A stretch of DNA of 64,000 nt from Gammaproteobacteria bacterium (GCA_021156165.1 JAJNBM010000001.1:8577-72576); one strand, 5' to 3'. Positions 1 to 64,000 are shown, counted from the first letter of the stretch. Program-made: numbers and translations. Notes: a model not told the origin generated them from the letters alone.

Positions 1-117
1 GCGTGGGTAGAAGTAGATATTGCCGCAGTCAAGGGTAAATTTTCTGCAGTACCACAACGCGATGAAGTTCAATTAGAAATCAATGAAAATTTAATCGTTG
101 AATTTTATTCACGATAA
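1..117 (+). CDS. rpsD: 30S ribosomal protein S4, 3' end (partial, runs off window start)
   Basis: Frame-1 translation ...[38 protein letters not shown] resembles S4 C-terminus; it precedes rpoA as in the canonical rpsD-rpoA-rplQ cluster. Confidence 0.6.
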
Positions 118-131
118 CCGGGGAGTTTTTT

Positions 132-1238
132 ATGTTGCAAACGAGCTACGAACACAAAGCCTATGACCTGCAAAATCCCTACGAAGTTTTGTCTCCTAGT
201 AATATAGTGGTCAAAGAAATCGGTCGTAGTACCTATGAAATTACATTGGAACCTTTGGAAAGAGGTTTTGGCCACACGTTAGGTCATGTATTGCGCCGCA
301 TCTTATTATCGTCTATGCCTGGAGCTGCTATTATTGAAGTGAAGATCGCTAATGTATTGCACGAATATAGCCCCATGGAAGGTGTGCAAGAAGACGTGAT
401 CGAAGTCTTGCAGAATTTAAAAGGGCTGGCATGTAAAATGCACTTACGTCGTGAAGCCGTTTTAAAATTAAATAAAAAAGGCCCAGGCGTTGTGTATGCA
501 GGGGATATTGAGGTTGATTCTGATGTGGAAATTATCAACAAGAATCATGTTATTGCTCATTTGTCCTCTAATGGTTCTATAGCTTTAGAAGCGAAGTTAG
601 TAATGGGTCGAGGGTATCAGCCCGCTGTGAACCGTTACCAAGATGAAGAAGAGGCTAAACCGGTAGGTATGTTGCTCGTGGACGCTTCCTTTACTCCGGT
701 TAAACGTGTGGCCTATAGGGTTGAGAATGCCCGGGTAGAACAGCGAACCAATCTAGACAAGTTAATTATTGAATTGGAAACCAATGGTGCCATCTCTCCA
801 GATGAAGCTATACGCAATGCGGCTACATTGCTGCAACAACAGTTAATGGCATTTGTGGATTTAAAAGACATTCATGGTCGTTCCGGCCATATGTTCCAAA
901 ATTTAGACCCCTTGTTAATGCGGCCGATTGAGGATTTGGAATTGACAGTGCGCTCCACCAATTGCTTGAAAGCAGAAAACATCTTTTTTGTAGGTGACTT
1001 GATTCAACGCACGGAAACAGACTTATTGAAGATGCCAAATTTAGGTAAGAAATCCCTGACAGAAATTAAGGCTATTTTGGTAGCGAATTCATTATCTTTA
1101 GGTATGCGTGTCGAAAATTGGGTTCAGCCTAGACGTATTATCAAAGCCGATGAAGATTTTGCTAGAAAAGCGGCTGCTGCGGCTGCCGCTTCAGCCGAGC
1201 AAGATGAAAATCAAGAGCAAAGTGATAAAGAACAGTAA
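132..1238 (+). CDS. rpoA: DNA-directed RNA polymerase alpha subunit
   Basis: 368-aa ORF with [25 protein letters not shown] and [10 protein letters not shown]...[12 protein letters not shown] motifs; unusual ~35-aa Ala/acidic C-terminal tail. Confidence 0.95.
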
Positions 1239-1265
1239 TTTAAATGAACGTGGAAGGATAAGAAA

Positions 1266-1649
1266 ATGCGACATCGTAATAGTGGTAGAAAATTAAATCG
1301 CACCAGTGCTCACCGTAAGGCTATGTTTCAAAATATGGCGGTTTCTTTGTTAGACCATGAGATTATTTCCACAACGCTTCCCAAGGCTAAAGACTTGCGC
1401 GGTATTGTTGAGCCATTGATTTCATTGGCTAAAATAGATTCATTGGCTAATCGTCGTCTGGCTTTTAACCGTTTACGCGATCGCAAAATGGTGACTAAAC
1501 TTTTCAACGAAATTGGTCCTAGATTTAATACTAGACCTGGTGGTTATACCCGAGTGCTGAAAGCAGGTTTTAGACCCGGCGATACAGCTCCTATGGCCAT
1601 TATTGAGCTGGTAGACCGTTTAGATCAAGCGGCCGTAACTGTCGAATAA
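1266..1649 (+). CDS. rplQ: 50S ribosomal protein L17
   Basis: 127-aa [23 protein letters not shown]... typical L17; directly follows rpoA. Confidence 0.95.
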
Positions 1650-1656
1650 TATAGGG

Positions 1657-1692
1657 TTTGGGGCGGTTCTTGAGCCGCCCTTTGCCATCTGC
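1657..1692 (+). terminator. GC hairpin (GGGCGGTTCTTGAGCCGCCC) plus short T tract downstream of rplQ; also a REP-like palindrome
   Basis: inverted repeat seen directly in sequence right after the rplQ stop. Confidence 0.4.
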
Positions 1693-1838
1693 GTCCTGCC
1701 TCTATAGCAAAGCTGTCTACCCCCGCCTTGCATTTAACCCCTGGTTGCGTTACAATGATGCTCAATTTATAGGCTATAGCAGGCTGAGTAATGGAAGAAT
1801 TTATTAGAATAAAAGCGAAACATCCTATCCAATCCGTA

Positions 1839-2450
1839 ATGAAGCGCGTATTTGACCTGTTCTTCTCCCTATTGTTGCTACCCCTCTTTTTCTTATTACT
1901 CCCTATCATGGGGTTATTGATCAAAATAGACTCCCCCGGACCTGTTTTTTTTCGTGATGAACGTATGGGGCGGTGGGGACATCCCTTTAAATGCTGGAAA
2001 TTTCGCACTATGGTGGTGAATGCGGATGCGCGCAGTTTGGCCTTGAGCGCACAAGATGAACGAATTACCCGTGTAGGGCAATGGTTGCGTAAGACCAGTT
2101 TAGACGAATTGCCGCAGGTTATACATATTCTCTTAGGGCAAATGTCTTTTGTGGGTCCTAGACCGCCCATACTGTGTTTAGCGGAAAAATACACGCCGCA
2201 TCAGGCGCAACGCTTACAAATGCGCCCTGGTTTAACGGGTTGGGCACAGATTAGCGGCCGTAATATCTTGCCCTATGAAGAGCGCTTAGAATACGATGTT
2301 TGGTATGTACAAAATTGGAGCATTTTATTGGATCTGAAAATTCTACTCAAAACGCCTGGCGTCGTATTAAGCCAAAAAGGAGTTTATCAAATAACTCATG
2401 GCGTTGAAAAAGCTGTTGTTTCTACAACATTGCCGATAAATCAAGAATAG
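1839..2450 (+). CDS. bacterial sugar transferase (undecaprenyl-phosphate sugar phosphotransferase, WbaP/WcaJ/PglC family)
   Basis: N-terminal TM helix, then PGLTGWAQISGRN and DELPQ motifs typical of PF02397; start moved to the MKRVFD internal ATG. Confidence 0.8.
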   Translation: MKRVFDLFFSLLLLPLFFLLLPIMGLLIKIDSPGPVFFRDERMGRWGHPFKCWKFRTMVVNADARSLALSAQDERITRVGQWLRKTSLDELPQVIHILLGQMSFVGPRPPILCLAEKYTPHQAQRLQMRPGLTGWAQISGRNILPYEERLEYDVWYVQNWSILLDLKILLKTPGVVLSQKGVYQITHGVEKAVVSTTLPINQE

Positions 2451-2562
2451 GGAAAACAGTCCCTGTTATATATGATCATAAAATGATCAAAATATTGAAG
2501 TCCGAACCATTTTCCAGTATAATATTTCCAACTTAAAAGCATGCGTTACACGATGCTATTTA

Positions 2563-2727
2563 TAGGGCCTGTAGCCATTCGGTTTGTCGAAGCGAAAAAT
2601 GAATAAAGCCAGGTAAAATAGTAGCAAATTTGAGAAGAATATCGAGCTATATTTGACGAAAATTTGCCCATATTGGGACTGCTTTATTCATTTTGCAGCC
2701 GATAAACTAAAGGGCTACAGGCCCTAA
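2563..2727. repeat. MITE-like element, family A copy 1 (TIRs TAGGGCCTGTAGCCAT / ATGGCTACAGGCCCTA)
   Basis: 165-bp element with about 16-bp terminal inverted repeats; near-identical inverted copy at 20521..20686 and solo TIR at 25099. Confidence 0.7.
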
Positions 2728-2798
2728 TACATTGTTTACTTAGGACCCGCCTCACGGGCTTATTATCTAGACAGTGAGGTCATACACAGGAGAAAAAA

Positions 2799-3428
2799 AT
2801 GACGGTTGTAGCCAATAAACGATCACTAATGTCTTTGTACTCGGAACCTACCGATCTGCAATCGCATTGTGTGCGTATTGTTATTGCCGAAAAAGCTTTA
2901 GCGGTAGACATCATTGATCTTAAATTTGAAGATCGTGCTGAGGAGCTATTGAGTCTCAATCCATACCAATCGGTACCCACCTTGGTGGATAAAAATTTGG
3001 TTTTATATCAACTGAATATCATATTAGAGTATTTAGATGAACGTTTTCCTCATCCCCCTTTAATGCCAGTTTATCCCGTAGCACGTGCAGAAACGCGGTT
3101 ACGTTTATCCCGTATTGAAAAAGATTTATTTGGACTGTATCAGCAGGTAATGACAGCCAAAGAAGAGGTTTATAGGGATGTGGCTCGGCAACAATTGCGC
3201 GATTCTTTGATTACCATTGCGCCTGCATTCAAGAATAACGCTTATTTTTTAAGTGATGATTTGACTCTAGTGGATTGTTGTCTATCGGCATTATTGTGGC
3301 GTTTATCTTATGCTGGTATCGAATTGCCGAATCATGCACGTGCAGTCACAGAATATGCGCAACGAATGTTTGAACGTGAAACATTTTACACGAGTTTAAG
3401 CAGCGCTGAACATGAAATGTTAGTTTAA
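2799..3428 (+). CDS. sspA: stringent starvation protein A (GST-like)
   Basis: 209-aa GST-fold protein followed directly by sspB, conserved sspAB operon. Confidence 0.9.
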   Translation: MTVVANKRSLMSLYSEPTDLQSHCVRIVIAEKALAVDIIDLKFEDRAEELLSLNPYQSVPTLVDKNLVLYQLNIILEYLDERFPHPPLMPVYPVARAETRLRLSRIEKDLFGLYQQVMTAKEEVYRDVARQQLRDSLITIAPAFKNNAYFLSDDLTLVDCCLSALLWRLSYAGIELPNHARAVTEYAQRMFERETFYTSLSSAEHEMLV

Positions 3429-3442
3429 GGAGAATAGTTTTT

Positions 3443-3877
3443 ATGGCCACTTCAACCAAACCTTACCTGGTACGGGCTTTATACGAATGGATGTTGGATA
3501 ATAATTTAACCCCCTTTGTCGCTTTAGACACGAATGTTCCTGGAGTAAAGGTCCCGGTGCAATATATTAAAGATGGGCAAATTGTTTTGAATATTTCCCC
3601 TACCGCAACTCAAGACTTAAGCTTAAATAACCAAAATTTATCATTTTGTGCTAGTTTCTCGGGTCTTTCATGCAATATAGAAGCGCCCATGCGTGCTTTA
3701 ACCATGATTTATGCTAAAGAAACGGGGCAGGGTATGGCTTTCGATATTAGCATTGAGGAGGAGGATGAAGGAGATAACGGGGGCGGTACTCTGGGTGCAC
3801 ATAAATCGAATACAGAGACTAAACCGCTGGCAGCGAAAGGCAAGGCTAAGAAGCCTACTTTAAAAGTGGTAAAATAA
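3443..3877 (+). CDS. sspB: ClpXP adaptor stringent starvation protein B
   Basis: PYLVRALYEWMLDNNLTP...DGQIVLNISP motif characteristic of SspB. Confidence 0.9.
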   Translation: MATSTKPYLVRALYEWMLDNNLTPFVALDTNVPGVKVPVQYIKDGQIVLNISPTATQDLSLNNQNLSFCASFSGLSCNIEAPMRALTMIYAKETGQGMAFDISIEEEDEGDNGGGTLGAHKSNTETKPLAAKGKAKKPTLKVVK

Positions 3878-3882
3878 AAAGC

Positions 3883-3946
3883 GTAGGGAGGTCCTCGCGC
3901 CTGCCAAAATAGAGCGTGTAGGGGCAGGCCCCCGTGCCTGCCCAAG
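3883..3946. repeat. REP-like palindromic units (GTAGGGAGGTCCTCGCGCCTGCC + GTAGGGGCAGGCCCCCGTGCCTGCCC), family B
   Basis: same palindromic core recurs at 4943, 53703, 56950 and 62948. Confidence 0.7.
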
Positions 3947-4046
3947 CAAGGATAAATAAAGCGCCCTAGGCTAACCCCCCTATTTTATGATATCATTATC
4001 TTAGTTTAATTCAATTAATCGTCTTATGACGGGGAGCAGTCCTATC

Positions 4047-4910
4047 ATGAATAAAACATTGCAAATCAAAGAGATGGCGCTACCACTAGGCAGCTTAGAG
4101 GCGTATATTCAGCGTGCTTATGATGTAGCGGTGTTAACAGAAGCAGAAGAGGCCGCTCTAACTTTACGCTTTTACGAACAGGGCGATTTAGATGCTGCGC
4201 GGCAACTGATTGTGGCGCATCTGCGTTTTGTGGTGCGTATAGCCAATGGTTATTTAGGCTATGGTCTGCCTTTAAGCGATTTAATTCAAGAAGGCAACAT
4301 CGGCTTGATGAAAGCGGTTAAGCGCTTTAATCCCCACATGGGTGTGCGTTTGGTCTCTTTCGCCATTCACTGGATTAAAGCTGAAATTCACGAGTTTATA
4401 ATCCGCAATTGGCGTATTGTTAAAGTAGCAACGACCAAAGCGCAGCGTAAATTATTTTTTAATCTGCGTAATGCTAGAAAAGAAATAGGCGTTTCTTTTA
4501 CTGCCGAGGAAGTGGCTGCTTTGGCTGCGGAACTCAATGTCTCTCATAAAGATGTACGTGAAATGGAAATGCGTATGTATGCGCACGATATGGCCTTTGA
4601 TGCACAAGACGATGATGAAGAGGGCAGCACAGCTCCAGCGCATTATTTAGAAGACATGCGTTTTGCCCCTAGCCTGCAAATTGAGAATAGCGACGAAGCC
4701 GATCACAGTCGGCAAAATCTCTACGCTGCCTTAGAAAATTTAGATGAGCGTAGCCGTGATATTGTGAGTGCGCGTTGGTTAGTGGATAAAAAGGAAACTC
4801 TAGAAGATTTAGCTGCTCGTTATCAAATTTCAGCAGAGCGCGTACGTCAAATCGAAAAGAGTGCAATGTTAAAATTAAAAAACCATATGCGTGAAGCTGT
4901 AGAGGCTTAA
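4047..4910 (+). CDS. rpoH: RNA polymerase sigma-32 heat shock sigma factor
   Basis: [38 protein letters not shown] and QRKLFFNLR (RpoH box) motifs; start set to internal ATG by alignment length. Confidence 0.9.
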
Positions 4911-4942
4911 GGCCGGCTGTAGCGGCCTATATTTTACGAAAC

Positions 4943-4988
4943 TCGTAGGGGCAGGCCCCCGTGCCTGCCCTAGTTAGGGCAACTACGA
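4943..4988. repeat. REP-like palindrome TCGTAGGGGCAGGCCCCCGTGCCTGCCC...CTACGA, family B
   Basis: direct sequence identity to the 3918 unit; overlaps the spurious 5' extension of ORF 4961. Confidence 0.7.
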
Positions 4989-4999
4989 AGGGTAAAACC

Positions 5000-5575
5000 A
5001 TGAAAAGGACATTTTGTTACATCACGGCGCTGTGGTTAATAACCCCCTTATCGTGGGCAACGTTTTGCAATACCTCACGAGGAAGCAATGGCTGGATTGA
5101 ACAGGGTATGAGCCAGCAACAGGTTATAGCGGCTTGTGGGCAGCCCGATAGCACAGCAGAAATAGATAAAACCAATAACCGCCTGGATGCCACTCAATAT
5201 TGGAACTACCAAGGACAAAGCGTGCAATTGGTGCCGCAATCTTCATGGCCAGCCCCCACGCCCTATGGCGCCGCAAAGGCGAATAATACAGCCAATGCGT
5301 TGGTGGTCGAGATTAATAATAATGTTGTGAGCAGTTTAGCGGTGAATGGTAAGCTGGTTTCATCGGGCAGTTGCCCGAATGGGGGTTCTGTACGCGTAGG
5401 CGATAGTGCAAATAGGGTGATGTCGAGTTGTGGTACAGCGACACAAGTCAGTTATCAATATCAAAAAAATAACTCGGCATCACCCCCCATCACACAATGG
5501 ACATATCAATTACATGGAGGCCGATCTTTAACGATACAATTTCAACAGGGCGTGGTGAGTGAGCTTAATCAGTAA
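5000..5575 (+). CDS. hypothetical secreted/lipoprotein-like protein
   Basis: N-terminal signal peptide [20 protein letters not shown]; no recognisable domain; start moved past the REP element. Confidence 0.45.
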
Positions 5576-6602
5576 TAGAGTCTTAGGTATAGAAACTTCT
5601 TGCGATGAAACCGGTATTGCCCTGTACGACAGCGAACACGGTATTATAGCCGAGGCACTGTATAGCCAAGTGGAATTGCATCGACGTTATGGTGGCGTGG
5701 TTCCTGAATTAGCCTCGCGCGATCACATACAAAAAACGCTTCCACTCATTGAAACCGTCTTAAACAAAGCGGGATTGACCGCGCAAGATTTAAATGGCGT
5801 GGCGTATACCGCAGGCCCCGGTTTAGTGGGTGCTTTATTAGTAGGGGCTTTATTAGGCCGTAGTATTGCCTATGGCTTAAATATCCCCGCTATAGGGGTA
5901 CATCATATGGAAGGGCATTTATTAGCGGCTTTATTAGAAAAAGAAAAACCAGAACTGCCTTTTTTAGCTTTACTGGTTTCAGGTGGTCATACGTTATTAG
6001 TTGAAGTTGCAGCCTTAGGGGTTTATAGAGTATTAGGACAATCCATAGATGATGCTGTAGGTGAAGCTTTTGATAAAACAGCCAAGTTATTGGGTTTAGG
6101 CTATCCCGGTGGCCCCGCATTAGCGCGACTGGCCGAAAAAGGCGATGCCAAACGGTTTTATTTTCCGCGTCCTATGAGCGACAAAGCACATTTAGATTTT
6201 AGTTTTAGCGGCCTTAAAACGCATGCCATGGTAACGTATAAAGTCTTATTAGCAAAGGGCGAAGACAATGAACAAGCACGTGCCGATATTGCCGCGGCTT
6301 TTCAAGAAGCCGCAGTAGACACTTTGTTGCTTAAATGCAAAAGAGCATTAACTCAAACGGGCTTGAAGCAATTAGTTGTTGCCGGGGGTGTGAGCGCTAA
6401 CAGCTTATTACGCCACAATCTCCAACAATTTATGCAACAGCAGGGTGGAAAGGTATTTTTCCCGCGCTTAGAATATTGCACTGATAATGGTGCCATGATT
6501 GCCTATGCGGGATATTTGCGCTTACAGGCGGGTGAATCCGCCGGATTGACGGTAGGCGTAAAACCGCGTTGGCCCTTGAATGAATTGAAGGCGATAGTGT
6601 AG
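5559..6602 (+). CDS. tsaD: tRNA N6-adenosine threonylcarbamoyltransferase (Gcp/YgjD)
   Basis: [25 protein letters not shown] and VSGGVSAN motifs; stop codon TAG lies inside the following repeat. Confidence 0.9.
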
Positions 6603-7005
6603 GGGCAGCTCGCGAGCTGAGCGATCCCCACGAATATAATAACATCAAGATTAAGGTATAAAGTTGCACGGGAAGCTGCTTACAGCAAAGCCCGTCATTG
6701 CGAGCAAACGAGTGCTGAATATAGAATATTTCTATGAGTGATGATACCAATGGAAAGATTAAACTGTACGAAACTAGCCGAGTGCAGCGCGGCAATCCAG
6801 GAAAATGTTCAGCGATAAAAAGGAGCATCCTGTACGATAGGCTAATAAAGCAAAGCCAAACTTACAACCCCAGGGCGTTAACCTCTGGATTGCCGTGCCT
6901 GTTCGCTGCGCTCACTGGCTCGCAATGACAAAGTTCTGCGCAATTCTTACTTTTTAACATCTTACCGGCTCTATTCGTGGGAGGGGCTCAGCTCGCGAGT
7001 CGCCC
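6598..7005. mobile_element. composite/nested MITE: outer TIRs GTAGGGGCAGCTCGCGAGCTGAGCGATCCCCACGAA / TTCGTGGGAGGGGCTCAGCTCGCGAGTCGCCC enclosing a family C element (6694..6929, TIRs GTCATTGCGAGC / GCTCGCAATGAC)
   Basis: inverted repeats read directly; inner element shares TIRs and the internal GGCAATCCAGGAAAAT motif with the element at 40646..40822; ORFs 6430..6828 and 6734..6928 are read-through artefacts. Confidence 0.6.
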
Positions 7006-7024
7006 AAAATCTACCAAAAACCAT

Positions 7025-9376
7025 TTAATCTTGGATCAACTCTTGGTACTGCTCAGCCAAGAGGGTTACTTCGCCATAAACCAAGGAAAATAACAGGTCT
7101 ATTTTTCTTAGATCAGAGCTGCGCCTTACTTCCTCGTGCAATATTTTGAAGGATTCTTCCAAACGAGGGGTGCCGCTATAATATAAACCGCCACGTATTT
7201 TATGCAAGATTTCACGCACTTTTTCAATATTATTTTCCTTTTCGGCTTCTTGTAACAACGGAATATCCTCGTCCAAGGTGTGGAGTAAAATTCCTAAGGC
7301 TTCGAGAACGGTTTCTTCTTTTCTTGCTCCAATCCGTTGCATGCCTAAGGCTAAATCGATCACGGGCAAGCCTTCATCCTGTTCTGTACCCAGTGCGGGA
7401 TAGATATTTAGAATCTCTACAGCAATGTCTGTGCCCAAGGGTTTTGTTTCCGCCATCGAGAAACCTGCAGCCATCGCTGTACGCAATTTTTCTGCATCCT
7501 TATGTGCCGTCATGGCAACAAAAGGGGTTTCATGGTTCAACGCTTCTTTGTCATTTTTCATTTGCGCTACAATATCGCAACCCGAGCCATCCGGTAAGCC
7601 TAAATCGCAAATGACGAGATCATAACGCTTGACGGCCAATTTTTCTAGGGTTTCGGCCACCGTTTCCGCACAATCAATCTTGCTTGTATAGGCAGACAGT
7701 AAATTCTTTTCAGCAAAAAGGCAGGTTTTGTCATCTTCCACGATTAACAGTTCATGTGTAAAGGGTGTTTTAGGGAGAAATTGTTGTGCGGTCTTTGCTT
7801 TTACAGACTGTTTTTCTACGCTTTGTTGGGCTAAAGGCGATCGGAAGCATTCATTGATTTCTATGGTGGGTTTACGAATATCCTCCCAACGTACTTTAAA
7901 GGGAACGCTCAATTTAAAACAAGTGCCGCTGTGTTCCTGGCTGTGCACCTCGATATCGCCATCGAGTTCATCTACAAAAGTTTTAACCACATATAAACCC
8001 AAACCGGTTCCAGGGTATTTGTTGCTATTAGACAGCACCGCGCGGCTGAATTTATCATAAATACTTTTGACTTTATCACCCGTAATACCTATACCGGTGT
8101 CTTTTATTTCTAGCGTCAATACGCCACGGCGCCCGCCTTCTTCCGATTTTGCATCGATGTTGACGGTGACCTCACCCTTGTGGGTAAATTTGATGGCATT
8201 GCCGATTAAATTAACCAGTATACGGTTTAAGCGAAATTCATCCCCGAGGATTTGCGCGGGAACAGAAGCCGTCACCTTAAAATGCAATAACAGATCTTTA
8301 GTAAAAGCGGCGGGTTTATTGAGTTCAATTACCGATTGCGCCAGCTCGCGTATATCCAGGGCCTTTTCCAGTATAGGGCGGGTATTGCCGCTCAAATCAC
8401 CAAATTCAACCGCATCGTTGCACAGATCCAACAATCTTTTGCTGGCTGCAACCGCCATGTCTAAGGCTTCTTTTTTATCGGGATCCGTTTCTGCCTGAGC
8501 CAATACGTTTAACACGCCCCATAAACCTGACGAAGGTGTACGAATGTCGTGTTGCATGTTTTGCACGAATTCGGTTTTTGCTTTGCTGGCGGCTTCGGCT
8601 TGTTCTTTGGCTTTTTTCAATTCCGTAATATCGACCGAGATACCTAAGAGGCCGATGACTTCGCCTTTATTATCATGTAAGGGTTTCTTTTGGGAGAGGT
8701 AAGTAACTTCTTTACCATCTACTAACATTGCAGATTCTTCAAATACTCTCGCTACATCGCTCTCCATGATGGCTTTATCTGCTTCATTTATGATGGCAGC
8801 TTGTTCACGTCTTATATGTTCCGGTAAATTTTTGTTGAGTAGATCATAATCACTTTTGCCTACTATTTCTTGTCGCGACCGCAAACCCGCATCAACAGCC
8901 TGTTGTTCATTGCAACCTAATAGGTTGCAATTTCTATCCTTCCAATACACATGGCCTGGTATGGCAGCAATAATTTCATCCAATATATGATGAGCTCTAT
9001 CCATATAATCTTTGTATTCTTTAAAGTTTACCGATACCCCTAGAATGCCAATAACTTTATTATCTTTGTCATGCAAAGGTATTTTTTTAGAGATATAATC
9101 ATCTTCTTCAAAGGTAGCTGCAATCCCGCTTTGCATCACCTTGAGGTCATTATTTCTGCATTCTTCCGCAACTTTCAGTGGCAGAAAATCATAATCTGTT
9201 TTCCCTATCAATTCTTCGGAAGAGTTAAAGCCCAAATCTACAGCTTGGCTTTGATTACAACCCAAAAAATACCCATCTTTGTCTTTCCAGTAAATATGCC
9301 CCGGGATAAGGTTCAAAATCTCCATAACATCAATTTTATTTAACGTAGACAAAACCTTTTTCTTATTCTTACTCAT
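7025..9376 (-). CDS. hybrid sensor histidine kinase (tandem PAS, HisKA, HATPase, receiver, Hpt)
   Basis: two PAS-like repeats (GHIYWKD..G.NQ.QAVD.G), H-box HDIRTPSSGL, G-boxes, receiver LIVEDDK...DLVICDLGLPDGSG, C-terminal Hpt LHKIRGGLYYSG; no obvious TM segment. Confidence 0.85.
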   Translation of the reverse strand: MSKNKKKVLSTLNKIDVMEILNLIPGHIYWKDKDGYFLGCNQSQAVDLGFNSSEELIGKTDYDFLPLKVAEECRNNDLKVMQSGIAATFEEDDYISKKIPLHDKDNKVIGILGVSVNFKEYKDYMDRAHHILDEIIAAIPGHVYWKDRNCNLLGCNEQQAVDAGLRSRQEIVGKSDYDLLNKNLPEHIRREQAAIINEADKAIMESDVARVFEESAMLVDGKEVTYLSQKKPLHDNKGEVIGLLGISVDITELKKAKEQAEAASKAKTEFVQNMQHDIRTPSSGLWGVLNVLAQAETDPDKKEALDMAVAASKRLLDLCNDAVEFGDLSGNTRPILEKALDIRELAQSVIELNKPAAFTKDLLLHFKVTASVPAQILGDEFRLNRILVNLIGNAIKFTHKGEVTVNIDAKSEEGGRRGVLTLEIKDTGIGITGDKVKSIYDKFSRAVLSNSNKYPGTGLGLYVVKTFVDELDGDIEVHSQEHSGTCFKLSVPFKVRWEDIRKPTIEINECFRSPLAQQSVEKQSVKAKTAQQFLPKTPFTHELLIVEDDKTCLFAEKNLLSAYTSKIDCAETVAETLEKLAVKRYDLVICDLGLPDGSGCDIVAQMKNDKEALNHETPFVAMTAHKDAEKLRTAMAAGFSMAETKPLGTDIAVEILNIYPALGTEQDEGLPVIDLALGMQRIGARKEETVLEALGILLHTLDEDIPLLQEAEKENNIEKVREILHKIRGGLYYSGTPRLEESFKILHEEVRRSSDLRKIDLLFSLVYGEVTLLAEQYQELIQD

Positions 9377-9406
9377 CTCTTAAACACTCCCTAAAATCTA
9401 TTAATA

Positions 9407-19622: not shown

Positions 19623-20339
19623 TCATTCGGCCACTACACTTTTTTGTAACGCAATAATTTCTTTGATACCTTTTTCTGCCAATAGGAGCATTTGATCTAG
19701 ATCGCTGCGGCTGAAGGCTTCTTTCTCGGCCGTACCTTGAATTTCGATAAAACGGCCTCCCTCATCCATGACTACATTTAAATCGGTTTCAGCCCGACTG
19801 TCTTCACTGTATTCTAAATCCAGTAAGGCTTGTTGATTGTGCACACCTACCGATACCGCGGCAACCCACTGGGTCAGCGGTGATTCACTTAAAATTTGAC
19901 GTTTGCGTAATAGTGAAATAGCGTCGTATAAGGCTACACAACTGCCACTGATAGCTGCGGTGCGTGTGCCGCCATCGGCTTGAAGGACATCGCAATCCAA
20001 TTGTATGGTATTTTCACCCAACAAAGATAAGTTAATGGCCGGACGCAGGGCGCGGCCAATTAAACGCTGAATTTCTACCGTGCGCGCACTTTGTTTGCCT
20101 CTAGCGGCTTCACGCTCATTGCGCTCGTGGGTAGCCCTAGGCAATAAGCCATATTCCGCGCTGAGCCAACCTTTGCCACTGCCTTTTAAAAAGCGCGGCA
20201 CACCGCTGAGGATACTGGCATTGCACAATACTTTGGTATCGCCATATTCAACCAGCACCGATCCTTCAGCATGTTTGGTATAAGCACGGGTAAAGCGGAT
20301 CGGGCGTAGCTCGTCATAAGAGCGGTCATGGGTGCGCAT
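19623..20339 (-). CDS. rph: ribonuclease PH
   Basis: [25 protein letters not shown]...[15 protein letters not shown] is nearly identical in pattern to E. coli Rph; start set to the MRTHDRS methionine. Confidence 0.9.
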
Positions 20340-20520
20340 GGGTAACCTCGTTTTAGAAAATGACTGCATTATACGCAATTAGGTGAATAAAAGCCAGCTG
20401 CTAACGTTTCAAAATGACTGTGGAAATGGGGTTTTTATTTCTTTAGTGGAAGAAGGCTGATATGCTTACAGCTATAGAAAATCCAATAACGGCTTGCCCA
20501 AAATACCAATGTCTGCTACC

Positions 20521-20686
20521 TTAGGGCCTGTAGCCATTTAGTTTATCGGCTGCAAAATGAATAAAGCAGTCCAAATAGTAGCAGATTTTCGTCCCATATG
20601 GTCTGATATTCTTCTCAAATTTGCTACGATTTTGCTTGGTTTTATTCATTTTTCGCTTCGACAAACCCAATGGCTACAGGCCCTAA
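20521..20686. repeat. MITE-like element, family A copy 2 (inverted relative to copy 1)
   Basis: its reverse complement is near-identical to 2563..2727; ORF 20557..20742 is a read-through artefact. Confidence 0.7.
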
Positions 20687-20704
20687 TAAAAAATTTAAGG
20701 TGTC

Positions 20705-21577
20705 GTGATGATATACAGTATGACGGGTTTTGCGCGCTATGAAGCAGCGCATCCACAAGGAATTTTGTCTTGGGAAATTAGAGCGGTGAATCACCGTTTC
20801 TTAGACATTCAATTTCGTTTACCCGATTCCGTGCGTGCGTTGGAAATGCGTTTTCGGGAGTGTATACGCGAGTATGTTGAACGTGGCCGCATCGATGTAA
20901 CGCTAAAGTTGCAATGGTCTGTAGATAAAACAGGTGCTTTACAATGCGATGAAGCGCGTCTGAATGCCTTATTAGCAGCAGTAGAACGTATTGAAACCCT
21001 CTCTCCTTTTTCCCACAGCGCGCCATCCCTAGATTGTTTGTTGATGTATCCAGGCATTATTAATGAAGTGGAAATGGATGTCACGCAGATCGAAACCGTG
21101 ATTGTAACGGCCTTAGAACACAGCTTAAAGCTTTTAAATGACAGCCGTCAAAGAGAAGGCGATGCTTTAAAACAAGCGATTATAGAACGTTTGCACAAGG
21201 TAGAAGCACTGGCCAAAGAAGTAGGGCTGTGGCAGCCGGAATTATTGCAACGCCAGCACTCGAAGTTACTGCAACGTTTGCAACAAAGCCCAGTACAAGG
21301 GGATGCACAGCGTTTAGAGCAAGAATTGGTATTTTGGGCGCAAAAGATTGATAATAGCGAAGAAGTCGATCGGCTATTAACGCATGTGGCCGAGGTGCGG
21401 CGCTTGTTGGAGCAAAAGGGCAGTGTGGGCAAAACCCTAGACTTTATGATGCAAGAGCTCAATCGGGAAGCCAATACCATGGCCTCAAAGTCCTTAGACA
21501 GTCAAGTTTCTAAGGTGGCGGTTGACCTAAAAGTGCTCATTGAACAAATGCGTGAACAAGTCCAAAATATTGAGTGA
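20705..21577 (+). CDS. yicC: YicC-family stress-induced protein
   Basis: C-terminal LDFMMQELNREANTMASKS and LKVLIEQMREQVQNIE match the YicC signature; conserved upstream of gmk. Confidence 0.85.
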   Translation: MMIYSMTGFARYEAAHPQGILSWEIRAVNHRFLDIQFRLPDSVRALEMRFRECIREYVERGRIDVTLKLQWSVDKTGALQCDEARLNALLAAVERIETLSPFSHSAPSLDCLLMYPGIINEVEMDVTQIETVIVTALEHSLKLLNDSRQREGDALKQAIIERLHKVEALAKEVGLWQPELLQRQHSKLLQRLQQSPVQGDAQRLEQELVFWAQKIDNSEEVDRLLTHVAEVRRLLEQKGSVGKTLDFMMQELNREANTMASKSLDSQVSKVAVDLKVLIEQMREQVQNIE

Positions 21578-22201
21578 GTGGTGATGACACAACCAGGAAT
21601 TTTATACATTATTTCCGCGCCTTCGGGGGCGGGTAAGACGAGCTTAGTGAATGCCTTGTTGCCGCAGCTAAGCAATACGCGTTTGTCTGTTTCTTATACA
21701 ACGCGGCCTGCGCGTGCAGGAGAGGTCGATGGGGTCAATTATTTTTTTGTGGATGAAGCGAAATTTGCGCAAATGGTAGCCACTAAAAGTTTTATGGAAT
21801 ATGCCACGGTATTTGGTTATCATTATGGCACTTCTTATGCTTGGGTGGCAGAGACTTTAGCGCAAGGCATAGATGTTATTTTGGAGATCGACTGGCAAGG
21901 CGCTAGACAATGTCGTATGTTTCATCCTGATAGCCTATTGATTTTTATATGGCCCCCTTCAAAAGCAGTGTTACAGCAGCGATTAGAGGCGCGGCGCTTG
22001 GACAGCCCAGAGGTCATCCAACGACGTATGAGCGAAGCGGTCAAAGAAATGTCCCATAGTCATGAATATGACTATATTGTGATCAACGATGATTTTTCCC
22101 AAGCCTTGGCAGACCTACAGGCTATTTTTGTGGCAAATAACTTAAAAACACAGCGTCAGTTGCTCAAAAATAAAGACATTTTGGATAAAATACTGTTATA
22201 A
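21578..22201 (+). CDS. gmk: guanylate kinase
   Basis: P-loop ISAPSGAGKTSL and conserved gmk-rpoZ-spoT synteny. Confidence 0.9.
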   Translation: MVMTQPGILYIISAPSGAGKTSLVNALLPQLSNTRLSVSYTTRPARAGEVDGVNYFFVDEAKFAQMVATKSFMEYATVFGYHYGTSYAWVAETLAQGIDVILEIDWQGARQCRMFHPDSLLIFIWPPSKAVLQQRLEARRLDSPEVIQRRMSEAVKEMSHSHEYDYIVINDDFSQALADLQAIFVANNLKTQRQLLKNKDILDKILL

Positions 22202-22234
22202 TGTACCGTTAAATGTTAACTAAAGAGGTTAAAT

Positions 22235-22516
22235 ATGGCTCGCGTTACCGTAGAAGATTGTTTAAAACATACCGATAATCGTTTTAGCTTGGTTTTATTA
22301 GCTGCAAGGCGTGCTCGTCAATTGACGATGACGGCTATGCAACCTTTGGTCGAAGCGGAAAATGACAAAAACACGGTGTTGGCTTTGCGTGAAGTTGCCA
22401 TAGGGCAGATTAGCTTCGATAAATTGGACGAGTGGGATAAATTGTATCAACCTATACCCATGGCTCAGCAAATGGCACAGTACAACCCGCTTCCTCTGGA
22501 CGATGATATACTCTAA
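22235..22516 (+). CDS. rpoZ: RNA polymerase omega subunit
   Basis: [30 protein letters not shown] is the classical RpoZ N-terminus. Confidence 0.9.
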
Positions 22517-22524
22517 AAAATCTT

Positions 22525-24678
22525 ATGGGGAATAAAATGGCGGAGGATTATTTTGCACCCTTAGCTAAAATTCTATCGGCACGTTATTCCCCCTCTGTAA
22601 TAGAGTCTGTACACAAAGCGTATTTTTTAGCCCATGAAGCACACGAAGGGCAATGTCGTTATAGCGGCGAACCTTATATTACCCATCCTGTTGCCGTTGC
22701 GGGCATTCTGGCACAAATGCATTTAGATTTTCCTACTTTACAAGCCGCCTTATTACACGATGTCATTGAAGACACCAAAGTGAATAAACAAACCATCGTA
22801 GAACAGTTTGGCCCGGATGTGGCGGAGTTGGTCGATGGCGTTAGCAAATTAACGCAAATCAAATTTGAAAGTAAAGCAGAAGCCCAAGCTGAAAACTTTC
22901 GTAAAATGGTTTTAGCGATGGCTAAAGATATACGGGTGGTTATTATCAAATTAGCCGATAGATTACACAATATGCGCACATTGGGCGTGTTGCCTGAATC
23001 CAAACGCAGACGCATTGCACTCGAAACCCTAGAAATTTACGCGCCTATAGCCAATCGCTTAGGGATGCACAGTTTTCGCATTGAGTTTGAAGATTTGGGT
23101 TTTGCTATATTGTACCCATTGCGTTATCGGGTGTTAAAAGAATCTGTAGCCAAAGCGCGTGGTAATCGTAAGGAAATTTTGGCCGAAATTGAAACCACCT
23201 TGCAACAAGCTTTACGCAAAGCAGGCATTGCTACAATAAGTATACTGGGACGAGAAAAATACCTTTATAGTATTTATAAAAAAATGCTCAATAAGCACAT
23301 TGCTTTTTCCGAAATTATGGATGTATATGCTTTTCGCATTATTGTGAGTTCTGTAGACAGTTGTTATCGCGTTTTGGGAGCAATGCATACTTCATTTAAA
23401 CCGGTTCCGGAACGGTTTAAAGATTACATTGCTATTCCCAAGGCCAATGGCTATCAATCATTGCATACGGTTTTATTTGGCCCTTACGGGGTGCCAATCG
23501 AAATCCAAATTCGCACGGAAGACATGGATGCGATGGCCGAAAGCGGCATTGCGGCCCATTGGTTATATAAAAATTCTGCTAAAAATAAAGCGCGAGCGCA
23601 TTTGCGTGCTCAAGCGTGGTTACAAGGGTTAGTGGAAATGCAAAAAGGGGGCGATAGCTCCTTAGAATTTATTGAAAATGTTAAAATTGATTTATTTCCC
23701 GACGAAGTGTATGTGTTTACCCCTAAAGGCAATATTTTAGAATTGCCACGCGGTGCCTGCCCGGTTGATTTTGCTTATGCAATTCATACTGATATAGGCA
23801 ATGCATGCGTTGCCGCCAAAATTAATCGACGTTTAGCGCCCTTGAGTAATCAATTATTAAGTGGCCAAACGGTGGAAATTATCACGGCTCCAGAGGCTAG
23901 ACCTAATCCGGCTTGGCTAAACTTTGTGGTGACGGCAAAAGCACGCAGTGAAATCAGACAGGCAGTGCAAAAACAAAAACTGGGTGAATCTATTGAATTA
24001 GGGCGGCGCTTATTAGAGCGTGCCTTGAGTACTTTATCCTTGCGCTTAGAAGATATTTCGCCCGAGAATCTACGACATGTGTTGCAAGAATCAAAATTTA
24101 AAACTCTGGAAGAATTGTTGGAATCTATGGGCTTAGGCTCGCAGATCCCTTTAGCCGTGGCGCGACGTTTGGCTTTTGCGGTTAAGGATGAAGCAGGAGA
24201 AGAGGAACAAGAAAAACAAAAAGCAACGCGCCTATTAGCGAAACAACCCTTGGTTATCAAAGGCAGCGAGGGCTTAGTGGTAACTTTTGCAGAATGTTGT
24301 AGACCCATTCCCGGCGATGTTATTGTGGGTATTTTGTCCTCTGGTCGCGGGATGGTGGCCCATCGCGAGCAATGTAAGGAAGTCAAGCATTTACACGGCA
24401 CGCCTACCTGTATTTATTTAAGCTGGCAAGAGAATACGCCTCGTGAATTTTACACGGAGATTGTGGCCGATGTTTATAATCGACGGGGTGTCTTGGCAGA
24501 ATTGGCCGCCGCTATTTCATTTTCTTCAGCCAACATTGAAGATGTGGGGGTGAAAGATAAAGATGGCCGCTACAGTGAAGTGCATATGACGCTTACAGTG
24601 CATGATAGAGCCCATCTAGCGCAAGTGTTAAGACGTATTCGTGCCTTGGAAGCTACCATACGCGTCATTAGAATTTAA
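22525..24678 (+). CDS. spoT: bifunctional (p)ppGpp synthetase/hydrolase
   Basis: 717 aa; HD hydrolase HDVIEDT, synthetase RFKDYIAIPKANGYQSLHT, TGS and ACT regions; aligns along its full length with E. coli SpoT; downstream of rpoZ. Confidence 0.95.
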   Translation: MGNKMAEDYFAPLAKILSARYSPSVIESVHKAYFLAHEAHEGQCRYSGEPYITHPVAVAGILAQMHLDFPTLQAALLHDVIEDTKVNKQTIVEQFGPDVAELVDGVSKLTQIKFESKAEAQAENFRKMVLAMAKDIRVVIIKLADRLHNMRTLGVLPESKRRRIALETLEIYAPIANRLGMHSFRIEFEDLGFAILYPLRYRVLKESVAKARGNRKEILAEIETTLQQALRKAGIATISILGREKYLYSIYKKMLNKHIAFSEIMDVYAFRIIVSSVDSCYRVLGAMHTSFKPVPERFKDYIAIPKANGYQSLHTVLFGPYGVPIEIQIRTEDMDAMAESGIAAHWLYKNSAKNKARAHLRAQAWLQGLVEMQKGGDSSLEFIENVKIDLFPDEVYVFTPKGNILELPRGACPVDFAYAIHTDIGNACVAAKINRRLAPLSNQLLSGQTVEIITAPEARPNPAWLNFVVTAKARSEIRQAVQKQKLGESIELGRRLLERALSTLSLRLEDISPENLRHVLQESKFKTLEELLESMGLGSQIPLAVARRLAFAVKDEAGEEEQEKQKATRLLAKQPLVIKGSEGLVVTFAECCRPIPGDVIVGILSSGRGMVAHREQCKEVKHLHGTPTCIYLSWQENTPREFYTEIVADVYNRRGVLAELAAAISFSSANIEDVGVKDKDGRYSEVHMTLTVHDRAHLAQVLRRIRALEATIRVIRI

Positions 24679-24693
24679 GAGGAGTAATAGGAT

Positions 24694-25101
24694 ATGACCG
24701 ATCACAATGAACGCAAGGCAATTTATACCAAAAATGCACCCGAACCCATAGGCATCTATTCTCAAGCTGTGAAAGTGGGGGAAACGGTGTATTTGTCCGG
24801 ATCAATAGGTGTCATTCCACAAACGGGTGAAATGAGAGAGGATATATTAACACAAATACATCAAGTGTTTACTAATTTAGAACAGGTGGCTAAAACCTGT
24901 GGCGCTACTTTACAAGATTGCGTTAAGTTCACCGTTTATTTGTTAGACTTGAATCACTTTCCTTTGATCAACGAAGTGATGCAAGAATATTTATCACCGC
25001 CTTTCCCTGCTCGTACCACGGTAGAGGTATCGCGCTTACCCAAAGGCGCTTTAGTCGAAGTCGATGCTATTTTGGTGTTGAATACGAAGCTTGCGACTTA
25101 G
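24694..25101 (+). CDS. ridA: RidA/YjgF-family reactive intermediate deaminase
   Basis: 135 aa; YjgF/chorismate-mutase-like fold motifs (AP.PIG.YSQAVKVG..V.LSG, ARTTVEVSRLPKGA.VEVDAI); stop codon lies within a solo family A TIR. Confidence 0.8.
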   Translation: MTDHNERKAIYTKNAPEPIGIYSQAVKVGETVYLSGSIGVIPQTGEMREDILTQIHQVFTNLEQVAKTCGATLQDCVKFTVYLLDLNHFPLINEVMQEYLSPPFPARTTVEVSRLPKGALVEVDAILVLNTKLAT

Positions 25102-25135
25102 GGCCTGTGGACATTCCGTTTATCGAAACGAAATG
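25099..25135. repeat. solo terminal inverted repeat of MITE family A (TAGGGCCTGTGGACATTCCGTTTATCGAAACGAAATG)
   Basis: matches the first ~37 bp of 2563..2727 with a few mismatches. Confidence 0.5.
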
Positions 25136-25182
25136 TCAAACAGTATTATGGTATAATTAGATCATTATTCAAACCAAAGGCA

Positions 25183-26502
25183 ATGCAAAAAATGAACAAT
25201 GTAACTGAATTTAAACGCCGCCGTCTCGCTTTACAATCCCAATTAAAACCACGCAGTATGGCGCTATTGATGGCGCGGCCGGAAGTATTGCGTAATGGCG
25301 ATACTGCCTATCCCTATAGGCCTGACAGCAATTTTTTCTATTTAAGCGGTCTTGCTGAACCTGAAGCCGTATTTATCTTATTATCCAAAGACTTGGGTGG
25401 GCAATGCATTTTATTTAACCGTCCTCGCGACCCTAAACTTGAACGTTGGAATGGCTTTATGCTGGGTCTAGAAGGGGCATTGTCTGAATTGGCCGTGGAT
25501 GAAGCTTACCCTATTGCTGAATTTCAACAAAAATTACCCGATTATTTACAACAAGTGCAATGCGTTTACGCGCCTTGGGGAAGAATGCCGCAATTAGATC
25601 AATGGATCATGGACGCACAAGAGCATTTAAAAAAGCAAGTGCGTAGAGGCGTTTCTTGGCCTACGGAATGCATAGATGTGCAACACATGGTAGACGAAAT
25701 GCGTGTCATCAAAAGCGATTATGAAATCCAGTTGATGCGCCATGCAGCGCAAAGCAGCGTAAAAGCGCATCGTGCGGTGATGCAATATGCCAAACCCGGC
25801 TTGCACGAATACCAAGTGGAAGCGCATTTTAATTACCATTGCGGCTTAGAAAATTGTCGCTTCCAAGCATACCCACCCATAGTCGCGAGCGGCGCCAATG
25901 CCTGTATTTTGCATTATGTAGACAACGCAGCGCCGTTGCAGGATGGCGATTTATTATTGATCGATGCGGGCGGTGAATATAACTATTATACTTCTGATAT
26001 AACGCGTACCTTCCCTGTGAATGGCCGCTTTAGCGAGCCACAACGACAAATTTACGAATTGGTATTAGCGGCACAGTTAGCGGGTATCGCTGCCGTGAAG
26101 CCGGGTGTTGCCTGGAATGAAGTGCAACGCGTGATGTTGCATATTCTAACGACGGGTTTAGTTGCCCTAGGGTTACTACAAGGCGATGTAGATACGCTGA
26201 TAGAGGAAAAAGCATTTTTACAATTTTATATGCACGGTTCAGGCCATTTTTTAGGCTTAGATACCCACGATGCGGGTGCTTATAAGATCGCGGGTCAATG
26301 GCGACTGTTGGAGCCGGGCATGACCTTAACGGTAGAGCCGGGCCTTTATATAGACGCCAACGATACTTCGGTGGATAAAAAATGGCGCGGCATAGGTGTG
26401 CGCATTGAAGACGATGTTGTCGTGACTAAAGAAGGCTGTGACATTTTAAGCGATGGCTTAATTAAAACAGTTGCCGATATAGAGGCATGGATGGCGCGAT
26501 GA
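25183..26502 (+). CDS. pepP: Xaa-Pro aminopeptidase
   Basis: 439 aa; pita-bread fold metal ligands (DAGGEY, HGSGHFLGLDTHD, VEPGLY, IEDDVVVT); pepP-ubiH-ubiI order as in E. coli. Confidence 0.85.
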   Translation: MQKMNNVTEFKRRRLALQSQLKPRSMALLMARPEVLRNGDTAYPYRPDSNFFYLSGLAEPEAVFILLSKDLGGQCILFNRPRDPKLERWNGFMLGLEGALSELAVDEAYPIAEFQQKLPDYLQQVQCVYAPWGRMPQLDQWIMDAQEHLKKQVRRGVSWPTECIDVQHMVDEMRVIKSDYEIQLMRHAAQSSVKAHRAVMQYAKPGLHEYQVEAHFNYHCGLENCRFQAYPPIVASGANACILHYVDNAAPLQDGDLLLIDAGGEYNYYTSDITRTFPVNGRFSEPQRQIYELVLAAQLAGIAAVKPGVAWNEVQRVMLHILTTGLVALGLLQGDVDTLIEEKAFLQFYMHGSGHFLGLDTHDAGAYKIAGQWRLLEPGMTLTVEPGLYIDANDTSVDKKWRGIGVRIEDDVVVTKEGCDILSDGLIKTVADIEAWMAR

Positions 26503-27821
26503 GTGATGAGAGCTATGATATTGTTATTGTAGGCGGAGGCCTAGTAGGCAATAGCTTAGCTTTGGCTTTAGCCCAATCCTCTTTACAAATAGCCGTTGTT
26601 GAAGCTATCGATTATGAACAAAAAACAGAAATTTCTATCCATAGCATTTCGAGTTGCGACGAGGCGTGTGCGCAGACGAGCAGCGCAGTGTACATACCAG
26701 TACATGAGCAGCGAGACAAGCATACAACAAAGTCGCAGCTTGAAAGGCGAAGGGTAGAAGACAATCGTGCTATAGGTCTCTCGTACACCTCCCAACGCAT
26801 TTTACAAAAACTAGGCGTGTGGCCGCAAATAGAAGCTAAAGCGCATCCTATAGACAGTGTACACATTTCATTGCAAGGCCGTTTTGGGGTAGCCACTATT
26901 TCAGCTGCAGAGCAGGGCTTGGCATCCTTGGGTTGTAATATCGATATTCATTATTTACAAAAAATTCTAGCGCACAGGGTGCGTTTAGAGGCTTTGGCTT
27001 TGTACGCACCCTATCGAGTCAACCTCTGCCATCGTGTGGAGGGACAATGGCAATTAACTTTGACGAATGGGCCTATAGAAAAAAAACTTAAAGCACGTTT
27101 AGTGGTTGCTGCAGATGGCAGTGATTCTGAATTAAGGCGTACTATGGGCATCACTGCACAAGTATGGGATTATCAGCAAAGTGCCTTAGTGTCCCGCTTA
27201 ACTTTCAGTAAACCTTTAAATAACCGATCCTATGAGCGCTTTACGCCTCTAGGCTTAATGGCCATATTGCCCGCAGGCGCACATGAAGCCACTTTCATTT
27301 GGAGCACAACGCACGACCAAGCCGCTTATTGGCAAAACGCCGATGAAAAAATAGTGTTGCAGCAATTGCAAAATATATGGGGTTATAGATTAGGGCGTTT
27401 GCAAAGCGCATCGCCCGCTGTTCATTACCCATTGCGACGTATAGAGGCCAATCAATTATATCAAGAGGGCTTCGTTTTAATAGGAAATGCCGCACAGACT
27501 TTGCATCCGGTAGCAGCGCAAGGTTTTAATTTAGGTTTGCGCAGTGCCATGATGTTGGCTGAAGTGTTGTGCTCGGCGCAAAAGGGTGGTCGTGATTATG
27601 CTGAGGCGGCTATTTTGGCTGAATATGTGGCTAAACAAGCCTTAGATAGAAAGCAGATCGCGCGGTTTACGCACTTTTTAGTGAGTCGTTTCGCCGCAGA
27701 CAGGGAATTTTTCAACCAGTGGCGACCTTTGGCTTTGTGCGGTTTAGAATGGGTTCCAGGAGCCAAATCTTTATTGGCGCGTTTAGGCTTAGGGGGCGCG
27801 CAAAAAGCATTATGGGTGTAG
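26487..27821 (+). CDS. ubiH: 2-octaprenyl-6-methoxyphenol hydroxylase-like FAD monooxygenase
   Basis: FAD Rossmann DIVIVGGGLVGNSLALAL, GD motif LVVAADGSDS, C-terminal LIGNAAQTLHPVAAQGFNLGLRS; carries a ~35-aa insertion after the Rossmann fold. Confidence 0.8.
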   Translation: MDGAMSDESYDIVIVGGGLVGNSLALALAQSSLQIAVVEAIDYEQKTEISIHSISSCDEACAQTSSAVYIPVHEQRDKHTTKSQLERRRVEDNRAIGLSYTSQRILQKLGVWPQIEAKAHPIDSVHISLQGRFGVATISAAEQGLASLGCNIDIHYLQKILAHRVRLEALALYAPYRVNLCHRVEGQWQLTLTNGPIEKKLKARLVVAADGSDSELRRTMGITAQVWDYQQSALVSRLTFSKPLNNRSYERFTPLGLMAILPAGAHEATFIWSTTHDQAAYWQNADEKIVLQQLQNIWGYRLGRLQSASPAVHYPLRRIEANQLYQEGFVLIGNAAQTLHPVAAQGFNLGLRSAMMLAEVLCSAQKGGRDYAEAAILAEYVAKQALDRKQIARFTHFLVSRFAADREFFNQWRPLALCGLEWVPGAKSLLARLGLGGAQKALWV

Positions 27822-29005
27822 TAAAAGAACAGTATAATATAATCATCGTTGGCGGCGGTATAGTAGGTTTAACCTTGGCTTTGTTGTTGGCGCAAAGCGA
27901 TAAACGCATAGCATTAATAGAGAAAAGAGCTAAAATAGAATCTTTTAATCGTGCACAATATGATGTGCGTGTGAGCGCGGTAACACCCGCTTCTGTTAAG
28001 CTGTTTGAACAGTTATCCGTTTGGAAGGACATGGTGGCGTTACGCGTCAGCCCTTTTACGCATATGCATGTTTGGGATGGGGATGGCCGCGGTAAAATTG
28101 AATTTGACGCGGCAAGTGCGGGCGTGAATCAATTGGGTTATATAGTAGAAAATAATGTAATGTTACAAGCGCTGTGGCAACGCGTCGCGTCTACAGCGCA
28201 AATTGAAGTGTTAAGCGATATCGAATTAGAATACTTAGAACGACATGAAAATAACCCTAACATCGAATTACACGGCGGCGATAGGATTTTAACTGCACCG
28301 CTGGTTATAGGCGCCGATGGCGCGCAGTCGTGGTTGCGGCAAGCGGCCCACATTGCTATGACGGAACGCGATTATCAACACCATGCTTTGGTGTGTACGG
28401 TCAAAACAGAAAAAGCCCACGATAAAACAGCGCGGCAGCGTTTTATGACAGAAGGGCCATTGGCATTTTTGCCGCTAGATGCAGCGCATTATTCTTCTAT
28501 TGTTTGGTCCAGTGCGCCTACCCATATTGATGCCTTGATGCAATTATCAGATGAGGGTTTTGCTCTAGCGCTAACAGACGCTTTTCAATCTCAATTAGGT
28601 GCGGTAATAGAAGTGGGGCCACGAGCAAGATTTCCTTTAATTATGCGTCATGCACAGCACTATGTACAAGCCGGTTTAGCCTTAGTCGGCGATGCCGCAC
28701 ACACGGTGCATCCTTTGGCAGGACAAGGTTTAAATTTAGGTTTAGCGGATGCAGCCTTATTAGCGGAATTGGTGTTAGAAGAGTACGCCCATAAAAATGA
28801 GTATGTAAAATACAGTACTTTAAGGCGCTATGAACGTGCACGCAAGACAGAGAATGCAACCATGTTAGCGGCTATGGATGGTTTTAAGCACTTATTTGGC
28901 AATGATATCCCTGTGATTAAATGGCTACGTCATCGTGGTTTGAATTTAACAGATCGCTCGAGCTTTATTAAGAGTTTGATTTTACAAAAAGCGATGGGGG
29001 TTTGA
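27812..29005 (+). CDS. ubiI: FAD-dependent ubiquinone biosynthesis hydroxylase (UbiI/VisC or UbiF-like)
   Basis: NIIIVGGGIVGLTLALLL, VIGADGAQSWLR, LVGDAAHTVHPLAGQGLNLGLAD; start moved to the internal ATG overlapping the ubiH stop. Confidence 0.8.
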   Translation: MGVVKEQYNIIIVGGGIVGLTLALLLAQSDKRIALIEKRAKIESFNRAQYDVRVSAVTPASVKLFEQLSVWKDMVALRVSPFTHMHVWDGDGRGKIEFDAASAGVNQLGYIVENNVMLQALWQRVASTAQIEVLSDIELEYLERHENNPNIELHGGDRILTAPLVIGADGAQSWLRQAAHIAMTERDYQHHALVCTVKTEKAHDKTARQRFMTEGPLAFLPLDAAHYSSIVWSSAPTHIDALMQLSDEGFALALTDAFQSQLGAVIEVGPRARFPLIMRHAQHYVQAGLALVGDAAHTVHPLAGQGLNLGLADAALLAELVLEEYAHKNEYVKYSTLRRYERARKTENATMLAAMDGFKHLFGNDIPVIKWLRHRGLNLTDRSSFIKSLILQKAMGV

Positions 29006-30054
29006 ACAATATGAAAAATGATAATCCCAGCCTCCAATCAGGCCATAATTTGATCAATCCTATTCGTGAACTGATCGTGGCTGCTCGAGGGCAGGTGCTG
29101 CGGGCTATCAATGGCAGTATGGTAGAAACTTATTGGAATATAGGCCGTTTGATTGTTGAAGAAGAGCAGGCAGGTGAACAGCGGGCAGCTTATGGCAAGC
29201 AGCAATTACAGCATTTGGCCAAAGAATTGACAAAAGAATTTGGAAAAGGCTTTGATGTGCGAAACTTGAGCAACATGCGTGCATTTTACCTTACTTTCTC
29301 AAATTGGAACGCAGTGCGTACCGAATTGAGCTGGACTCACTATCGGGCTTTAATCCGTATCGAAAATATACAAGCCCGAAAATGGTATATGCAAGAGACT
29401 ATTGCTCAAAGCTGGAGTGCACGCGCCCTTGAACGGCAAATATCGGTGCTTTATTATGAACGATTATTATCTAGTCAAGATCGGGCTTCGGTAATAGAAG
29501 AAGCAAAGGAAAAAGCCTCATCGTTAAATGAGAATAAACATGACTATCTAAGAGACCCTTATATCTTAGATTTTTTAAATCTTGATGGGCAACCATTCTT
29601 AGAAACAGATCTAGAGCAAGGCATTATTAACAATCTGCAAAAATTTCTCTTAGAGTTAGGGAAGGGTTTTGCTTTTGTGGCGCGCCAAGAGCGTATTCGC
29701 ACTGAAGATCAGGATTTTTATCTAGACCTGGTTTTTTACAATTTTAAACTAAAATGTTTTTTGCTGATTGATCTTAAACTGGGAAAACTCAATCATCAAG
29801 ATGTTGGCCAGATGGATACGTATATTCGCATTTATGATCAACATCGTAAAAATAGCGACGATAATCCTACCATAGGTTTAATCCTTTGTAGCCAAAAAAG
29901 CGAAGCGGTGGTTAAATACTCCGTTCTTACGGACAGCAAACAAATGTTTGCCGCAAAATATTTGGATCATCTGCCTACAGAGCAAGAGTTAAAACAGGAG
30001 CTAGAACGAGAGCGAGCTTTAGTACAAGAGCAATTGGAGAGTAAGTATGAGTGA
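29002..30054 (+). CDS. DUF1016/YhcG-like PD-(D/E)xK nuclease family protein
   Basis: C-terminal FYLDLVFYNFKLKCFLLIDLKLGKL fits a PD-(D/E)xK core with YhcG-type N-terminal helical domain; TTG/ATG start abuts the ubiI stop. Confidence 0.55.
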   Translation: MNNMKNDNPSLQSGHNLINPIRELIVAARGQVLRAINGSMVETYWNIGRLIVEEEQAGEQRAAYGKQQLQHLAKELTKEFGKGFDVRNLSNMRAFYLTFSNWNAVRTELSWTHYRALIRIENIQARKWYMQETIAQSWSARALERQISVLYYERLLSSQDRASVIEEAKEKASSLNENKHDYLRDPYILDFLNLDGQPFLETDLEQGIINNLQKFLLELGKGFAFVARQERIRTEDQDFYLDLVFYNFKLKCFLLIDLKLGKLNHQDVGQMDTYIRIYDQHRKNSDDNPTIGLILCSQKSEAVVKYSVLTDSKQMFAAKYLDHLPTEQELKQELERERALVQEQLESKYE

Positions 30055-30090
30055 TTTTTTCTGTATGCATTGGCGGGGGTGATTTATTAA

Positions 30091-33000
30091 ATGGAATTAG
30101 AAACAAAAGATGTAAAACAAGCTTATCTTTATTTAAAAAGCTATACCTACCAAGAAAATTTGAACTTATTTTTAAAGCAGAGAGTTGCAAAGTTTGAATG
30201 CGAATCATTTGATAGTAGCATTGAAAAAATTGTTCAAGTGCTTAAGTCTGAAGCCCCTCTAGACACAGAAGCTTTTAAGAAATGGTTATCAGAAATTGAC
30301 TATCATTTAATTCCTAAAACGGTTATCCGTCCAGAAGAGGAAACTCAGGGGAAGGGCGCCGATAGTAAAAAAGAAGGATTATTATATATTAGCAACGTTA
30401 AAACATCAAAAGAATATAAAATAAAGGCTAACTATTTTATTAATGCGCCTGTAGAGCTTCATATTATTGATGTGCTATGGTGCTTAGTTGTTGGTGCAGT
30501 TTTAGAGGATGATTTAACTAGAGATTGTTATGGTAATCGGATGCACGAACCTGCAAAAAAATTTAAGAATCCTAGTAGACCGAATCAAACACAATTATTT
30601 AAATATTATATTGATCAATATAATGAATGGCGTGATAAAGCAATCAATACAGCAATAGAACTATCAAAAAGCAAAGAAGATGTTGCTGTATTATCTTTAG
30701 ATTTAAAGTCTTACTTTTATCATATTGATTTGGATTTTAATTTAATAACAGATCGCATAGAAAGATCTAACAAAGGTGAATGGCGAGACTGTGCATTAAT
30801 GCTCACTAGGCTACTGGAAAAAATTTTTTCCAAGTATAGCTATAGAATTAGACCATTCTTAACGTTTACACATAATGACTGTAAAGATAAGCGAAGTTTG
30901 CCTATAGGATTTACTTCTTCTTCTATATTAGCTAACTGGTATTTAGTAGCATTTGATAAAGCTATTTCTGATGATGTTAGACCTGTTTATTATGGACGCT
31001 ATGTTGATGATATTTTAATGGTCTTTAAGCGTCCTAAAGTTAGTGCTTTTAATGAAATAGCAAGTTTTATAGAACATTATTTCCCCAACCTACTCAACAA
31101 GGGAACAAAAGAAGGGCTATATACTACTGTAATAGAAAAGAATGAATTGCCTATTCAAGAAGAAAAAATTATCTTTCAATATTTTAATAAAGAGCACAGC
31201 CCCGCTGGGCTAGAAGTTTTTAAACAGGAATTAGAAGAAAATAGCAGCGCATTTAAATTTCTACCTACTGATCATATTGATAAAGATCTAAACAAATTTG
31301 CCTATGACATTCTATATGATGGCTCCGCTAATAAATTTCGTAGTGTTATAGGGTTGGCAGAAAATGAGGCTGAACTATCAAAATATTTAACTAACCATAT
31401 TATTGCGCATCGTCTTTGTAAATCCAGTAGGAATGATAGCATATTACAGGATTTATCTCTATTTTTCAAAGGCAAAAATGCCTTAAGATTTAGCCGTATA
31501 TGGGAAAAAGTTTATCAATATGCTGTTGTTATAGGCGATAATAATTTTATTATAAAGTTTTTTGAAGATCTAGAGAATGAGATTGAAAAAGTATATGTCG
31601 TTAATGTATCTGCAATGGAGCACAGCGATGACGATAAAGAAAAACAGTATAAATTAACAGAAAAATTAAAGGAAGATTTACAATTATATAACCAGCTGTC
31701 CTTAGCACTTACGATGGCGCTTTTAGGCACAACAATAGAAGATATATCTTTATTTAGGAGTATGTCAAATATAAAAAATCAAGAAAAATTAAAAATGCTT
31801 ATCAAGAAATTAAATCCTGATTTAAACTATTTCAGAAGATCCAATTTGATCCGAGACAAATTAGTTGCATGGCCTTTAGCAAATTATAGTGATTTTAAAG
31901 GAGACCTGACAAAAGAAGAGTCAATTGCACATCCATGTCATAAAAAGTTAGATCCAAAAAAATTAGAATTAACCCCTCGTTTTATCCACTTCGATGAATG
32001 GCAAATATTTCATTTGCTGAATACATTAAGTAATGAAGAAGACTTAATGAAATCTCAACAGGATTCACTTAAAAAATATAAAAAGCGTTGCTTTGGAGAA
32101 ATCTTTCCTGTTAGCTATTCCGAAAAGTATGACTTTTGTTCAATGTCAGATTTGCAGGATGAAGAAAGTATAGAGAGTGGGAAAATCTATATAGATGTTG
32201 AGAAGAAAGCTTATAAAGTTCTTGACTTATCTAATGTAGTACAATCTGGTTCATTACAAAACATATTTTTGTCAGAGAATCTGTTTGACCCTAAGCTTAA
32301 TGAAGGAATCTTAGAATCCATATCAAAAGCAGGTCATGTTCAATGGGAGCCTGATAAATCAGTAGCAATTGAGACAAGAATAGTAACTATTGGAGAAAAG
32401 CCAAAAACCTCAGCATTACGTATAGCCTTGGCTAATTTACGTATCAATGAGAAGGACATAGAAAATGCAATCAGAAATGACCAAAAGCCGAACATTAGCT
32501 TTAAACGTCAAAAAAATCTCTATCAGATATTGAATGATGCAGTTAGAGAAGGAGTTCATCTACTTCTTATGCCAGAAGTTTCTATTCCAGTTAGCTGGTT
32601 GCCATTTATGGTAGCACATGCGCGTAGGCATCAATTGGCAATAATATTTGGGCTAGAACATTGGGTTATAGGTGAAAATGTTTATAACCTTTTAATAGAA
32701 GCTTTGCCTTTTAAAATATCGGGAAAATATAAATCCTGTGCTATGTTAGCACGGCTTAAAAATCATTATGCGCCAGAAGAGATATCGGCTATTAGATCGT
32801 TGCGTTTAAAGCCAGCTAACAATAACAAAAAAAAATTACCTAAACCCTATTACCACAAGGTAAAGTGGAATGGTATTAGTTTTGCAACTTATAATTGTTT
32901 TGAGCTTTCAGATATAGAGCATAGGACGCTTTTTAAGTCTAAAATTGATATTCTTTTTGCCTGTGTATGGAATAAAGATACAAATTACTATGAGCATATA

Positions 33001-33264
33001 CTTGAATCAGCGGTAAGAGACCTGCATTGTTATGTTGTCCAATCTAATACGGCCCAATATGGTGGGTCATGTGTCCTAAAGCCTGCCAAAACTGAGCATA
33101 AGACTATGCTTTACGTAAAAGGAGGCAATAATACCTGCATTTTAACTGTAGATCTAGATATTGAGGCTTTAAGAAAATTCCAATATCAATCAGAACCTAA
33201 TGAGAAAGATGAGTTTAAACATTTGCCGCCAGGATTCAACTCTAAGGAGGTCTTAGATAGGTGA
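30091..33264 (+). CDS. reverse transcriptase fused to C-terminal nitrilase (carbon-nitrogen hydrolase) domain; UG/Abi class 1, DRT1-like defence RT
   Basis: RT motif A VLSLDLKSYFYHIDLD (30691..30720), motif B-like FTSSSILANWYL, motif C YYGRYVDDILMV (YVDD at 31000..31011); long helical middle region; nitrilase triad LLLMPE (Glu codon 32575..32577), YYHKVKW (32857..32865), TYNCFELSD (Cys codon 32897..32899); AT-rich relative to flanks. Confidence 0.8.
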   Translation: MELETKDVKQAYLYLKSYTYQENLNLFLKQRVAKFECESFDSSIEKIVQVLKSEAPLDTEAFKKWLSEIDYHLIPKTVIRPEEETQGKGADSKKEGLLYISNVKTSKEYKIKANYFINAPVELHIIDVLWCLVVGAVLEDDLTRDCYGNRMHEPAKKFKNPSRPNQTQLFKYYIDQYNEWRDKAINTAIELSKSKEDVAVLSLDLKSYFYHIDLDFNLITDRIERSNKGEWRDCALMLTRLLEKIFSKYSYRIRPFLTFTHNDCKDKRSLPIGFTSSSILANWYLVAFDKAISDDVRPVYYGRYVDDILMVFKRPKVSAFNEIASFIEHYFPNLLNKGTKEGLYTTVIEKNELPIQEEKIIFQYFNKEHSPAGLEVFKQELEENSSAFKFLPTDHIDKDLNKFAYDILYDGSANKFRSVIGLAENEAELSKYLTNHIIAHRLCKSSRNDSILQDLSLFFKGKNALRFSRIWEKVYQYAVVIGDNNFIIKFFEDLENEIEKVYVVNVSAMEHSDDDKEKQYKLTEKLKEDLQLYNQLSLALTMALLGTTIEDISLFRSMSNIKNQEKLKMLIKKLNPDLNYFRRSNLIRDKLVAWPLANYSDFKGDLTKEESIAHPCHKKLDPKKLELTPRFIHFDEWQIFHLLNTLSNEEDLMKSQQDSLKKYKKRCFGEIFPVSYSEKYDFCSMSDLQDEESIESGKIYIDVEKKAYKVLDLSNVVQSGSLQNIFLSENLFDPKLNEGILESISKAGHVQWEPDKSVAIETRIVTIGEKPKTSALRIALANLRINEKDIENAIRNDQKPNISFKRQKNLYQILNDAVREGVHLLLMPEVSIPVSWLPFMVAHARRHQLAIIFGLEHWVIGENVYNLLIEALPFKISGKYKSCAMLARLKNHYAPEEISAIRSLRLKPANNNKKKLPKPYYHKVKWNGISFATYNCFELSDIEHRTLFKSKIDILFACVWNKDTNYYEHILESAVRDLHCYVVQSNTAQYGGSCVLKPAKTEHKTMLYVKGGNNTCILTVDLDIEALRKFQYQSEPNEKDEFKHLPPGFNSKEVLDR

Positions 33265-33946
33265 GAACATTTCCTTATACAATAATCGATCTCACGCACA
33301 CTCTAGACGAAAACATCCCTTCGTGGAATGGTGACTGCGGATTTCAGTGTCAAATTACTTGGGATTATTCTGATTGTACTACAGGGCCAAAATTCCGCAC
33401 ACAGGAGTTGATTATGCGAGCAGGAATGGGCACGCATATGGATGCGTCAGCGCACTGCATTCCCGGAGCGGCTAGCATTGAACGAATCCCCTTGTCGCAG
33501 TTGTGCGCGCCTGGCGTTGTGATTGATGTTTCAGCAGCGTGTCATGAACGTTATAGTGTATCGACACAAGATATAGCGCAATTTGAAAATGAATACGGCG
33601 CTATTGCCAGCGGTACTTTTGTGATGGTCAAAACAGGCTGGGAGCGTTTTTGGCATACTCCAAAAAAATACCATAATAACCATCTTTTTCCTTCTATATC
33701 TATAGAAGCCGCTGAGTTGCTGATAAATAGAGGCGTCTGTGGATTGGTATAGATACTTTATCTCCGGATCGGCCCGAAAATGGCTTCCCAGTTCATCAAT
33801 TATTTTTGGGAAAAGAAAAATACCTGGTTGAAAATGCGGCTCATTTGGATGATTTGCCTGCACAAGGAAGCTGGATTTTAGTATTGCCTATGAAAATAAA
33901 AGATGCAACAGAAGCACCTATTAGATTGATAGCTTTGGTGGAGTAG
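33261..33946 (+). pseudogene. cyclase-family (kynurenine formamidase-like) gene disrupted by a frameshift near 33745
   Basis: frame 1 encodes the HxGTHxDxPxH cyclase motif (GMGTHMDASAHC) and stops at 33752; the C-terminal part (GIDTLSPDRPENGFPVHQLFLGKE...IRLIALVE*) continues in another frame to 33946. Confidence 0.6.
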
Positions 33947-33955
33947 CGCTATAAA

Positions 33956-34294
33956 ATGACAATCATTAGTTACGAAGAATTTGACAAAGTTGATTTACGC
34001 TGCGGCACAGTCGTAAAAGTTGAAGCATTTCCCAAAGCGAGAAAACCTGCTTTTAAAGTTTGGGCTAATTTTGGCGCAGAGATAGGTGTTTTGCAAACGT
34101 CGGCGCAAGTGACAGTTCATTATACGCTTGAGAGTTTATTAGGCCGAAAAATTGTAGGCTGTGTCAACTTAGGAGAAAAGAATATTGCCGGATTTATCTC
34201 GCAGTTTCTTCTGTTGGGATTTGCGGATGAAGCGGGGGATATATTACTAACCGCGGTGGATCCTAAAGTTCCTAATGGGCGAAAGATGCATTAA
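33956..34294 (+). CDS. tRNA-binding domain protein (CsaA/YgjH, Myf domain)
   Basis: FDKVDLRCGTVVKVEAFPKARKPAFKVWANFG...VGCVNLGEKNIAGF is typical of the OB-fold tRNA-binding domain. Confidence 0.8.
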   Translation: MTIISYEEFDKVDLRCGTVVKVEAFPKARKPAFKVWANFGAEIGVLQTSAQVTVHYTLESLLGRKIVGCVNLGEKNIAGFISQFLLLGFADEAGDILLTAVDPKVPNGRKMH

Positions 34295-35499
34295 TTTGCA
34301 TCTAAAACCACATCCTTCTTTCCCAAAGCCATTTTCTGATACGGAAAAACCAACAAAACGGCCAAGCCTCCAAAAAGGGTTAACACAATTGCAAGTGGCA
34401 TATTGGAAGTAACGGGACGTAGCAATGCGACTGTACCCACTAATGTGGCCAGTAAAAATTCGGATGCACCTAGCAATGCAGCGGCAGTACCGGCAATGTC
34501 GGGGAAGGGTTCTAGCGCGCCCCCTGCGCCTGCACCCATCATAAAAGCACCCCCTATGCCTGCCAAAGCCGTGGGTACGAGAAAACTCCATAAACTAGTA
34601 CCTATGAATACAGTCCACAGCAACATGATAACACCGCTTAGAAAAAACAAGGCACTGCCTAATAAAGCTACTTGGGTGATGCCTAAGATAATATGCAATC
34701 TGCCTGCCACAATACTACCTATAAAGAACATAATACCGATGATTGCAAAATAATAGCCAAAATGGGTTTCGGATACATGCAAAGTATTAATTAAAACGTA
34801 GGGTGAGACGGAGAAGAAAGTAAAGAAAGAAGCCACGGCGCTGGCTGCTATAAAATTACAGGTAAAAAATTGTCTGTTTTTAATAACGCGCAGGTAATCT
34901 TTAAAACTACCCTCTAAGGAGGCATTTTTATTCTTCTCTTTGATGGTTTCGGATAAGCAGAGAGCAATAGCGATAAAAATGGCGACACCTAAGATCCCCA
35001 AAAAGAAAAAGGGCGCGCGCCAGCCAAATGAAACATCTAAGTAACCGCCAGCTAGAGGGGCTAAGAGGGGTGAAATAGCAATAGCCCCATTTAAATAGCT
35101 GTAGATTTGTGCCGATTCATTACCCTCAGATAAATCGCGCACGATAGCAAAAGCGCATACCATCATCCCGCAAGCGCCAAAGCCTTGTAAGATACGGGTA
35201 AAGATCAAGATATCTATGGATTCTGTTAAAACTGCGGCAATCGAGCCGAGCGTATATAATGCAATACTAAGTAAGACGATGCTCTTACGGCCAAAGCGAT
35301 CAGATAAAGGCCCGATAATGAGTTGTCCTACCCCTACGGCCAGCATGAATAAACTTAAGGTCAGTTGCACTAACCCGGGCGTAGTGTGAAATAGGCCAGT
35401 GAGTTTGGGTACCTCGGGAATAAAAATATCCTGCCCTACCGCAAAGCTAAACACTAAAGGGGCGAGTAAGAACACAAGTTTTAACGGCGTATATTTCAT
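34291..35499 (-). CDS. MFS transporter (Bcr/CflA drug-resistance type)
   Basis: 402 aa, 12 predicted TM helices, MFS motif GPLSDRFGRK. Confidence 0.85.
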   Translation of the reverse strand: MKYTPLKLVFLLAPLVFSFAVGQDIFIPEVPKLTGLFHTTPGLVQLTLSLFMLAVGVGQLIIGPLSDRFGRKSIVLLSIALYTLGSIAAVLTESIDILIFTRILQGFGACGMMVCAFAIVRDLSEGNESAQIYSYLNGAIAISPLLAPLAGGYLDVSFGWRAPFFFLGILGVAIFIAIALCLSETIKEKNKNASLEGSFKDYLRVIKNRQFFTCNFIAASAVASFFTFFSVSPYVLINTLHVSETHFGYYFAIIGIMFFIGSIVAGRLHIILGITQVALLGSALFFLSGVIMLLWTVFIGTSLWSFLVPTALAGIGGAFMMGAGAGGALEPFPDIAGTAAALLGASEFLLATLVGTVALLRPVTSNMPLAIVLTLFGGLAVLLVFPYQKMALGKKDVVLDAN

Positions 35500-35770
35500 A
35501 GAGCAGCTCTATCAATGAAGATCTAAGGGTGGTTATCGTAGCAATAATTTTCTAGAAATACAATTTCCCACAAAGGGTTCAATAAATAGACAGATTGATA
35601 AATTTTAGCTGCTCTCAAAGGTGGCGTTTTTATTATAAACAGAATCAAAAACTTATTTATTAAGGTAAACTGAACATCAGATAAAAGTTAGCTCAAAATA
35701 AAAGGGAAGCCCTAAAAGCGTGCTATCCTTATGATTATCATAAAGACTTTTTAACCTAAGGGGATGTACC

Positions 35771-36340
35771 ATGAAACTACCAGTCAAATCAGTATTACTG
35801 ATGTGCGGTGCAATATTAACGGGTTGTACGATGATGACGGACGATTCATCTTTCAGTCAAGCGGTGCCTGCGATTAACGTCAATCAAGAAACGACGATGC
35901 AATCGGTAGCGCCAGAAACAACGTATCATTTTCCTACTACCCGGCAGCCTACAGGTAGTAAAACTATCATCGTTGATCCGAATGAACACGCTTGGGGTGC
36001 TTATGACGCGGATGGTTATCTGGTGGCAGAAGGGCCAGCATCAACGGGTAAAGGTTATTGCCCCGATCTAGGCAGGGCTTGTAAGACACCCGCAGGCAGC
36101 TTTATGGTCTATCGTAAAGGGGGAGCAGAGTGTAAATCGAGTATATTCCCTATCCCTGAAGGGGGAGCCCCAATGCCTTATTGCATGTTTTTTAATGGGG
36201 GTTATGCGTTACATGGCTCAGATTTTGTACCTAATTACAATGCCAGCCATGGGTGTGTACGCTTACGCCCTAGTGACGCACAATGGTTAAGCGATAACTT
36301 TGTGACAGTAGGGACTAAGGTACAGATATTGCCTTATTAA
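35771..36340 (+). CDS. L,D-transpeptidase (YkuD) domain lipoprotein
   Basis: lipoprotein signal LLMCGAILTGC and catalytic HGS...SHGCVRL motif. Confidence 0.8.
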   Translation: MKLPVKSVLLMCGAILTGCTMMTDDSSFSQAVPAINVNQETTMQSVAPETTYHFPTTRQPTGSKTIIVDPNEHAWGAYDADGYLVAEGPASTGKGYCPDLGRACKTPAGSFMVYRKGGAECKSSIFPIPEGGAPMPYCMFFNGGYALHGSDFVPNYNASHGCVRLRPSDAQWLSDNFVTVGTKVQILPY

Positions 36341-36346
36341 ACATGA

Positions 36347-36375
36347 TAAGATACCCCTGTCTATCTAGCAGGGGT
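36347..36375 (+). terminator. hairpin CCCCTG-N8-CAGGGG followed by TTCTT downstream of the L,D-transpeptidase gene
   Basis: inverted repeat read directly. Confidence 0.35.
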
Positions 36376-36379
36376 TCTT

Positions 36380-37462
36380 ATGTCTGTATCCACTATTATC
36401 GCCAGTGTAAAACATGTATTAGCAGCCGCATTGGCTGTCAATAGCATCCCAGATGACTGGATACAAGTCGTTGAAAATAAAGAAAATCATTATACCATCA
36501 CCTTAAATTTACCCTTTATGCACGATAAGATCCATCTCCTGTGGCAACAAGCTATCCTCGACCATCTCTCTCAAGATAAGAGCTTAAAAATAAGGAGCAT
36601 AGAGTGGAAGTGGCAAGGACTGGTTGCTGCAATGGAGGCGCCGATAGGCGCTAAGACTATAGCTCAGGTCAAAAATATCATCGCCATCGCTTCGGGTAAG
36701 GGGGGGGTAGGGAAATCAACGGTAACCACGAATCTTGCCTTAGCGCTGGCTGCAGAAGGAGCACGGGTGGGCATTTTAGATGCCGATATTTATGGTCCCA
36801 ACCAACCCAATCTTTTGGGGATTAGCGACAAGCCGGCATTGCAGGGCAAAGCCTTAATCCCTATGCTTAAATACGATATACAATCTATGTCCATTGGTTA
36901 TTTATTAGACAGTGTACAAACACCTGTTATTTGGCGTGGGCCTATGGTCAGCGGCGCTCTTCAACAGCTATTATATGATACGCTCTGGCATGAATTGGAT
37001 TATCTGCTGATAGATATGCCGCCCGGTACGGGCGACATCCAACTGACTTTAGCACAGAAAATTCCCGTCTCAGGCGCCGTAATCGTGACTACGCCGCAAG
37101 ACCTGGCATTGTTAGATGTACAAAAAGCAGTGAATATGTTTAAGAAGGTTGCGATCCCTCTTTTAGGGGTAGTGGAAAATATGGCGTATTATCATTGTCC
37201 CCAGTGTAGTAATAAAGATGCGATTTTTGGTGAGGCGGGCGGCCAACGTATGGCGGAAATGTTTGAGTTGGATCTCTTAGGCGCGCTACCCTTAAATACC
37301 GCCATTCGTCGGGCCAGCGATGCAGGTGTGCCTTTGGTGATAACGGCACCCCAATCAGAGATCTCGCAACAGTACCACCAAATTGCCGTTAAAATGGCAG
37401 CGCGCTTAGCCTTACGAGCGGCACCCAAGAAACGGCGTTTTGCCAAAATTGTAGTGGAGTAA
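36380..37462 (+). CDS. apbC: iron-sulfur cluster carrier ATPase Mrp/ApbC
   Basis: P-loop IIAIASGKGGVGKSTVTTNLA, ParA/MinD-like core and CPxC-type motif YYHCPQCS. Confidence 0.9.
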   Translation: MSVSTIIASVKHVLAAALAVNSIPDDWIQVVENKENHYTITLNLPFMHDKIHLLWQQAILDHLSQDKSLKIRSIEWKWQGLVAAMEAPIGAKTIAQVKNIIAIASGKGGVGKSTVTTNLALALAAEGARVGILDADIYGPNQPNLLGISDKPALQGKALIPMLKYDIQSMSIGYLLDSVQTPVIWRGPMVSGALQQLLYDTLWHELDYLLIDMPPGTGDIQLTLAQKIPVSGAVIVTTPQDLALLDVQKAVNMFKKVAIPLLGVVENMAYYHCPQCSNKDAIFGEAGGQRMAEMFELDLLGALPLNTAIRRASDAGVPLVITAPQSEISQQYHQIAVKMAARLALRAAPKKRRFAKIVVE

Positions 37463-37650
37463 TGAAGATGGGTAGTGATTATTCCCCTATCTATGCGTAC
37501 CGTAAAGCACAGATTGAGATGCAGGTTGCGTGCAATTTGGACCTGAAAAAGCGGAGTTTATATTGGACATAAATGAGCATTTTCAGAGAAAAATTGCACG
37601 CAAGATGCGCCCAATGTGGGATTTTGTTGAAAAAGAGGAAAGTAATTATT

Positions 37651-38217
37651 ATGAGTATTAAATCGGATCGTTGGATTTTAGATATGAGCCAAACCCATGG
37701 CATGATAGAACCCTTCTGCAATGAACAAGTGCGCCGCGTTGATGGACGTACCATTATTTCTTACGGTACGTCCAGTTATGGTTATGATGTGCGTTGCGCT
37801 AGAGAATTTAAAATTTTCACCAATATTAATTCTAGCATGGTCGATCCTAAAGCCTTTGACGAAAACAGTTTCGTCGATATAGAAACCGATGTTTGCATTA
37901 TTCCGCCAAACTCATTCGCCTTAGCGCGTACGGTAGAATATTTTCGTATTCCCCGCGATGTGCTGTGCATTTGCCTAGGTAAATCGACTTACGCGCGTTG
38001 TGGACAAATCATCAATGTGACCCCACTTGAACCAGAATGGGAAGGGCATGTAACCCTAGAAATTTCCAATACCACGCCATTGCCTGCAAAAATCTATGCC
38101 AATGAAGGCATTGCGCAAATGATCTTTCTACAATCCGATGAAGCGTGTGCGGTGTCTTATGGCGATAGGAAAGGGAAATACCAGGGGCAAGTTGGCGTTA
38201 CTCTACCAAGGACTTAA
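37651..38217 (+). CDS. dcd: dCTP deaminase
   Basis: [12 protein letters not shown] start and overall length/sequence typical of Dcd; start moved to the internal ATG. Confidence 0.9.
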
Positions 38218-38220
38218 TAT

Positions 38221-38835
38221 ATGATTAAAGAAAAATGCGCATGGTGGCAACGCTTTTCAGCGTACTTAGGGCAACGCATGTTGCGTTTTCCTATCAGCGC
38301 GAATACTTACACCTGGATAACGGTGCTCTTGGGTATTTTGGGTTATGTGTTTATTGCGCATTCGTATAGTATCACGGGGCTTATCTTTTTTATTTTAGCG
38401 GGTCTTTTTGATATTGTGGATGGCGCCGTGGCGCGTGCGGGTGAAAAGAGTAGCCATTATGGCGCTTTTCTGGATGGCAGCTTAGATCGCTTCGTGGATT
38501 TCTTTGTCATTTTTTCTTATTTTAAACTGGCGATTATTACACCCTATTGGTCTTTAGGGTCTTGGGTGGCGGTGGCAGTGTTCTGTGCTCTCATGCCGTC
38601 TTTTGAAGTCGCTTATGCCAATCATAGAAAAGCGGTGGATGATCCGAGCGAAACCAAAATTTGGCGTATCTTAAATCGTGGTGAGATGTATCCTTTAATG
38701 TTGTTGGTTATTCTCGTCAGTATTTTTCAACCGATTTGGGCTGGCTATGTATTGGCAGTGTGGGTAAGCCTTGCGGCGATTACCACGCTACAAACGCTGT
38801 ATTTGGCGCTGCATTTAGCCAAAAAGGCGCAATAA
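38221..38835 (+). CDS. CDP-alcohol phosphatidyltransferase family protein
   Basis: signature DIVDGAVARAGEKSSHYGAFLDGSLDRFVD (D-G-x2-A-R-x8-G-x3-D-x3-D), several TM helices. Confidence 0.7.
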   Translation: MIKEKCAWWQRFSAYLGQRMLRFPISANTYTWITVLLGILGYVFIAHSYSITGLIFFILAGLFDIVDGAVARAGEKSSHYGAFLDGSLDRFVDFFVIFSYFKLAIITPYWSLGSWVAVAVFCALMPSFEVAYANHRKAVDDPSETKIWRILNRGEMYPLMLLVILVSIFQPIWAGYVLAVWVSLAAITTLQTLYLALHLAKKAQ

Positions 38836-38836
38836 T

Positions 38837-64000: not shown

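What the first reader, a model, noticed from the sequence alone, without database searches (positions are those of the whole stretch)
29002..33946. A roughly 5 kb accessory islet (PD-(D/E)xK nuclease + RT-nitrilase + decayed cyclase) wedged after the pepP-ubiH-ubiI operon
pepP-ubiH-ubiI is a conserved housekeeping operon. Directly abutting the ubiI stop are a DUF1016/YhcG-like PD-(D/E)xK nuclease gene, 36 bp later the RT-nitrilase gene, and then a frameshifted cyclase-family pseudogene. Only after these does normal-looking housekeeping resume with the tRNA-binding protein. The tight spacing and the 4-nt overlap between the RT stop and the cyclase GTG suggest co-transcription. DRT1-type RTs are usually described as single-gene systems. 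A physically coupled PD-(D/E)xK nuclease upstream would therefore be an unusual partnership and possibly a new two-gene variant. Alternatively the nuclease is an independent mobile passenger.
Basis: inference. Interest (0 to 1): 0.7.

Follow-up and report, generated by a model that had tools for sequence, protein, structure and literature searches.

The report
Old two-gene defence islet after ubiI
Two unrelated anti-phage genes, a DUF1016 nuclease and a UG5-type reverse transcriptase-nitrilase, sit in a variable slot behind a ubiquinone operon in an uncultured gammaproteobacterium; they look like neighbours, not a new two-gene system, so the finding is real but fairly ordinary.

Summary
The genes, the 36-bp spacer, the 4-nt RT-stop/cyclase-GTG overlap and the cyclase frameshift are all present at the stated coordinates.

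The segment is accessory. One close relative (L109) has ubiI followed 4 nt later by the tRNA-binding gene. Another (L108) has ubiI then an intact cyclase. More distant relatives carry other genes in the same slot, between pepP-ubiH-ubiI and ykuD-mrp-dcd.

The islet is old and vertically inherited. A sister lineage has the same DUF1016-37 bp-RT arrangement, diverged about as much as the flanking genes, with dN/dS of 0.09-0.20. A third lineage keeps only half of DUF1016 and a 28-nt relic of the RT.

The RT is UG5-large (class 3 UG/Abi, DRT11-like architecture), not DRT1/UG1. It has intact YVDD and nitrilase catalytic residues and no TM partner.

The DUF1016 protein matches PADLOC candidate PDC-S02. 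Its nearest outside homologues lie between hsdM and hsdS of type I R-M operons.

DUF1016 is absent from all 29 informative UG5 RT loci outside this lineage, so a two-gene system is not supported.

The cyclase has host-like composition and was recently broken by a 1-nt deletion.

The parts
27812..29005 (+). ubiI (UbiH/UbiF/VisC-family hydroxylase). It is the last gene of the conserved pepP-ubiH-ubiI block and the left border of the variable slot.
   Evidence: Pfam FAD_binding_3. The JGI gene call is 397 aa. It is conserved at 68-85% identity in all relatives.
29011..30054 (+). DUF1016/YhcG-family PD-(D/E)xK nuclease, 347 aa (the mechanical ORF starts at TTG 29002). It matches the PADLOC single-gene defence candidate PDC-S02.
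   Evidence: Pfam DUF1016_N and YhcG_C. PADLOC PDC-S02 matches full length at E 3.9e-143. The nuclease motif residues E215, D239 and D254-x-K256 are invariant in 14 homologues. dN/dS against the sister lineage is 0.087. The nearest outside homologues lie between hsdM and hsdS.
30055..30090 (+). 36-bp spacer between DUF1016 and the RT, with a GGGGGTGA Shine-Dalgarno-like run about 8 nt before the RT ATG. It is too short to hold a separate ncRNA.
   Evidence: Sequence. The sister lineage has a 37-nt spacer that aligns with it.
30091..33264 (+). UG5-large reverse transcriptase fused to a C-terminal C-N hydrolase (nitrilase), 1057 aa. The YVDD motif is at aa 304-307 (nt 31000-31011). The nitrilase domain spans about aa 790-1050, with E829, K890 and C936.
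   Evidence: PADLOC RT_UG5-nitrilase at E 6e-290 and 2.4e-245, and RTasNitrilase at aa 790-1050 with E 3.4e-39. Pfam RVT_1. The catalytic residues are invariant across 26 homologues. dN/dS is 0.11-0.20.
32098..32322 (+). An insertion of about 75 aa (roughly aa 670-744) in the linker before the nitrilase domain. It is absent from the 983-aa orthologue of the sister lineage, and part of it resembles the sequence that follows it.
   Evidence: Pairwise alignment of P0001 and P0002.
33261..33946 (+). Cyclase-family (PF04199, kynurenine-formamidase-like) pseudogene. A 1-nt deletion in a GGG run just after 33745 shifts the frame. An AAGGAGG Shine-Dalgarno sequence at 33244-33250 lies inside the RT 3' end.
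   Evidence: Pfam, alignment with the intact 228-aa genes of L035 and L020, and the C-terminal frame. Composition is host-like, GC 0.45.
33956..34294 (+). CsaA/tRNA-binding protein gene. It is the right border of the segment that is missing in relative L109.
   Evidence: NCBIfam NF007495 at E 1.9e-48. In L109 it lies directly after ubiI.

Best explanation
Window 29006-33955 fills a lineage-specific variable slot. The slot lies between the conserved pepP-ubiH-ubiI block and the ykuD-mrp-dcd block of an uncultured gammaproteobacterium. It holds two independent single-gene anti-phage modules and one decaying resident gene.

(1) A DUF1016/YhcG PD-(D/E)xK nuclease (PADLOC candidate PDC-S02). Members of this family usually ride as passengers inside type I R-M operons. 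I infer that it cleaves nucleic acid through its intact E-D-DxK site, with the helical N-terminal domain providing binding.

(2) A UG5-large RT-nitrilase, a class 3 UG/Abi reverse transcriptase with the same architecture as DRT11. From published work on DRT11 and DRT1, it is expected to act alone, in an abortive-infection-like way. That action needs both the YVDD polymerase site and the nitrilase Glu-Lys-Cys site. No template ncRNA is known for this class.

(3) A cyclase-family gene with host-like composition that was already in the slot. A 1-nt deletion has recently inactivated it.

The two defence genes entered between ubiI and the cyclase in the common ancestor of this genome and its sister clade. 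They have been inherited vertically under purifying selection. Sister lineages have deleted them partly or wholly.

The genes are packed so tightly (5 nt, 36 nt, a 4-nt overlap, 9 nt) that they are probably read through from the ubi operon promoter.

Shown: gene identities, intact motifs, the empty and partial sites in relatives, divergence, and the lack of DUF1016 partnership elsewhere. Inferred: defence function, mechanism and co-transcription.
For: Gene identities come, and intact catalytic residues.

The slot is variable. L109 has ubiI then the tRNA-binding gene 4 nt later. L108 has ubiI then the cyclase. L107 has ubiI then the MFS gene. L105 and L106 carry unrelated genes. All of these sit within the same conserved frame.

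The sister lineage has ubiI-DUF1016-37 nt-RT-468 aa-cyclase. Protein identity to the window is 89% for DUF1016 and 69% overall for the RT (about 76% in aligned columns). The flanking genes are 71-91% identical. dN/dS is 0.087 for DUF1016 and 0.11-0.20 for the RT.

L035 retains DUF1016 nt 1-567 plus a 28-nt relic of RT nt 32-59. This proves the RT was once present there and was then deleted.

Independence of the two genes rests on several results.
- tblastn finds no DUF1016 in any of the 29 non-lineage UG5 RT loci that have at least 1.2 kb of upstream sequence.
- The closest outside DUF1016 homologues (71-72% identical) lie in hsdM-DUF1016-hsdS-...-hsdR arrays.
- In 12 of 32 genome loci the RT lies next to type I R-M genes, typically as hsdM-hsdS-RT-hsdR.
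- GC3 differs between the two genes, 0.365 against 0.25.

From the literature: DRT11 needs only the RT and nitrilase domains, and no ncRNA was detected (PMC13436386). UG5-large has a TM partner in only 31 of 299 cases (PMC9226505). PDC systems are untested candidates found embedded in R-M, BREX and DISARM loci (bioRxiv 10.1101/2024.01.29.577857). DUF1016 is enriched next to type I R-M genes (PMC9881135).
Against: The DUF1016-RT adjacency and its 36-37-nt spacer are conserved in two lineages separated by dS of at least 0.5. In the two lineages that lost the genes, both were hit together. Some functional coupling in this lineage is therefore not excluded.

The window RT is only about 26% identical to the tested DRT11 protein, so transferring function and mechanism to it is a long extrapolation. 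No member of the DUF1016/PDC-S02 family has been shown experimentally to defend against phage.

Promoter and terminator scans were at chance level, so co-transcription is inferred from spacing alone.
Confidence: 0.75

Rival explanations
1. DUF1016 and the UG5 RT-nitrilase form a true two-gene defence system in this lineage. The PD-(D/E)xK nuclease would act as effector or processing partner, taking the place of the TM protein that accompanies some UG5-large RTs.
For: The adjacency, order and 36-37-nt spacer are conserved in the window and the sister lineage. Both genes are under purifying selection. Both were disabled together in L035 and both are absent from L109. The RT has no TM partner here.
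Against: DUF1016 is absent from all 29 informative non-lineage UG5 RT loci, including the closest RT homologues at 52-53% identity. Both families are described as stand-alone modules (PMC13436386; the PDC-S02 single-gene model). GC3 differs, 0.365 against 0.25. All instances of the pair trace to one ancestral insertion, so they count as a single evolutionary observation. Joint loss is expected for physically adjacent genes.
Confidence: 0.1
2. The pair is what remains of a type I R-M operon that carried embedded passengers (hsdM-DUF1016-hsdS-RT-hsdR) and later lost its hsd genes.
For: DUF1016 homologues sit between hsdM and hsdS. UG5 RTs sit between hsdS and hsdR in several genomes. The order DUF1016 then RT matches what such an operon would give. 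The extra 468-aa gene in the sister lineage has a weak DUF559 hit, and a DUF559 gene is embedded in the R-M operon of L104.
Against: No hsd remnant exists. The DUF1016-RT spacer is only 36 bp, and no HsdM, HsdS or HsdR similarity is seen in the slot of any relative. None of the 32 RT loci has both DUF1016 and the RT in one R-M operon. Three clean deletions would be required.
Confidence: 0.1
3. The gene order is native housekeeping organisation, not an islet.
For: One relative has the same order. The genes are packed operon-style.
Against: Four other relatives lack DUF1016 and the RT at this site. RT GC3 is 0.25 against 0.39-0.47 in the flanks. Both genes match defence-system profiles.
Confidence: 0.02

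Closest known systems
UG5-large RT-nitrilase systems (class 3 UG/Abi RTs), such as DRT11 of Sinorhizobium meliloti RMO17 and the E. coli E101 RT-nitrilase + TM system
   Same: A single polypeptide of about 1000 aa with an N-terminal RT (YVDD), a connector region and a C-terminal C-N hydrolase with its catalytic Glu, Lys and Cys. The best PADLOC profile is RT_UG5-nitrilase. As in DRT11, there is no TM partner and no room for an upstream ncRNA. It sits next to another defence-type gene.
   Different: It is only about 26% identical to DRT11 over about half its length. It carries an extra insertion of about 75 aa before the nitrilase domain. It is chromosomal and wedged into a housekeeping operon, not on a megaplasmid or in a P2/P4 hotspot. 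Its activity is untested.
   Same: RT fused to a nitrilase. It belongs to the same class 3 and the same nitrilase radiation.
   Different: The Drt1a profiles match only partially, at 98 and 52 bits, against 962 bits for the UG5 profile. UG1 proteins are 1200-1300 aa and often have a TM partner whose deletion compromises defence (PMC9226505, PMC13436386).
DUF1016/YhcG PD-(D/E)xK nucleases (PADLOC PDC-S02), passengers embedded in type I R-M operons
   Same: Full-length match to both Pfam domains and to the PDC-S02 profile. It is 70-76% identical to homologues across many phyla, with a conserved E-D-DxK motif.
   Different: Here it is not embedded in an R-M system. It sits directly after ubiI and directly before an RT gene.

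Membership tests
UG5-large (class 3 UG/Abi RT-nitrilase) | RT domain with the YxDD catalytic motif | tested here: met
   Pfam RVT_1 at E 3.6e-8. Y304-V305-D306-D307 are invariant in a 26-sequence alignment.
UG5-large (class 3 UG/Abi RT-nitrilase) | C-terminal fused C-N hydrolase domain with catalytic Glu, Lys and Cys | tested here: met
   PADLOC RTasNitrilase matches aa 790-1050 at E 3.4e-39. E829, K890, C936 and E938 are invariant. No Pfam CN_hydrolase hit was listed at E <= 0.01.
UG5-large (class 3 UG/Abi RT-nitrilase) | Best profile match is to UG5, not to UG1, UG6 or another RT group | tested here: met
   RT_UG5-nitrilase scores 962 and 815 bits. Drt1a scores 98 bits and Drt3a 64 bits.
UG5-large (class 3 UG/Abi RT-nitrilase) | Downstream small TM protein (clusters 85/1858). 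This is optional, reported in 31 of 299 members. | tested here: not met
   The RT stop overlaps the cyclase start, so there is no intervening ORF. A few homologous loci do have a TM-containing ORF of 105-229 aa downstream. DRT11 shows the TM protein is dispensable (PMC13436386).
UG5-large (class 3 UG/Abi RT-nitrilase) | Confers phage resistance that depends on both catalytic sites | not testable with these tools
   Needs phage assays.
DRT type 1 (UG1) | Full-length match to Drt1a and a size of 1200-1300 aa | tested here: not met
   Drt1a profiles match only aa 147-372 and 935-1031 (98 and 52 bits). The protein is 1057 aa.
DUF1016/YhcG (PADLOC PDC-S02) | DUF1016_N plus the YhcG_C PD-(D/E)xK domain, both above the Pfam gathering score | tested here: met
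   155 bits and 190.8 bits, against cut-offs of 32.8 and 32.5. PDC-S02 scores 475 bits over aa 3-347.
DUF1016/YhcG (PADLOC PDC-S02) | Conserved nuclease motif E...D...(D/E)xK | tested here: met
   E215, D239, D254 and K256 are invariant in 14 homologues. The family motif is described in PMC1189080.
DUF1016/YhcG (PADLOC PDC-S02) | Embedded in a type I R-M, BREX or DISARM locus (the basis on which the candidate was proposed) | tested here: not met
   There are no hsd genes in the window's slot. The nearest outside homologues are embedded between hsdM and hsdS.
Genomic/defence islet (accessory insertion) | Absent from the same site in close relatives that share conserved flanks | tested here: met
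   L109, L108, L107 and L105/L106 lack DUF1016 and the RT between ubiI and ykuD-mrp-dcd.
Genomic/defence islet (accessory insertion) | Mobility signatures: integrase, a tRNA target, or flanking repeats | tested here: not met
   No repeats were seen at the junctions when the occupied and empty sites were compared by eye. No integrase gene is present in the slot.

The most novel reading that the evidence does not exclude
In this lineage the DUF1016 PD-(D/E)xK nuclease has been recruited as the obligate partner of a TM-less UG5-large RT-nitrilase, for example as the effector or as the enzyme that processes its DNA product. That would make a new two-gene class 3 DRT architecture. It would have been kept intact for a long time inside a housekeeping operon.
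Probability: 0.08. Interest if true: 0.6.

Novelty: new member of a known kind. Interest (0 to 1): 0.3.

Why it matters
The finding adds a well-documented case of a very small defence islet with no integrase and no flanking repeats. The islet is embedded operon-style in a housekeeping gene array. It has been kept under purifying selection across divergent lineages and then eroded step by step in sister lineages: a full copy, a half-gene plus a 28-nt relic, and a clean empty site.

It also provides a divergent UG5-large RT-nitrilase, about 26% identical to the only TM-less member tested so far. That protein could be used to test how general the minimal RT + nitrilase mechanism is.

It does not reveal a new kind of system.

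Tried and rejected
- tblastn with the window's DUF1016, cyclase and tRNA-binding proteins against 32 genome loci that carry UG5 RT-nitrilase genes found hits only in the window's own lineage.
- I looked for a conserved partner of the RT by clustering neighbouring ORFs. Only type I R-M genes (hsdM, hsdS, hsdR, YgjP-like) recur. The 468-aa gene of the sister lineage has no counterpart near any other RT.
- Rfam at gathering thresholds found nothing in or near the islet. The only hit in the window is a 6S RNA far away.
- Promoter and terminator consensus scans were at the level of shuffled controls and do not settle co-transcription.
- Inspecting the occupied and empty junction sequences by eye showed no direct repeats or att-like sites.
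- Low GC cannot be used to date the acquisition. UG5 RT genes are AT-rich relative to their hosts in 26 of 27 loci, so the signal is a family trait.
- The metagenome scan with UbiI gave only one close relative, L035. The other 62 loci were at most 50% identical and uninformative about this slot.
- The contig that carries P0002 could not be read as DNA. Its sequence was pieced together from L098-L102 and L020 instead.
Full report
**Observation**

- ubiI ends at 29005.
- A DUF1016_N + YhcG_C protein is encoded at 29002/29011-30054 (Pfam E 1.6e-45 and 1.8e-56).
- After a 36-bp spacer comes a 1057-aa ORF at 30091-33264, with an RVT_1 domain.
- The RT's TGA (33262-33264) overlaps the GTG (33261) of a 163-aa Cyclase (PF04199) ORF that stops early at 33752.
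- The tRNA-binding protein gene starts at 33956 (NCBIfam NF007495).

The cyclase is broken by a single-G deletion in a GGG run just after 33745, judged against the intact 228-aa genes of two relatives. The same deletion is in a separately assembled Logan contig. The remaining 66 codons run in another frame to 33946.

The likely DUF1016 start is the ATG at 29011, which is conserved in the relatives and used in the JGI gene call. That is 5 nt after the ubiI stop.

Composition sets the RT apart: GC 0.324 and GC3 0.25. DUF1016 is intermediate at 0.40 and 0.365. The cyclase (0.45) and the flanking genes (0.42-0.47) look alike.

**What the genes are**

Against PADLOC profiles, the RT matches RT_UG5-nitrilase at E 6e-290 and 2.4e-245. 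The second of these matches is nearly full length. A separate RTasNitrilase profile matches aa 790-1050. The Drt1a (UG1) profiles match only in part, at 98 and 52 bits. So the protein is UG5-large, a class 3 UG/Abi RT, and not DRT1.

An alignment with 25 homologues shows the following residues to be invariant: GRYVDD (Y304-D307) and the nitrilase residues E829, K890, C936 and E938.

The RT is only about 26% identical to DRT11 of S. meliloti pSymA, the experimentally tested TM-less member. It carries an insertion of about 75 aa before the nitrilase domain that its closest orthologue lacks.

The nuclease matches the PADLOC single-gene candidate PDC-S02 over its full length (E 3.9e-143). Its E215...D239...D254-x-K256 motif is invariant in 14 homologues.

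**Is it an islet?**

The window comes from a gammaproteobacterial MAG (P0001). Using UbiI as a marker, I recovered a graded series of relatives and read their gene contexts. All of them keep pepP-ubiH-ubiI on one side and ykuD-mrp-dcd on the other. The content between these blocks varies.

| Lineage | UbiI identity to window | Content after ubiI |
|---|---|---|
| Window | - | DUF1016, RT, cyclase pseudogene, tRNA-binding gene |
| 'Mendota' (L098-L102, L020, the P0002 contig) | 84% | DUF1016, 37 nt, RT (983 aa), a 468-aa gene, intact cyclase |
| L035 | 85% | N-terminal half of DUF1016, a 478-aa gene, cyclase, tRNA-binding gene, S41 peptidase |
| L109 | 84% | tRNA-binding gene 4 nt after ubiI, then S41 peptidase; nothing else |
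| L108 | 80% | 174 nt, then intact cyclase, then unrelated genes |
| L107 | 76% | MFS gene directly |
| L105/L106 | 68% | unrelated genes |

The segment is therefore accessory. I saw no repeats at the junctions and there is no integrase gene.

**History**

Mendota, L035 and L109 are 91-95% identical to one another in PepP, UbiH and UbiI. Each is about 75-87% identical to the window.

Between the window and Mendota, protein identities are as follows:
- DUF1016, 89%.
- RT, 69% overall, or about 76% once the insertion is excluded. The first 603 residues are 71% identical and the nitrilase end is 88% identical.
- Flanking genes, 71-91%.

dN/dS is 0.087 for DUF1016 and 0.11-0.20 for the RT, against 0.06-0.16 for the flanks. 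dS is 0.5-0.8 for the islet genes and 0.9-1.2 for the flanks.

L035 keeps DUF1016 nt 1-567. This is followed by a 28-nt relic of RT nt 32-59 and then the region upstream of the 478-aa gene. The RT was therefore once present there and was deleted.

In Mendota, a diverged copy of about 46 nt of the cyclase 5' end (MVTFPYKIIDLTYTL) overlaps the RT stop, just as the real cyclase start does in the window. A second copy begins the functional cyclase downstream of the 468-aa gene. So the RT-stop/cyclase-start overlap is ancestral, and the 468-aa gene is bracketed by a direct repeat of the cyclase 5' end.

The simplest history has four steps.
1. The cyclase was already resident next to ubiI, as in L108.
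2. DUF1016 and the RT were inserted between ubiI and the cyclase, before the window lineage split from the Mendota/L035/L109 clade.
3. The pair was then inherited vertically under purifying selection.
4. It was later lost partially in L035 and completely in L109.

Low GC does not date the event. UG5 RT genes are AT-rich relative to their hosts in 26 of 27 loci, by 7 points on average.

**Is DUF1016 a partner of the RT?**

A genome-collection scan with an RT alignment returned 32 loci. tblastn with the window's DUF1016 found none within 10 kb of the RT in any locus outside the window's own lineage. Twenty-eight of those loci have at least 1.2 kb of upstream sequence.

The three closest outside RT homologues (52-53% identical) lie beside Lamassu/ABC-3C-like genes or an MNT-HepT pair, again without DUF1016.

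What does recur next to the RT is type I R-M. In 12 of 32 loci an HsdR-type gene is adjacent, and the typical order is hsdM-hsdS-RT-hsdR-YgjP.

Seen from the nuclease side, the two closest outside DUF1016 homologues whose contexts were read (71-72% identical) lie in hsdM-DUF1016-hsdS-...-hsdR arrays. This fits the published enrichment of DUF1016 next to type I R-M genes (PMC9881135). It also fits the origin of PADLOC's PDC candidates as genes embedded in R-M, BREX and DISARM loci (bioRxiv 10.1101/2024.01.29.577857).

The pairing seen here traces to one ancestral event, so it counts as a single observation. The conserved spacing and the joint loss leave a small residual probability.

**Mechanism (inferred)**

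Published work shows that UG5-large DRT11 needs only its RT and nitrilase catalytic sites. It behaves like an abortive-infection system and has no detectable ncRNA (PMC13436386). The E. coli E101 homologue needs a downstream TM protein (PMC9226505).

The window's RT has both sites intact, no TM partner and no room for an upstream ncRNA. I therefore expect it to act as a stand-alone module of the DRT11 kind.

The DUF1016 protein is expected to be a nuclease, but its defence role is untested.

Shine-Dalgarno-like runs precede each start: GGGGG before 29011, GGGGGTGA before 30091 and AAGGAGG before 33261. With gaps of 5 nt, 36 nt, -4 nt and 9 nt, read-through from the ubi operon is plausible. Consensus scans for promoters and terminators were at chance level and do not decide it.

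**Verdict**

This is a real and nicely resolved accessory islet, but an ordinary one. It consists of two known kinds of defence gene lying side by side plus a decaying resident gene. It rates as a new member of known kinds, with low-to-moderate interest.

Noticed in passing
L009, L010, L019, L029, L031, L032 (RT at about 10001-12950 in most) and six further loci: UG5-large RT-nitrilase genes are often embedded in type I R-M operons, between hsdS and hsdR (hsdM-hsdS-RT-hsdR-YgjP-like peptidase). About 12 of 32 genome loci have hsdR-type genes adjacent. I did not check whether this has been reported for UG5.
   Followed up: partly
L020:1191-2597 and L035:11953-13389 (absent from the window): Sister lineages carry an extra low-GC (0.32) gene of 468/478 aa between the RT and the cyclase. 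It has a weak DUF559 (Vsr-like endonuclease) hit at aa 272-353. It is only 76% identical between genomes whose housekeeping proteins are 93-95% identical. It is bracketed by a diverged direct repeat of about 46 nt of the cyclase 5' end (L020 about 889-935 and 2610-2655).
   Followed up: partly
window 32098-32322 (RT aa about 670-744): The window's RT has an insertion of about 75 aa in the linker before the nitrilase domain, compared with its 983-aa orthologue. Part of it (ESIESGKIYIDVEKKAYKVLDL) resembles the following segment (VAIETRIVTIGEKPKTSALRIAL), which suggests a diverged local duplication.
   Followed up: no
window 26487-27821 (ubiH): UbiH is 444 aa here, against 399-405 aa in all relatives. 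The extra length is not explained.
   Followed up: no
window 53468-53632 (-): 6S/SsrS RNA. It scores 69 bits against Rfam RF00013 and is the only Rfam gathering-level hit in the window.
   Followed up: no
27 UG5 RT loci: UG5 RT-nitrilase genes are AT-rich relative to the distal flanks of their host genome in 26 of 27 loci (mean -7 GC points, up to -18). Low GC is a family trait and not a marker of recent transfer.
   Followed up: yes
L001 14201-15410 versus window 34291-35499 (-): The JGI gene calls split the MFS transporter into 181-aa and 214-aa products on contig L001. The window has one intact 402-aa ORF. This could be an assembly difference or a gene-calling artefact.
   Followed up: no
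L108 4275-5687 (-); L001 22598 onward (window about 42690 onward): This clade encodes an ankyrin-repeat protein (L108) and a Fic-domain protein (downstream in the window). These may hint at a host-associated lifestyle for this uncultured gammaproteobacterial group.
   Followed up: no

What the first reader, a model, noticed from the sequence alone, without database searches (positions are those of the whole stretch)
30091..33264. Reverse transcriptase fused to a nitrilase domain: a defence-type (UG/Abi class 1, DRT1-like) RT inserted in a housekeeping locus
The 1057-aa ORF carries all three core RT motifs: motif A (LSLDLKSYFYHIDLD), motif B-like (FTSSSILANWYL) and motif C (YYGRYVDDILMV). A roughly 450-aa helical middle region follows. 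The C-terminal domain has the nitrilase-superfamily Glu-Lys-Cys triad in the right order and context: LLLMPE, YHKVKW and TYNCFELSD. This RT, helical-repeat, nitrilase order is the architecture reported for the DRT1/UG1-type antiphage reverse transcriptases. Among retroelement classes the nitrilase fusion is, as far as I know, specific to UG/Abi class 1 RTs. No integrase, maturase X-domain or retron-like msr/msd structure is visible nearby. The gene is conspicuously AT-richer than the flanking ubiI and tRNA-binding genes, which suggests horizontal acquisition. To my knowledge such systems have not been characterised in an obligate or facultative intracellular Legionellales genome.
Basis: partly seen in the sequence, partly recalled or inferred. 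Interest (0 to 1): 0.9.

Follow-up and report, generated by a model that had tools for sequence, protein, structure and literature searches.

The report
UG5-type antiphage reverse transcriptase–nitrilase gene
This is an intact member of an already described family of bacterial antiviral enzymes (reverse transcriptase fused to a nitrilase; UG5-large, "DRT11"). It sits in a small variable gene island of an uncultured Legionellales-like bacterium, so it is a correct but largely ordinary find, with one odd extra 76-residue domain.

Summary
The 1057-aa ORF at 30091-33264 (+) is real and is a reverse transcriptase fused to a C-terminal nitrilase-superfamily domain. It matches the PADLOC RT_UG5-nitrilase profiles over its full length (962 and 815 bits) and Drt1a only weakly (98 bits). 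It is therefore UG5-large, which is UG/Abi class 3 in Mestre 2022, not "class 1 / DRT1".

UG5-large was shown to be antiviral in 2026 (DRT11, S. meliloti). [quoted passage not shown]

All catalytic residues are invariant: D204, Y304-V-D-D307, E829, K890, C936 and E938.

No TM partner gene lies next to it, and the flanks (36 nt upstream, none downstream) leave no room for an ncRNA.

Comparative loci place the gene, with a YhcG PD-(D/E)XK nuclease, in a low-GC variable island between the second ubiH/ubiF-like monooxygenase gene and a cyclase gene. One sister lineage keeps the pair; another lacks it.

One unusual feature is a 76-aa folded module (aa 674-749) inserted before the nitrilase. It is unique to this organism and is otherwise seen only as repeats in two orphan proteins. 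Its weak best fold match is the insertion domain of Legionella MvcA/MavC.

Verdict: new member of a known kind; modest interest.

The parts
30091..33264 (+). RT-nitrilase fusion gene, 1057 aa; UG5-large / DRT11-type, UG/Abi class 3
   Evidence: ORF. PADLOC RT_UG5-nitrilase PDLC02995 962 bits and PDLC03780 815 bits over the full length. 554 homologs, most about 980 aa. A Shine-Dalgarno-like GGGGGTGA lies about 9 nt upstream of the ATG.
30397..31185 (+). Reverse-transcriptase core (about aa 103-365) with motif A (30691-30735, D204), motif B-like (30910-30945) and motif C (30988-31023; Y304-V-D-D307 = 31000-31011)
31237..31266 (+). Conserved E383-N-S-S386-A-F-K-F-L-P392 segment at the edge of a disordered loop (aa 387-418). 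Ser386 (31246-31248) is a candidate protein-priming residue (inference only).
   Evidence: S385 and S386 are invariant in 33 homologs. E383, S386 and P392 are also kept in DRT11 and the E. coli MS 69-1 UG5-large protein. pLDDT is below 50 for aa 387-418. The position, 79 residues after the last Asp of YVDD, matches DRT1 Ser402, which is 77 after, inside the unresolved loop 382-478.
31204..32094 (+). Alpha-helical middle domain (about aa 372-668)
   Evidence: Secondary structure of the AF2 model, mostly pLDDT 70-95. DRT1 has an alpha-helical repeat domain in the same position.
32110..32337 (+). 76-aa inserted module (aa 674-749), unique to this organism's copy
32368..33261 (+). Nitrilase-superfamily (CN-hydrolase) domain (about aa 760-1057). 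Catalytic residues: E829 (32575-32577), K890 (32758-32760), C936 (32896-32898), E938 (32902-32904).
33214..33237 (+). Conserved C-terminal tail motif F1042-K-H-L-P-P-G-F1049, a possible active-site lid or domain-swap element (inference)
   Evidence: Nearly invariant in 33 homologs and kept in DRT11 (FKPVPDGF) and in the E. coli protein (FKPLPEGF). It resembles the DRT1 tail K1219-T-Q-P-A1223-G-F, whose K1219 and A1223 are essential.
29002..30054 (+). YhcG/DUF1016 PD-(D/E)XK nuclease gene, co-oriented, 36 nt upstream of the RT gene. It is island cargo and probably an independent candidate defence gene.
   Evidence: Pfam DUF1016_N plus YhcG_C. PADLOC PDC-S02, 475 bits. It is adjacent to the RT in the sister genome too, but in none of 30 other UG5-large loci. 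GC is 0.40.
29030..33269 (.). Low-GC island segment (YhcG + RT) that replaces the 1.5-kb segment carrying a 483-aa DUF559-like gene in the related genome L035
   Evidence: blastn: window 27009-29029 aligns with L035 up to 24 nt past the stop of the second ubiH/ubiF-like gene, and window 33270-34292 aligns with the L035 cyclase and tRNA_bind genes, both at about 80% identity.
33261..33946 (+). Cyclase/arylformamidase-like pseudogene. Its start overlaps the RT stop. It is context, not part of the system.
   Evidence: A 163-aa N-terminal part (33261-33752) and a 46-aa C-terminal part in another frame (33806-33946), against an intact 228 aa in L020 and L035.

Best explanation
The ORF encodes a single-polypeptide antiphage abortive-infection enzyme of the UG5-large group (UG/Abi class 3; the group named DRT11 in 2026).

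Shown here:
- Full-length membership of the UG5-nitrilase profile family.
- An intact RT active site and an intact nitrilase E-K-C-E centre.
- Purifying selection on the nitrilase part.
- Defence-island contexts of its relatives.
- No adjacent TM gene, and no flanking space for an ncRNA.

Inferred from DRT11 genetics and DRT1 biochemistry and cryo-EM: the RT domain makes short, template-independent DNA that is covalently primed on a residue of the protein itself (candidate Ser386). These DNA adducts drive nitrilase-mediated oligomerisation into a poised but auto-inhibited assembly, in which the conserved C-terminal tail could act as the lid. Phage infection releases the nitrilase, whose substrate is still unknown, and this stops growth of the infected cell.

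The gene sits with a YhcG nuclease in a variable low-GC island between the second ubiH/ubiF-like monooxygenase gene and a cyclase gene of a Legionellales-like MAG.
For: Family:
- PADLOC RT_UG5-nitrilase scores 962 and 815 bits over the full length, against 98 bits for Drt1a.
- The validated DRT11 protein hits the same profile PDLC03780.

Domains:
- Pfam RVT_1.
- The only PDB sequence hit of the protein itself is DRT1 9YFD, in both domains. The profile of alignment A1 also ranks DRT1 first, 84 bits.

Integrity:
- Catalytic residues are invariant in 33 homologs.
- dN/dS is 0.11 over 297 codons against the sister genome.

Defence context:
- The upstream neighbour is the PADLOC candidate PDC-S02.
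- In at least 9 of 32 genome loci of the same subclade the RT lies inside or beside a type I R-M operon. Others lie next to Cap15 or an OLD-like ATPase.
- The cassette is present in the window and its sister (L020 and the P0002 contig) and absent in L035/L036.

Mechanism from the literature:
- DRT11 needs the RT YVDD and the nitrilase Cys, needs neither a TM protein nor an ncRNA, and protects in an MOI-dependent way (PMC13436386).
- DRT1, and the proteins called 'DRT5S/DRT5L' and described as class 3, make protein-linked DNA without a template. In DRT1 the DNA adducts give tetramers and filaments, and a C-terminal lid occludes the nitrilase site (PMC13275509).

No room for an ncRNA: the upstream gap is 36 nt and the downstream gap is zero, and Rfam finds nothing.
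Against: - No experiment exists on this protein or on its subclade. It is only about 26-28% identical to DRT11 and much more distant from DRT1.
- Whether 'DRT5S/L' in PMC13275509 are UG5-small and UG5-large is my reading; the paper never writes 'UG5'.
- That paper states that the DRT1 priming Ser is not conserved in other class 3 DRTs, so Ser386 is a positional guess.
- Some UG5-large systems need a TM partner (E. coli E101, cited), and none is present here.
- The AF2 model has low confidence over aa 936-1012 of the nitrilase domain.
- The 76-aa insertion could disturb assembly.
- The adjacent cyclase gene is decaying, so gene loss is active at this locus.
- The nitrilase substrate is unknown for the whole class.
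Confidence: 0.75

Rival explanations
1. It is a UG1/DRT1-type system of 'UG/Abi class 1'.
For: Same domain order (RT, helical domain, nitrilase). DRT1 9YFD is the only PDB sequence match of the protein itself. Nitrilases of UG1 nest within the UG5 nitrilase radiation.
Against: Drt1a profiles score only 98 and 52 bits on partial stretches, against 962/815 bits over the full length for UG5-nitrilase. The protein is 1057 aa, against 1200-1300 aa for UG1. Nitrilase-linked groups are class 3 by definition.
Confidence: 0.03
2. YhcG nuclease and the RT-nitrilase form one two-gene system, in which the PD-(D/E)XK nuclease replaces the TM accessory protein as co-effector.
For: The genes are co-oriented and 36 nt apart, with no predicted terminator between them. 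The pair is kept together in the sister genome and is missing together in L035. YhcG-like proteins are PADLOC defence candidates. Other UG groups are associated with PD-(D/E)XK nucleases (UG7 and cluster 17).
Against: No YhcG lies within 6 kb of the RT in 30 other UG5-large loci. GC differs, 0.40 against 0.32, which suggests separate origins. DRT11 works as a single gene.
Confidence: 0.1
3. It is a relic or a repurposed gene with no antiphage role in a host-associated bacterium, drifting toward loss or used for something else.
For: The neighbouring cyclase is a pseudogene and the 468/483-aa island gene has been deleted in the window. The cassette is absent from the L035 lineage. The linker carries a lineage-specific 76-aa insertion.
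Against: The 1057-codon frame is uninterrupted, every catalytic residue is retained, and dN/dS is 0.11. The inserted module is itself a foldable domain rather than junk. Predicted defence systems are reported in Legionellales symbionts.
Confidence: 0.1
4. It is the RT of a mobile or templated retroelement (retron, group II intron, DGR, or a class 2 DRT with an ncRNA).
For: Weak RT-core similarity to retron, DGR and group II intron RTs, which any RT would show.
Against: Those profile scores are 30-60 bits at best, against a cut-off of 235 for retron St85. There is no X/maturase domain, no intron RNA, no msr/msd and no TR/VR. Rfam finds nothing. The intergenic space is 36 nt and 0 nt. No direct or inverted repeats of note flank the island.
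Confidence: 0.02

Closest known systems
DRT11 = UG5-large RT-nitrilase of Sinorhizobium meliloti RMO17 pSymA (WP_040120558.1; PMC13436386)
   Same: Same PADLOC/Mestre profile family (PDLC03780, full length). Single polypeptide of about 1000 aa with an RT carrying YVDD and a C-terminal nitrilase with K-C-E. No TM partner and no ncRNA. Lies in a variable region next to other defence genes.
   Different: Only about 26-28% identical. The window protein's RT and middle part score far higher on the UG5-small model than DRT11 does, 506 against 83 bits. The window copy has an extra 76-aa module. It is chromosomal, in a gammaproteobacterial MAG. It is untested.
DRT1 (UG1), cryo-EM structure PDB 9YFD (PMC13275509)
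   Same: Class 3. RT, alpha-helical domain, then nitrilase. Both active sites are conserved. There is a disordered loop after the RT with a conserved Ser, and a conserved C-terminal tail. It is the only PDB sequence match of the protein itself.
   Different: A different UG group: 98 bits to Drt1a. DRT1 is about 170 aa longer. The priming site and lid are not demonstrably homologous. Filament formation has not been tested for UG5.
E. coli E101 RT-nitrilase + TM system in a P2/P4 hotspot (Rousset et al. 2022, as cited in PMC9226505 and PMC13436386)
   Same: UG5-large RT-nitrilase fusion with proven antiphage activity.
   Different: That system needs the downstream TM protein (cluster 1858). The window has no TM gene next to the RT and is not in a phage or satellite; there is no match in the phage collection.
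UG5-small + separate nitrilase (cluster 249)
   Same: The RT and helical part (aa 3-647) match RT_UG5_small at 506 bits.
   Different: Here the nitrilase is fused, not a separate ORF.
AbiA / AbiK / Abi-P2 (protein-primed, template-independent UG/Abi polymerases)
   Different: They belong to other UG/Abi classes with alphaRep or HEPN domains and have no nitrilase effector.

Membership tests
UG5-large / DRT11 (UG/Abi class 3) | Best, full-length match to the UG5-nitrilase RT profile rather than to other UG/Abi groups | tested here: met
   PDLC02995 962 bits; PDLC03780 815 bits over aa 2-1051. The next other group is Drt1a at 98 bits. DRT11 itself hits PDLC03780.
UG5-large / DRT11 (UG/Abi class 3) | RT domain with a catalytic YxDD palm motif | tested here: met
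   [not shown]
UG5-large / DRT11 (UG/Abi class 3) | C-terminally fused C-N hydrolase (nitrilase) domain with Glu-Lys-Cys(-Glu) residues | tested here: met
   [not shown]
UG5-large / DRT11 (UG/Abi class 3) | Large single polypeptide (about 1000 aa or more) | tested here: met
   1057 aa. Homologs are 950-1045 aa.
UG5-large / DRT11 (UG/Abi class 3) | Downstream TM protein (clusters 85/1858). This is optional: 31 of 299 members. | tested here: not met
   The RT stop overlaps the cyclase start, and there is no hydrophobic ORF alongside. It is not defining, because DRT11 also lacks it.
UG5-large / DRT11 (UG/Abi class 3) | No associated ncRNA template | tested here: inconclusive
   Only 36 nt upstream and 0 nt downstream; Rfam finds nothing. 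An RNA within coding sequence cannot be excluded without RNA-seq.
UG5-large / DRT11 (UG/Abi class 3) | Antiphage (abortive-infection) activity that requires both the RT and nitrilase active sites | not testable with these tools
   Needs expression and phage challenge.
UG5-large / DRT11 (UG/Abi class 3) | Location in defence islands or variable regions | tested here: met
   Low-GC island with the PDC-S02 nuclease, present or absent among sister genomes. Relatives lie inside type I R-M operons or next to Cap15 or OLD-like genes.
UG1 / DRT1 | Best match to the Drt1a profile; length 1200-1300 aa | tested here: not met
   98 and 52 bits on partial stretches only; 1057 aa.
UG1 / DRT1 | Priming Ser402 and the C-terminal domain-swapped lid (K1219, A1223) | tested here: inconclusive
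   There are positional analogues: Ser386 in a disordered loop, and the tail K1043-H-L-P-P-G-F. No significant alignment covers these segments.
UG/Abi class 1 (alphaRep-fused RTs) | RT fused to C-terminal HEAT-like alphaRep repeats, in the class 1 clade, without nitrilase association | tested here: not met
   By the published definition, nitrilase-associated UG1, UG5, UG29 and UG6 are class 3. Class 1 profiles (UG21, UG23, UG25, UG32) score 40 bits or less.
Retron / group II intron / DGR RTs | Cognate RNA (msr/msd, intron RNA, TR) and family-specific domains or accessory genes | tested here: not met
   Retron St85 scores 35.5 bits against a cut-off of 235. No Rfam family, no tRNA, and no repeats of note.

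The most novel reading that the evidence does not exclude
The 76-aa module inserted between the helical domain and the nitrilase (aa 674-749) is a lineage-specific protein-binding domain. It recurs as repeats in two orphan metagenomic proteins, and its fold is weakly similar to the insertion domain of the Legionella effectors MvcA/MavC. In this reading it gives the RT-nitrilase a new sensor or target specificity: a different phage trigger or, more boldly, an interaction with a eukaryotic host factor. The enzyme would then be a functionally distinct variant of class 3 DRTs in an intracellular lineage.
Probability: 0.1. Interest if true: 0.6.

Novelty: new member of a known kind. Interest (0 to 1): 0.3.

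Why it matters
The gene adds an intact, selectively maintained UG5-large RT-nitrilase from a Legionellales-like, probably host-associated lineage to a family that has just become experimentally tractable.

It belongs to a large, mostly aquatic gammaproteobacterial subclade. This subclade is about 50% identical within itself but only about 26% identical to the one validated member, so it would be a useful second test case for whether the DRT1/DRT11 mechanism generalises.

Alignment across this divergence yields testable predictions:
- Ser386 as the priming residue.
- K890 as the catalytic lysine.
- The K-x-L-P-P-G-F tail as the active-site lid.

The inserted 76-aa module marks a permissive or adaptive site in the linker. 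None of this changes current understanding; it is confirmation plus leads.

Tried and rejected
- Pfam CN_hydrolase: no hit at E<=0.1. The domain was established by other profiles and by structure.
- NCBIfam: only sub-threshold Drt3a and retron St85 hits.
- Phage collection: tblastn found no match.
- Plasmid collection: only distant UG5-large genes at about 26% identity, including DRT11.
- Rfam, at gathering thresholds and at E<=1: nothing relevant. No tRNA was found.
- Repeats flanking the island: only short matches consistent with chance.
- Promoter and terminator scans: not above the shuffled expectation.
- YhcG as a conserved partner: absent from 30 other loci.
- TM partner: none here. Simple hydropathy on the downstream ORFs of 32 loci shows only a few TM candidates.
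- PDB sequence search with aa 301-470, to align the DRT1 priming loop: no meaningful hit.
- The inserted module: no PDB sequence match. The word-indexed search with alignment A3 found nothing. There is no copy elsewhere in the window. The hit to P0246, an HhH-repeat protein, is treated as spurious.
- DNA of the P0002 contig could not be fetched. The same genome's fragment L020 starts inside the RT gene, so the left junction of the sister genome was not seen at nucleotide level.
Full report
**1. The observation**

The window holds an uninterrupted ORF at 30091-33264 (+) of 1057 aa. An identical protein is deposited as MCD6044883.1, 'MAG: hypothetical protein K0R48_46 [Gammaproteobacteria bacterium]'. 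It also occurs on a JGI contig (L001) and an independent Logan assembly (L002).

In an alignment of 33 homologs, D204 and Y301-G-R-Y-V-D-D307 are invariant. Pfam RVT_1 is above its gathering score (33.8 against 29.6 bits).

GC is 0.324 for the gene. It is 0.45 for the second ubiH/ubiF-like monooxygenase gene (27719-29005, called ubiF below) and for the cyclase gene, and 0.419 for the whole window.

**2. The nitrilase domain**

That profile does not hit at E<=0.1. The domain is nevertheless well supported:
- PADLOC RTasNitrilase scores 133 bits over aa 790-1050.
- The only PDB sequence match of the protein is DRT1 (9YFD), in both the RT and nitrilase parts. The match puts DRT1 C1116 on C936.
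- Foldseek finds nitrilase-superfamily amidases at E about 1e-5.

Invariant residues are E829 (MPE), K890 (R-x-K-N-H-Y), and C936 with E938 (YNCFELSD). BLASTP against the validated DRT11 protein maps its published K833/C876/E878 onto K890/C936/E938.

**3. Which family**

PADLOC models give RT_UG5-nitrilase 962 bits (PDLC02995) and 815 bits (PDLC03780, aa 2-1051). RT_UG5_small scores 506 bits over aa 3-647, and Drt1a scores only 98 bits.

Mestre et al. 2022 define class 1 as alphaRep-fused RTs. They define class 3 as the large RTs fused to or associated with C-N hydrolase or phosphohydrolase domains (UG1, UG5, UG29, UG6). UG5-large has a fused nitrilase and sometimes a downstream TM protein (31 of 299 members). 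The gene is therefore UG5-large, class 3. It is not class 1 and not UG1/DRT1.

**4. What is known about that family**

- PMC13436386 (2026) shows that a UG5-large gene of S. meliloti RMO17, named DRT11, protects against podovirus-like phages in an MOI-dependent, Abi-like way. It needs the RT DD and the nitrilase Cys. It needs neither a TM protein nor an upstream ncRNA region, and RNA-seq showed no ncRNA.
- An E. coli E101 UG5-large system needs its TM partner.
- PMC13275509 (2026) shows that DRT1 makes template-free DNA primed on Ser402. The DNA adducts drive tetramer and filament assembly through the nitrilase domains. A domain-swapped C-terminal tail closes the nitrilase site, and phage T4 Dda is part of the activating network. 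Purified 'DRT5S' and 'DRT5L', which the paper calls class 3 DRTs, also make protein-linked DNA. Reading 'DRT5S/L' as UG5-small and UG5-large is my inference.
- The window protein is only about 26-28% identical to DRT11. It belongs to a subclade of about 980-aa proteins that share 45-57% identity. These come mainly from aquatic Gammaproteobacteria, with a few from other phyla.

**5. Anatomy and predictions**

The AF2 model (pLDDT 72.5, pTM 0.77) shows these segments:
- an N-terminal region and RT core, aa 1 to about 365;
- a low-confidence loop, aa 387-418;
- a helical domain, aa 372-668;
- a low-confidence stretch, aa 683-757;
- the nitrilase fold from about aa 760.

The segment E383-N-S-S386-A-F-K-F-L-P392 is invariant in the subclade. 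E383, S386 and P392 persist in DRT11 and in an E. coli plasmid UG5-large protein. Ser386 lies 79 residues after the last Asp of YVDD, at the edge of a disordered loop. DRT1 Ser402 lies 77 after, inside the unresolved loop 382-478. Ser386 is therefore a candidate priming residue. This is inference, and the DRT1 paper states that its Ser is not conserved in other class 3 DRTs.

The C-terminal motif F-K1043-H-L-P-P-G-F is nearly invariant. It resembles the DRT1 tail K1219-T-Q-P-A1223-G-F, whose K and A are essential. This is also inference.

**6. No partner RNA or TM gene**

The RT start is 36 nt after the YhcG stop, and the RT stop overlaps the next start. Rfam finds nothing at either threshold, and no TM ORF lies alongside. 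This matches the minimal DRT11 layout.

**7. Genomic context and history**

Upstream lies a YhcG/DUF1016 PD-(D/E)XK nuclease, the PADLOC candidate PDC-S02 at 475 bits.

Gene orders in related genomes are:

| Genome | Relatedness to the window | Order at the locus |
|---|---|---|
| Sister genome (P0002 contig; L020 is a fragment of it) | RT 78% identical over aligned residues | pepP, ubiH, ubiF, YhcG, RT, 468-aa DUF559-like gene, intact cyclase, MFS |
| L035/L036 (GCA_027325585.1) | SpoT 89% identical | ubiF, 483-aa homolog of that gene, cyclase, tRNA_bind, ankyrin protein, MFS; no YhcG and no RT |
| Window | - | ubiF, YhcG, RT, cyclase pseudogene, tRNA_bind, MFS |

Nucleotide homology between the window and L035 stops 24 nt after the ubiF stop and resumes at the cyclase start. 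About 30 nt after ubiF, L035 reads like the 5' end of yhcG. L020 carries a 40-nt copy of the cyclase 5' end directly after the RT stop. The simplest history is an ancestral island (YhcG, RT, DUF559-like gene) with later deletions. YhcG and the RT were lost in the L035 lineage, and the DUF559-like gene was lost in the window. This is suggestive, not proven.

All three cargo genes are low in GC: 0.40, 0.32 and 0.32-0.33, against about 0.43-0.45 for the flanks. A GC lower than the flanks is a family-wide trait, seen in 26 of 27 loci with a mean difference of -0.07. It does not date the acquisition.

YhcG is not near the RT in 30 other loci. Instead, at least 9 of 32 loci have the RT inside or beside type I R-M operons. 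Others lie next to Cap15, an OLD-like ATPase or an FRG protein.

dN/dS of the nitrilase part against the sister genome is 0.11, so the gene is under purifying selection.

**8. Host**

Outside the window's own uncultured clade (SpoT 80-90% identical), the best SpoT hit that carries an organism name is 67% identical. That name begins 'Legion...'. The sister locus has an ankyrin-repeat protein, and the window has a Fic protein and large orphan ORFs. This is consistent with Legionellales but unproven. Predicted defence systems are already reported in a Legionellales symbiont, so the host alone is not surprising.

**9. The one odd feature**

The window protein has a 76-aa insertion (aa 674-749) that the sister protein and all other aligned homologs lack.

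An exhaustive search of 1.84 billion representative proteins finds the same roughly 80-aa unit only as repeats in two orphan proteins. P0247 is 40% identical over the whole 76 aa; P0245 is the other.

**10. Verdict**

It also overstates novelty, because the family now has experimental validation and a mechanistic model. This is a new member of a known kind, with a lineage-specific domain insertion as a lead.

Noticed in passing
[not shown]
   Followed up: partly
window 33261-33946: The cyclase/arylformamidase-like gene is split by a frameshift into 163-aa and 46-aa pieces. It is intact (228 aa) in the sister genomes, so here it is a pseudogene whose start overlaps the RT stop.
   Followed up: yes
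L020 893-934 and 2612-2653; window 33265-33306: In the sister genome a 40-nt copy of the cyclase 5' end follows the RT stop, ahead of a 468-aa DUF559-like gene and the real cyclase gene. The window lacks that gene and joins the RT directly to the cyclase gene, which suggests a deletion between the two repeats.
   Followed up: partly
L035 16411-16445 vs window 29006-29040: The genome that lacks YhcG and the RT keeps about 30 nt after ubiF that resemble the 5' end of yhcG (MKQDSHNLL against MKNDNPSLQ). This hints that the cassette was lost there rather than never present.
   Followed up: partly
window 32371-33261 vs L020 2-892, compared with the flanking genes: Synonymous divergence of the RT nitrilase part between the window and the sister genome (dS 0.52) is about half that of the flanking chromosomal genes (dS about 1.0). 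Possible causes are a more recent exchange of the cassette or codon-bias constraint.
   Followed up: no
L009, L010, L019, L029, L031, L033 (also L008, L017, L030): In many relatives the UG5-large gene is embedded in or adjacent to a type I restriction-modification operon, with HsdS upstream and HsdR downstream.
   Followed up: partly
L020 1191-2597; L035 16496-17947: A 468/483-aa low-GC protein has a weak DUF559 (Vsr-like endonuclease) domain and a Ser-rich C-terminus. It is a third cargo gene of the same island, has no PADLOC match, and is absent from the window.
   Followed up: partly
window 45119-49948, 12800-14296, 9407-10690(-), 42687-44054: ORFs of 1609, 498 and 427 aa have no Pfam match, and there is a Fic-domain protein. 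These could be effector-like genes of a host-associated bacterium.
   Followed up: no
window 53468-53632 (-): 6S RNA (SsrS), 69.1 bits. It is the only Rfam family in the window above its gathering score.
   Followed up: no
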